A stretch of DNA of 64,000 bases from Octopus vulgaris (lineage: Eukaryota). Positions 1 through 64,000 of the stretch are shown in pieces. The notes below the pieces were generated by a model. The model saw only the letters and a list, made by a program, of their open reading frames with translations, did not search any database and was not told the DNA's origin. The position numbers were made by a program, and so were the translations under genes. The stretch is from contig OX597814.1 of the NCBI GenBank assembly GCA_951406725.2, forward strand, positions 63,736,001-63,800,000, written 5' to 3'. Position 1 is the first letter of the stretch. Every line of letters starts with the position of its first letter.

Positions 1-21
1 AGGGAAGAATAAACTAATATT

Positions 22-215
22 TGTTTCAAATTTTGGCACAAAGCCACTAATTTCGGGAGAGTGGGGTAAGTTGATTACAACGACCTTGGTATTCAATTGG
101 TACTTATTTTATCCATCTCGAAAGGATAAAAGGCAAAGCCGACCTCGGCAGCATTTGAACTCAGAATGTAAATATGCTGGAAATGCCAAACATTTTGCTC
201 GGTGTGTGTTTCTGT
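22..215 (-). mobile_element. Degenerate tRNA-derived SINE (Nin/Deu-domain-like family)
   Basis: GTACTTATTTTATC..CGAAAGGATAAAAGGCAAAGCCGACCTCGGC..ATTTGAACTCAGAA is the reverse complement of a B-box (GAGTTCAAAT) plus the Nin-like central domain. Related + strand pieces lie at 16900-17235. Family name is from recall. Confidence 0.7.
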
Positions 216-624
216 CATACTCAAATTTAGAAAACAAACCTCTAAAGTTAGAAATGTATTGTTTTTCTTGTGCAGATGAGCTATCATGAATTTTTAAAAT
301 CAAATTCACATTTGATATTTCAAAACGTTGATATGACATTCGCTTTTGCTTTAATGGTTCTGAAAATGGTGATTGGTACTTCTCCTTTATCATCTTTCAG
401 TTGATATTTTTTATTTGTCCTTCACTATGGAATATTTAAAGCAACATTAAATCTTGGTACCTGAGATTAATCGCAGAATGTTCATATTATAGTTACCATT
501 GTCATTGTCGCACGCCTCGCACCGCTTAAAGATAGTTACCATCTTGTATTTATGGAAATTTGCGTAAACTGTTTGAAAAGTTCATTCTCCTGTTGATGCA
601 ACAAAGTTTCAGCTGAACTGACTG

Positions 625-738
625 AACCAGTGTGAAATGAAGTGCCTTGCTCAAGAACAGAATATGGTGACTGATTCTAGAATCAAATCCATGTCCTCAC
701 CATCGGACAATCCAACAGTCTAACCACTAGACCACGCT
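625..738 (-). mobile_element. Degenerate tRNA-derived SINE head fragment
   Basis: Minus strand reads GTGGTCTAGTGGTTAGA (A-box-like) ... TTCTTGAGCAAGGCACTTCATTTCACACTGG. Confidence 0.5.
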
Positions 739-1005
739 CATTCATCCAGTTTAATACTTCTTTTTATGGCTTAGTCAAATGAAAGAGGTACTGGGCTATA
801 ACCTTGGAAGTCTTGTCTCATAATTGTACGTCTGTAGGAGATAGGCATATGAAGTGATGTGGTTAAAAATATGCACTTTGGGAGATAACTATGGGTGATT
901 TATAGTCGAAGTGTCAAGAGACGTGCAGACGAGTGTTTGACGTGAGCGGGAGGACGAAATTGTTTTACGTATCTTATAAGCTCCTGAGGTATTTATGCAT
1001 ATACA

Positions 1006-1008
<3 letters not shown>

Positions 1009-1083
<75 letters not shown>
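1009..1083. repeat. (TA)n microsatellite, representative of dozens of (TA)n/(CA)n/(TATG)n/(TATC)n tracts in the window
   Basis: Directly visible. These tracts generate most of the spurious ORFs in the track. Confidence 0.98.
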
Positions 1084-1087
<4 letters not shown>

Positions 1088-1102
1088 CATACATATATAT
1101 GT

Positions 1103-1648
1103 ATATGGTGGCTGCCCCCTCGTTATCGAGTATGGCCATTGCGCGAAGCTTAATCAATGTTGTTATCGTGCAATGCCTGTGCAAGAAGATTTTTTTTAAA
1201 GTGAGGAAAGGCTGTGCACTGAGTCAATCCCACTCACTAAGCAACAGGAGCCATAATCCTAAAAGAAGAACAACTCAACATCATCGGTAACCACTGAGCC
1301 GAAAGTTTTATGTCGGAGTTATCCCAGTTACCAGAGTTACCTTCTCCCAGAAGGATGCCCTAACAAAGGCTAGGAGTCCTTCACTCCCAATGGTTTAACC
1401 GCGCGATCGGGGTATTCAGTCCGATTATTTCTATGTCCCTGCGTATGATACAGCCTTAAGACATTTATTGGATGGCCGTTGACTCTTAAGAGTTCCTCCG
1501 CCCTTTGACGGGCTTTGTTTTTCATCCCGCAGGGTGTCCAATAAACATCCTCCTCACCAAGCAAGCTTGGTGGGGTTGCCGGTTTAGTCGCCGACGACCC
1601 AACCATGCAACAGGTTGTACTGGGTTACATGTTACCAGTAGCACTCGA
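1103..1648 (-). mobile_element. Non-autonomous, non-coding RTE-derived element (5'UTR-like part joined to RTE-like 3' end)
   Basis: GC-richer island between (TA)n tracts. Minus strand has GGGCATCCTTCTGGGAGAAGGTAACTCTG (resembles the RTE/BovB 5'UTR motif) and ends CATACTCGATAACGAGGGGGCAGCCACCA plus a short-repeat tail (RTE-type 3' end). No RT/EN coding sequence. Confidence 0.55.
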
Positions 1649-1723
1649 AAGTATATATATATATATATATATAGCTATATAATATATTATAACTAATATA
1701 TATATATAGTTATATTATGCCAT

Positions 1724-2450
1724 GTACATGCCAGAAATATACGTCAAATGACTCTAGGAACCACTTCAAAATACATTCGAAAGTTGAGGAAAGGAATAAA
1801 AGAGATTTAGTAAAATTTTTTAAGGTTAATTTTAGATCATGTGATTTCTGCTTTAGTAATACGATTACTTTGCTGTCATCAGTAGAATATACCAAAAGCA
1901 TATAAATGTAAATATATACATACATACCCATACACATATATATGAATATATACTCATACATATATTTACACGCACATACGAGGCAGATCCGATTATATAT
2001 CTCAACTAAGTACGTATATATATTAATTTTTACCTATATGGTTTTCTTACACGCTGGCCACTGCAAAAATCTTAATTGATTTTATTCTTAATTATGTATG
2101 CATATATATTTATTTATTTACTCCGATCCTGATATTTACTGCGGTATGATCAAATATGCACGCTGTTGAGGTGAATCAGATTTGCCTAGTATATATGTGT
2201 GAATATATGTATGTATAGGTATATATATACGGATGTATTTGTACGGGTATGTATCCATATTTACAATTATATACTTTTGGTATATTCCACTGAAGTCGGT
2301 ATTACCAAACCAGAAATCGGATAATCAAAAATTAACCTCAAAAGATTTTTACTAAATCTCTTTTATTCATTTCCTCGCTTTCAATATTCTGCTAATTGAG
2401 TGTATTTTGAAGTGATTTTTAGTGTAATTTGACGTCTATCTCTAGCATGT
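1724..2450. repeat. Old imperfect inverted repeat (arms ~1724-2005 and ~2165-2450), PLE pLTR-like
   Basis: ACGTCAAAT..CACTTCAAAATACA..GAATAAAAGAGATTTAGTAAAA (left) matches the reverse complement of TTTTACTAAATCTCTTTTATTC..TGTATTTTGAAGTG..ATTTGACGT (right). Confidence 0.85.
1830..1887 (-). ncRNA. Type I hammerhead ribozyme-like motif (partly decayed)
   Basis: Minus: TTCTA-CTGATGA-cagcaaAGTAATcgtATTACTaaagca-GAAA-TCAcaTGA-TC-TAAAA. Confidence 0.55.
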
Positions 2451-2505
2451 AGGTGATGTTTTCTCAGAATGCTTAATTACAATGATATTTATATATATAT
2501 ATATA

Positions 2506-2553
<48 letters not shown>

Positions 2554-2594
2554 ATCTATCTATATATCTATCTATCAATTTATCTATCTATCTA

Positions 2595-2660
<66 letters not shown>

Positions 2661-2683
2661 CGTAAATACACACACACACACAT

Positions 2684-2743
<60 letters not shown>

Positions 2744-2971
2744 ATAAGTTGATAGGTAGGTATGGACACAAATATATACTTAATAAGAAAGTTTAATTAA
2801 AAGATCATGAAAAAATACTTCATACCACTGAAAATAAATTTAAAATAATTCAAAAATGCACTAGAATTTCAACTTTATATACTTTCTAAGTATAATATCC
2901 ATCAATGTTTGCGTATAGTTTTAATGTAAAGTATATATGTAAAATATATAAAGTATATATATATATATATG

Positions 2972-3009
<38 letters not shown>

Positions 3010-3116
3010 TCGGGGTGAGTACTTGATAATTATAAGCACCTGTGTATACCGTTTAGTGGTGTAGGTGGTGGAGTAAATTGATCAAAATAAAATAAAAACA
3101 TGATGCGAAGGATTCA

Positions 3117-3194
3117 GCGGTACATATGTTTCGGGCCTTTATTAGACAGATTTATAACAATGCATAATGTATGTCTGTGGCCTTCTTCAGCCGC
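3117..3194 (-). ncRNA. Type I hammerhead ribozyme (mirror copy in left arm)
   Basis: Exact reverse complement of the motif at 3468-3545. Confidence 0.8.
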
Positions 3195-3467
3195 GCACAA
3201 CAGCTTCCACAAGGACATGTGTTACATCAAAAATTCTTGGTTGGGGATGCAAATCCTCTCATTCACGTACGACATAATGCGGCAGCAGCATAGAATTGAA
3301 GCGTCCATCTCTTTCTTCTCTCAATGTAGAATGTACATTGAGAGAAGAAAGAGATGGACGCTTCAATTCTATGCTGCTGCCGCATTATGTCGTACGCGAA
3401 TGAGAGGATTTGCATCCCCAACCAAGAATTTTTGATGTAACACATGTCCTTGTGGAAGCTGTTGTGC

Positions 3468-3545
3468 GCGGCTGAAGAAGGCCACAGACATACATTATGC
3501 ATTGTTATAAATCTGTCTAATAAAGGCCCGAAACATATGTACCGC
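3468..3545 (+). ncRNA. Type I hammerhead ribozyme with palindromic minimal stem III
   Basis: GCGG-CTGAAGA-aGGCC...GGCCc-GAAA-CATATG-TA-CCGC. Stem I GCGG/CCGC, core CUGAAGA/GAAA, GUA cleavage triplet (predicted cut after 3541). Confidence 0.8.
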
Positions 3546-3562
3546 TGAATCCTTCGCATCAT

Positions 3563-3601
<39 letters not shown>

Positions 3602-3899
3602 AAGTATAAAGTATATATATATATATAATATTAGTTTTTAAGCATGATTATTGTCATGGTCACCAAATGGTTGTATGTTTCATTAACTAATTTTACGAAA
3701 TTAAAAACAAGCTATTGGTGATTTATTGTCGAATTCATGTTTTACACATGAATTAAATTTTCACATGATATGCACATCATTTTTTAATCATGATTTTGAA
3801 TGCAAACACATTCATGGTTAATAATCATTTTGTTCTTAAATTCTATAAAATGCTTCTGCCTATTTTAATAAAAACTAAAACAAAATAATAATATATAAT

Positions 3900-6390
3900 A
3901 TAAAATGGCCACAGATTTTGTAGTATGGTTATTCATCAGAATTCTAACCAGCATTTTATAACTTGGATTCCGTAATTTCTTATATAAATTTACGATCTCA
4001 AATGAAGCAATATACGCATTTACGCATTTTCGTTCTGAATGTTTGCTAGATAATCGAGAATTTCCGTATCGATTCTTACAAAGCTCTCTATATGGCTTCA
4101 GCGAAATGCCTGGACAATACTCAGTGACATGTTTCGCATGCCGAACCTCCTATAATGGTAAGGATCTAGGTGTACAAATGTATCTATCAAGGGTCTGAAT
4201 AAGGGTTTTTTCAAAGGATGCAATGAAAGTATGTCAAATATTTCAATGTGTTTTATTTTGACCGATATTGCCTTTTGAAATACGCTGTTGATCCTTTAAT
4301 CCGACAAAGTTTGTCCCCTTTACGTTCATTCATGTAAATTTTTGCCACATGTATAGCTATCTAATTTGCTGATGATGCAGTGGGTTTGTTCACAGAATAA
4401 ATTTAGTTTATGATATCCTAAAACTAGGTTTGCATAAAAATAGGCGCATATACAAACTACACCTTAATTTTGTTGTTAGGCGGCCTGAAAGAACACAAAT
4501 AATACTCTGATGTCCATTTGTAACACGTTTCATAGTCATAAGGTCTGGTTATTCATTAGAAGTCTAACCAGCATTTGGTACCTTCGATTCAATAATTGCG
4601 TGCAATATTCTTTATAACTTTACAGTCTCAAATGAAGCAATATAAGCATTTTCATTCAAAGTGTTTACTAGCTAATCGAGAATATCATTATCGACTCTTG
4701 TAGAGCTCTGTATATGGCTTTAGCGATATGCGTGGACCATTACTCAGTGATATGTTTCGCATGCCGAGCCACCTATAATATGCTTCAAAATTTTTTTTAT
4801 CATTTGATGAGCAATATCAACATACATAACTTGAGTATAATATTTCGCATATTTGATTTACATTTGAGTATCTTTTGGTAATCCATAGAAGTTACTTGTT
4901 TTATACGATAGTCTCGTACTTTATTTGAAACTCTTTTGATAAAAATGTAATAAATTGGTGAATTGTTTCATAACTTTAGTACGTTTCTGGATTCCTCCTC
5001 CTAGCATGCTAACTACCCTGTTTGTATAATACCCTGTATCCATAAGAACAAAAATTTCCATACCGGTCTCTCGTAACTATATTTGTTTAATTTTAAATCC
5101 GTCAGAAATCTTTATTGTCCCTTGACAAATTTAGACTTGTATTGTTTCTATAGTTACTAGCCAAAATGCCGATATTTTTGCAAAATTTATCGATCAGTAC
5201 GTTTCCAATAGTTGGGATGGTATAAGCGAACTTTCGATGTTCGACGAAATTTCCAAAAACTTTCTGTATTTTCCGGTATATTTCATTCTTAATGTGTCTG
5301 TAAGTGTCACTCCTTTACTAAGTTTATATATATATATATATATGTATATTCGATTGTTAATATTTTATTCTAAATCTCTTAATACTGTGATACATTAGCT
5401 GTCCCTGTATTCCTGGTTTGGGTCTGAAATTTGATTAGTATTACGTCATTTCACTTCATTATATATATTATTAAATTTTATGATGCAATAATTTCTGTGA
5501 TCCTTTTATATTTTGTATCAATCAAAATGTTATATTTTTAAACTATTCCTTATAAATTGCTTTGTTCTTTGATTTTCCAACTCATATTTTTCTAAAATTT
5601 AGATTCCTACCTGCTGATCTATCGATTTGATTCTGCCAATGTTTACTTCTTTCTTGTGGTTTTAGAAACTACTTGTTCTAAGATATGGATTTATATTTGT
5701 CGATTTCGACCTTACAACTCAACGGTAAAGTATGTCTATGAAAATATTTCTTTTGTCATAAGACGTACTCTTTTGGCTTGTTTTGTTTTTGTCTGTGTCA
5801 GCTGGAACCACTGCGTCGTGTTTGTTTAATGATTTCAGCATAGTCTGTTTATATAATATTTTATTTTTTTAATAATTTCAGGATTGTCTTCCTGTTCTTC
5901 AAGATTTAAAACCCAACTTACACTCTTTTTAATTCTTTGTCATGAAACCTTTGTTCTAACATATTTGCTTCCATAATTTACAAATCTGGTTTAGTAAAAT
6001 CACATAACATTTTTTGAACTTCTAATAATTACTTATTCAATTATATTTTTGCATTTCTATTTACTTGCATTTTCTCTCGGTTTCTTTAATTCCATTTACC
6101 TTTTTATTTTCTCATGCAAATCTTTTGGTCGTAGTTATAAATATCTTGGTAAGACCAGTGAAATTCAGGTAAATCAACCTTCCATTTCTCAGCACATTCC
6201 ACAACCGAAAATTTCTGAGGCTAAAATGACGAGTTTGAATCTTCGATACAGGCTTATAGAATTCATGCATCACTTTCTGAAACGGTTCTCTTCAACCGAA
6301 TTTCACTCACAAGCATTGGCTTGGATTTAATCGAAGTTATAGAAATGACATTTTTTTACGATACCACATATTGGCATTGAATCCATAACC
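3900..6390 (-). pseudogene. Heavily decayed Penelope-like element RT and N-terminal region, with the RT segment present twice (~3930-4158 and ~4550-4780)
   Basis: Minus-strand translation gives IIGGSACETYH...LNENAYIASF, resembling the PLE RT motif PIIxGPxCETxxLS...LxSFDV. Many stops and frameshifts. Confidence 0.65.
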
Positions 6391-6391
6391 C

Positions 6392-6495
<104 letters not shown>

Positions 6496-7092
6496 TTGTT
6501 TGTCTACATATTTACATACACGCATATGTATGTATATATGTATGTATATGTGTATGTAACCTTGCATGAAGACATAGACGCAAGAAGACGTACATGAGGT
6601 AATATAGTTCCGTTAAATCAATATTTTGGCAATCTGTCTGTGGATTACAGATTTCTTTCCCACCAGTAAGAGGAAACCAACAAAGCTCTGTACGTAGAAT
6701 TTGTTTTAGGTACACAGAAGCTACTTGTACAGTTCTAAATGAGACTGTAAATTGAACAACGAAAACTACCTATTAAATATTGTTTGATATTACATGAAGG
6801 GATCTCTTTCACACTCATTTTTTTCTGACTCCTTTAATCATAATATTAGACGTATTATATTTAATGAACCATATCAGAAATAAATAAAAGTATTTTCGAG
6901 TCATAATTGATCGTTTGTCTATAGATGGTATCAAACAGTGTGGCGTAGATGAAACTAAGTTGAAATCCTGTTTTATATTGCTTACGAATTCTGTAGTGTA
7001 ATTGATATTAAACTTAGGTGAGAAAAGTTCAGCGGCGCAATTTTAACAAGAGACTAGTTAATTAGAAATCGGATGTATCTACATATGTATAC

Positions 7093-7155
<63 letters not shown>

Positions 7156-7193
7156 CATAAATACAGACATACATAATACAAATATTTATATAC

Positions 7194-7258
<65 letters not shown>

Positions 7259-7623
7259 ATATGTATGTATGTATGTATGTATACACACATACACATTAGA
7301 TGGATATAAAAAAGTGAGGTTTATATCAAGGGCAGATATACATAGTGTTAAAAGGAAATTAATTAACTAAAATATAAATAGATAGAAATGAAAAGTTTAA
7401 GAAGAATATAGAGTTTACATATACACTTAAGACGGAAGTAAATGCTAAAAATAAGGTAAAGTATATCGATACTCTACGTTCTGTATAATTAATTTATGGT
7501 TATAATATTCTTCACTAATTTGAGCGAGTTCACAAGATCAAATAGTGGAACGAAGTGGCTGAAGCGTTTATAGTGTAACCCCATCCTAACAAAAGTAAAT
7601 AGATAAATAAAAGAAACAGCATA

Positions 7624-7999
7624 GGCGCAGGAGTGGCTGTGTGGTAAGTAACTTGCTAACCAACCACATGGTTCCGGGTTCAGTCCCACTGCGTGGCACC
7701 TTGGGCAAGTGTCTTCTGCTATAGCCCCGGGCCGACCAATGCCTTGTGAGTGGATTTGGTAGACGGAAACTGAAAGAAGCCTGTCGTATATATGTATACA
7801 TATGTATGTGTGTGTGTGTGTGTGTGTTTGTGTTTGTCCCCCTAGCATTGCTTGACAACCGATGCTGGTGTGCTTATGTCCCCGTTACTTAGCGGTTCGG
7901 CAAAAGAGACCGATAGAATAAGTACTAAAGGCGGTGCCCCAGCATGGCCGCAGTCAAATGACTGAAACAAGTAAAAGAGAGAGAGAGAGAGAGAGAGAG
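7624..7999 (+). mobile_element. Near full-length tRNA/CORE-type SINE (octopus OR-like)
   Basis: GGCGCAGGAGTGGCTGTGTGGTAAG A-box, GGTTCAGTCCC B-box, CORE-like GTGGCACCTTGGGCAAGTGTCTT, internal (TG)n, tail GACTGAAACAAGTAAAAGAGA(GA)n. More than 10 relatives occur in the window. Confidence 0.92.
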
Positions 8000-8800
8000 C
8001 ATAAATATCTACTTTACAGCTACAAATTTATCTACTTACTTACTACAAATAGATTCAAAACATGAAGAAAATGAAACTACTAGAAACAGTTATCAGTCTC
8101 CCTGGAAGTCGAATATATTAAACAGATGGAAATGTAATTGATAGCTTTGATGAAATTATAGAAATAATAACTGTAAATAATAAACTAAAATCTAAATTAA
8201 GACAGACTACCAAATATTACGCAAAGAGCTTAATAGAAAAAAGTTGTTCATGGAAAATATCCCAAAATATTACAATAATCCTAGCCTTGAATTGAAAGTT
8301 TTTAGATAGCAGTTCAAAATCTCTCCTACTGTAGACGTTTTGAAATAACAAAATCACTCTCTGAACGTTGTATGTTACTATTTATTGGCACAGAACATCA
8401 CTAGTTTCCTCGGATTCTGGTTCTTTATTACACTATAACGTTGTTTGTTCAGTCTTAGCCAAACTAGTGTATAGAAATGGATATAACAGACGAACTTCAA
8501 TTTTGGAAACAGATTGGAAGTTTCATATTGTAGAAGCTTAGCCAGCTTTATAGAATGCAGACAGACGTAGTACAAATGCACAGAATAACAATGTGATATT
8601 TATCTGAAATATCATGTTTCACATAGGCAATGGGATTACTTCCCAGACATCACTGTCAAAGACAATCGACAAAATTTATACATTGATCTCAGTGGATGAC
8701 AGTGTATTTCGAAAGTGATACATCAATATATCATAGTGACCTAGCAATTTCAACTGATGAAATTCATACAGAACCCGAGCATAAACACGTAATAATAATG
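8000..8800 (+). pseudogene. Highly decayed R4/Dong-type LINE C-terminal (RLE) region
   Basis: Remnant peptides VHGKYP, PDITVKD and YIDLS match the RLE region seen in better-preserved copies at 23.4 and 55.1 kb. Ends in AATAATAAT. Confidence 0.5.
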
Positions 8801-8866
8801 GTATCCAGAATGTGGTAATCAACAACAACAAATAAAAGAAAACGAAGTTAACTCACACACACTCAC

Positions 8867-8901
<35 letters not shown>

Positions 8902-9164
8902 CACACGCACGCACACACTCACACATATATTCATAATATCAAAGGGAAATCAGAAATATGAGAAATTTCCATTACCAGTGGCCTAGTGTGTAGACATTTA
9001 GTCAATAGACTATTATTCATATAAATACAGTGTACATTTAAATACATAAGATGCATCCATCATATGACTCCTTGCACGCTAGAGAAAACAGTTAAATTCC
9101 AAACTACTATTAGGGATAAAATTTCGAAGGGAATGAAAAATATAAACAGTTACCTTCTAACTAT

Positions 9165-9232
9165 TGGACCAATGTTTTCAGACTTTTCTTTAGCAAATAA
9201 ATTAAGTTGCTAGGCGAAGTCTTCTTCAGCAG
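9165..9232 (-). ncRNA. Hammerhead-like motif (decayed stem III)
   Basis: Minus: CTG-CTGAAGA-AGACT...AGTCT-GAAA-acattgg-TC-CA. Confidence 0.6.
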
Positions 9233-9353
9233 GTACACCTTAGATTAAATATATATACACGAGGCAACCCAGTGTATGCCCCATGCTTATACATTCTAAT
9301 TTTTCAAATCTACCGCGCAAGCCTCGTGTATGTATATTTAATCTAAGGTGTAA

Positions 9354-9423
9354 CTGCTGAGGAAGACTTCGGCAAGCAAATTATTTTATTTCCTAAACAA
9401 ACAGTCTTAAACCATTGGTCCAG
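9354..9423 (+). ncRNA. Hammerhead-like motif (GAAA mutated to TAAA)
   Basis: CTG-CTGAGGA-AGACT...AGTCT-TAAA-CCATTGG-TC-CAG. The consensus of the two arms restores a canonical core. Confidence 0.6.
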
Positions 9424-9581
9424 GGTGTATGTTTTTTATTTTTCATTCCCTTCGAAATGTTATCCCTAATAGTAGTTTGGAATTTAACTGTTCTCTTTAG
9501 CGTGCAAGGAGTCCTATGATTGATGCCTCTTATGTGTTTAAATGTACACACACACACACACACACAGACACACACACACAT

Positions 9582-9646
<65 letters not shown>

Positions 9647-10276
9647 TCAGAGAATGTCAAGACGTATGAGAGGTGAAGATATTTATTTAGCCACTTGCTA
9701 TCCTTAGGATATGCCATGGCAAAGATAAATAGATATTTAACTAAAGCACCAGAATGCATGCTCGAAGAACGGATATACCTAAAACCGTAGAAAAGTATGT
9801 TACATATTGAACTAAATCAGACATTGAAATGTATACACGCATAGTTATACATATATGCGCACATAAATACACGGTAGCACTCTCATATATGTGCATTTGC
9901 TTCTGTGTGTGAGTTAGTGAGTAAGTGCGTGTGTGTGTGTGTGTGTGTATGTGTGTGTGTGTGTATGTGTGTTTGCGTGTATGTGTGTGTTTGTGTTTGT
10001 GTGTGTGTGTGTGTGCGCACGGAGGTGTCTGTGGGTGTACCAAAACGAAATTAAAATATAACAATGTAAAAATGTAGCAAATACCGAAATCTTTCATTGA
10101 ATGCTTTTACCGTTTCCTTTCATTCAAAATAAAACATACTGAAATGATAAAATAACAAACTTCGTTAAGAGATAAAATTATATACTGTAAATAAATGCAG
10201 CATGGAAGATATTCATAAGCTATTCAAGAACACATAAAAACCTTTCGTTTCACTTCAACATTTGATTTTCATTTGT

Positions 10277-10321
10277 GTCAAAATATTTTCGTCGCTTTGA
10301 AACAGTGACCAGTTCACTGAC
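10277..10321 (-). ncRNA. Hammerhead-shaped motif with non-canonical core, in a probable PLE pLTR relic (~10040-10360)
   Basis: Minus: GTCA-GTGAACT-gGTCaCtgtttcaaaGcGAC-GAAA-ATAT-TT-TGAC. Stems I/II and palindromic stem III are present, but the core is not CUGANGA. Confidence 0.45.
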
Positions 10322-10799
10322 AAAACTTGGCGCTGCATCTGAGAGAGTAACAGCTAGTTCATGATATATTTGCGTTCATGTATGTACGTATGTATTTATG
10401 TATGCATTATGTATGTTTGTATGTATGTATGTATGTATGTATGTATGTATGTATGTATGTATGTATGTATGTATGTGTGCATGTATGAATCTATGTATGT
10501 ATGGATATATCTATATGTGTACGTGCGCATGCATGTATTTAAGCATGTCCGAAATAAATAATTCATATAGATAATTTGCAACGCTTGTCAGTAAGCAGAC
10601 AGCGTTTCCCAAAACCTGTCGGCGTATATAGTTTCAATAATGTACTCATTTTACTAAGGGCTATTTCAATATTCTAGGTAAACTATTTAATGGGTATGCA
10701 TTTTTCTTCACAACTAATGAATACTATTATATAGCATGAACGAGTGTGTGTGTGTGCGTGTGCGTGATGGATTTTCTTGTCAACGACAAATAAGGGTAT

Positions 10800-11425
10800 A
10801 GTAAAATAAAGCGGTAATCATGTTCCGTAGACACGCTTATGTCGCTTGAGGCCAGCTGGTGTCCTGCAGACATTTTAGCAAACGGAACAAGTTGACTCAG
10901 TTTGCTCGAGTGTTTGTAGATCATTTACTACGTGTTTTCTTTGGTGAACGGCAAGGCCTACATTGTACCGTGTCACAAAATCACAATGACAGGTAAGGTT
11001 TTCATTTAGAGGAGCAACATTTTTTCATGCTTGTACGAAGTTGGTCCAGATGCTGGAGTTGACTTTGCCCAAATCTTTCAAAGGAAGGAAAGCAGGATTA
11101 GCACTAGGTCCTGCGTTCTGATGTTTTGTTGTCTCAGGATGAAAAGGGATTTTTGCATAGATTCACAATGTTTTAGTTTGTCTTTGAAGCGCAAGAATGG
11201 CCTTTCACCTGACCTTCATGTTGGGAATTGGTCAAAGAGAAGTTGCTTCAGAATTCTGATATTACTCTTACGTGAGAAATGACCGGACCATCTAAGCTGT
11301 ATTTTGAAGAAGACGGATTCAATATCTAATATATTGCAACTTGTTAGCACATCACTGTTACTAATATGGTCACTCGGTTTTATAACTCAAGCATTGCGTA
11401 TGAAAAGCGTCTAGCTGATTGATGT
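10800..11425 (-). pseudogene. RTE-clade LINE C-terminal fragment
   Basis: Minus translation ISNSDVLTSCNILDIESVFFKIQLRWSGHFSRKSNIRILKQLLF...ERPFLRFKDKLK matches the RTE LRWxGH..R.PKQLL..GRP..R.KD motif. Confidence 0.8.
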
Positions 11426-12704
11426 GCTTTCGGTACAAGGTCCAAAATTCAGCACCATAAAGCATGCATGCATACATACATACATACATACATACATACA
11501 TACATACATACATACATACATACATACATACATACATACATACATACATACCTACACGGAAAAATTAGATACTATAATATCAACAATGAACTTTCAAATA
11601 TTACGAAGGGAAACTTCTACCCATTTAAGTACAAGAAGCAACAGACATTTCAATATTTTAATCATGACTCTCCAGCCACTTTGCCTCACTCCAGCATGGG
11701 TAAGGTTTTGGATTACGATTAAATGCACAATATGGTTTATAACACATTTAAGACGTATACTCCCATGAACTTACGAACTTACAACTCCATGGTCTAAGAG
11801 TGGCACCAGGCATCTTTGAAATAATATAAATAATTATATGCACATACTCAAAAATGAAAAACCGCATTCTGCAGGTGTATATATAGACATATATACATAC
11901 ATAATTGCAGAGTATTTCTAGAATAGATGAGCATTTGGAGCCTATGTCATTGTGCAAATATTTCCACGTAACCTAGCGATTCCGTCTTTTTTGTTTTACA
12001 ATTCTGTCTTTCCTTCACACTGTTCTGTGTTCCTAGCAGACCTGCCACTTATAATCTTCTTAGCTTTCTCTTAGAAGATGGACCTACTGTTATATTTTAC
12101 TAAGAATATTCCTTCATTCATCAACAATGGACCTGCTAACTGCTATTATCTTTTACTCGAGATTTCCTTAATGATATGATGAACTGGTTACTAGTATCCT
12201 TTATCCTCCTTTATTATATTCCTTAATTCTTATTCCTATAATTTACCTCCCGTGATCTGTGTATTTATTTTGAAAATCTGTTCAGTCCGATGTTATCCCG
12301 TGTATTCTCATCCAAAAAGGAGACGGGTACCAACACATCCATGTAGCTCCCTTGAAAAGTTGTGAAGATCTGATATGAATACATTGGTTGCGTTTTTAAG
12401 CCACAAATAAAGAATATTTATATTTAATAAAGAATATTTAATATTTATACACCAGTCGGTGCACTCATCTCAATGTTGAGCGGCAGACCACGCGTGTGTG
12501 CACGTTTCTACATGCGTGTGCGTTTGTACGAGCGCCAGACCACGAGTATGTGTGTGCGTTTGTAAATTCATATCTATTAACGGTTGTATGTAATATTTTT
12601 TTCCCTTTATTGTATGTTTGTTTCTTTTTGTATCTGCTCTTTGTCATTCATATTCTATAACAAAGAAGCAGCATCTGTCATTTTACCACACCTACCCACG
12701 AAGC

Positions 12705-12755
<51 letters not shown>

Positions 12756-12895
12756 ATTTCTCATTTATATCTCTAATTTCTTTCGTCTTGCTCGTTTTCT
12801 TCCTCCCTCTCTCCCTAAATCTTTGTCCTTCTCTCTCCCTTTCTCTCTCTCTCTTTCTTACTATCTATCTATCTATCTACATCTATATATATATG

Positions 12896-12931
<36 letters not shown>

Positions 12932-13028
12932 TGTATGTATGTATGTATGTATGTATGTATGTACGTACGTATGTATGTATGTATATATGTATACATGTAT
13001 ATATAAATGTATAAATATATAAAGATGA

Positions 13029-13110
13029 AGGTGTAGCAGTGTGGCGAGAAGTTTGCTTCGCAACCAGAGGGTTCCGAATTCAGTCCCACAGCGTGGCACC
13101 TTGCTCGAGT
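13029..13110 (+). mobile_element. OR-like SINE head fragment
   Basis: GTGTGGCGAGAAGTTTGCTTCGCAACC..TTCAGTCCCACAGCGTGGCACCTTG aligns to the copy at 7624. Confidence 0.75.
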
Positions 13111-13518
13111 GTCGACATCTTTATGCTGTTTCAGAACCGAGCTGTACAGCCTTTGTTTTGTTTGTATATTTTTATTCGTACCAACAACCAGAGTTGTGTT
13201 TGTTTTTGTCTCCATCCTCTACACCCACTCATTATTATTCCCAGCAGTTTTTTGCTGTTGACGCCACCAGAGATGAACAATATTATCGTTAACGGAGTGA
13301 AATTTTAAGGATTTTCGGACGATAACTCACAAGGTAAGATTGTATCCATGTCTTGTGTGTCAATTTTCTTTTTGTTCTTTTACTGTCCTTAGGCATTTTA
13401 CGAGACTAATAAGACGGTGTAGAACTCAATATATGTATGTTTCAGAACGAAGTGTTGGTTGGGTATGGAGAGGTAATAATAGAAAGTAAGATGACAAAGG
13501 AATAAATGACCATCTTAT

Positions 13519-13564
13519 GAACTACAGCTGTTTCTGCTATAAGATGCCACGGATCCTCAGTTGG
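13519..13564 (-). ncRNA. Decayed hammerhead-like motif
   Basis: Minus: CTGAGGA...GAAA-CAGCTG-TA. Same CAGCTG stem III as the motif at 21638, but stems I/II pair poorly. Confidence 0.4.
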
Positions 13565-13574
13565 CTGATTGAAT

Positions 13575-14000
13575 GTGCCCACACTTCTATATGATAATTT
13601 CAACAAGAGGCCAGAAACGCGTACTGCACTTATTGCATGTGAGCTTAAAAAATATTCCCCTGATATAGTTGCGCTTTCTGAAACTCATCTCTCTCTCTCT
13701 CTGGTGAATATCAAATAAATGATCCTACTTATGGATACACTATCTTCTACAGAAGTCTACCTGCAGGTCTGTTCAGAGAGTCTGGTATTGGGTTTCCTCT
13801 CAAGAATTCATTAGTATCCTCCATTGTAGAATTTCTAAGTGGCATATCTGAATGAACCATGTCATGCCGTATAAAACTGACAAAAGGTAGGTTTCTTACA
13901 GTTGTCAGCATTTATGCTCCAACAATGTCTCATTTCGATGAAACTGTAAGACAGTTTTATGATGGTCTATTTCAAGAAAATACCAATTTAAGACAAGCAT
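13575..14000 (+). pseudogene. RTE-clade LINE AP-endonuclease fragment
   Basis: Frameshifted RPE..TALIACELKKYSPDIVALSETHL ... MSCRIKLTKGRFLTVVSIYAPTMSHFDETVRQFYDGL, a typical RTE/BovB APE N-terminus. Confidence 0.85.
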
Positions 14001-14608
14001 CTCTTTGTCTGTATTTGACCGCACTACCGCTTGATGGTGAGTTTATGTCACCGTAAAATAGCGGTTCGCCCAAAGAGTGCGATAGAATAAGTACTAGCCT
14101 TAACAAATAAGAAAATATCGAGTCGATTGATTTGACAAAATTTCTTCACGGTAGTGCCCCAGGATAAATGATAAAGTAAATGATAAAGGATACTAAGACA
14201 ATGATTTTTAAACATACTCTGTGGAAGTACTTCCAAATGCATCAAATACAGAAACATGGAGGCTGAATAGTCCTTCATGCTGATTATTAGACAGCGAAGA
14301 CAAAAATTATGTTACGTTATCTGTTTACATTTATGTGAGTGTATACATTTCTAAATAATAACACGATTGTATCTAATGTGTTGTATATATAATGATATTT
14401 GTGTTAATTTACAGACTCATGTAGCTACAGATAATTCAGTATTTATTATTGGTACTTATGTATATAAATATGCGTTATATATATATAATCTGTGGTGTGG
14501 TGTGTGTATGTTTGTGTGTATATAGTGTACGAGTGTGAGTAGATATTTATTGATGCTGATACTTACGTTGTGTGTGCGTGTATGTCTGTCTGTATGTATG
14601 TATGTATG

Positions 14609-14670
<62 letters not shown>

Positions 14671-14869
14671 TATGCATTATGTATATCGTAAGAATATTAG
14701 GGGTATATCTGTCTGCATGCAACAATTTGCAGCATTATATTCATTTTATTCTTACAGGTTTCTGTTACTAGATAGAAGCGGGAAACTGTGAAAAGCAATG
14801 AACAGAATGGGAAACAAGGAAATTGCATGGTGATATATATATATATATATATATATAGGAATATGTACT

Positions 14870-14927
<58 letters not shown>

Positions 14928-14942
14928 GACAGACAGACAGAC

Positions 14943-15072
<130 letters not shown>

Positions 15073-15651
15073 TAAGAGAGAGAGAAACGAAGAGAGAAAG
15101 ACAAAGATTTAGGGAGAGATGGAGGAAGAAAACGAGCAAGTCGAAAGAAATTAGAGATATAAATGAGAAAAATAAAATGTTAAATATAAAGAAACTGTGA
15201 GCTTACTCTGATACAGGCACACAGTCACACATACACAGACACAGACTCAAACACACGCACGCACACACACACACACACACACACACAAAACACACACATG
15301 CACACAGACTCACATATATATGAATGTACATGGATACATAGATACATGTCTGTGTGCGTGTATTTTCATGTGGATGTTTGTGTGTGGAAATGTATTTGTG
15401 AGTGAGCCTACATAGCTTTATGATGTATTTGTTTATCGATTTCTGTCATTCACTGACTCATCGTTGCTAATTCTTATCTTCGGCTGATTTCAAAACGAGT
15501 CTGCGACCTTCTCTCATTGCACCAATCAAAAGTATTGCCTCTTGTTTCTGACCTTTTCTTTCTTTCTTTCTTTTTTTCACTTTCTCTCTTTCTCTTTCCT
15601 TCCTTCCTTCCTTCCTTCCTTCTCTCTTTCTTCCTTTCTTTCTTTCTTCCT

Positions 15652-15682
<31 letters not shown>

Positions 15683-15851
15683 CCGACCTCTTTGACAGTC
15701 TAACTAATGATCCTTCCTCAAAATTATCAATGTCATCGTCGGTGCTGTCGTCATTCTCGGCTGCCTCTTTCTGACTTATAATAATTATTATCATCAACTT
15801 TATTTGTCGCCATCTACATCTGACTCTTCCTTCGACCCATCATCGTTGTCG

Positions 15852-15898
<47 letters not shown>

Positions 15899-16574
15899 GT
15901 CATCATCATCGTCGTCGTCGTCGTCATCATTATCGTAACTACTAACTACAGAAACACCACCACTTCTTCAATGACATCATTGTTAAAATCTTCATCACCT
16001 TCACCATTCTCTTTGCAACGTGGTCCCAGAACAGGCCAAAGATGTGGCACATCCGGCGAAGAAATTTAGTAAAACTGCTTCAAGCAATTTCATTGGTTAA
16101 CTCCATACTTTTGGTCCATTCGAGCAGAACTACTTAATCGGAATGAAATAAATGAGAACCATCATTAAATAAAATATATTAAAAAAAAAACACACAGCAC
16201 ATCAAACATAATCAACGCAAACATTCACAGTTACAGACATTTATACATATACATTCACTAATGGGTTGCCTGTACAAATATCTGTACGACATTCGTATAG
16301 ATTTGTTTAATATGCATGAAAGTAGAAATAGTTGCCGAGAAGACCAAAATACAGTGAATGCGCAATTTTCATATTTTCATGCAGACATATGTCTACGTAT
16401 TTGCATGCATACAAGCATTCATCCACACACACACACACACACACGTACATACTCGCATATATGCTTGTTCATGTGTGCGTGTTTTCAATAGATGTGAATG
16501 CCCGTGCGCACGTGCATCGACACAATGCCTATAAAGTAGAGAGTTATGCACGTGTTTTCTTTTATTTTTTTACT

Positions 16575-16836
16575 GATTTCAGTCATTTGGCTGCGGTCAT
16601 GCCGGAGCACCGGCTTAAAAGTTCTTTTAGTCGAACAAATCAATCCCAGGACTTACTCTTTGTAAGCCTAGTACTTATTCTATCGGTCTCTTTCGGGGAC
16701 GTAAACGCACAACTATCAGTTGTCAAGCACAAAGCTATGGTCGGCCCAAAGTAGAAGACAGTTGCCCAAGGTACCACACAGGGAAACTGAACCCGGAACC
16801 ATGTGGTTGGGAAGCATGCTTGTTACCACAGAGCCG
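16575..16836 (-). mobile_element. OR-like SINE, internally deleted
   Basis: TTTCAGTCATTTGGCTGCGG...GTACTTATTCTATCGGTCTC...CTGAACCCGGAACCATGTGGTTGG..TTACCACAGAGCC. Confidence 0.85.
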
Positions 16837-16899
16837 TGTAAAGTTTTCACATATTTCTCATTACACTAGTATAATCAGCATAAAATATTTCTTTATTAT

Positions 16900-17235
16900 C
16901 TTTTTTTATTATTCGTATAGTGTGCTGAACAAAATACAATATGTATTTTCTTCCCCTTTATGCTCTGAGTTCAAATCCGGGTGTATTTTCAAATTAGCCT
17001 TTTATCCTTTGCGGAACGACATTTCCAACCAAGGTCTAGGCTCGATGACATCGACTTCAAAATTGTTATTAGCGCGTCGAACAAAATGCTTAGTGGCATT
17101 TCTTCTACTAAGACTAAGTCGTTCCTCGATCAACCTTGCCTTTCAGTCTTTCAGAGTCGATAAAATAAAGTACTAGCGAAGTATCTGGGTAGTGGTAGTC
17201 AATTATTTTCTCCTTGGCCTGGTGCCAAAAATTTA
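16900..17235 (+). mobile_element. Two decayed Nin-like SINE pieces followed by (CCT)n(CAT)n
   Basis: CTGAGTTCAAATCCG..GCCTTTTATCCTTT and CCTTGCCTTTCAGTCTTTCAGAGTCGATAAAATAAAGTAC..TGGCCTGGTGCCAAAAATT are homologous to 22-215. Confidence 0.65.
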
Positions 17236-17264
17236 TGCAATCTTCCTCCTCCTCCTCCTCCTCC

Positions 17265-17347
<83 letters not shown>

Positions 17348-19651
17348 GTTGGTCCTGTATGAAAGTGGTGCCAACAGATTAGTTGCCGTTTTAGCTTCGA
17401 TTGAGGCAGGACGGCCAGATTTCAGCAGATGTGTAGATATAGAACTTTCCGGGTGATTCCGGTTCCTTACTTCTAATGCAAATGTACTTCAGATACACAG
17501 ACAAACTGTGTTTGAAAAGTGCAATGAAAATGAAGTGCGAAAATTTTGAATTCCTACTTATAAGTTTCCAACTGTCAGACAGGCAGCAATTACTCTGATT
17601 TGCCAGTCTGAAAATGGAGCAACTACATCTAGTCAAGCAGATCGTATCTTGATAGAGTATTTGTTAAACCAACGGATAAGTATGGTGTAGTGTGACGAGA
17701 ATTCAATTTGCTCGGATATTCGGACCACGAATTGGTAATCAGCTTGGTTGACTTGAATAGAACTACTAGGCAAATACCCTGTTAGTAGGCCATCGTAACT
17801 GAGCATTTTGCATCTTTTGCAACTTATAACCTCTATATTTCAACGAATGTTATTAGCTTTTCACATCACATTACGACTTCTAGTGAGAGCTACAGCTAGC
17901 CATCAACTCACCAGCGGCCTTCAACTATCATTTGAATTAGCACCCGCTCATCTCGAACTTTCAAGGACCTGATTGCAGATTTGTTGTCAGATTTGTGCTT
18001 CTGAAACTCCAGGCCATCGACAGTTGTTGTCCCCTTGTGTTTTAGCGCACGGTCCTGACAATGCAGCCTCCGTTTAAGAAATATTCAAAGGCTTTTCTCT
18101 CCTATAGCTTGTCAGTTGCGATGGCATTACGAAACTCTTCTTCTAGATTTCTGTCCAATTCCCTTTCCAGTCTATATCTCGCTATCGGCAGCCTCAACAC
18201 TCTCAACTTCCAAATGTTCAGAGTGCGATAAATTTTAGTTCACCTTCGTCCGCTGTTGTTTTCTTGAGAAGGGATTTCGATATCGCTGAGAAGAAATTTT
18301 TCCTTCTAACCTGTATTTGTTGTTTTGTGTTGTGACTCATTTTTATGCTATTTTCCTTTTTCCTTTCGTATTAAGTCTCTAATTATTTCATCCTCATCGC
18401 ACGACAAAGCACAGCAATTCAGGTTAGTAGCGCTAGGAGACCAGGTGTTTACTCATTCAGTATTTGAATACTTTCTTTACTCTCCTCAGAGGTGCACTCG
18501 AAGTTGTGTCTCATCGTTCTCACAATTCTTCAGGGCATTCAGCGCTAAGTTGTATTTGACTCCTACAAATATAATAACTAGGTTTTCTACCCCGTACCAT
18601 AGTCTCTTACTCTTCGTTTCAGGGGTTTAAACTGGAGAAAGTTCTGGGAAGGGTCTTTGGCTCGAGAGATCATTAGGACTTGCAGGCTTCCTGAAGCTTG
18701 CTTTGTCTGCTTTACCGCATTATATTATAAAAGTCACAAACAGTCATGAATCTACGCCTTGTTAAACATCTTTCATTGTATATCTGTTTCCTTGACTCAT
18801 GTTCTGAGGAACAAAAACATATATAATAACTTCAGCCTGCGATTTGGCTGCATTTTCAGTTTTCCATGAACAGCAAGTAATACTATAGCGTTTCCCTTTT
18901 TTAATTGAGATTTCTTCTGGTATATCTTGGAGGGCATCTTATAGTCCTTGACATGAGGGAAAATATTGACCGTTTCCAATTCTTCGTAGGCATAGATATA
19001 TAAATTTTCTCAAATGACAAAAATATCAGCTACAGAATTATCCTTTCTGTATTTCTTTCTTACAAGTGTGAAATGCTTATAAATTCTGTATGTTCAATAG
19101 CATTAAAAGAAGGTCTGTGCTCACACATCATCTATATTAATGGACCATAGATATTCTTCGTTGGCGTTTGACAAGGATAATTCTGTCCCGTCGATTTCAG
19201 GAAAATGTTTTCTCACATGAAGGTTTTGGGACCAATGGTAGAATATTGAAATGCATTGATATGCATAAATATTGAAATGCATTGATATGCATAAATATTG
19301 AAATGCATAAATCAGGTTTATGTTGACTATTTCACCAAAACGTAGATATATATCTCAATTCTTTCTTCTTTGTATCATATTAACGTGAATATTTATGTTA
19401 AATATAGTGATAAAACTTGGATTTCAATAAATGCATCTTGCGAAAAGAAATAAAGATCGATTAATCATAAATCTGCATTAGATAGAGGAATAATAGAGGA
19501 GAGAGAAAATGTCCTATGAGGGGGAATAGTAATGCCAGTAAATGTTGTGTTCATTTAATTATATTTTGCTTTAATTATTGTGGTCATTGTACTTTTTACT
19601 TATTTCTGTGTAAATATATATATGCACGATTGAATGCATGTGTACGTACAC

Positions 19652-19689
<38 letters not shown>

Positions 19690-21529
19690 GCGCGCACGAA
19701 TACACACACACGCTCACACATACACACGCTCACACAAATATATACATATACATATATGTACATATGTAAGCACGTTCATAACTCTCACTCCTATTAACTG
19801 AAATTTCTAACCGTACTCATATATTATACTTATATGATCGATTCCGCTCCAAACTTGTAACCTTGACCTGCCTATGTTATGCTTGTGTCTCTTTGAAATA
19901 TATTACATTTTTAAACACGTGTGCACATATGTATGTAAGAGCACTTGAGTATTGTAGGCTAGCAAATTTTTACCGAAGTTCATTTGCTGTTTTTTTTGAC
20001 CAGTGGTTATAAAAGAGGAGGTAAGGTATTCATAACCCGAGTCTGCAAATAACTGTTGATGAAAAATTAGATAAAGTAAATTTATTTGTATTTATAATTT
20101 CTTCTAGTCTTGCTTTTGCCTAAAAAAAGTCACTATTTTAAGAATATTTTTTAGATCTTACAACAACTTGTTAAGCCAAACTTTTAGTGTCGATGCATAC
20201 TCAGACTTTTTATGGAAGTTATTCCAGAGACTTTCTTAATACTTAATGTTTCCAGAATAAAAATGCCAGAGGCCAAGAGTTAAGATTTGAATGAAGTTTC
20301 TAAAACCATTTATTCTATTTATGCTGCCATATTTTTATAGTATGGTCACAGTTGAAAGAGCAGTGTTCATGACTCTCTCTGTGTTTAGGATCTCCTAGAG
20401 TAGTGGGAAGGCAGGTTATACTTAAATCCGAGGAGTAACTTGAATGAATGTAAGAGAATGGCCACTACTAATGTAACCCAACGGTCAGGTGATGGTTAAA
20501 GTAGGAAAAGATATTTACGTCATATTTGAGCATTTCATCTCTTAAAATATTGAGGGATTATTAACTCGTACACGAAACTATTAGCGAATTTTGAAATTCA
20601 ATAATTTCCAGTTGTGTTTATATATATATATATAGCTTGTTCTTTCCCACTCCCGTCCTATCACTCCATGTAGCTGTTGCTCCTGTTATTCTTTTGGATA
20701 CTTATATTAAACTCACGGCAGCTTTGAACAAGTACAACTATGATCAAAGGCGTTAAGGTAGTGATTACCCCCTCTTAGATACGTATGGTCTGTATCAGAT
20801 TTGATGGTGAGTTGGTTAATATTTCTAGCAAATGAAATGGATGCTGCAGGCAGCCTCCTTGGCGCATTTTGTTGATAAACTTAAGTAGTATAAATCTACT
20901 GTTTACACACTTATGTCTCGACATCTGCTATATAAAATTTTGTACTTAGGACAAAAATACTACTTGTAAACAGCAAGGCATAGTTTAAAACCTGTTAGCC
21001 AAGGCTAATTTGTACGAGGAGGCTCAAGTGAGGTAACCACAAAGTTCAGTTTTCATACTTCTCAGATTACGTTTCAACGTATTGTAATCTTTAGATTAGC
21101 AATAAACGAGGCATCTTGTACTCCTTTGACAGAAAAACAACTTTTTCTTTTCTTTCTTTGTTTCATTCTTTTGTTTTTCACTTCTTTAATTCATATACCT
21201 GTACATTTTCTATAAGGCTTCTCAACTTACAATTTTTTCTCTTTTTTTTAGTTTATTATTGTTTTTGATAAATAAATATACTCGCATAACACATACAGAA
21301 ACACGCTGGTGCAAAACACAAGTACATACACACACGCGCGCATGCGAACGGACACACACAGATATACACACACAAACACACACACTTATCTATATATGTG
21401 TGCGAGCATGTGCTTATGTATGGGTTTTGTGTCCGATGAAATAGATAAGCACAAGTGCGTGTGTGTTTGTGTGTGTGTGTGTGTATGCGTGTATGTGTGT
21501 GTGTGAGTAGTAGGAAAAAGGACAACAAA

Positions 21530-23060
21530 AACCAAGACAAGACGAGTATCTCAAGTCATTTGGAATATTTAATTAGAGTAGGTGAATTTGATGTAATGAA
21601 TCAATTAATTAGTTAATTAACTAATTAATTATAGGGTGTCTTACAGCTGTTTCTGTTATTTCCCAAGTGATATGTTAGCACTGGCTATTCCGTCATCAGA
21701 GACAAGGTGAGTATGTATGGAAGTTCTTGACAAGGAAATTCATAGTTTATAAGGAATAAAATAGGAGATAAAAGAATAACGAGCAAAACAGTAGCTAGAA
21801 AAATACAGACAGGAGAATAAAGTTCATGCACCATCTTCTTCCAGAGGTTGGTCTGTACTTCTGTGAAAGTCCTTAATTACAATCCCAGGTAAATCCTTGC
21901 AGTAATTTGGCAGTATTTTGAATGTTGCGTTCATGTTGAAGGAATAGATCAAATAGTTACCTAGTATGAAAATGGTCCACGTGAGTATAAAGAGAGAAAA
22001 AGACAGACATCATGATAGACAGATATTGGGTGTAAGTGAATAGAAGAGAGAGGAGAAAGAGAGAAAAGAAAGGAAGGAAGGAATGAGGGCGTGAGTAAAA
22101 TCAAAGTCGAAGATCAAAAATAAAAATAAAGATAAGATGCCAGTATCATTCCTTGTTAGAGTCGGTTCGGAGTGAAGAGGTTAGGCATTAAGGTTTTGGT
22201 AAAGCGAGAAGGAGGACAATTATGGCTATTAATTAAATAGATGAATTCTAGGTTCGGTCAGGTCAGAAAGAATATTTATTCAAGTGGTCAGTAAGGATAG
22301 TTAAAAATACACGCCTAACTCCCTTAGGAAGTATATATAAGATTAAAAATACAATTAAATAGATAAAAGATTAAAAAAGGAATAAAAAATTAAGAATTAA
22401 GAATTAATTAAAAATTAAATATTAAAAAAGCTTATTGCAGCTAGCTAGATTCTAAGATACTTATGCTGATAGATGAAAGAGAAAAAGCGTACGTATATTG
22501 TAACGACCGTGGATGTATTTAAGCAAGTTTTATGTGTGTTGATTTTGCTTGCATTTAGACCTATGGAAGAATCTGAAGGTACGGTAGAACTTAGAGAATG
22601 CTTCGTGCTGTTTATTGAGTAATTGTGGAGAATCTTGAATTAATATTTGGAGGGAATTCTTTCAGGCAGAGTGCACACGTGGGGCGCTGGACTTGGTATG
22701 GGACACCATAATCTATTATGGCCCAGGATATCCTATATGGTATTTTTCTATTTTATCAGATGGTGTATATGATTGGCTAGGGACGTGGATTTGCTTTACT
22801 CCTCATATTTAAATGAGTTCAAGTGTGCAGAATATCTCTGTTCAAAATTAATAGTAGACCCGATGTAGTGGATAGTAGAATTGTGCAATATGTTGCGTTC
22901 AATACATTTATATACCATGTTAAAACTTCTGCAATGGGCTTGTAGCAGGCTTTCCGTCCGAGACCGGCAGCTGCAGATATCTGTCTTACGTGGATTAGTT
23001 GTGGAAAGGAATTATGCTGTACTTTTATTGGACAAGCTAAAGTTTAGGGTGGTATTAGGG
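21530..23060 (-). mobile_element. 5'-truncated Penelope-like element: GIY-YIG endonuclease remnant + 3' pLTR
   Basis: Minus translation CSCRSR..HCRSFNMVYKC..IHYIGSTINFEQRYSAHLNSFKY..STSLANHIH..TCALCLKE..LLNKQHE. HHR at 21638-21703. Homologous to 50395-51640. Confidence 0.85.
21638..21703 (-). ncRNA. Type I hammerhead ribozyme
   Basis: Minus: GTCT-CTGATGA-(stem II, partly decayed)-GAAA-CAGCTG-TA-AGAC. Confidence 0.75.
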
Positions 23061-23072
23061 GATTGGCTCTTA

Positions 23073-23132
<60 letters not shown>

Positions 23133-23133
<1 letters not shown>

Positions 23134-23619
23134 GTTTTTTCCTTCTTTCTTCAAATTTTCTTCCGTTTCTCGCCGAGTGTTTTCCATACACCTAGAGCAG
23201 AGAAGCTCATTGTATGCATTCCCAGATTACACACGCAAATTCACAGATAAAATATGCATTTAAAAATTAATAAATTAATAAATAAATTCATGGATGGATG
23301 TTGTTTTCACAGCGATAATACTCTTCTCAGTACATGAGCCGTTCCAGTTACTACGATTTTTTGCACTTCCTGTAGGGATGGTAAGCCTGGAATCATTTTC
23401 AAATAGGTTTCAGTAACTTTTCTTTATCATTCCTAGAGATCCTACAATCACTGGTGTTGTAGTCGCCTTGAGATGCCACATTTTTTTCTATTTCTATTAG
23501 CAGGTCTTTATATTTACTAATCTTGTCAAATTCTTTCGCCGCTTTATTGTGATCGCAAGGGATAATCATGTCAATTAATAAACACATCTTTTTTGTCTGA
23601 TCTTTAATGATAATATCCG

Positions 23620-23622
<3 letters not shown>
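23133..23622 (-). mobile_element. R4/Dong-type LINE 3' fragment (RLE + 3'UTR) between (TAA)n tracts
   Basis: PDIIIKDQTKK MCLLIDMIIPCDHNKAAKEFDKISKYKDLLIEIEK..VIVGSLGMIK is the PD-(D/E)xK RLE motif. Confidence 0.88.
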
Positions 23623-24370
<748 letters not shown>

Positions 24371-24666
24371 TTCAGGGACGTTTGGCCTCATGACTGTCAC
24401 GAACCGATTAGATTTTAGGATCGATACGGTACCGGACAAGGATTCTGGATTAATTTTCCTGTTTTTTTTTACTTAATTTTTGAGAGTGGTTGTATTCATT
24501 TTTAGGATTCCCGTTTGCGAGAACAGTTTATTTAAGATATTCTCCTTTTAAAAATCATCTATGGCTAATCCTTGAAAGGAAATTGGTGTTACCTTGGCGG
24601 AGGTTTGCGCTTTTGTTGTTGTTGTTCTTCTTATTCTTATTCTTCTTCTTCTTCTTCTTCTTCTTC

Positions 24667-24908
<242 letters not shown>

Positions 24909-24909
24909 C

Positions 24910-26950
24910 ATATGCTCTCAACAGATTTGACTGTTGGAAAAGAAAAGAATCATAACATCGGTCTACAACATGTATCCTTAGAAGCCAAGAACCATCCTAT
25001 TGGGTTACAGCAATTAACCGTAGATACCAAGAACCCTCCTAAGTATCCTCAATTATACTAAACCGACTTTATGCCTATTTATTCAATCCATTTGTTCAAA
25101 TCTTTAGGGATGCACCTATAATGCACCTAATGCACCTATAACTACTGAGATACATTTTATCCGCACTTTCCATAGTCTCTTTTTTCTATGCCTCTCATAT
25201 TAATTTTTTCATCACTTGGGACTGCAAAATCAATTATCTCGAACCTTCTACTGTCTTTATCTACTACTACCAAATCAGGCCTTCTGTCAGTCTGAATTTT
25301 AAGGTCCAACAACAACTTACTTTCTAGTACTTTACTAGGTTCGTGCTCATATCATTTTTATCAGTATGTTCAAATCCTAGCTTTCTACATAGCTCCCAGT
25401 GGATTGCTCTCCCTCGATTGTCATGTATTTTCTTGTATTCTTTCTGTGCCAGCATGCTACATTAACTTACTATATGAGTAACGTTTTCCTCTTTTAATTT
25501 GCATAACCTACATTGGGAATCTACTTGGTTTTTGTCTATCTTGGCTCTTATCTATTTAAATCATAATACTTGATCTTGTTCAGCTATTAACAAACTTTCT
25601 GTCTCCCTCTTCAGTTTTCCCTTCTGCAATCGTAACCATTTCCCACTACTGCTATTTGCTGAAAATATCTTTGGGAATCTACCATGCAATGCTTTCTCCA
25701 GCCTGTCAATTCGGCATTTTTCCTAACACTTTACACATTAATGCACTAGTTGATCTTAGATCTGGCTGCTTCTCACTCACTACTTCTTTCGTCACTTTCT
25801 CCACTTATACCGCATCTCCAATATGATTGACTGGCTTATCCCAAGTATTACTCCAGAACTTTCTAGCTCCTTCTACATTACGTTTTCCATCTTCATCTTT
25901 AGTACTTCGTTCTTCACTATTTATTTGGTTATAAAATTGTCTGTCTCAAATAATCTATTCTGTTGACACTGATCTATTCTTTTCTGATATCTCAACATCT
26001 TACCTGCTACTGCTATGATACACTGTTTCAACTCTTCTATTACTGTCCCAAATCTTTTCTCATTGACAAAGTATCTTTTCTCAGGGGAAGATTTGTATCT
26101 TGTGTTTCCTAACTTGTTTGTTTTTCAGGCTTCTATTCTACTCAGATTTTGTCTTAAAGTCTTCACTTTAACTTGTAGTCTCTTTTTCCACATTTGCTCT
26201 TTTTTAATCTTTCTCTGTAAGAAATCTAATCTTCTGTTAACTACTACCCCGCTGTATAGATCTATAAGTTAGTGTCTCCTATATTTTTAGTATCTATCCT
26301 ACTGATCACAGAATCTACCTTTCTAGTAATTTCTAACAGCTTTCTTCTCTTGGTGCCATTTAATGCTGGCAATCTTTTTCTTACTTTACACATTACATCC
26401 TGCAGCTCATCTAATATCTTCTGAACTTCCTCACTTAAACCACTTAAGTCGTTGGTGCCGGTTGTCCCTTCCTTATTGCTAGTGCTATTATTTTTTTCCT
26501 CTAGCTCCTTCTTTGGTTTGTTCTTTGTCTTTCCCACTGCCTGGGTTTTCTTTTCCAGTTCTCTTGTGATCTCTTCTACTTCCATTTCTTCTCTTAACAT
26601 TATTAGCTTGATCAAATAATCTCTGCTCAGTTACTTTAAAAACACATTTCTCTACCCAAAGTATTAACATTCGTTTTCTATAGCCCCATCTTTTAGGTTC
26701 ATTTTCTAAACAGCACTGAATCACTATTCTGTTTTCTTCGCTGGTCCACTTCCCACTCCTTGCTCTATTACCTGCGGAAACTGTATTAAGATAATAGCTG
26801 TACTCAGTCTGCATCTATACTGAACCACTGCCGAGCGAGAGGCCTTCCCTTAAAAGTCCAGCTTCATTTTTGCTGTTACCTCCGCAGTTTCTTCGGAAAC
26901 TCCTATCTCTCATAAACTGAGTTAAGGTAACTTTCGTCACCATCGTCACC
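24910..26950 (-). mobile_element. R4/Dong-type LINE with N-terminal domain, CCHC knuckle and RLE but RT deleted
   Basis: KWTSEENRIVIQCCLENEPKRWGYRKRMLILW..VTEQRLFDQ (R4-type N-terminus), then KFWSNTWD..KMPN joined directly to LEKALHGRF..LKRETESLLIAEQDQ..CRLC..ENVTHI..C..RPDLVVVDK..IIDFAVP. Confidence 0.88.
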
Positions 26951-27374
26951 AGCACTGTTATTTTTCGGCATAAGAAAGCTTGAAGCAACTTTCTATTGCA
27001 TTATTTCTTGCACATTTGTTCTGGTGGGATGTGTGTGTGCTGCATTTTATTTTGGGGTAGGGGGATACTGTATTGTGTCAGTTCATTTTGTTATGGGGTT
27101 TGGTTTGAGTCTTCTGTTGCATTAGTTTTTATATTGTATGTTGTTTTGCAGCGCAGGTTGTATTCTTCTGTCGGGTATCGGTGGCAGATGTGTGTTTTGT
27201 TAATTTTGTTAGGCATTTACAGTAAGAGTTTATTCTTGTATGCTTTTTGGAGGCGTGTTGCATAGTAGTGTGTATGTATAACTCATAAACCAACTATTTT
27301 GTAGTATTTATGATTGTCCGCCGTTCTTTATCTTTTGGTTGGTTTTGCTATGGGATTCATTAATTATTATTATT

Positions 27375-27848
27375 GAGTGAGAGAGCAGTGCATGCCATCA
27401 AAGTGACACTGGGGTAAAATATACGAAGCCCAATATACCCATCATGACTACCCGTCTGATAAAGGTACACCAGGCACATGCATCACAACCATATGTGCGC
27501 GACATGGTGATCTCATATCAAGATAAACAGCACATGACCTTGCAGGTGGGGCCCAGTTAGAATTTTCTTCAGGTTGAGTAGCCCATCCCGCTCAAAAGGT
27601 CCCTGAATAAGGGTTGTTTAAGGATGTTGAAAGAACCACCCATGTTTCCAGAGGTGAATTATTCAAACCCCAAAGAATCCCTCTCAACACATGGCTATGA
27701 TGCTCCCCCACTACTTCTGCTCGTGATCAGAGATGCACATATCGTCAGCCACTAAGGGACATGGTCAACTGGTTAAGGTCAAACAACTGACAAGCAAATC
27801 TGTGGTATTGAGCAGAATATTTGCTGTAGCCCATCTCTTATACCAAGA

Positions 27849-27849
<1 letters not shown>
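27375..27849 (-). mobile_element. ~475-bp non-coding element inserted in (TAA)n
   Basis: Well-preserved GC-richer island with (ATT)n on both sides, no meaningful ORF and no tRNA head. Strand is inferred from the (AAT)n-tail polarity of its neighbours. Confidence 0.6.
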
Positions 27850-27917
<68 letters not shown>

Positions 27918-27969
27918 CATTATTGTTGTTGTTATAGTTATTATTGTTATTATTATCGTTATTTTTATT

Positions 27970-28370
27970 ACCATCTTTCAATTCTGTTCTCTTTACTTGC
28001 CGTGTGTCTTCCTGACACCTAGGTCAGAGAAACGCACTGTATATATTTGTAGGCCATTAAAATAAATACACCAGATTGTTCATTTACACAGTCATGTGAT
28101 AGAGAAAAATAGGAAGAAAGACAGAGAGAAAAAGGAAAAATAAAAAATATAAAAGTAAACAAAGAATATAAAGGGCAAAAAGGGAAATAAAATTCACAGT
28201 GACAGGGCTCTTCTCAGTATGTGTGATGTACCAGTTAAGACAATCTTCTGCACTTACTGCAAGGGTGGTAATCCAGGGATCATTTTAACATAATTTTCAG
28301 TTCCTTTTTTGATCATTCCAAGTGCTCATGCAATCATTGGTATTGTAACCATCTTGAGATGCTAATATTT
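27970..28370 (-). mobile_element. R4/Dong-type 3' fragment
   Basis: HLKMVTIPMIA*ALGMIKKGTENYVKMIPGLPPLQ*VQKIVLTGTSHILRRAL. Confidence 0.82.
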
Positions 28371-28699
28371 GCTCTTACTATTGTGTAGTACAATTAAATG
28401 TTGTTTAGTTTCGACTTTGGTCTTATACTTGAAACAATCACAAAAATGTAAGGGTTGAAAGGGATAGTAGGAGAAAGAGAAACAGCTTGGTGTGTAGACT
28501 AAATTCTACACATCTACAAATAGGTTCGGCAGATGATGAAAAGAAGATCAGCGGCTTCACATTCCTATGCGATCAGGAGACAAAAGAAGCGCCACACCCT
28601 TGCGCTCAGCAGAGGGCAATATATAGAGTTGATTTCAATTGGGGCAGTTCTAGTGTACCCATGATACTTTCTCCATACAACCCTATCAGTTGAAATTCT

Positions 28700-29460
28700 T
28701 CACTCAGTAGCCTATTGTAAGGGCTGGGCCTGGGATTTCTTACTTTATATTGCTTTTGGCAGACGTGCTGGCAGTAGTCTTTCTCAAGCTCTCTTCGCCA
28801 TACAGTTTGTTGAGAATATCATTTGATCTCCAGTGGCTCTCAACCTGATATTTTATTGTGGAGGCTTTCACAGAGACTGAACCTTACGGATTGAAGTTGC
28901 GATAAATTGACTTAGCCATTAAGTTATTGAAGATTTGCCGTTTATAAAATGTAGTACTAACTATATTTTAGTTAGAGCAGTTTGGAGTTTAAATCTTTGA
29001 ATCTTGTATCATTAAATCGTCTCTCTAGTTCCTTTCTGACATCTTTCTGATGACGTGGGAAGTTGTTCTCTGTGCTACATTTCAAGAATACAACGATCTA
29101 TGATATACTTTTTGGAGGAATAAAATTTTGTTTTGTAAGTTACATGCCCATGCTGGTTCAGGCTTTCTGGGTGAATCTCCTTTGCATAGGTTCAGCTTTT
29201 TGCGATACAGAAGAAATGTGATGACTGAGACATATATTAAAAGGTTAATGGCTTCGTAGATTGTTTTCATATCTATAGACTGTATAGCCTTCAGATATTT
29301 CTTAGGCATTTCATTAAGGGTCTCTGGATATAATTTACCAAGTTCTTACATTATTCTGCTATTGCCTGGTTTGGCATTCAAATTAATGTTGCGGACCTCT
29401 TAAAGCATATCGTCTCAGATCAGTTGTAAGGTATCAACAAGCTTTCGGGTTCTTTTTGTA
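28700..29460 (-). pseudogene. Decayed R4/Dong-like pre-RT coding fragment
   Basis: INLLIYVSVITF..KPEPAWACNLQNKILFLQK resembles the N..Y....P.W..RL..KI..LR region of R4 ORFs. Confidence 0.5.
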
Positions 29461-29547
29461 CAGTATAGATATAGATTTCAGCTATACTGTTGGCGTATGA
29501 TTAATGAATGTACGTATGTAAGTATGTATGTGCTTGTTAATGTGTGC

Positions 29548-29590
<43 letters not shown>

Positions 29591-29625
29591 GTAAATATGT
29601 GTGTGCGCGTATGTATCAGTTTATG

Positions 29626-29753
<128 letters not shown>

Positions 29754-30778
29754 CGAATGCCTTTCTGAGTATGCGTATGTGTGTATGTCCGTATGTATAT
29801 GTATGCATATATGTATGAATGGAACTTTGATACTGAATATACTTGTATGTAAGTACCTATGTTTATGTTTCTATCGTTTTATGCGCATAATATCTATGCA
29901 GTTTTACATATGTATATGCGTACTCATTTATGCATGGTAGCGTTCATACTTGCATGTATGTGTTTATGCATGCATATATGTATGTATGTATGTATGTATG
30001 TGTGTATGTATGGACGCCTAGGTATAAGCAGACAAACCACATAACTAATGTAAATTTAGGTCAGTCGATCGTGGATAGACAAGATAAAATATCTGACATA
30101 AATTTCATCAGATTTTTCTTGTTTACCTTGTTTTCAATTTATCGCCATTTTGTTTCATTTTCTCGTACAGCAGAAGAAAGCTAGGGAGGAGATCATCGCG
30201 AGAGAGAGAGGGAGAGAGAGAGAGAGAGAAAGAAAGAGAGAAGGAGAGGGATCGAGAGTGAGAGGGATAGTAAAAGAGAAAAAGTAAGACAGAATATATA
30301 CTGTTAAGTAACATCAGCATGTATGTATGTGTGTATTTATTCTATATATATGTGTATATGTCTCTGTATGTATATATACATATCTGTATATGTATGTATA
30401 TATGTATATGTATACATACACACACACACACACACACACTCACACATATGTATGTATGTATGTATGTATATGTATCTGTATGTACATACACATATATCTG
30501 TATGCATATATACATACATAATATATGTTTCGAATGCGAGAAAAAGAGGGTGAGGGACAGGGGGAGAAGGACAGGGTCATCAGTGACACTGCAGTTCGTA
30601 TTAAGACAAAAGCTGTGCAAAGGAGTGCGAGTGTTAACAAATATTAAATTGTGAGGAAAGGAGTTGTCTAATTCATATCAACCTCTTCATTCTCTTCTCG
30701 AATACACAATTCAGCCCCTTTCTCTCACCATCTCTCTCCCTCTCTCTTAGTCTCTGTCTCCTTTTTCACTCTCTTCCA

Positions 30779-30851
<73 letters not shown>

Positions 30852-31295
30852 TGATTGTCAATGTCGCGTTACCGTTCTATTCCTCCTTGTCGCTTTTTAC
30901 TTATCTCACTCACCTTATCTCTCACTACCGCTTTATTTGCAATATTGCTCAACTCACCTTTATATATTGCAGGTTCTCATTACACACGTACACACACGCA
31001 CACTCACACACACTCGCATATCTCAAACACCAGAATTTCTCGCCCTCTCATATTTTTGCCTCAGTCTTCGTTTGTCGTATGAGATCCCTTTCTATCACTC
31101 TTGCTTCTCTCGCCCTCCCTCTCCGTCTCTCTCTCCTGCACACCTCTACCCGTTCCTTCTAATTTTGCCCCAATTGTGCTTCTTAATGTTTACGTTTTCA
31201 GCATTTTCTTCCTTCTACATCTTTTCGTAATAGTCTTCTCGTGATCTACAACTTCTCGTAATAATCTTCCCTCATTTCAAAAACCTATTTAGTAC

Positions 31296-31459
<164 letters not shown>

Positions 31460-32263
31460 ATGTCTGTCTGTCTACATATATTTATTTCTATCTACCTGGC
31501 TATCTATCTATCTATACATGTATATAAATATATATGTCCGTATGTCTGTCTAACTATCTACTAATCTTCCTACCTTCCTAGCTAATTAGATAACTAGATT
31601 AACATGTATCTCAGTCTCAGCTTGTCTGTCTGTCTCTCTCTATATATATATGTGTGTGTGCGTGCGTATGTGTGTTTATGTATGTACCACTCTATATATA
31701 GAGAGCAATAGGCCCAACTTTCTCTTTCTCTCTCGAAGTTTCCATTTTTACATAACTCCCCACCCTCACGCTTTCCATCCACCTGTCTGTCTGTCTCTCT
31801 TCTACTGTCTGCCTTTAATTTTAGTCTGGATATACCATTCCGTACTTTTCCCTCTCTTCATTTCTCTAATTCTCTCTTAACCTCATTTATATTTGCATTG
31901 TTAAAGTGATAGTTATACTACCGTTGATTTTGTATGATCGTATACAGATGTTAAACACATGCACACACACACGAGCGCATTCACGCACGCACGTACGCAC
32001 GCACTCACGCACATACATGCGCTCACTTTGGCTAAACCTGCAGACACTCACATACACATATACATTAGCATAAACACTCATAGGTATACAAATAATGCTA
32101 ATATCCTATGACCTATATAGCTTTAGCATTCTCTCAGTTTCTGTTTTTCTGTCTGGTTGTCAGTCTCTCTATCTCTCGATGTATGTATATATATGTATAT
32201 ATATGCGTGTGTGTGTGTGTGTGTGTGTATACACACATATATATGTATATAATGTATATACTT

Positions 32264-32294
<31 letters not shown>

Positions 32295-32389
32295 TATATA
32301 TATATATATAGGGTAAATAAAGGGTGCGGCAAATTTTGCTGAACCCTAATTATAATTATTCTCATAATTATAGAATGATTGTGTGTGTA

Positions 32390-32426
<37 letters not shown>

Positions 32427-33399
32427 ATGTATGTATGTATGTATGTATATATATATATATATATACAATGAAATTTAAAATTTACAACCTGAGGTTCTAA
32501 TGAATCCTTACAACTTATGTTATCATATAGGCTCTACCGAAAATAGGATTAAATTCAGGGGGTCTAACCACCTACAGAGTTTTAAGAATAGACAAAATAT
32601 TCCACCGGATTAAGTAAGTTCATATGGGATTTAAAAGATAGGATATTATTTGTTCTACAAGTTCTTATAACATCTCGAATAAGAGATATGAATTGTCTAC
32701 CGAAGAAACGTTTAGAATCCTCACTTTTTAACTTAACTTACGAAAAGAAAAACAATTTCTTGTATTCATGCAGCGAAACATGCGTTCTCTAAATTTAATT
32801 AAAAAAAATATAAGATAATTAATTATATTACTGGATAACATACCTATAAAATATACTATTAATAATAAACTGAAATTAATACGTCCGCTTTTACTTCAAG
32901 AAAATTTCTGAAACTTTTGGATTCATTAACTCTTCTATTGTTATTCACTTCCACCTGTGTATTTACACATACGTAAATAATAATGACTATAACACTTAAA
33001 CTGCACATTATTTTTGGCTCCATGACCTTAAATTAATCACCATCATTTAACCTTTACTTAGAAATACTTAATATCATTAACCACATATATATTTAATAGT
33101 CATTTACCTGCATAAGAAATTGAAATTAATGTGTCCATTTATTGGATGCTTTTTTGCCGAACCCTTTGGAGCTATTATTTTCATTCAAACAATGCTTTTC
33201 TTCCCATATATTCATACATAAATATAACACCGACTATACAACGTATACTACACAATATTGCTGCCTTAATTTCCTTACATAAATAACTACATTTTAACGT
33301 ATTTTTATAAACTAATTTGAAAGCTGTATAATTTATATAAATGTGTGATTATATGCATAATGTATGTACCTATGTGTGGGTATGGGTGTATCTCTCTTT

Positions 33400-33611
33400 T
33401 AATCTTTTACTATTTTAAATGTTTCAATCATTTTGACTGCGGTCATGCTGGAGGGAGTACCACCTTTAGTCGAACAAATCGACCACGGAACTTATTCTTT
33501 GTAAGCCTAATACTTATTCTATCGATCTCTTTTGCCGATTGCTAGCTTACGGGAGTCAAACACACCAACATCGGTTGTCAAGCGATGGTTGCGGACAAAC
33601 ACAGACACACA

Positions 33612-33666
<55 letters not shown>

Positions 33667-34095
33667 TTACACATACGTACATACATACCTATGCCTAATG
33701 TGACAGCGTGTGTACCGTTGGCGGTTTTTTTCCTCTGTCTTCCCTTCTCTGGATCTTTCCTTCTCCTATGTTTCCGACGAAGAGCTCCGCTCGAAACATT
33801 AAACCCTCCTTCTTTCCTTCTTTCCTGAGTGTCCAATAATACTATATTTGTTCCACGTCCTCGCGTTGTTGTGTTTTTTGTGCTTTCATGTTTGGATTAA
33901 CTACATATATATATATATATAAATATATATATATATACGACGGGTTTCTTTCAGTTTCCGTCTGCCAAATTCACTCACAAGGCTTTAGTCGGCCCGAAAC
34001 TACAATAGAAGACACTGGCCCAAGATGACACGCAATAGGATTGAACCCGGGACCATGTGGATGGTAAGAGCGAGCTATTTACCTCGTGTAATTAC
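33400..34095 (-). mobile_element. OR-like SINE split by an insertion in its internal (TA)n tract
   Basis: Tail at 33400-33612 and head at 33937-34095, collinear with the copies at 7624 and 44660. Confidence 0.88.
33695..33902 (+). mobile_element. ~200-bp solo pLTR-like insert with minimal hammerhead motif (33770-33804)
   Basis: GTTT-CCGACGA-aGAGCtccGCTC-GAAA-CA-TT-AAAC. Two substitutions from the canonical CTGACGA / GAAACGTT. Confidence 0.65.
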
Positions 34096-34251
34096 GTACA
34101 CAACTTTGTATACGCATGCGCACGCATTTATGTACATTTATGCATAGGTATGTATGTACGTATGTGTAAGTATGTATATGTGTATTTATGCAAGAATGTA
34201 TATATATGTATGTATGAATATATATATATATATATATATATAAATAGGTGA

Positions 34252-36184
34252 ATGAATTATCCTATGTTTATCGTCAGTATGGAAAATTCGTTGAACCGAG
34301 TCGTAGATTGGTTTACTTCTATTACTGATAAGTCCAACACTAAATTTATCCAATTCGATATATCTAGTTTCTATTCTTCAATCAACCCTATTATACTTAA
34401 TAAGGCCCTATGGCACGCACACAATAAGGCAGGCCTCTTCAGGGAGGAAATTAATGTGATATTGCCTGCTAGGAAATCTTTCATCCAGTTCGATAGCAAG
34501 TTGTAGGTCCGTAGAGATGCTCCTAATGCGTTTGATGTACTAATGGGAAGTACAGACAGCGCCCAGATAGCCGATTTGGTCGGAATTTATATTCTTTATG
34601 AAATGGCCGAGCAATTCCCGGACATCTGTGGAGGTCTTTATCGCGACGATTGTCTGCTTTACCTCCAAAACGTTTCGAATCAAAATATACAGAAGGTGAA
34701 GAACAGATTAGTTAAGTTTTTTAGTAGAATGGGCTTGCGCATCGTTTTTGACGATGAATTAACTAAAACCAACTTCTTAGACATTACCCTCAATTTGCAG
34801 AATAACTCATGCTTCCCTTATCATAAACCTTCCACAAATCTTAAGTATATTAGCCTTTACAGTAATCATGCCAGGCCAGTTACCGATAATTTGGTCAAAA
34901 ACATATCTTTGAGACTGTCTAAAATATCTGCCAATGTCGACATCTTTAACCAAAAGGCAGACTTCTATAACGCCGCCTTGTTAAAAGCCGGTTATAAGGA
35001 GAAAGTGTCATACATCGATTCAGCTTATTCTAAACCAACATCTGCTTCTCCAGATAGAAAAGTTACTCGTAATAGGAATAGTGATTTCAATTCTAATAGT
35101 GCCAGCAACCCTGTACATAACATAAATTCTTTACGGACTAAGGGAGGTAAGCGCCATTCAACCCCAAATTTCCAACCCAGAAATTTTCCCCTTACTTTCA
35201 CAAATAACACTAAGTACAATTCAAAGGCCACAAAAAACTGTATCTGGTTCGTAATACCTTTCGGAAAACAAATTAAATCGAACCTTCCCTTGCAGTTCTG
35301 TGAAGCCGTTGCTAGGAACTTTCCCAGAAATTCTAGATATCATTCTATTATCAATTCCCACATAGTTAGAATCGCTTTCTCTAACACTAGAAATCTTTCA
35401 CAAATTATATCTTCTCACAATACCAAGCTGCTAAACAAAGATTCTTCACCCGGGAGTTCCAACAGTAATCTTGCTAATTCCAACCCATCATACAATCATA
35501 ATAATAGGAATAGTATTAATAGTAATAGCATTGGTAGCAGCGATAGTGTTAACAATGATAACATTAATAATAGTATTAGTCGTGTTGATAACAATGGTAA
35601 TGTTGATGGTAATAACAATAACGGTATTATTGTTGGTGGTATTACTGGTTGTATTACCATTAATAATACTAATGATAATAGGAATAGTGTAGTTGTTGGC
35701 GCTAATAATAATAGTAACAACAATCATAGCAATAAAAACTTCGTTTCGATCTCGGAGGACAACCCCAACAGAATTAAATTTTTGTCTAGTAATTCTAAGA
35801 TTAAGTATTCTATTTACCAGTGTAGAATTTCTTCCGGTACCGATATCTTCTTCTATATAGGAGCGTCCACTTCCCAGTTATCCAAGAGAATTTCAAACCA
35901 TTATTCAACATTCAGGGATAGTAAAAAAACAACATAGTACAGGGCTAAGTAAATTAGTTTGGCGTCTTAAAGACAACAATATAAATTTCAAGTTAGATTG
36001 GTTCATACTGTCTGTATCCTTTCCTTAAGGAAAGGATACAGATAAGGGCAGGAGATTTTGTAACATTTGCAACTCTGAACTCTTCCATATTCTCTTCTCT
36101 AAGGTTCCCCTTGTAAACACACTCATAGAAAAATCATACAAATGTAAACACTGGCAGAAACATACTTTTTACTCATATAAATGA
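34252..36184 (+). pseudogene. PLE reverse transcriptase / GIY-YIG endonuclease, disrupted by TAG at 34504, a frameshift in the A-run near 35925 and a stop near 36026
   Basis: FIQFDISSFYSSI, FDVLMGSTDSAQIADLVG, GLYRDDCL, NFLDITLNL, YISLYSNH, IWFVIPF, IYQCRI..FYIGASTSQLSKRISNH, then STGLSKLVWRLKD..CNICNSE..CKHWQKH. Confidence 0.92.
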
Positions 36185-36462
36185 TAACGATAGTCACTGT
36201 GGTTGGAACAATTAGCTTAACGTTCACTCCACTTCAATAGCGAAATTCTTTCCTAAGCCTTCGAACATTCTTTCAATCAACGTACCCTTCCCTCTCCACT
36301 TGTTCCCTACCTATTATTCCTTTAACCCTTCTCTTCCTACTATCTATCTTTGACGTCAATTCTTCTAACGGTTTTTTTAAAAACACTCATTATCGTTTTG
36401 TTTATCACGTAGGCAGTCATCAAAATTTTTGTTTGTCTTGTTGTCGAGAGAGGCTCCCTTTC

Positions 36463-36542
36463 TTTCCTGATGAGAAGATTGCATAATGCACCCTTTATTC
36501 CTTTGGAATGAAACCATGTTGTCTTCGAAACATATGTCGAGA
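36463..36542 (+). ncRNA. Canonical type I hammerhead ribozyme in PLE 3' pLTR
   Basis: TTTC-CTGATGA-GAAGA...TCTTC-GAAA-CATATG-TC-GAGA. GUC triplet, predicted cut after 36538. Confidence 0.88.
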
Positions 36543-36591
36543 GTAAAGGAAATTTGTTAACATCTTCGTTCGACTCCATTCTTTCATTTAA

Positions 36592-36667
<76 letters not shown>

Positions 36668-36777
36668 GTAACAGAAAACAGGAATTTCGATTATCCCCAC
36701 GTGGTGAGTTGCAATGCATATAAGAAATTAAGAAAGGAAAATACGCACACTTACATAGTTTTAATATAATTCTTAAT

Positions 36778-36812
36778 ATATCGACCGGTTTCGCTTTCGC
36801 TATTCATGATAT
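36778..36812 (-). ncRNA. 35-nt ultra-minimal hammerhead-shaped motif with mutated core
   Basis: Minus: ATATC-ATGAATA-GCgaaaGC-GAAA-CCGG-TC-GATAT. Confidence 0.55.
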
Positions 36813-37646
36813 AATGTTTTACTTATTTGAATATATATTTTTTCTTAAGAAGAAATTTGATCCATGTTGTGTGTGATGAAATTCACGAGTGAATGACTTC
36901 ACAAGTAGATAAATAAAGGGAGGTAATTGGTTGTTGTTATTATTGTTATTGTTGTGGGTTAGGGAGATAACTGTTCAGCTTTCGGTAATGGGTGGGGATT
37001 ATATATGTGTACAGACAGAGAGAAGTTTCAAAAACCTTGTTTAGTAGGGGATTTACGTACAGTGATGTAATCGTGTATTTAAATGTGTAAAAAGATAAAA
37101 GTTGGTTATGCGTGCATATTAAGACGCATATGTATATATGCGTGTATATATGTATATGTATGTATGCATATATATGCATGTATATATATCTATATATATG
37201 TATGTATATGAACAAACAAGCGTATTTGCGCATACATGTATGTATGTATGCAAGTGTGTCTGAGTATGTATGTATCTGAAGAACCGTTATGACTAGATAC
37301 ATTTCCTTTTGGGAATGCTATTGTGTATAACGCACTAGTTTAAAATTTCCTTAACCAAGGGACATTCATTGATTGATTTTGGATCTGTATTTTTTGTATT
37401 TACACATTTTGTACATATATATTTCCCATAATCGGATATTCTACTTCTGTTATTTACTTTACATTTATATTATATTTTTAAAACTTTCTTAATTTTATTT
37501 TATTTCCACTTTTACTTAATTTACTTTTCATTTTATTATATCTTATTCTTCACTCTACCTTATTGCCCATTATATTCTAACTGATCTGTTAACCCTTCAC
37601 CCACACATATCAATAAAATATAACTCCTTATTTATATATAACTCCT

Positions 37647-37687
<41 letters not shown>

Positions 37688-37689
<2 letters not shown>

Positions 37690-37842
37690 GACGACGAGCT
37701 TGTTTCATTTTCCGTCTACCAAATCCACTCACAAGGCTTTGGTCGACCCGGGGCTATAGTAGAAGACACTTGCCCAAGGTGCCACGCAATGGGACTGAAG
37801 CCGCAACCATGTGGTTGGTAAGCAAGCTAGCTATCACACGCC
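37688..37842 (-). mobile_element. OR-like SINE head half
   Basis: TCCGTCTACCAAATCCACTCACAAGGCTTTGGTCG..GAAGACACTTGCCCAAGGTGCCACGC. Confidence 0.88.
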
Positions 37843-38262
37843 TATATGTGTGTATGTATGTATGTATGTATGTATATGTGTGTGTGTGTGTGTATACATG
37901 CATATATGGATACTGGACGTCACTATCGGTGTAAATAACATGAAATACGTAAACAAGGAGAAAAACTGGAAAACAGGACAAGTAAACACAGAGAAATGAC
38001 CCTTCGTCTATTGTCCGCTGTCTGTCTACTCCTCATTTCGAGCATTCAACGACAATATGATTCTTCAGTTCTTCAGAGACAGTTGCTCCCACAAATTCTA
38101 AAATAAAATTTAGGATGTATGGAGGGTCAAAGTTGGGAACCCAAAAATGACAGTGGAGACATACAAGGAAACCTAATGAAAACAAACATGGATGGTCATT
38201 AGCCCAGAATGAGAGAAAAATAGTGAACGCTGGAAGTAACATTTTTTGAAAAGAGAAAAAGC

Positions 38263-38327
<65 letters not shown>

Positions 38328-39142
38328 GCATGTGCTCTTTTTTTTGCTCTTTTTTTACCATTTTTCTCTGATCATGACATTTCCACATTTACCCTTTTTC
38401 CTTTTTCCTCCTTTTCTACTTTCGTTAATGTATCTTATAGCCAAATTTTAGTACTATCGGCTATTGATGAATCTTTCTTTCACTTTCTTGAAACTTCAAA
38501 TGAGAGTTTATCAAGAGGAAGTTTATCAAGTTATTAACATTTCCAGCACCATCCCCACCGAACGGATACAGAGTGGTGCTGGTGGGGGAGGGGGAGAAGA
38601 TAACTAGTGTCAGCACCTAAATGTAAATATGTTGCAAAGAATGAAGGCATAGAAATTCGTCCTAACAATGCATTATCCTGTAGTGATGGGTTTTTATCAT
38701 GACAGGGTTGACTGATTTACTTTCAGTTTGACTGTTTTAAAACAGGCCTGTGTGTTTTGAAGCTTGTTTTGGATTATATATCTTGTATAGAAGTACGGGA
38801 GTGGCGGGATCTCCCCCTTTATATTTCTACTTACTTTTTTTCAGGTATTGTAGTTATATTTGTGGTTTTACCAATAGATATTAAATGTAAAACTGGAAGC
38901 GAAATATGATGTTCCCAGGTTTATATCAGAATACAGTTTTAGGGTTCTGCAGATTTTACTTTTCCATTTATAAGTTGGCTACCCTGCATTCTGAATCAGT
39001 ATTCTTTACCTCCAGAATTTGTAAGCAGCAAACGTAAGAATTGTTTATAACGAATGAAAGAATTGTTTAAGGCAAACTAAGTTGTGTTTTCAATTTTATA
39101 TTTTTATTAATCATTCAATTTATTTTCTTGCTTCTCATTATA

Positions 39143-41123
39143 ATGAGCAAAGAAAAAACAAGGTTGTACCAGCAAAAATTCCGAAAGGAATGGCTTAAGA
39201 TGCCAGCGTTTACTAAGTGGTTGTTTTAAGTACCTAGTGACCAGTCTGAAGCAAATTGCAGATATTGCAGATGTAAAATGTTGGCAAAGTATTCTCTTTT
39301 AGTAAGCCACCGTGATGCTTAGAAACACAAAGCATCAACTCCACAGCAAATGATTCCTCTTACTAATTTTATTAAAACCAAAAATGACAAGACATCTAAG
39401 CTTGAAGCAAATTTAGCAATGTTTATTTGTTACCACTCATCATTTAATAGCTGTGATCACTTAATAGAGTTATGTAAGAATTATATGTCCGATAGTGATA
39501 TTACATCCAAAGTGAAGTACAACAGGTATAAAATGTGCAAATGTCGTGAGAAATGTTCTAGCTCCATATTTTGATGGAGATTTGATTTCTGATATAAGAG
39601 ATAGAAAATTTAGCCTATCATTACATGAATCCAATTATATATCGATAAACAGGTTGTTAGGAATTATTATCATATATTATTGTGACACTCACAAAAAAAG
39701 TGGTACATATATATCTCAGTAGGGTATCTTTAGAAACATGTGATGCAGATGGCATTGTAGATGCCTTAAAAATTGAATTAGTGAAAAAAGTAATTAGATA
39801 TAAAAAATTTACTAGCTGTAGGAACCGACAATGCAAGAGTAATGATAGGAGTCAACAATGGTGTTTTTCAGAAATTAAAAGAAGTCCCATCATTACTTCT
39901 ATTTAGATGTGTATGTCATTCTTTACAGTTGGCAGTATCCCACACTTGTATTGAATGCTTGCCCAAAAATTTAGAATTTTTAGTATCCGAAACCTATAAA
40001 TCGTCCTCTCATTCTTCAACAAAACAACGTGTCTACAAACAACTTTACCTTGCTATAAATGATAAAGAGACTTTGAAGATCGTGAATTCTTGTACAACTA
40101 GGGGGCTGTCAATAAAACCAGCGGTAAATAGAATTGTAAGGCAATGGTTTGAATTGCGAACTCACTTCCAAAGTACAACAATAGAAGGAAAATGCTTTAC
40201 AGCACAAACGTTACATGAAATGTGTTGTGATTCTAGGAATGAACTGTACCTTTTATTTTTGCATCCAATTTTAAAACATGTTGAGGAAGTGAATAAACTG
40301 TTTGAATCAAACACTGTTGACAAAACAAAATTACTTCAAGATCTTTCAAATTTGATCAAATCTGTTGCTAATATGATAGTGTTGCCAATATGTAGAATTG
40401 ATCCTCTTGATCCGGATGCTTCTATTGAAAAATTTCTGGATCCTAAACCAAATTTAGGCTACAAGCTCGAGAGAAAGATAGCAGAAATGATTATCAAGAA
40501 GACTGTAACAGTCACCGAAGAAAATAATATTCGCAAAAGAGCACAACAATTTTTACTCTACCTATATAAAGAGCTCAAGCACCATTTACCAAGAAATATT
40601 AATATACTGAGGAATATCAAATGTTTTTCAGTAGAGAATATTTTGCAGCATTTCAAACAGCCAATTTTACCTTAGAAGCAATGCATTTAAATGAAGAAAA
40701 AGTTGCTTCAATTGAAATTCAGTTTAATAGCATTCATTTAGTTAAATGGACAAATACGTCTATTACTGAGGCATTCTGGCTGGAAGTCTTGGAATATAAA
40801 GATGCTACTGGTGGAAATCCTTTTAGAAATGTTGCAAAATTTTCCATTAATCTATTGACATTGCCAAACTCAAATGCAGAAGTTGAACGGTTGCTCCGTA
40901 GTATGGGCGTAATGAAATCAAAATGAATCTTCCTATGCTTAGATCAATACTCCCTATAAAATATCGCCTGAAAAGATATGGCAAATGTTGCAAAAACTTA
41001 GATATTCCAAAACACATAATTAACAAGATTGGGACCTTGAATGTATACAGAGGTCATGACCTAGGCACTGCAGCTGAAAGTGATCAAATCAGTGAAATTC
41101 AAGAAATTATTTCTCACTTTTGA
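39143..41123 (+). pseudogene. hAT-superfamily transposase (ZNF862-like type), multiply frameshifted
   Basis: MSKEKTRLYQQKFRKEWL..CRYCRC (Zn finger), GTDNARVMIGVNNGVFQKLK, RCVCHSLQLA (CxxH) and LPNSNAEVERL (hAT dimerisation motif), spread over ORFs 39350, 39682, 39842, 40621 and 40923. Confidence 0.9.
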
Positions 41124-41184
41124 ATATAATTAAAAAAGTAAAAGAAATATAAATAAAAAATAATCTTTTTGATATATTTAGTCT

Positions 41185-41282
41185 TTAGCATTTTTTGTCA
41201 TGCTTAGCATTTTTTAGCATTTTTTCGGTATTTTTACTCCTGAAATTTAGCATAAAATTCTGATTTTAGGTTGGCAACTCTG
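41185..41282 (+). mobile_element. hAT right end: TTAGCAT(TTTTT) subterminal repeats and TIR GGTTGGCAACTCTG
   Basis: Four TTAGCAT motifs, then a TIR whose reverse complement begins CAGAGTTGCC. The left TIR is unclear (weak candidate CAGGGTTGA at 38703). Confidence 0.7.
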
Positions 41283-41399
41283 CAACATACAGATCAGTTA
41301 TTTCTACTTTCTAGTCTCAGTTTAAACTTACCATTTAAAACCAAACCCTAGATACATGCAGCGGAGAGAAATGGAATTTTGAAACGGCAACTATAACAT

Positions 41400-41860
41400 T
41401 GATGTATAGACAAAAAAATGATAAACTATATATAGTTGGGAACAATGAAGTACGTAGCGGAAGGCTATGTCTGTTTCAACAAAGCTCTTCACCTTCTAAC
41501 ATAGCCGACATAACCCAAGAATGGATGTCGGACAATCTATAAGACTATGTAACACCAAACTTGTGGGCTCTAAACTGGACAGATTTCCATACATTACTAT
41601 GCGTAGAGCGTTGTTGAAAGGAAGTCTCATCGACATCCTCACTGGAGGCCGCCATTGTCCGAAATGAATAAGAAGCTTTTAGTGTAGGCTTTTCAACGAT
41701 TCCAGTCTCGCATTGAAGTAGTCATTGAAGCTGAAGGTAGATATGTAGAAATAATCTCATAAAATTCTTATAGGGAAAATGTGAGCAAATTTTTATCAAT
41801 GTATATTCGGTTTCAAGGGCCAAATGTGTCCTCAAAAATCTGTCGAACTCTCTATATGTA
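41400..41860 (+). pseudogene. Decayed Tc1/mariner-superfamily transposase C-terminal fragment
   Basis: QQSSSPSNIADITQEWMSDNL*DYVTPNLWALN..YYA*SVVERKSHRHPH..RFQSRIEVVIEAEGRYVE. Confidence 0.7.
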
Positions 41861-42460
41861 CAGCGGTAAAAATATCAATAGATATGTATACACTCATTTA
41901 TCAACGAACATACCTATCATTAGGCTTGTATAACACATGTAAAATTGTCTCATCCTATCACCGATTAATCATATCGTTCCTACCCTCTTTCATTACCATT
42001 CTTTGAGTTGAAGTTCCCGACGAAATGCTCTTTCACAGTAAACTTTAAATCCTTGAATGTTCAATCATCTATAACTAACAACAAACGAAGACTATAGTCA
42101 CAAAATGTTCTAGGCTTCGGCTATCCCTTCGTATCATTTGAACAAGAAATATTAACACACTTGCTTACTGCTCCAACCCTGTAAATGTTATACAATACGA
42201 AACTCAATTTTAAAATTTTATCAGTGGCATTTCAAGTCACGTATTTAACCAGACATGAATAAATAATAAACTGTCATTCCAAATACAAGTATACACACAC
42301 AAAAAAGAAAAACGTAGTCATATATGTATGGATATACATAAACTACACATTCATACATATACACACATAATTAAAAAAATATAATAAGGTCGATTAGAAC
42401 ACGAAGAAACTAGTGACGCCCAGCGTCAGAAAACAGTATTACAAATAGTTCGGAGAATAT

Positions 42461-42495
42461 GTCAAACATTTCGGGGACGACCTTTCGTCGGAGAG
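42461..42495 (-). ncRNA. Decayed minimal hammerhead-like motif in a probable pLTR relic (~42370-42660)
   Basis: Minus: CTCT-CCGACGA-aaGGtcgtcCCC-GAAA-TG-TT. Same layout as 33770 and 63893. Confidence 0.35.
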
Positions 42496-42676
42496 AAGAG
42501 AAATGTCAATTGATTTTTGAAAGATAGATAAATCAGGATTAGAGTCGGAGAGAGAGAGGGGAGAAAGAGGAGTTAAGGAGAGGACGAAGTATTAAGCGCG
42601 TTAGGGGAGGGAAGAAATAAAACTCGGAGAGCGGTAGAGTGTAACGATATCGAGGTGATATAATACATGCAAGCAC

Positions 42677-42754
<78 letters not shown>

Positions 42755-42769
42755 ATACACACACACACA

Positions 42770-44088
42770 CGAGAGGGTATCAAAAAGTTTCCGGACTAGT
42801 TCTGTAGCGCACTAACAGATGCCAGTACAGAGTTTCGTGCGCAGTGAGGGTTAGCAGTGATCTTCATGAGACAGTGTGTCGAGTGACATTGCTGTGTTTA
42901 CTTCACAAGTTCTAAAATTTGTCTTTTTGTGATTGTGTGTATGCTGTAATCTGCGATTTTTGTCATGGATAAAAAAAGAGAGCCAACGTGAAATTTGGTG
43001 TTGAAATTGGGAAGTCTACTACAGAGACATTGATCATACTTCGGTGAGGTTACAGCAACATGGTAAAGGGTAGTAAGCAATGTTTCGAGTGGCACATGTG
43101 CTTCAAAAGAGGAAGAACAGCCCTGGAAGACGATGAGCGATGTCGAAAACCTGCTACGAGCATCACCCCCGGGAATGTGGTATTTTACTCTTTTACACCT
43201 TTCAGTCATTTGACTGCGGCCATGCTAGAGCATTACCTTTAGTCGAATAAATCGAACCCAGGACTTATTCTTTGTAATCCTAGTGTTTATTCTACCGGGG
43301 TCTTTTGCCGAAATGCTAAGTTAGGGGACGTAAACACACCAACGTCGGTTGTCAATCGATGGTGGGGCACACAAATAGACACAAAGAAACACACACATAA
43401 ATACACACACACACACACATATATATATATACAGATACACGACGGGCTTCTTTTAGTTTCCGTCTACTAAATCCACTCACAAGGCTTTGGTCGGCTTGAG
43501 GCTATAGTAGACGACACTTGCCCAAGTTGCCAAGCAGTGGGACTGAACCCGGAACCATGTGGTCGAGAAACAAGCTACTTACCACACAGCTACGACCAAA
43601 CCGACAAACGAAATTTCAACTGTGATGTTTTGAAGCGTTTGTCTGTGTGTGTGGAGGGGGCCATTCGGCGAAAGTGATCGCATCTGTGAAGCGCGAAGCA
43701 TTGGATTCTTCACAACGATAATGGACCCTGTCACCGAATTCCCTTCACTCGTGAATTTTTCGCAATAAACAACATTGTATCGTTCCCGCACCCGCACTGT
43801 TCACCGGATTTACCACCTGCAGATTTCCATCTTTTCTCCAAGATGATAAATGCATCTCAAAGGTCATTGTTTTAACACCGTTATCGAGATTCCAGACCAA
43901 ATCACAGAAAGTCCTCGACTCGCTTACGGTAAAGGCTTCCAGGCCGGATTCGAAAAGTGGCAGAAACTCAGAGACCGGTGTATAACTGCGCAAGGTGACT
44001 ATTTCGAAGGAGATGTTGTAAAAACATAGGTAAATATGTTATTTCTTATTAAACATAACTAGCTCAGGAACCTTTTGATACTATCTCG
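42770..44088 (+). mobile_element. Mariner-type DNA transposon relic with both TIRs, internally deleted and interrupted by a SINE
   Basis: TIRs CGAGAGGGTATCAAAAAGTTTCCGGACTAG / CTAGCTCAGGAACCTTTTGATACTATCTCG. Peptides FEWHMCFKRGRTALEDDERCRKPATS, LHNDNGPCH and HCSPDLPPADFHLF. Confidence 0.88.
43183..43592 (-). mobile_element. Full-length OR-like SINE nested in the mariner relic
   Basis: Collinear reverse complement of 7624-7980 and 44660-45040. Confidence 0.92.
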
Positions 44089-44476
44089 TTTAACACAAAT
44101 GATAGGACGGTAAATGGTATGCACGGGAAACTTTATTGCTCACAATGATTGTTTCGCCACATCCTGCATCGATATATTATGTTACTTGCATTTGTTTGTA
44201 CGTAAAAAACGTACTTAAATTCATAATTACGGTCTCTAGTATCTAACTAGCATCATGTTCCCAAAGTCACAAACTTCACCACTACCAGAATCTGAATTTA
44301 AGCACGCAACGGCGTTCGTGACCGTTTCTAACTAGTAACAACCTTTAGGTCCAGATCAGTGAATGGAGAAAGTTATGTAAGATTCAATCTTACCTTACAA
44401 AATTGGGCGTATTCATGTTGGGTTAGGGTTAGAGTTAAATTATATGTAATACGTTAAATGCCTTTATAAAAATAAT

Positions 44477-44585
44477 AATAAAGCATTCTAAATAAATAGA
44501 AATCATAATTAATAACTATCATAACTTATAACTATCAGTAAAATATATATAAAAATAATAATATTTCAGCAACAATAATTATAAC

Positions 44586-44650
<65 letters not shown>

Positions 44651-45286
44651 TAGTAGTAGTAAGTAGCTTGTTTACCAACCACATGGTTCTGGGTTCAGTT
44701 CCACTGCGTGGCACCTTGGGCAAGTGTCTTCTACTATAGCCTCGGGCCGACCAAAGCCTTGTGAGTAGATTGGGTAGACGGAAACTGAAAGAAGCCCGTC
44801 GTATATATGTATATATATGTGTGTGTGTGCGTGTATGTTTGTGTGTCTGTGTTTGTCCCCCCAGCATTGCTTGACAACCGATGCTGGTGTGTTTATGTTC
44901 CCGTCACTTAGCGGTTCGGCAAAAGAGACCGATAGAATAAGTACTGGGCTTACAAAGAATAAGTCCCGGGATCGAGTTGCTCGATTAAAGGCGGTGCCCC
45001 AGCATGGTCGCAGTCAAATGACTGAAACAAGTAAAAGAGTAAACCCATTACAATTCAAAAGCCAAATAATATTTATAAGCAAAAACCGTTACTTAGCTTT
45101 ACGATGAAAATAATATAACTGAATTTTAAACGTAAAAATATATATACATAGGATTTTGCTTATAAATATTATTTGGCTTTTGAATTGTATTTGATTATTA
45201 TTATTGTTGTTGAAGTATTATTTTTATATATATTTTATTGATAGTTATAAGTTATGATATCTATTTATTTAGAATGCTTTAGTATT
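44477..45286. repeat. Fold-back inverted repeat whose left arm is interrupted by (AAT)n and a SINE
   Basis: 44480-44585 pairs with 45193-45281 (AAAGCATTCTAAATAAATAGA..TATCATAACTTATAACTATCA). 45049-45087 pairs with 45151-45189 (TACAATTCAAAAGCCAAATAATATTTATAAGCAAAA). Confidence 0.88.
44658..45040 (+). mobile_element. OR-like SINE, young and slightly 5'-clipped
   Basis: Near-identical to 7624-7980, and includes the CTGGGCTTACAAAGAATAAGTCC segment missing there. Confidence 0.92.
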
Positions 45287-45335
45287 ACATACAATTTAAT
45301 TTGAGAATTAGTTTCTTTCACCTTCTCTCTCTCTA

Positions 45336-45366
<31 letters not shown>

Positions 45367-45372
<6 letters not shown>

Positions 45373-45668
45373 ATCACGTGACCGACCAGACCATCAGATG
45401 TTGTTACACATCGCTGGTCACAATGCGCTCGCATTGTTTTAGCCTTCGAATGACGCCACCCCGCTGGCTAAGCGAGCAGGCCAACAGAAGAAAGAGTGAG
45501 AGAAAGAGTGGTGAAAGAGTACAGCAGGGATCACCACCCCCTGCCGGAGCCTCGTGGAGCTTTTAGGTGTTTTTGCTCAATAAACACTCACAACGCCTGG
45601 TCTGGGAATCGAAACCGCGAACATACGACCGCGAGTCTGCTGCCCTAACCACTGGGCCATTGCGCCTC

Positions 45669-45669
<1 letters not shown>
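45367..45669 (-). mobile_element. Second tRNA-derived SINE family, full length
   Basis: Minus head GGAGGCGCAATGGCCCAGTGGTTAGGGCAGC..GGTTTCGATTCCC, end GGTCGGTCACGTGA. Second copy at 53546-53830. Confidence 0.9.
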
Positions 45670-45701
<32 letters not shown>

Positions 45702-45738
45702 GCATATATATATATGCATGTGTGTGTGTGTGTGCGTT

Positions 45739-45781
<43 letters not shown>

Positions 45782-46004
45782 GTGTGTATGTATATTTATC
45801 TGCGTATAGCCACATGTTTTCTCACTTTATTCACAGCTCTAGTTATCTGTGCTTTAATATTGTACTGGTCTGCTGATTGCCAATCTGGCTAAAATACTTA
45901 TGAACAACCTTAGAATGTATGCATATCATTTGTTATATATAGAGAGCTTTGGTTTACGTGAAATTATCTCTATCAACATATTTCTAGGATATATATATAT
46001 ATAC

Positions 46005-46162
46005 ACGACGGTCTTCTTTCAGTTTCCGTCAGCTAAATCCACTCAGGAGCTTTGGTTGGCCCGAGGCTATAGTTGAAGGAACTTGCCCAAGGTTGTACAT
46101 AGTGGGACTGAACTTGGAAACATGTCATTGGGAAGCAAACTTCTTACCACACAACCACGCTT
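46005..46162 (-). mobile_element. OR-like SINE head half, decayed
   Basis: CTTCTTTCAGTTTCCGTC..CACTTGCCCAAGG..CTTACCACACAACCAC. Confidence 0.8.
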
Positions 46163-46166
46163 ACAC

Positions 46167-46235
<69 letters not shown>

Positions 46236-46820
46236 GTATGTAAAAATTAGAAAAAACACCTTTTATGAATTCAAAATGAACAATTAAATTACACCATCTA
46301 GAAAATTACATATAATAGAAATATTTAAAATAAAATAACAATAATATACTATTATTATTATTATTTTATTTTTAATAAGAAGATATCCCCCCACACACAC
46401 ACACTCAAACAAACTAACACACATATTCAGTTATATATATGAAAGCATAAAAGCATATCTGATGCTCGTAAAGAAGTATAAATTTGTGGGAAGTATCATA
46501 AATTCACTAATTGATTTATCTGCTTGTCTTTTCAGCAGTAGTCATAGTTAACTCTGGCCTCTCTGCCCATTGACCCTGCGGAAAATCGAGGATGTGAGAG
46601 CTTCACTAGCACTCGACTGGTACACAGCTTAATCTATGTAGGCTGGGGCAACTTGAATAGCCCTGCTTTTTGAACACAAGGCAGCTCCTGGTTCAGGAGA
46701 CGTAGGCATGGACTTGTGAAGTCATTAACCATAATATCTTACTTCACTATGTGATATATGTGTGTGTAAGTGTTTGTATATGTGTGTGTGTCTGTGAGTA
46801 TGTATACATGTATACATATG

Positions 46821-46854
<34 letters not shown>

Positions 46855-47499
46855 CACACTAACACACATACCTATATGTATAGACAAAGAAGCACGAGGC
46901 TTTCGTGTAAGTTACGTAAAATAAACCAGAACTGAAAACACACACGCACACACACACCCTTAATCACACGCAAGCAAGAAAGCACGCAGGCGCGTGCAAG
47001 TACAGAGGCACATCTGCACACGCATAAACACGCACACACCATTCTCTTTAAAAAAAACACATTAAGATAACAAATATTCCTCTGTCGGCCTGTTGCCAAA
47101 ATCGAGGAAACGAAATAAATAGCCGACAGTCTATCCTCTTGTATTTTGTAATTCATCCAAGAAACAGTGTACCATATAACTAAACGGCTACGTTTTCTGT
47201 GAAAAATATTATGTCTAAGTGTCTGCCTCATTGGAAAATTAGTCCACAATAAACGCATATATAATTTTATACTTTCTTTATTGAATCCATGCATAATTGA
47301 TGTATAATAGTTCGGGCATGAAATCTCTTTACGGTTGTAGTAGCGAGTAAGTATAGCGAGTAAATATTATACAAGTGCTAACGTATACGTATAGACAGTG
47401 ACTGTTATGCATAATGTACGTGTTTGTGGGTAAGGGTAATTTTGTGTTAGGGTGCTTGAGTGTATGTATGTAGATAAACTCACGGAAACATTCACTTTC

Positions 47500-47688
<189 letters not shown>

Positions 47689-47869
47689 TACACGATCTGT
47701 GAGTATATGCATGTTTGCAAGCATATACTTATGTATCAGTATCATATGTTTATGTACGTACATACATAAATATGTGCACACCTACATATAAATATATACT
47801 TATATTTGTGTAACATATGAACACACACACTCATACACACACGCACAGGCACACACCCACATTTCTTCA

Positions 47870-48135
47870 CCTTTTGAAGAAATTTAGTGGAACGAATTGA
47901 CCCCAATACTTATTTTTTAAAGCCTGGTACTTATTCTAGCGGTATAATTTGCCGAACTGCTAAGATTTAAGTGACATAACGACCCTCAACACCAGTTGTC
48001 AAGCAGTGGTGGTGGGAGACATACTTGGACATAAATACACACTCATGCACATATATACAGACAGCAGGCTTCTCAAAGTTTCCATCTACTAAATCAACCC
48101 ACAAAGGCCAACCTTATAAGTAGAAAACACAGACT
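47870..48135 (-). mobile_element. OR-like SINE, older decayed copy
   Basis: AAGCCTGGTACTTATTCTA..TTTGCCGAACTGCTAAG..GTTGTCAAGCAGTGG. Confidence 0.7.
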
Positions 48136-48647
48136 CAAGTACAAGGAAAAACAATATAAATATTAATCTATCTCTCCTTAGTATAACTTCCTCACCCCTT
48201 TAATAATGACAGTTCTTTCAACTATGAACCTAATTTAGAATACAGAGGGCATAAATACTTAATCCCTCACAATTACCACACCCCCACAAGAGAGCCTGTA
48301 CCTGTCATTTCAGCAACGGCTTTATTTGCAACCATGGGTTAGCTTGTTTGAATTAATTTAATTTCATTTAGGATCTAACTTTCAGTCAGCGTATTGGTCT
48401 AGTTCCATTTATTTTTGACCCCATTAGATTTACTCATTTAAGACCCCACCCCGTATAACATAATTTAACAACTTAATATTAACTGCACACATCTGTAGAT
48501 TGTACTTCCTTGAACTTGGTACTGCAGTATGTACTTTCCTATGAACTATTATTGCCCTTAGGCATATTTTGTATGAATGGAAGTGTAATTTTGTGGTAGG
48601 CCCCATATGGATGCACTTAAGGAAGGGTTGATAATAATAACAATATA

Positions 48648-48742
<95 letters not shown>

Positions 48743-48849
48743 TGTCTTAAGTATGATTTAACAAACTACAGTAGGACCTTGTGTTGTAACCATAAGAGTA
48801 ATTAGCAAGTGTTTAATTGTAATCGTTTAATTAATTTGGCATTTTGTGC

Positions 48850-49230
48850 TTATGCTTTCCCGTAGGTCCACTTTGTTGTTGTTGGCTTCCTTTTGTCTCG
48901 GGTGACAATGGAGCGCATAAAATAATCCACTCTGGTTTTTTGCGCCGGCCTGTAAGAAAATCATGGGTAGCCCAATCGTCAGGTTTCCGCTCTCGACTTT
49001 GCTGACGTTGTCGAAAGGAGTGCAGAGTATTACGTTCGGAATCATCTTGGTTGCAGGAGCTGCCGGAAGAGTGTCGAGTGGAACACTAAAACGCCTACGT
49101 GGCTCCACTCCAGATTTCCTTGAAGGTTATCTCCTTTCCATAACCCTGGATAGGAGGCTCATACACGGTACGAGCCCAGGACTCGTGTCAGGCAGAGACG
49201 TCACTCCTTGAAGTAGTGAAGAAAATCGCT
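48850..49230 (-). mobile_element. Probable RTE-clade LINE 5'UTR fragment
   Basis: GC-richer island. Minus strand CTTCCGGCAGCTCCTGCAACCAAG..CCGAACGTA resembles RTE/BovB 5'UTR motifs (from recall). Confidence 0.45.
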
Positions 49231-50231
49231 ACCCACTAGGCTGAATGTATTTAGGAATGTTTAGACAATTGCTGTTTATCTTGTAAGACCACCGTTTGGG
49301 ACTGTGGTGGCTATTTCAGAAGATAGATTGATTATATAATTGAAGGTCAATGATTTAGCCATTACTTCTCCTTAACGGTAGTCTCCCCTTAACCATAGTA
49401 CTTTCTGTCGCACGGTGTTTGTTTACATGTTTGGTTGGTTTATTTATAATGTCATAAGCGTCTTGGACCACTTATAACATATACTATTTAGATTTCATTT
49501 ACTTTTTTTTATTTACTTCTATATTTACATCTACGCTTATAACGGTCTTAATAGCTTGCCCTTTGGTTTTTAAATTTAACTGAGCAATTATATTGATGGC
49601 TGAACTTTGGTCAATCCAATTACGGACAATAGGTGCTTGGTCTTTATATTATATCATAAGTATATTAATGTAATTAATTTATGGGCACGTTATTTGGATA
49701 AATATTAAATAGCACTATTTACGAAATCTTAAGTGCCATTCTTTTTCTAGACCTATTGGCGAATCCCGTTATACTAACGTACTTATTTCATTTTTTACTT
49801 TTTACACACCCTGTTACCCCTAAAGAAATGTTAACCCACTAATTTATTTTCTAGTTTAGTCATTTGCTCAACGACTTGAAGCGTCACACTGCAAAATGGT
49901 ATGATTCCAATATATTGAGCCACCTTTCTTCATGTGAGTATAATTGCATATTATGTTGATAAAGAAACAATTGTTCAGTATTAATCTATCTTTTCGTTGT
50001 ATTTCGCTTCCTTTACGTTGAGGGTAATGTTATTTCTTCTGTGGAAACAACTTCGGTGGCTATACCAGAATAAGGAGCTATTTCTAGCACTAGAGTTAGC
50101 CACTTAACGTTAACTCTCTTATATTTACGTATAAATTTGTACTGTCTCCCTGGTTTCTATGTGCTAGGCCACTTGGTGTTAAACTGACGGTATTATTAAA
50201 TTAATATCTAATTTTTCACCCTCATTTATGA

Positions 50232-50333
<102 letters not shown>

Positions 50334-50394
50334 CTTTAATAATAATTATAATCTATAAGGTTTTTTTTCTTCCACTCTGTGTATATATAATATT

Positions 50395-51640
50395 AGAAGA
50401 AAACGCAAAAACCAACCAGGGCAGAACAAATATCTCGTCATTTACAATAATTCAATTAAGGTGAATTTGAAGTCTTACAGCCGTTTCAGGGATAACCCAA
50501 GTAGTAGGCTAGAATGTCCACGCACTGGGTATACCGTCATCAGAGACAAGGTATGAAATTTCTAGGCAGTGAAATTTAGAGTTTACAAAGAATAAAACAG
50601 AAGAATAAAAGAATAAACAGAAGAATAAAGAGTAAATGTAATTAGAAAAATACAGGCGGGTGAATAACGTTAACAACTCATCGTTTGTTAAGGGATATGG
50701 ATGTTGGTCAGAACTTACATGAAGTTAAAGGTCCATGTTAAAATCCTAGGTAAATCCAAGTGGTATTTTCGCAGTATTTTGAATAACGTATTTATATTGA
50801 AGCGATAGATAGTATGTAAACGTGTATGTAGAGCGTGATAGTAAGATAGACATAAATGGGTTTTGTGAGTGGGTGTATATGGGAAGAAAAAGAGAGAAAG
50901 AGAAAGAAGAGAAAGGAATAAAAATAAGATATGGTAAAATGGGTAAAAAATAAAAATGAAATAAAGGTAATGTTTGAGATACGTCGGTATTGCATCAGGG
51001 TGAGAGGTCAAACGTTAAAGTTTCAATAAAGTGCGGGTGGACGGCCAATCTATGTAAGATTACAAAGAACAATAATTTAGTGGTTAGTACAGATATCTAA
51101 AAGTATATTTCAAGCTTAATAAGAATTAAATGATATAAGTTAAAGGATTAAGGATTAAAGTTAAAACTTAAATCAAAATTAAAAGCTAATACTTAAAATT
51201 ATAAACTAAGAGCACTAAAAATTATTGAATTGGAACTAGCTAACTTCTCAGATACTTATGTTGATAGAGAGGTAGAGAAAAAGGAAAAGGAAAAAAAATT
51301 CGTACATATATTGTTACAACCGTGTATGGACATATGCACGTTTTATGCATGTTAATGTTGTTTACATTTGGACCGATGGTGCGATAGAACTTATGATGAC
51401 ATGTAGCGAAACCTTTGTGCTGTTTATTTAGTAATTGCGGTGAATTATTTATTAATATTTGGAGGTCTTCTTTTACGCATAGTCCACATGTGGATCGCTG
51501 GTCTTTGCATGGCAAACCTCTTTCCTCAAAATCATATTATATTTCGGCCTATATTATTATAGACCGTCTGAGGTGTGAAATTTTGCGTGCATTTAATTTC
51601 AACTATTCTCATTTATAAGTGTATTGCTTATTACCAGGTA
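50395..51640 (-). mobile_element. 5'-truncated PLE (GIY-YIG tail + pLTR), same family as 21530-23060
   Basis: ORF 51240-51515 STCGLCVKEDLQILINNSPQLLNKQHKGFATCHH. The pLTR aligns with 21540-21960. Confidence 0.85.
50472..50547 (-). ncRNA. Type I hammerhead ribozyme
   Basis: Minus: GTCT-CTGATGA-cGGtATACCCA...TGGGTTATCCct-GAAA-CGGCTG-TA-AGAC. Confidence 0.78.
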
Positions 51641-51822
51641 AACTAATACTGACTCTTCAAAGAATACTTCAAAATTAACTAAAAGAGCAGTTACTGTTTA
51701 TATCTCGCTCAGAGATTTGTTATTCTTTTCGAAGGGATTTTCTACGCTAGTGACTGTGGTTACTGTGAAAATCTATATATCCAGCCTGTAGAGAGAGTCC
51801 CTCAACGAAGAGCGGTGCTTAC

Positions 51823-51865
51823 CATACGTTGACAAGAGGCAATAACCTCGAAACCGGTCCGTGTG
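51823..51865 (+). ncRNA. Minimal hammerhead-shaped motif (core TTGACAA) in a GC-rich island 51785-52013
   Basis: CATACG-TTGACAA-GAGGcaataaCCTC-GAAA-CCGG-TC-CGTGTG. 6-bp stem I, 4-bp stem II, palindromic stem III. Confidence 0.65.
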
Positions 51866-52014
51866 TAGTATCCGTATCTTCGGGGAGGCTGATCTCCCTT
51901 TGCAAGCTGGCAAGGACACCGAGATGGTGTCAGCTCTTCTGGTGACGTTGATGTTCGCTTGGGGCTAAATGCATCAGTAACACCCCCACCACCCCGCCCC
52001 GACCCTAGCCACAC

Positions 52015-53136
52015 TCAGATGGCTGATCCCCCTTATGTTAAACTAAAAGTTAGTTTTCTTGAAAATGAGCAAAATTCGGCATCGTAGTGCTACCAAGTAC
52101 CGACAGAAAAAGGTTTTAGCTCACAATGACATGGTTGCTACATTAGATGATGACGCTCTAGCTTTATCAAAAGTGCAAACGTGGTCAGCTTAATATAGGA
52201 TGGCAAGAGTATATTGAAGATGACGCAACGTCTGGACGTCCTGCAACTGTCACTATTGAGGAAAATATTGATCATGTTCACCACATGTGATAGATGACAG
52301 GTGATTGACTATAAATCAAATAACTAATGCTATAAGCATATACCGTGAAGCACTTGAAATTATTCTGCACAATGCACTTGGTATGACAGAGGTTTCTCTG
52401 CTCTTTGGGTACTCGGTTTTCTGACACCTCATCAAAAGCGCACTAGGTTGATCACATTACGGGAAAATCTAACATTGTTTGAGGTAGCTCCAAGTAGTTT
52501 CCTTGAACGTTCCCTAACCCTGAATGAGCGCTAGGTTTCGCACTTTGAACCAGAGACGAAGAGATAATTCATGCAGTGGAAACACCCCTCCTCGTGTGTT
52601 CCAAAAAGGCCAAGGTCGTCTGCCGGGAAGGTGATGGCCTCGGTATTTTGGGATGTAAAATGCATTGTTTTTATTAACTATCTTCAAAACGGCCACATCA
52701 TGAATATAGAGTATTATGTCAACTTGCTGAAGCAGATACGAAAGGGAAACTGACGAAAAGTGTCTTGTTTAATCAGGATAATAGTCCAGCAGACAAAACT
52801 TTGGTTTCAAATGGCGACTGTGCACGGCTGCGGCATTGAACTGGTCGATCACCAACTCTATTCTCCTCATTTGGCCCCATCTGACTATTATTTGTTCTCA
52901 ATCATGAAAAACGGCTTGGCTGGGAACTATTATCGCAGTGATAATGATATAACACCTGCTGTTGACATTTTTGACGAACATGATGAAAGCTTCTTCGCGA
53001 ATGGGTTCCAAGCATTGCAACAGCGATGAGAAAAGTATGGGAACCTCAAGATGACTATGTTAAAAATTAACCTCATTTTGTCACATTCTATGAGCGTACC
53101 ATGGTCAGCCTATGGACTTTTCAACCGAACCTCGTA
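52015..53136 (+). mobile_element. Decayed mariner (DD34D-type) transposon, right TIR retained
   Basis: EDDATSGRPATVTIEENIDHVH, SAGKVMASVFWDVKCIVFINYL and YSPHLAPSDYYLF. Ends ACTTTTCAACCGAACCTCGTA. Confidence 0.88.
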
Positions 53137-53242
53137 TATTTTATCGATAAACAAACCTTATTTTTTTAAGTTTGTGGAGAAATTCTAATTGATATACTTT
53201 GAAAAATGTATATACATTACCTATGACCATGCGTAAATATAT

Positions 53243-53493
53243 TCTCTTTTACTCTCTTTTACTTGTTTCAGTCATTTGACTGCGGCAATGCAACGGCCTT
53301 TAGTCGAGCAAATCGACCCCAGGACTTATTCTTTGTAAGTCTAGTACTTATTCCATCGGTCTCTTTGACCGAACCGCTAAGTTACGGGACACACCAGCAT
53401 CGGATGTCAAGCGATGCTGGGGGGACAAACACAGGCACACATACACACATACGCACACACACGCACGCACACACACACACACACACACACACC

Positions 53494-53536
<43 letters not shown>

Positions 53537-53910
53537 GTGTGTGTGTGGAGGTGCAATGGCCAAGTGGTTAGGGCAGCGGACTCGCGGTTTCGATTCTCTG
53601 ACCGGGCGTTGTGAGTGCTTATTGAGCGAAAACACCTAAAAGCTCCACGAGGCTCCGGCAGGGGGTGGTGATCCCTGCTGTACTCTTTCACCACTCTTTC
53701 TCTCACTCTTTCTTCTGCTGGTCTGATCGCTTAGCCAGCGGAGTGGCGTCATTCGAAGGCTAAAAAACAATGCGAACGCATTGTGACCAGCGATGTGTAG
53801 CAACATCTGATGGTCTGGTCGGTCACGTGATGTGTGTGCGTGTGTATATATATGTTTGTGTGTCTGTGTTTGTCCCCCCCCCAACATCGCTTGACAACCG
53901 ATGCTGGTGT

Positions 53911-53964
<54 letters not shown>

Positions 53965-54103
53965 TACGACGAGCTTCTTTCAGTTTCCGTCTACCAAATC
54001 CGCTCACAATGCTTTGGTCGGCCCGAGGTGCCATGCAGTGAGAGTGAACCAGGAACCATGTGGTTGGTAACCAAGTTACTTACCACACGGCCACTCCTAC
54101 GCC
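53243..54103 (-). mobile_element. OR-like SINE pieces (tail 53243-53435, head 53966-54103) with nested inserts
   Basis: Collinear with the other copies. Contains the second-family SINE and an inverted internal SINE piece at 53850-53910. Confidence 0.85.
53546..53830 (+). mobile_element. Second-family tRNA SINE nested in the (CA/TG)n tract of an OR-like SINE
   Basis: Reverse complement of 45367-45669 with a small deletion in the tRNA head. Confidence 0.9.
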
Positions 54104-54399
54104 TATTTATATATGTATGTGAATGCTATAAGTATGTATGTTTTTGAAGACTATCAATGTCGACGGTTCAAATCATAAAAATCACAAAGGAATTTAAGAT
54201 ATATTTCTTGTAAGTCTAAAATCCAGTATAAGAATATAGTTGATTGCATGGACCCCTGTACATGTATGTATATGAATGCTGGTATGTATATGAATGCTGA
54301 AACGTATTTATTAAATATTAACTCTTCCATTTTAAAAAAGTTGAGAAATCCAAATAAGCACGGCTGTCAGAATTGTGGAAGTCTATCAATTACGTGTGT

Positions 54400-54473
<74 letters not shown>

Positions 54474-54569
54474 GGAACATATATATGTATGCATATGTAT
54501 ATATAAAATATATGTATGTATGTGTATAATTATATATATAATATGGGTGTGTGCGTGCATATATATATA

Positions 54570-54626
<57 letters not shown>

Positions 54627-55053
54627 GTATGTATGCATGTATGTATGTATGTATGTATGTATGTATGTATGTATGTATGTATGTATGTATATATCTCCGG
54701 TCGGTTAAACTGCCCGATCTAAGGCAGCTTTTCCACGCCAGATATCACGATCCTCCAGATCCTTCCAGAAGTTGATCGATAAATGAAATTCTTCTTAAGC
54801 GAATACATGTTTGTTAACGTGTGGGTTTCCAACGATGGAGATCATTTCATATTTCATTCTTGCTTCTCCATCAGTGCCTTGTTTAACGAGTTTCTTCGCT
54901 GATTACCCAGATGATGGTAGGAAGACTACGAAACAGTAATTGCTTTGTAGATTGTTGCTGCCCAGAAAGAATGACAACTGCACGAACATTTCTTAAGCAT
55001 TACCGTCAACGTTCTTTTCAAGTCTTTTGTTTGATGCCCACGCCAGAGAGGAG

Positions 55054-55115
<62 letters not shown>

Positions 55116-55119
55116 GGGA

Positions 55120-55715
55120 ATAATACCAGCTTGCTGATAGACATTGCAGTCCCTTCTGATCAAAATATTGTCAAAAAAGAAGTGGAGAAATTGTCAAAGT
55201 ACAAAAACCTCGAAAATGAAGTATTTAAAGTGTTGAGCATGAAGGTAATAACAATACCAACAATATACGGAGCATTAGGCATGATAAAAAATATATGAAC
55301 AAAAACGTAGAAGCTATTCCTGGATTTTCAACACTATACTCTGTTCAAATATAGCCCTGCTAGGTACAGCCCGCATCCTACGCAAGGCACTATTAATCTA
55401 ATAATACAACCTAAACAAAACAACCCACAAATACAAGACACACCGTATACAGCCTTTACCTAGTGAAATAAACTTCCACCAGCAAGCTAGGACACCAAAG
55501 CATTACACACTCAACACACAGTACAAGGAGTAACATAACAAAAGACTGCATCATACCTCAAGGGAAAAAAATAATGCAGTACAATACCGGGAAGAGTTTG
55601 CACACTCCCAACAGCCGAAAAGAACACACAATGCTGCGCATACCCCAGCAACATAGAGGTCTAGCAGGTGATACAGTAGAAATTTGCCTCAATCTACCAA
55701 ATATTGAAGAGTTAC

Positions 55716-55717
<2 letters not shown>
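55120..55717 (+). mobile_element. R4/Dong-type 3' fragment + 3'UTR ending in (TAA)n
   Basis: LLIDIAVPSDQNIVKKEVEKLSKYKNLE..IPTIYGALGMIK..GTARILRKAL. Confidence 0.85.
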
Positions 55718-55782
<65 letters not shown>

Positions 55783-55814
55783 CAACAACAACGACAACAA
55801 AATAATAATAGCCT

Positions 55815-57135
55815 TTACAGTAATAATATCACAGAGAAGAAGAGCAGAAGAGATGCTGCAAGAGCTCATTAGGCCGTAAAAATCAGTTACTGATCAATAA
55901 AGCCATAAATGAATGGTCTAAGTATGGCCTGGCTCGATTGCCGAAAGGCTTTTGATAGTATTCCCCATACATGGATCCTAGAAACATTAGCCATGAACAA
56001 GGTAGCACCAGTAATCATAAAATATATAAATTCCATAAATAAATGGCAGACAGTGCTACAACTTCAGACGAAGTAAGACTCATAAAAGCCAAAGCCATCA
56101 CCATTAGAAGAGGAATATTCCAAGGAGATACGCTCTCTCTCCATTGCTTTTCTGCTTGGCACTGACACTTTTATCTGACATGCTAAGCAGAACTGGACGT
56201 GGATACAACTATTACGGTAAAACAATCAGCCATCTCTTGTATATGGATGATCTAAATCTGTACGCTACAAATGATAAACGACTGGAAACATTACAACAAA
56301 GAGTACATGGATTTACTAAAGAAATAAACATGAAATTTAGCTTAGAAAAATGTGCCAAAGCAACCTTGGAAAGAGGAAATCTAGTTAAGAGTTGCAGCAT
56401 CACACTAGATAAAGCAAATGAAATGAGAGCGTAAAACTAAAGCCAAACATACAAATACTTAGGAATCAATGAACTAGATACAATATAAAACACACAAATG
56501 AAGGAAAAGATAAGTAAGGAATACTAAAGACGAGTTAGATTAATACTGAAAACAGAGCTGAATGCGAAAAATTATAAGTTACAGCTACAATATTCTTAAC
56601 TGGACTCTAAATGAACTAATCAAAATAGACAGGAAAACAAGAAAAATAATGACAGAATTTAGAATGCACCGCTCAAGATCTGACATAGAAAGGTTATATA
56701 TACAGCATATAGAAGGTGGTAGAGGCGTTATACAGCTAAAAACTATTACAAAATAACTGCTGTAGGACCACAAAAATACCTACTTCAGAAACAAGGAAAA
56801 CTAATAAATATAGCCACAAAACAAAAGCAAAAACATAAAAACTGAGAAATACAAAAAAATAAAAGCTGAGAAATACAGAAAAGAAACAATTCCTATCAAA
56901 GTAGGCGCATTAGGTATGATAAAAACATATTCAGACATACATAACAAAAACACCAGGACTAACAAGTATATATAACAAGCAGAAAATAGTACTACAAGGC
57001 ACCACACACATCCTACGTAAAACACTTTCAATACAGTGAAAATAGGAGCACAACAAACCACAGCACATACGCAAGGCATGCGGAGCTGCGCTCGGTAGTG
57101 CAGTGAAAGCGCTTGAAAAAAAATACGGCTATTAA
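55815..57135 (+). pseudogene. R4/Dong-type LINE RT fragment with C-terminal deletion and 3' end
   Basis: KNQLLINKAI, LSMAWLDCRKAFDSIPHTWI, IRRGIFQGDTLS, LLFCLAL..ISHLLYMDDLNLY..INMKFSLEKCA and YKYLGI, then a jump to ETIPIKVGALGMIK. Confidence 0.92.
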
Positions 57136-58454
57136 ATAATCATAATAACTCTGTTGATGATAATGATGAGGAGGAGGAGGAGGAAGAGGGGGAGGGGCAG
57201 CAGCAGCAAGAAGAAGAAGAAGAGGAAGGAGAACAAGAAGAAGAATGTAGCGACAAAACGGGGATGAGAATAATAATAAAAACAAATCACCGAGAAAACA
57301 TGCGGTAAGTTGGGCATTGTAATAAATGGGTGCATCGTCGAGGAGATAGATGTGGTAAACTTTAAAATTTTACTGTAAGCCCGCAATAAAATTCTCAGAT
57401 CCAGCAAAAGACAGTGTACTATTGAGATAAACCAACAGTCTGTCCGTTATCTTCTTCACTGAAGCTTGATAAAATCGTTTCATAAAGCACAGACTATAAA
57501 AAGTGATAGCAGTGGCATTGTACTATCTATGCTAATGTTCTAGGTATAAAGAGGTCAGTAAAAAGGAAGGGATAGAAAAGGATTAATAAAAGAATTTAAC
57601 AAAGACGAGTGAATAAATCAATTGGTGTGGTAAGCAGTAAACATAGTAAGAAAACAACTGGCAAATCCGTAGGTTAACTAGTTAAGTTAAACTCATGCAT
57701 TGGAACGTAGAGTTTTTAATTCAATTGCCGAGAAGAAAAAAAGCTGGAGAGGAGGATAAAGATCGGCGATACATAGATTACCAAATGTTCATATGTCTGT
57801 TATATTAGCTCAAATGATAAAACCAATTTGACAAATGTGGAACGAAAGTTACATAACGATACTATCGAGATGTAGATGCTGAAGGGTTTTTTTATGCATT
57901 AAGACTTAGTTAGAAAAGAAATGGATAAAATTTTCATCATAAATCATCAGTTATGGATGAAGTGCAGTAAGATGACACGAAACGAAGAGACTGCAGATCA
58001 TAGGTTTAATTCCAGGTTATATGAAACAATTCCAAGGTAAGATAGCAATTAATGCTTCGTGCAGCGGACCTGACAGACCAGTACATATTAGGTTTTATGT
58101 ATGAAAATGTGAAAACAGTTAAGTTCAGAGAAATATAAAAACTCATTTAGGTTCCGAGAGTGGTGAATTATTTATGATTCACCTCTCTCGGAACCTACTT
58201 CTCGCGTGTACCGAAGTCTGTTATGGACCGCATATTTAATACAATAAGTTTTTCTGAATTAGCCCCAAGGGGAGATAATGTACTCAATTGGGTTCAATAA
58301 AATATATACATAACCTGAATATCTTTCTGTCTGTAATTCCTTACCAATGTTTGTATTCGTCTATTGTTTCTTTGACCCGACCCGGTGCCTTACCATTTAA
58401 GCGCCTTATTTACCTGAATCTTAATATACCACATGTTCTTTTATTGTTTTATTT

Positions 58455-58624
58455 TTATCAACCATTTGATTGCGGCCATGCAGGACCACCACCTCTAGTC
58501 GAGCAAATCGACTCCAGCACTTATTCTTTGTAAGCCTAGTATTTATTTTATCGGTCTCATTTGCTAATTACGGGCCTGTACACACACCAGCATGCGACAG
58601 TCAGGGAAAGAAAGACAGTCGCAC

Positions 58625-58628
<4 letters not shown>
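58455..58628 (-). mobile_element. OR-like SINE tail fragment
   Basis: CATTTGATTGCGGCCATGC..TAGTCGAGCAAATCGACTCCAGCACTTATTCTTTGTAAGCCTAGTA. Confidence 0.8.
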
Positions 58629-58668
<40 letters not shown>

Positions 58669-58874
58669 CAGTAATTGAATGAATTATCTTATTAAGGATA
58701 ATTCGAAAGATAACCGATACCTGGGTAGCAAATTCACATCAGAAAGAACACGGTTAAAGCTACGTCTTTAGGGCATAGACTACGTGTCTTCGTGCGGAAA
58801 TTTGTATGTTTATTTTAAAATTATAACTATATGAAAGAATGGAGTTGAACGACTAGTTAACAAATATCCTTTAT

Positions 58875-58955
58875 TCTCGACATATGTTTCGAAGGCTGCA
58901 TATTCCTAATTCCGAAGGAATAAGGTGTACATTATGCAGATTTCTCATCAGGAAA
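58875..58955 (-). ncRNA. Canonical type I hammerhead ribozyme (homologue of 36463-36542)
   Basis: Minus: TTTC-CTGATGA-GAAatCTGCATA...TATGCAGccTTC-GAAA-CATATG-TC-GAGA. Confidence 0.85.
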
Positions 58956-59534
58956 ATCAAGGAACTTATGTCGACATCAAAATGCACAAAAAACTTTTAG
59001 CTAACCGCTCTCAAGGAGCCCATGGCGATAATGAGTGCCTCTTTATAATGAGTGACGTCAGAGTGGCTGAATTTAGAAGAATCTAGAAGTTTCTAAAGGT
59101 TCAAGAGTTCAAACGAAGTAGGAGGAGGGAGGCATAAGAATAGTAAGGTGAGAGGGTGCAGGTCAAAAGAATGATGGGTTTTAAATGATTTCTTTTGTGA
59201 ATGAGTGCCTGTGTGTGTGACTGTATATAACTGTCTTAATGTGTGTATGTGTGTGTCTGAATGCGTGATTGTGTTTGTGGATGGGTAGATGTCAGAAAAC
59301 TGACAGCTGTGAGGTGAAAGGTCTGTGTCTGTGTGTTCGATTATGTTTACTGTAGAGAAAGGAAATTAAATAGCGAAAGAGAGAAAGAATCGGGCGAGGT
59401 GAGAGGCAACGCAAGAATGGATAGTAGTAATTGGGAATATAAGAAAATCTTTTTGACTATTGGGGTGAAATATAGCGAAAATGTTTTTTGGAAATCGAGG
59501 GGTTATCTATATTAGTCACTATTTATATGAGTGA

Positions 59535-59659
59535 AAGGTGTGTCTTTTCCAGTGTAAACACCTGTAGGATCTTTCGACGATTGTGTTTATTAAAGGGCCT
59601 TTAATAAACACAATTGTCGAAAGATCCTACAGGTGTTTACACTGGAAAAGACACACCTT
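59535..59659. repeat. 125-bp near-perfect palindrome (62-bp arms, 1-nt centre, one mismatch)
   Basis: AAGGTGTGTCTTTTCCAGTGTAAACACCTGTAGGATCTTTCGAC..TAAAGG-G-CCTTTA..GTCGAAAGATCCTACAGGTGTTTACACTGGAAAAGACACACCTT. Confidence 0.95.
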
Positions 59660-59755
59660 ATTTGTTCCTGTAAAGTACACCAGCTTTGAATTACTGAGTT
59701 TATAAATATGTATGTATGTGTGTATATATGTATGTATGCATGTATGGACGTATCT

Positions 59756-59795
<40 letters not shown>

Positions 59796-60353
59796 TGAAT
59801 TAGTTATCCTTTATATATATTTAGTTAACTAGACTAACTAAGGGTTTCTGATTGGTATTGAACTTCAGGTAATCAAGTCGAAATGTGAAATCGTGTTTAA
59901 TGTTAATACTATTCACCCATTGCAAAAGAGAACACATACAAATACCTTACTTAAATAGTGGCCAAAATATAGGAGAAATCGCCAAAATTTGGCCACTGAT
60001 CTAACAAAGTTGATGTGTATCGGATTTCTATACCGCATGGTAATACCATTCAACACCGGCCAGACAGAGCGACAGCTCAAAGATACTGGCAAGAAAAAGG
60101 CGACCTAGTTCCGTATAATTATCAGTGTCCAAATTATTCCTATTTCCTTCCTTTTTATCTTCTTTTCTTCTCTTCCTTTCTGACAACGATAAGGTTGTAA
60201 CGGTCGTTCACAGTTTTTTCAATCGATCAATGGATCGAGTGATTAAATTGAACCATGACCTCACCCAAAATAATATCTGATGCCGCTGTAAGTCTATAAT
60301 GCATGAATAAAAGTATAGAGCCCATTATACAAAGTATAAATCTCATTATATAT

Positions 60354-60748
60354 TCAGGGTGTCCAAAAAGATTTGACATAATTTGAGATGTCCATATCGG
60401 AATGACTACATGTCTAAGAAAAATTAAACTTAATAGGGTTAATGTTGAACATAACAAGCTTTATCCTACAGATTTCCAACGAAAAATACAGTGAGATGGT
60501 AATTTTATAATGTTCAAAATTTATCACTGTTCTCTGAGATGGTGTAGAACACATCCAATTTTGGTGAATCCTTTTCTTGTTCAACTATGTCCTATGGATT
60601 TTCTTCGCCACAAATGCGAACATTTTATTTGTTCACTTTGCCATTCGTATGGAGTGTGGCTTCGTCGCTGAAAATAGGACGGTTTTCAAAGTTGTCATCT
60701 TCAAGTTTCTCTTGCATATCTTCACAGAATGTTTTACACTTTTGTTTG
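60354..60748 (-). mobile_element. Tc1/mariner-superfamily relic (first catalytic Asp region + TIR-like end)
   Basis: FCEDMQEKLEDDNFENRPIFSDEATLHTNGKVNK*NVRICG. CAGGGTGTCCAAAAAG at ~60355 is TIR-like. Confidence 0.75.
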
Positions 60749-61290
60749 ACATTTTTGTACATGATATTTTTGGTTTTTCCTTCAGGAGCATAGATGAATA
60801 AGTTGTCTCGATGGCTAACTCTGGAACTATCGACGTAGAACTGTCCATGTGAAAAGCATGACTTTCGAAAGTCCAATCCGACAACTTTCAGCGATTGAAC
60901 TTGTGCTTTGTTGATTGTCATAGCGAAGCTGAGTTTGAGAGGGAACTGAAGTCTTCGCATACGGTAGAAGCAGTGTGTTGGGGTTAGCAGAATTTCCAGA
61001 ATAAAATCGGTATTGTTTTTGCCATGTCCCATGATGATTTGGGATTGAATGACATGATCCATCATTTGTTTAACCACAAGACGATTTCCATTGCATAGTG
61101 TGGGTGCGTTTAGATTGCGTAGCAGAATGACAGGGCACCCGACTTTTAAGTGAAGTTCATGGGGAGGGAGTCCTGGGGGATGTTGGGAGCTGAGAAATTC
61201 TGTTGGAAAGCGTGTAACCTGATCGAGGTCAGTGACGGTGTCAACTTATCTGTAACAACGTTCTTGGGAAGGTAGCTTACTGAGTAAGTC
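60749..61290 (-). pseudogene. Helitron-type PIF1 helicase C-terminal fragment
   Basis: LKVGCPVILLRNLNAPTLCNGNRLVVK..RLQFPLKLSFAMTINKAQVQSLKVVGLD..FSHGQFYVDSSRV..KTKNIMYK. Confidence 0.88.
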
Positions 61291-63668
61291 GTAGTTAAGA
61301 GTGGCGACAACTGCATTTGTAGGTGCAAGAACATCCCTTTGCTAACGTACAAATATCGGTAGTTTGCAGTGAATAGGCATTGTAAAGACTGTATAATTGT
61401 CCCAACTTTGTATGATTAAAAGCAGGAATATATATAATATGGATTAATTTTTGAAGGCATTTTAAAATAATTAAAAGTTGATTTAAATTGTATGGCCATC
61501 TCAAGGAAGTGCTAATGTGCAAATATCGACGGTTTGCAGTGAATGGGCATTGTAAAAACTGTAGTAGAAGACGAAGTGAAAGTAGCATAACTTCGTCGCC
61601 AAATGTAATGTCCCTTGAAGCAACGATCGTTAGTATTTCTTATTTACCTATGAAATGTTGGTTTCGTCCCCTAGGGGCAGCATTACACAATAAGTGGAAA
61701 ATTGGAAGAAATATACTTAAGTAATGTATATTCCCAGCGTGAACGAAATCATAGGGAAAATATTGATTTTAAGGGGGTCAAGAAAAAATGGCCTGTACAT
61801 AACATATATACAGAGAAGGAGAGAGACAGAGAGAGGGTGGTGTTCTGAACGTGGGCGTTACCGCACCCCAAGTGTTCGCAGTGCATGTCGGAGGAAGCGT
61901 TAGGCTTTAGGGCGCAGTGATAGTGTTGGTAATTTAACATAATATATTAAATTACACCTACAATAGTAATTAGATTATACATGTTAATAATGGCTATCAA
62001 AATAACTACAAAACAATCAAAAAGGAAAAGTAATCCTTTTAATGATAAACTGCACTGTAATATATCTCCTGGTACATGAACAGGATGTTCCCCGAAATAT
62101 GTGAATTCTCAGGTGTCCACTAATTGCACTATTAGTGGTTCATTTCGCCATTTAATTTAAATGTAACCACATAAATAAAAACAAAAGTTTTTGTGGGGGA
62201 AAGTATGAATCTTCTTCACAGCTTGACAAGTACCACGAATATAACTCCCCACATTGGTCGGGGGTCATCTTTGCTGAGAGCATAAACTCTTGGAATGTAA
62301 CAGTTGCAATGTCAGCTCTGAAAAATACACAATGGATGCATGATTTTAAAATTTATATCTCACGACACGGCGGCGCACAGGTATACCTAAATATTTTGGC
62401 ATACATGGGTCGTACCTTTCTTGATTTGTGAATCTTCCGAAACTTTTGAGCAGATCCAACTGCTTTCAATTAATCTGTAAATCGAGTGATAGTAAGTAGC
62501 ATTGGTGGATCTATTGGAACTCCATCTTAAATTATCTCTACACTTCCGTGTATGTATGTATGTTTGTATGTATGTATGTATGTATGTATGTATGTATGTA
62601 TGTATGTATGCAAGTATGCATGTATGCATGCATATATATATATATATATATATATAGCATGAATGTACACATATTTCTACATACATATACATGACCCTGT
62701 ACTATACACACATTTAGTCATGAAAATTAGCCTTCAACAAGCATTGAATTATTTAATTTTCTTTGCATTTACAATTCAGATACTGAATTAAATTTATTTT
62801 TCGATTCATATATTTTTACACTTCTGAATGATTTGATATTTTGACGAGATCTATTTTCATACTATATCATGTGTGATTTTCTGCCTACAGTCAAATTTAT
62901 TACTCCATTATGGATTGCGAGTATATATGACACTTCGTTTTTCAAAATTTGCATTGTATCAGCATATGTGCACTTGCTAGAGTTAATAACCCCCACTAAG
63001 AGTATTACTTGCATTTCAGACATACATACATACATACATACCTACACACATTCATACATATATGTGTGCAAGTATACATGTATATTTGTGAGTATACGTG
63101 TACTTATTTATTTTATTGTGAATTGACTGCTTAAAATATTGCCACTTGTATACTATGTAAAAGTATAACATGTACTATGGTTTCATAATAATAAGCAATA
63201 AAAATAATGCAAACAATAATAATGACAATTATAAAAATATGTGGTGTATATGCATGTATATAAAAAAATATACACAGACACACAGACACAAGCAGACACA
63301 CGCACACATAGACGCACACATATACACACCCACATTTATGCATGCATAGGTATGTATGAATGTATATATCTGTATGTACATATTGTTTGTAGACGGACAA
63401 ACTAGTAAAAAACATATGAACTTGTAATATCGCAGAAACTGGAGCCGTAATAAAATGCATCATTGTTAATATATTCTAATTGAATATAATATAATATATA
63501 ATATATTTACCATACTTACCATGTTTACCAAAGAACTTGGTTTGCTTTGTCTACTCTTGTTACAGTATTACAGCGCCTTCCTTATTACTGTTCAGTTTTT
63601 ATGTTGATATGCATATATACTTGCATAGTTTCATGCTTATATACATACATACATACATACATACATAC

Positions 63669-63739
<71 letters not shown>

Positions 63740-63804
63740 CATACATTCATATGTATATATACATACCTATCTATCTAACTATATGTATATATATATATAT
63801 ATAT

Positions 63805-63985
63805 TCACACAAAAAACAACAACAAAAGACGAAGACAGGTAATGTAGAAAACAAACAGATGTATTAGTATAACGCTCGGGAATTGAAAAAGTCTTTAACG
63901 TTTCGAGCCTACGCTCTTCCACAGAGAGGAGCACAGAAAGAAACAAGGAGAGAAAATAAAGAATGTATAGTGGCTAGCGATACAG
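63805..63985 (-). mobile_element. Solo pLTR-like element with minimal hammerhead-shaped motif (63893-63928, core CTGTGGA)
   Basis: Minus: CTCT-CTGTGGA-aGAGCgtagGCTC-GAAA-CG-TT-AAAG. Same layout as 33770-33804. Confidence 0.6.
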
Positions 63986-64000
63986 TTATTATTATTCAAA

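Follow-up and report, generated by a model that had tools for sequence, protein, structure and literature searches.

Complex insertions of EN+ Penelope-like elements (PLEs) have been described as carrying an inverted 5′-truncated copy or an inverted pLTR together with a tail at one side (PMC8557442, Fig. 2 legend; PMC3846280, accessible sections). Self-priming on an antisense template was proposed in PMC3846280, and the accessible sections of both papers name the origin of tandem and inverted PLE structures as an open question. Section 11 of PMC8557442 describes a Hydra clade, in which DKG is changed to DKT, CxCX5C and CxxC/CxH are present, RWK lies near the N-terminus and CCHH is missing. Members of this clade insert into (TA)n and are generally <3 kb, a tendency rather than a rule.

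Biochemical information comes from a Poseidon PLE protein, which cuts and extends both strands in vitro (Frangieh et al. 2024, PMC11167929, accessible sections). According to those sections, the protein is predicted to be a dimer, reverse transcription starts internally, at two positions between which the tail lies, and the endonuclease cuts ATT in the element's own pLTR on both strands. The hammerhead of that element is dispensable for insertion and is active only with the protein. PLE hammerheads in general are described in the available part of PMC4209133 as type I, with a 4-bp stem I, an extra base before stem II and a small palindromic stem III that is predicted to require a dimer; in Schistosoma, dual motifs lie on opposite strands 100-700 bp apart. 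The pLTR of Drosophila Penelope contains an Inr and a DPE (RGACGTGY), as stated in the accessible text of PMC2377424.

We analysed a window of 64,000 nt from Octopus vulgaris (contig OX597814.1, positions 63,736,001 to 63,800,000 of the forward strand) in which a first-pass annotation had pointed out a hairpin. Apart from a single mismatch (3265/3397), arms 3096-3328 and 3334-3566 pair throughout and leave five bases unpaired between them, just as annotated, and with 233 paired bases chance is no possible explanation. The insertion itself is not the symmetric 471-bp unit that had been described. It occupies 3004-3566 (563 bp) and is asymmetric, since the left arm goes on alone through 3004-3095. 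The statement that the hairpin is embedded in (TA)n is accordingly correct for the right arm, which meets (TA)n at 3566, but on the left the extension intervenes before the repeat, so that the order across the insertion is (TA)n, long arm, short arm, (TA)n. The five bases taken for a loop are parent-element sequence. The locus is non-coding, as noted earlier: no parent ORF is found there. A crude ORF scan, which leaves an intron still possible, recognised no host gene in the window or in the 10 kb before it. Coordinates are given in Table 1.

Table 1. Features of the insertion in window positions; in parent coordinates, 0 is window 3334 on the plus strand and window 3328 on the minus strand
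Feature	Position	Strand	Remark
(TA)n target tract, left	2932..3004		
Long (tail-bearing) arm	3004..3333	-	parent pLTR/5′ leader, from -5 to the tail end at +324
One-sided extension	3004..3095	-	'tail' and the T-rich stretch preceding it, about 90 extra bases
Mirror hammerhead motif	3117..3194	-	layout
Arm mismatch	3265	-	position 63 of the left arm; CpG, C to T
DPE-like GGACG	3302..3306	-	sequence; +27 to +31 from the A at 3332; mirror copy 3356-3360 on the plus strand
Five unpaired bases	3329..3333	-	parent -5 to -1; includes A (window 3332, minus strand)
Short arm	3334..3566	+	parent pLTR 0 to +233; ends in the second 3′-end zone (+233 to +254)
Type I hammerhead motif, PLE kind	3468..3545	+	motif only; predicted cut 3541/3542
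(TA)n target tract, right	3566..3631		target-site duplication indistinguishable inside the microsatellite

The long arm (3004-3333) is 99.1% identical to the pLTR of a full unit found at another locus (L094), and its extension stops at the commonest 3′ end of the Penelope-like family. The C-to-T change at 3265 is a haplotype marker in other family copies as well. Palindromes are a known artefact of amplification and of long reads, and an assembly or library chimera formed by read fold-back could on general grounds produce such a structure. We consider this hardly credible for the present locus: the flanks are dissimilar, the arms end at the two biological 3′ ends of the family, each with its own (TA)n, one mismatch separates them, and a single rule holds across 69 pairs of the kind described below. 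The window hairpin is a real and ordinary insertion, and its architecture of inverted pLTRs, one-sided tails and opposite-strand hammerheads is already published.

Two origins had been offered for the hairpin in the first-pass annotation. The first, a fresh inverted Penelope-like insertion, is supported, and its coding parent was identified. Locus L094 contains an entire unit of 4,684 bp, made up of a pLTR, an ORF, a 1.77-kb 3′ region and a second pLTR. The ORF extends from an ATG near 4357 to 6866 (about 2.5 kb, with one frameshift) and contains RT and, at its C-terminus, GIY-YIG, an assignment that rests on motifs and feature clustering because Pfam matched neither RT nor GIY-YIG on the ORF and a PDB sequence search with the protein did not recognise RT. 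The motifs are YRDD and DKT (PADKTG in P0001) and, by eye, a CxCX5C linker and CxxC plus CxH around conserved E and N, without CCHH. By features, the EN region lies close to GIY-YIG clusters (0.94-0.96). RW is present in the N-terminal region with A as the third residue (RWA, not RWK). The hairpin arm corresponds to the parent pLTR/5′ leader, about 400 bases upstream of the ATG. The region after the ORF (L094 6870-8630) is unusually long and of low complexity; it contains (TG)/(TA) tracts as well as two blocks that are self-complementary in part.

The family is young and very abundant, with well over a thousand pLTR copies. The first 26-mer of the arm has 627 exact matches and the 3′ 24-mer of the ribozyme 1,780, and all 233 bases of the right arm are identical at 39 other places among the 40 scored of 1,461 candidates. 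Several properties agree with EN+ PLEs, namely a single ORF for RT and GIY-YIG flanked by direct pLTRs, a hammerhead motif in the pLTR, and an inverted 5′-truncated copy at the 5′ end with a one-sided tail (67/69 pairs). Compared with the Hydra clade as set out in the accessible part of PMC8557442, the parent shares DKT, the C-terminal GIY-YIG without CCHH, CxCX5C and CxxC/CxH, the hammerhead near the 3′ end and the (TA)n targets; it departs in having RWA instead of RWK and a length of 4,684 bp owing to the 3′ region. By eye it resembles Hydra-1_Obim of Octopus bimaculoides from the same source. Four short motifs of the parent family are absent from the PMC8557442 supplement, so the family is distinct from Hydra-1_Obim. 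Judged by its protein motifs, the parent would be a Hydra-type Penelope-like family that is apparently unlisted.

We also compared the insertion with the complex EN+ PLE insertions in the accessible sections of PMC8557442 and PMC3846280. Head-to-head pLTRs, a tail at one end only, an AT-rich or (TA)n target, 5′ truncation and an Inr-like pLTR motif are common to both. In contrast to those insertions, the window locus has no coding body, both arms being pLTR only, and the tail stretch is about 70-90 nt in the window family versus 30-40 nt. Counts of tail/short pairing, of nesting or of a 5′ hot spot are not given in those sections.

Nearly all of the 79 copies on contig 1 have their 3′ ends near +233 to +254 or near +322 to +334, followed by (TA)n; the three exceptions are a +29 stub, an end at +188 and one copy running into the ORF. 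Short-ended single copies with (TA)n on both flanks are common (L204, L205, L208, L211 and L216). Among 69 distinct simple head-to-head pairs, which are a non-random sample with many chosen as hairpins at the window's site or as identical to the arm, 67 combined a tail arm with a short-ended arm, two were short with short and none was tail with tail (binomial versus 0.5, 4e-18). The short-ended arm extended >30 nt further 5′ than the tail arm, by up to 4.1 kb, in 21 of these 67; the tail arm was longer in 22, and the 5′ ends lay within 30 nt in the remaining 24. In the 21 non-nested pairs neither arm is a plain copy of the other, and simple self-copying of one cDNA is thus excluded there. Near-symmetric pairs also occur far from the start site, at -1906/-1999 (counted as non-nested), -359/-364 and -112/-103. 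Starts at -52, -404, -512 and -897 were set aside as alignment limits or subfamily divergence.

When LINE-1 inserts by twin priming, each end of the target primes on the RNA, and head-to-head joining of the two cDNAs gives arms that share no overlapping sequence. In the window family, unlike this, overlap of the arms is usually complete, and the arms begin at two fixed sites. Three tail arms (L212, L217 and L218) stop at +241, +264 and +265, which by analogy with twin priming is about where the inner primer would sit. In 46 pairs, 70 variants were common to both arms of the same locus; 500 permutations gave 10.3 on average and never more than 28, which indicates that both arms came from one source.

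The 5′ ends are concentrated as well. On contig 1, 29 of the first 100 copies start within -11 to +12 and 19 in the next 175 bases; three of the 29 represent one tandem duplication, and 27/98 are left after its removal. Many copies begin at -4, the A of TCATTC (window 3332, minus strand), and the pile-up is situated some 140 bases upstream of the ribozyme. Over the whole genome, matches that start at -4 with a non-C before them number 70, compared with 10 at the control position +90, and inspection confirmed true junctions in 29 of 30 at -4 versus 4 of 10 at the control. TCATTC is an Inr-like motif, and the spacing of GGACG is one base short of the Drosophila DPE spacing. Position -4 is likely to be a putative transcription start at which RT runs off, as the motifs suggest. 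An argument against this reading, by analogy with the accessible account of Poseidon in PMC11167929, is that the ATT at this position may also be an endonuclease cut motif. A G precedes -4 in 35 of 70 matches, and this was considered as derived from the cap; the excess is strong against base composition, but the control is no lower (4/10 raw, Fisher p 0.74; 3/4 among its true junctions). Of nine joins to (TA)n-like flanks that were inspected, only three have an untemplated G, and a copied cap is retained as no more than a weak hint. The right arm has no Inr, and the promoter-like centre of the hairpin faces outward; a promoter at this place would yield sense RNA only.

The two fixed 3′ ends, the tail/short rule, the non-nested arms, the common variants and the 5′ pile-up, together with the in vitro reaction of the Poseidon protein (PMC11167929), favour priming from two strands over self-priming. 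The insertion is a non-coding head-to-head pLTR pair, and we think that it was probably produced by a single insertion event in which both strands of a cut (TA)n target primed RT on RNA from one source. The GIY-YIG domain would cut both strands within (TA)n, after which one 3′ end would prime at the tail site (+324), while the T-rich site further in (+233 to +254) would serve the other. At the window locus synthesis of both cDNAs may have begun within the transcript's 5′ pLTR and run off at the Inr-like A (-4). The two short cDNAs resulting from this run-off would then be joined head to head through their 3′ ends after trimming of a few bases, and filled in. Under this scheme, arms that overlap fully would require either strand displacement or a pair of RNAs from the same locus, and the 24 near-symmetric pairs need a shared broken RNA end or a fold-back.

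The window locus fits either model, and it is the family that provides the argument for two primings. Being nested and symmetric (-5 and 0), it is explained equally well by fold-back of a single cDNA. In that explanation the hairpin is a dead product of the same parent, formed when the 3′ end of a single cDNA folds back and primes a copy of that cDNA; the endonuclease later takes the tail off one strand as the intermediate is resolved. Head-to-head palindromes are interpreted in this way in the accessible part of PMC3846280, and the tail is attributed to endonuclease resolution in that of PMC8557442. Arms whose 5′ ends lie within 30 nt (24/67 pairs) and variants common to both arms also agree with self-priming, as does the ability of the Poseidon endonuclease to cut ATT in its own pLTR on both strands (PMC11167929, accessible sections), given that ATT begins the -4 site too. 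We nevertheless regard it as rather unlikely. For the 21 non-nested pairs of 67, it requires that the target-attached first strand lose its tail and then become re-attached to (TA)n. The short-ended single copies flanked by (TA)n point instead to direct priming at the inner site, the tail arms ending at +241 to +265 are not predicted, and the microhomology at the junctions is 0 to a few bases, with several loops too tight for a hairpin.

The annotation had listed two hammerheads. A type I layout is indeed present on the plus strand, with its mirror on the minus strand, but the fold is marginal by computation. The motif consists of a 4-bp stem I, a CUGAAGA core, one additional A, stem II (GC-rich and long-looped), GAAA, a 2-bp stem III with a palindromic loop, and GUA with the predicted cut at 3541/3542. 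In type, stem I length, extra base and palindromic stem III it resembles the PLE hammerheads in the available part of PMC4209133; it differs from them in the length of loop II (about 40 nt) and in forming the G10.1-C11.1 pair only if a C bulges out of stem II. For the minimal 78-nt stretch our calculations give a three-way junction, at -11.8 kcal/mol in a shifted register with an open A.C and at -8.4 kcal/mol in the register that keeps G10.1-C11.1 and requires the bulged C. With a few flanking bases a different fold is best and the stability is not above that of shuffled sequences (z +1.0). Such a marginal predicted fold fits the weak, dimer-type motifs of animal PLEs reported in the same part of PMC4209133. 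Rfam gave zero matches at the gathering score in the whole window and, by E-value, 21 weak matches in 2900-5000, none of them a hammerhead family. Matches to miRNA precursors were rejected as they simply reflect the perfect stem of the hairpin.

The suggestion that ribozyme and antisense arm compete does not describe a real switch. The computed probability of stem I pairs in read-through RNA is about 1e-87, and the ribozyme is predicted to be unable to fold in the hairpin RNA. It would be silenced in such RNA because the antisense arm is transcribed first from either side, and the hammerheads are best described as passengers of the pLTR. Read-through RNA would form a 233-bp duplex, a plausible substrate of ADAR or Dicer on the modelled fold. 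If host transcripts read through such loci, these would be sources of perfect 230-bp dsRNA against the family. Contigs from 4 of 24 sequencing runs over L094:3760-4900, which carry no start, end or strand information, contained no strand-change joint. Over the same interval, a contig of depth 3.4 showed three A>G differences, which were considered as RNA editing and provide no evidence of it.

The second origin offered by the annotation, a self-contained palindromic ribozyme retro-unit, is not supported. Under this reading the hairpin is a non-autonomous retrozyme that is transcribed, processed by its hammerheads and re-inserted whole. The check proposed for it was whether the loop-spanning junction is unique or shared. 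When this was run, the exact junction of the window hairpin was found once, as a one-off event would leave it, yet hairpin formation recurs at one site, and the either/or test is too simple. A looser pattern found 12 places with fold-backs at the same site and many different junctions, and both arms begin within 15 bases of the site of the window hairpin in 18 of 69 distinct simple pairs. Some recurrence speaks for copying as a unit: one junction occurs at four places (L055, L057, L058 and L063) and another at two, and a few loci have multiple fold-backs (L182 and L183). However, loci with the same junction differ in haplotype (43T/221G in L055, 224T in L057, four changes in L063), and each haplotype is common to the two arms of its own locus.

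The different junctions and haplotypes imply that at least 18 look-alike hairpins arose independently. The distance that separates head-to-head arms varies continuously, from 0 to over 4 kb, and this continuum, with the diversity of junctions and haplotypes, indicates that hairpins are remade repeatedly from single-arm templates. Among the inverted insertions that are usual in the family, the pLTR hairpins form the short extreme. Like the animal non-LTR retrozymes of bioRxiv 10.64898/2026.07.22.740005, the window insertion is short, non-coding and PLE-derived and has a type I hammerhead. Those published retrozymes are direct tandem repeats, unlike the inverted pair found here, which is made anew from a coding parent; no tandem array with a hammerhead in each unit is present at the window locus. 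Together with a ribozyme that is predicted not to fold in the hairpin, these points make the retrozyme reading highly improbable, and it is already close to refuted. The window locus encodes nothing, is not copied as a hairpin and is likely without activity. In L182 (738-1585) and L183 (669-1448) several successive strand changes occur at the same start site, and L060/L061 have one hairpin with a third arm in tandem.

The window hairpin itself is minor, being one of at least 18 such stubs seen. The counts obtained for the family discriminate between models (67/69 tail with short, 21 non-nested, arrest at the inner site and a sharp 5′ hot spot). They allow a more general proposal, which we put forward tentatively and at somewhat less than even chance: PLEs may insert two-endedly, with an RT-endonuclease dimer priming both target strands on one source's RNA, always the one strand at the tail site and the other at the inner site, followed by head-to-head joining. 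If so, inverted pLTRs, one-sided tails and hairpins would be normal products of one mechanism, and each pLTR-only hairpin would be a pair of run-off ('strong-stop'-like) cDNAs from which the cap site could be placed to the base. No statement of such a model was found in the literature searched, which consisted chiefly of non-subscription papers. As far as the accessible sections of PMC11167929 go, Poseidon PAc has an AT-rich target like that of the window family, and its two internal RT start sites match the two genomic 3′ ends; the cutting and extension of both strands, a feature of Poseidon PAc in vitro, is what we propose for the window family. Poseidon PAc belongs to a different clade, and those sections make no link from two-strand extension to inverted genomic copies. 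Near-intact copies of the young family offer material for in vitro study, and the family would be a ready system for the two-ended model.

Other elements were observed in the window. A second Hydra-like PLE fragment lies at 34507-35934 (+); over 305 aa its RT/thumb shares 35% identity with the parent protein, and an Asn-rich linker and the start of a GIY-YIG-like region are present. At 36460-36560 (+) there is a hammerhead-like motif whose palindromic stem III is the same as in the hairpin motif and which is followed by (TA)n. Two related hammerhead-like motifs of a third family, at about 21610-21710 (-) and 50450-50555 (-), have the core CUGAUGAC, GAAAC...GUA and an AGAC stem I, and their minimum-energy folds are not hammerheads. 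A diverged direct duplication (3923-4156 / 4543-4779, spaced by about 620 bp, 83-90% in three blocks) carries a minus-strand GAAAC..GTC motif without a clear CUGANGA.

The remaining observations concern other repeats. A 520-bp MITE-like element at 9030-9549 has inverted arms of 117 nt (93%) and a 286-nt spacer with a further inverted repeat. The inverted pair 43184-43585 / 44656-45043 (about 400 bp, 82% identical) probably represents two copies of a dispersed repeat. An ORF fragment with a Pif1 2B domain (E 8e-16) at 60628-61245 (-) is presumably Helitron-like. A 293-aa frame at 39794-40672 (+) resembles a DNA transposase remnant, with no Pfam match at cut-off. A tRNA-like SINE-type repeat with microsatellite spacers is found at 7600-7980 and at many other places.

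Follow-up and report, generated by a model that had tools for sequence, protein, structure and literature searches.

Hammerhead motif and host element at the locus

A type I hammerhead motif lies on the forward strand of the window, by which we mean the whole 64,000-nucleotide stretch of octopus DNA that was analysed. The motif resides in one monomer of a tandem-forming, non-coding element inserted in the 5' part of an old mariner-like transposon (Table 1). Helices I to III, U4, G5, A6 and N7, A9, G12, A13 and A14, the A15.1-U16.1 pair and H17 are all present, and the structure is open at helix I; the consensus C3-G8 pair is absent, with U3-A8 found instead. A sequence-only reading of this DNA had proposed the stems CATACG/CGTGTG, GAGG/CCTC and ACCGGT around TTGACAA, with T and A at positions 3 and 8, and these are indeed present in the sequence and in descriptor scans. 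Its description of the ribozyme as minimal is only partly right, as a 6-bp helix I, a 4-bp helix II with a 6-nt loop and a palindromic helix III constitute the canonical metazoan type I layout. Taken alone, this single motif is ordinary, since natural U3-A8 hammerheads, rightly described in that reading as known, have already been published (Perreault et al. 2011, PMC3088659; the min-HHR of the Schistosoma Cercyon Penelope-like element (PLE), PMC4209133).

Table 1. Positions of the hammerhead motifs, the host element and its surroundings in the window
Feature	Position	Strand	Detail or basis
Old, broken mariner-like DNA transposon with the retrozyme inserted in its 5' part	51570–53138	+	Contiguous flanks in relatives
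Target-site duplication, left copy	51677–51685	+	9 bp, repeated at 52041–52049; empty sites
One monomer of a ~358-bp tandem non-coding retroelement (putative non-LTR retrozyme / non-autonomous PLE)	51684–52040	+	Boundaries from 29 other loci, 94–98% identical; empty-site comparison
PLE-type tail	51684–51727	+	41–44 nt separating two alternative 3' ends of genomic copies; scored 3' ends
Target-site duplication, right copy	52041–52049	+	9 bp; 3'-end scoring, empty sites
Type I hammerhead	51823–51865	+	Sequence, descriptor scans, covariation across subfamilies
Helix I distal extension	51814–51872	+	51814–51819 with 51867–51872, past a 3-nt/1-nt bulge; fold and covariation
Stem I, CATACG/CGTGTG	51823–51828/51860–51865	+	6 bp including one G-U
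Core, TTGACAA	51829–51835	+	U3 = 51829, A8 = 51834
Stem II, GAGG/CCTC	51836–51839/51846–51849	+	4 bp, loop 6 nt
G12-A14 (GAA)	51850–51852	+	
Stem III, palindrome ACCGGT	51853–51858	+	
C17	51859	+	Predicted cleavage site 51859/51860
A3-U8 hammerhead of a different family, 3' end of GIY-YIG-type PLEs	36777–36813	-	Descriptor scan; PLE protein matches
Decayed copy (A9 to T) of a very abundant G3-C8 family with AATATT stem III	10276–10322	-	Descriptor scan, family matches

A descriptor scan of the 64-kb window in which positions 3 and 8 were left free yielded the U3-A8, A3-U8 and G3-C8 motifs of Table 1, the last with T in place of A9. No match of the grade of the U3-A8 motif occurred in 60 dinucleotide-shuffled windows. 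The sequence-only reading had also counted a canonical C/G pair, and hence four pair types, in the window, but two descriptor scans found no canonical C3-G8 hammerhead there, and the window holds three. No hammerhead appears among the 150 of 221 Rfam matches listed for the window, none lies at 51600–52100, and RF00163 gives no match at the gathering score in 10 loci. A sister subfamily that does carry C3-G8 aligns to the full Rfam Hammerhead_1 model yet scores only 12.3 bits against a cut-off of 34, and thus the Rfam miss reflects the model, by which the whole family is overlooked. The helix lengths, 6-nt loop 2 and bulged helix I of the window motif resemble the Rfam consensus. The best predicted fold of the monomer mispairs the hammerhead core.

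Copies of the 357-bp unit occur on many contigs of the 2.8-Gb source genome, are 94–98% identical, and form partial tandems and 5'-to-5' inverted arms. Monomers of 353–360 bp are arranged head-to-tail in arrays, each with a type I hammerhead; the window copy is a lone monomer. The unit had earlier been placed at 51785–52013 and called GC-rich, but it extends further on both sides (Table 1) and the retrozyme has 49–50% GC. It is non-coding, its longest stop-free stretch being 70 codons on the minus strand. All 80 scored 3' ends of copies, from 51 loci, fall at two positions, with 46 at the end of the unit (52040) and 34 at 41–44 nt beyond it, and one end of each kind is seen in 28 of the 29 inverted pairs for which both ends were scored. 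(TA)n adjoins 60 of these 80 ends, compared with a background of 3.7% of window positions, and no poly(A) end occurs in the listed flanks of retrozyme copies. The tail motif has 2,805 genome matches.

The flanks of the window copy are contiguous in 12 of 14 related mariner-like loci, and in two empty mariner-like copies (L192 and L198) they overlap by 9 bp. The mariner-like element carries transposase-like motifs (by eye), and the one 91-aa piece searched gave no Pfam match. Judging from the anatomy of its copies, with partial tandems, inverted 5'-truncated arms, a tail at one end only and AT-rich/(TA)n targets, the host is a PLE-type non-LTR retrozyme. It had been described from the letters of the window as non-PLE-looking, but the 3' ends, inverted arms and (TA)n adjacency present the full PLE end signature. 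Two unusual arrangements were also observed: a 119-bp tandem array at G000:C1:11168463-11169078 (L104) consists of the element 3' end, the tail and a (TA)n run without a hammerhead, and four tandem units of ~1.38 kb at G000:C1:94322210-94326395 (L154) each combine part of a U3·G8 retrozyme with microsatellites and a fragment of a LINE-like RT.

The 3-8 pair across subfamilies and families

U3-A8 is fixed in the window subfamily. All 38 motifs in the closest copies (28 loci) read TTGACAA, and when positions 3, 7 and 8 are left free there are 118 matches; the 100 listed comprise 99 with U3-A8 and a single C3·A8. The sequence-only reading had allowed that consensus sequences might revert to C3-G8; the window subfamily stays U3-A8, but a sister subfamily 88% identical to it has C3-G8. 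CpG decay was rejected as the source of U3-A8 in the window subfamily, given that C3 lies outside a CpG and the state is fixed, although such decay may ease the change from G8 to A8.

Genome-wide, motifs with an ACCGGT stem III give 4,082 matches versus 10 for a reversed control. Their 3-8 states are U3-A8 (2,521), A3-U8 (1,146), G3-C8 (108), C3-G8 (106) and other (201, by subtraction). A descriptor search with both positions free had been proposed as a check on the diversity of covariant-core hammerheads in this genome, and in its outcome paired combinations dominate, with 3,881 of the 4,082 (95.1%) being Watson-Crick. C3-G8 accounts for 1,596 of the 13,112 matches over the three classes counted, these numbers being copy counts rather than independent events and leaving out canonical families beyond the counted classes. 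All four Watson-Crick 3-8 pairs define multi-copy families in this genome, as the proposed diversity had anticipated, and positions 3 and 8 covary at the family level rather than decaying at random.

The other two motifs in the window belong to other families. The A3-U8 motif, correctly noticed from the sequence at 36778, has a stem II of 2 bp, and PLE protein matches of its family lie upstream in the same orientation at L040 and L041 and beside both arms in L153. The G/C motif noticed at 10277 stands at the family level, where G3-C8 is the rule, but not as a sound copy, since the window sequence has T for A9; most of 21 aligned relatives keep A9. This AATATT family has 6,308 matches, and 95 of the first 100 are G3-C8 (by eye). 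Its copies (L062-L080) are short, with a seemingly fixed start beside (TA)n and two 3' ends about 45 nt apart; those inspected revealed no coding partner. Both A3-U8 and G3-C8 motifs occur downstream of GIY-YIG-region matches in the same orientation (L040, L041, L049, L057, L060). At L043, L049, L055 and L059, A3-U8 and G3-C8 motifs share nearly the same stem II and upstream flank, and this resemblance suggests a second compensatory switch, between G-C and A-U, in an unrelated PLE lineage.

Hammerheads also accompany coding elements. An abundant young RT plus GIY-YIG Penelope-like family (L038:1661-4012; L169:855-5241, minus) carries a U3-A8 hammerhead and, judged from the first 100, makes up most of the 2,521 ACCGGT U3-A8 matches; in L169 the motif lies in two direct repeats 4.4 kb apart, and a 436-codon open stretch precedes the RT frame. 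A further family (L167:708 and 1436, L168:1227) has the canonical CTGAAGA core and an 8-nt stem III, and in L167 it lies about 60 nt from G3-C8 motifs. An RT plus GIY-YIG PLE in this genome has a 784-aa open frame, a CxxxxCxxC linker (by eye), which is of the Neptune type as described in PMC8557442, two 3' ends and (TA)n flanks; its tail differs from that of the retrozyme. A tail shared with the retrozyme is likewise absent from the autonomous families inspected (one designated family A, the A3-U8 family and the G3-C8 ACCGGT family, as far as listed), and none of the 20 loci examined among the tail-motif matches holds an autonomous element carrying the retrozyme unit. The window itself also contains a decayed PLE-like RT fragment at 4615–5049 (minus; 31% identity to the L038 protein, E 3e-10) and, at 54887–55298 (+), a stretch resembling by eye the C-terminal part of a restriction-endonuclease-type non-LTR element, with no Pfam match. 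Long near-perfect hairpins with sub-threshold Rfam microRNA matches, at 59544–59650, 9226–9360 and 3270–3392, are probably inverted repeats of small transposons.

The retrozyme superfamily of 353–360-bp elements, searched through its class of 8-nt stems III, gives 2,722 matches (control, 2). Its core states are C3-G8 in 1,490 cases, U3·G8 in 639, U3-A8 in 507, C3·A8 in 35 and other in 51. If positions 3 and 8 were independent, about 310 C3·A8 motifs would be expected, and the 35 observed occur singly and scattered, most of them in backbones of C3-G8 type. The U3·G8 matches form coherent subfamilies with common loops and palindromes, in which tandem and inverted copies agree and copies are 94.5–98.8% identical between loci (2–7 loci per group). 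Across the superfamily, the core state agrees in 45 of the 49 loci with more than one motif. U3·G8 is a fixed state in young subfamilies. These wobble subfamilies, which the sequence-only reading did not notice, carry the most information.

Trees were built without the hammerhead columns, from 48 and 74 rows thinned by hand and about 320 columns; they are short, unrooted and could be affected by mosaicism, and the 74-row tree has one mis-anchored row (L112). The 48-row tree, less one C·A singleton, requires position 3 to change 2 times and position 8 to change 6 times, and a single origin is rejected both for C-G (p-AU 2e-6) and for U·G (p-AU 2e-12). In the 74-row tree, successive rows of one starred clade are U3-A8, then U3·G8, and finally a young C3-G8 clade in which U4C is also present. 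The window subfamily has its C3-G8 sister embedded within U3-A8 rows, where sampling shows no U·G step, and for two switches between C-G and U-A the sampled rows include no U·G intermediate. About 10 state changes fall on the tree, or 11 when one mis-anchored row and one singleton are counted. From these relationships, U3·G8 is likely a wobble intermediate in the evolution of the core pair, and the genome likely records the stepwise evolution of a ribozyme core. A bolder reading, which we put forward tentatively and do not favour at present, is that one genome keeps the full 3-8 sequence space, with four Watson-Crick pairs and U3·G8 all active and transposing, that one lineage walked from U-A via a fixed U·G wobble to C-G while avoiding C·A, and that the PLE protein or the dimer fold relaxes the core. 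If this were true, canonical searches would miss most hammerheads in such genomes.

Predicted dimer cleavage, mobilisation and competing explanations

The fold of the motif is preserved through extensive sequence change. Among 16 hand-picked subfamily sequences, 94.3% of cells are paired and 11 of 21 pairs have changed on both sides, compared with at most 49% paired when the partners are slid against each other. In the distal helix I extension, 4 of the 6 pairs have changed on both sides. Because the 3-8 state guided the choice of sequences, this set offers no independent test of 3-8 covariation. In the first 100 matches with 8-nt stems III, 84 stems are strict palindromes of six kinds (by eye) and 8 more self-pair with G-U, against an expectation of 1 in 16 for four free bases. 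A double-hammerhead fold is better than two monomer folds by 5.1–8.5 kcal/mol in all six real arrays; relative to the free minimum it is equal in three arrays, less than 1 kcal/mol off in one and 5.5 above in two. Circular monomer folds are 61–64% paired, with z scores of -3.1 to -5.6 versus 40 shuffles in each of the six arrays. Contigs from four sequencing runs, of which three are guessed to be RNA, match portions of the unit, and the head-to-tail joint is present in two; such contigs cannot demonstrate expression, cleavage or circles.

Variants were observed elsewhere in the core and in stem II. A young retrozyme subfamily (G000:C1:31009474-31013493 and L171-L175) has a C3 C4 G5 A6 core, and thus U4C, together with a ACCATGGT palindrome, and its arrays are long, with 12 copies at G000:C1:31009474-31013493. 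In the L123, L127, L128, L108 and L117 subfamilies, U·U or C·A replaces G10.1-C11.1 at the opening of stem II. The axolotl retrozyme described in PMC7229834 also has U·U at this position.

We consider it probable that the window monomer belongs to a tandem non-coding retroelement that uses a PLE enzyme and whose hammerhead is predicted to cut as a dimer, with C-G, U·G and U-A subfamilies existing because selection keeps the pairing and not the letters. According to this model, a tandem array would be transcribed, the palindromic stems III of two neighbouring hammerheads would pair to form a double hammerhead, and cutting after C17 would release a monomer of ~358 nt, which may then form a circle. 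A PLE reverse transcriptase/GIY-YIG protein would then nick AT-rich DNA and start reverse transcription at two sites 41–44 nt apart, and these two start sites would generate the tail and the inverted arm; the two 3' ends of PLEs have been explained in the same way (PMC11167929). In the active hammerhead, nucleotide 8 contributes its 2'-OH and is kept in position through its pairing to nucleotide 3 (PMC6155905, PMC3884650, PMC8495972), and therefore any pair that keeps this geometry could work. On this basis the core would tolerate U3·G8 as an intermediate, but not C3·A8. The window monomer, being single, has no partner in cis and is thus probably inert.

In one alternative explanation the element does move with a PLE, but the template RNA retains the hammerhead fold for a structural or protein-binding role, and cleavage by the non-canonical cores is poor or absent. 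For a lizard PLE, hammerhead cleavage was unnecessary for insertion in vitro and was protein-assisted, and no RNA reads ended at the cut site (PMC11167929). In a scan of a type III hammerhead only the G3-C8 swap rescued activity, other changes in the region being low (PMC9901934). A further point against the favoured model is that 8 of 9 Xenopus retrozyme dimers did not cleave (bioRxiv 10.64898/2026.07.22.740005). The octopus motif itself is relaxed, with U4C at about 40 of 82 distinct free-core sites (by eye), U4C subfamilies in arrays of up to 12 copies, and the U·U or C·A openings of stem II in several subfamilies. However, G5, A6 and A9 are fixed at the subfamily level, departing at only 4 scattered sites of about 82 (by eye), and both the palindrome and the 3-8 pair, which come together solely in the active or dimer fold, have been retained through many changes. 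We regard this explanation as rather unlikely.

A further alternative is that the 3-8 states were founder effects, whereby a few master copies carried neutral changes, helped by CpG decay at C7-G8, and that C3·A8 lineages are absent by chance. With only about 10 state changes on the tree, lineage-level statistics are thin, and template switching between subfamilies could mimic a stepwise path. Nevertheless, CpG decay favours C3·A8, the very state that is seen only in scattered copies, and unrelated families independently hold A-U, G-C and U-A, with Watson-Crick pairs prevailing throughout the ACCGGT-type motifs; chance of this kind seems to us a very improbable account. A dependence on PLEs would itself be mistaken if the host were a LINE 5'UTR, as the sequence-only reading had guessed, or a SINE. 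In favour of such an origin, the element is 5'-truncated, non-coding and about 50% GC and has a target duplication. Against this are monomers joined head-to-tail, the pair of 3' ends with a tail, the inverted arms and insertion at (TA)n, the lack of a LINE ORF and of any poly(A) or LINE-derived 3' end in the listed flanks, and the mariner-like identity of the window flanks. This PLE end anatomy largely refutes a LINE or SINE origin, to which we assign almost no credence.

Comparison with known systems

The core of the hammerhead is generally taken to be almost invariable, CUGANGA being the sequence on which standard descriptors and Rfam models rest. In this genome, thousands of recently mobile copies carry U3-A8, A3-U8, G3-C8 or U3·G8, and close sister subfamilies differ at positions 3 and 8. 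These copies provide a natural series with which to ask whether PLEs and retrozymes experience any selection for cleavage, and how tertiary base pairs within catalytic cores change over evolution. Neither U3-A8 nor this class of element is new, but the series of 3-8 core pairs is unusually complete, with a likely wobble intermediate. In the literature covered, neither natural families with A3-U8 or G3-C8, nor a lineage in which U3·G8 is fixed, nor a U-A/U·G/C-G path was described; earlier work on PLE hammerhead variants may pre-empt part of this. A term search of supplement file 2 of PMC4209133 returned no core with A3 or G3, and Fig. S3 of that paper includes one U3·G8 motif, from Saccoglossus, apparently unremarked in the main text.

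The octopus elements resemble the metazoan non-LTR retrozymes described in PMC7229834 and in a 2026 preprint that derives non-LTR retrozymes from PLE repeats (bioRxiv 10.64898/2026.07.22.740005). Shared features are non-coding tandem monomers of 150–450 bp (350–390 bp in mussel) with one type I hammerhead per unit, a short palindromic helix III, highly self-paired RNA and a proposed dependence on PLEs. The octopus subfamily differs in its 49–50% GC, compared with under 45% typical of metazoan retrozymes, and in having U3-A8, U3·G8 or U4C in many subfamilies, whereas the surveys of retrozymes used canonical and minimal descriptors. PLE dependence is proposed here from the anatomy of insertion ends and not from sequence homology as in those papers. 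It has recently been proposed that PLE enzymes mobilise animal retrozymes, and this anatomy, from an invertebrate-type genome, supports that proposal directly.

Penelope-like elements of the Neptune type (PMC8557442, PMC11167929) likewise show partial tandems, an inverted 5'-truncated arm, (TA)n or AT-rich targets, a hammerhead in the repeat and a 30–40-bp tail at one end only. Unlike these, the octopus retrozyme has no ORF, its tail is 41–44 nt, and no autonomous partner with matching ends was found. The window motif also differs from the PLE min-HHR as described by Cervera (2014, PMC4209133), which has little or no helix III, a short helix I, a long helix II and an extra nucleotide after A9; a 6-bp helix I, a 4-bp helix II and a 6-nt palindrome are found here, with no extra nucleotide. 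The U3-A8 hammerhead of S. mansoni Cercyon shows the same compensatory change at positions 3 and 8 and a PLE association, with about 1,300 matches (PMC4209133). Unlike that min-HHR, octopus U3-A8 has a canonical-type architecture and exists beside C3-G8 and U3·G8 sister subfamilies. Studies of engineered C3G/G8C swaps (PMC8495972, PMC9901934, PMC11167929) show that pairing matters more than the bases themselves. Those are laboratory mutants, whereas G3-C8 in this genome is a natural state, found in families with thousands of copies.
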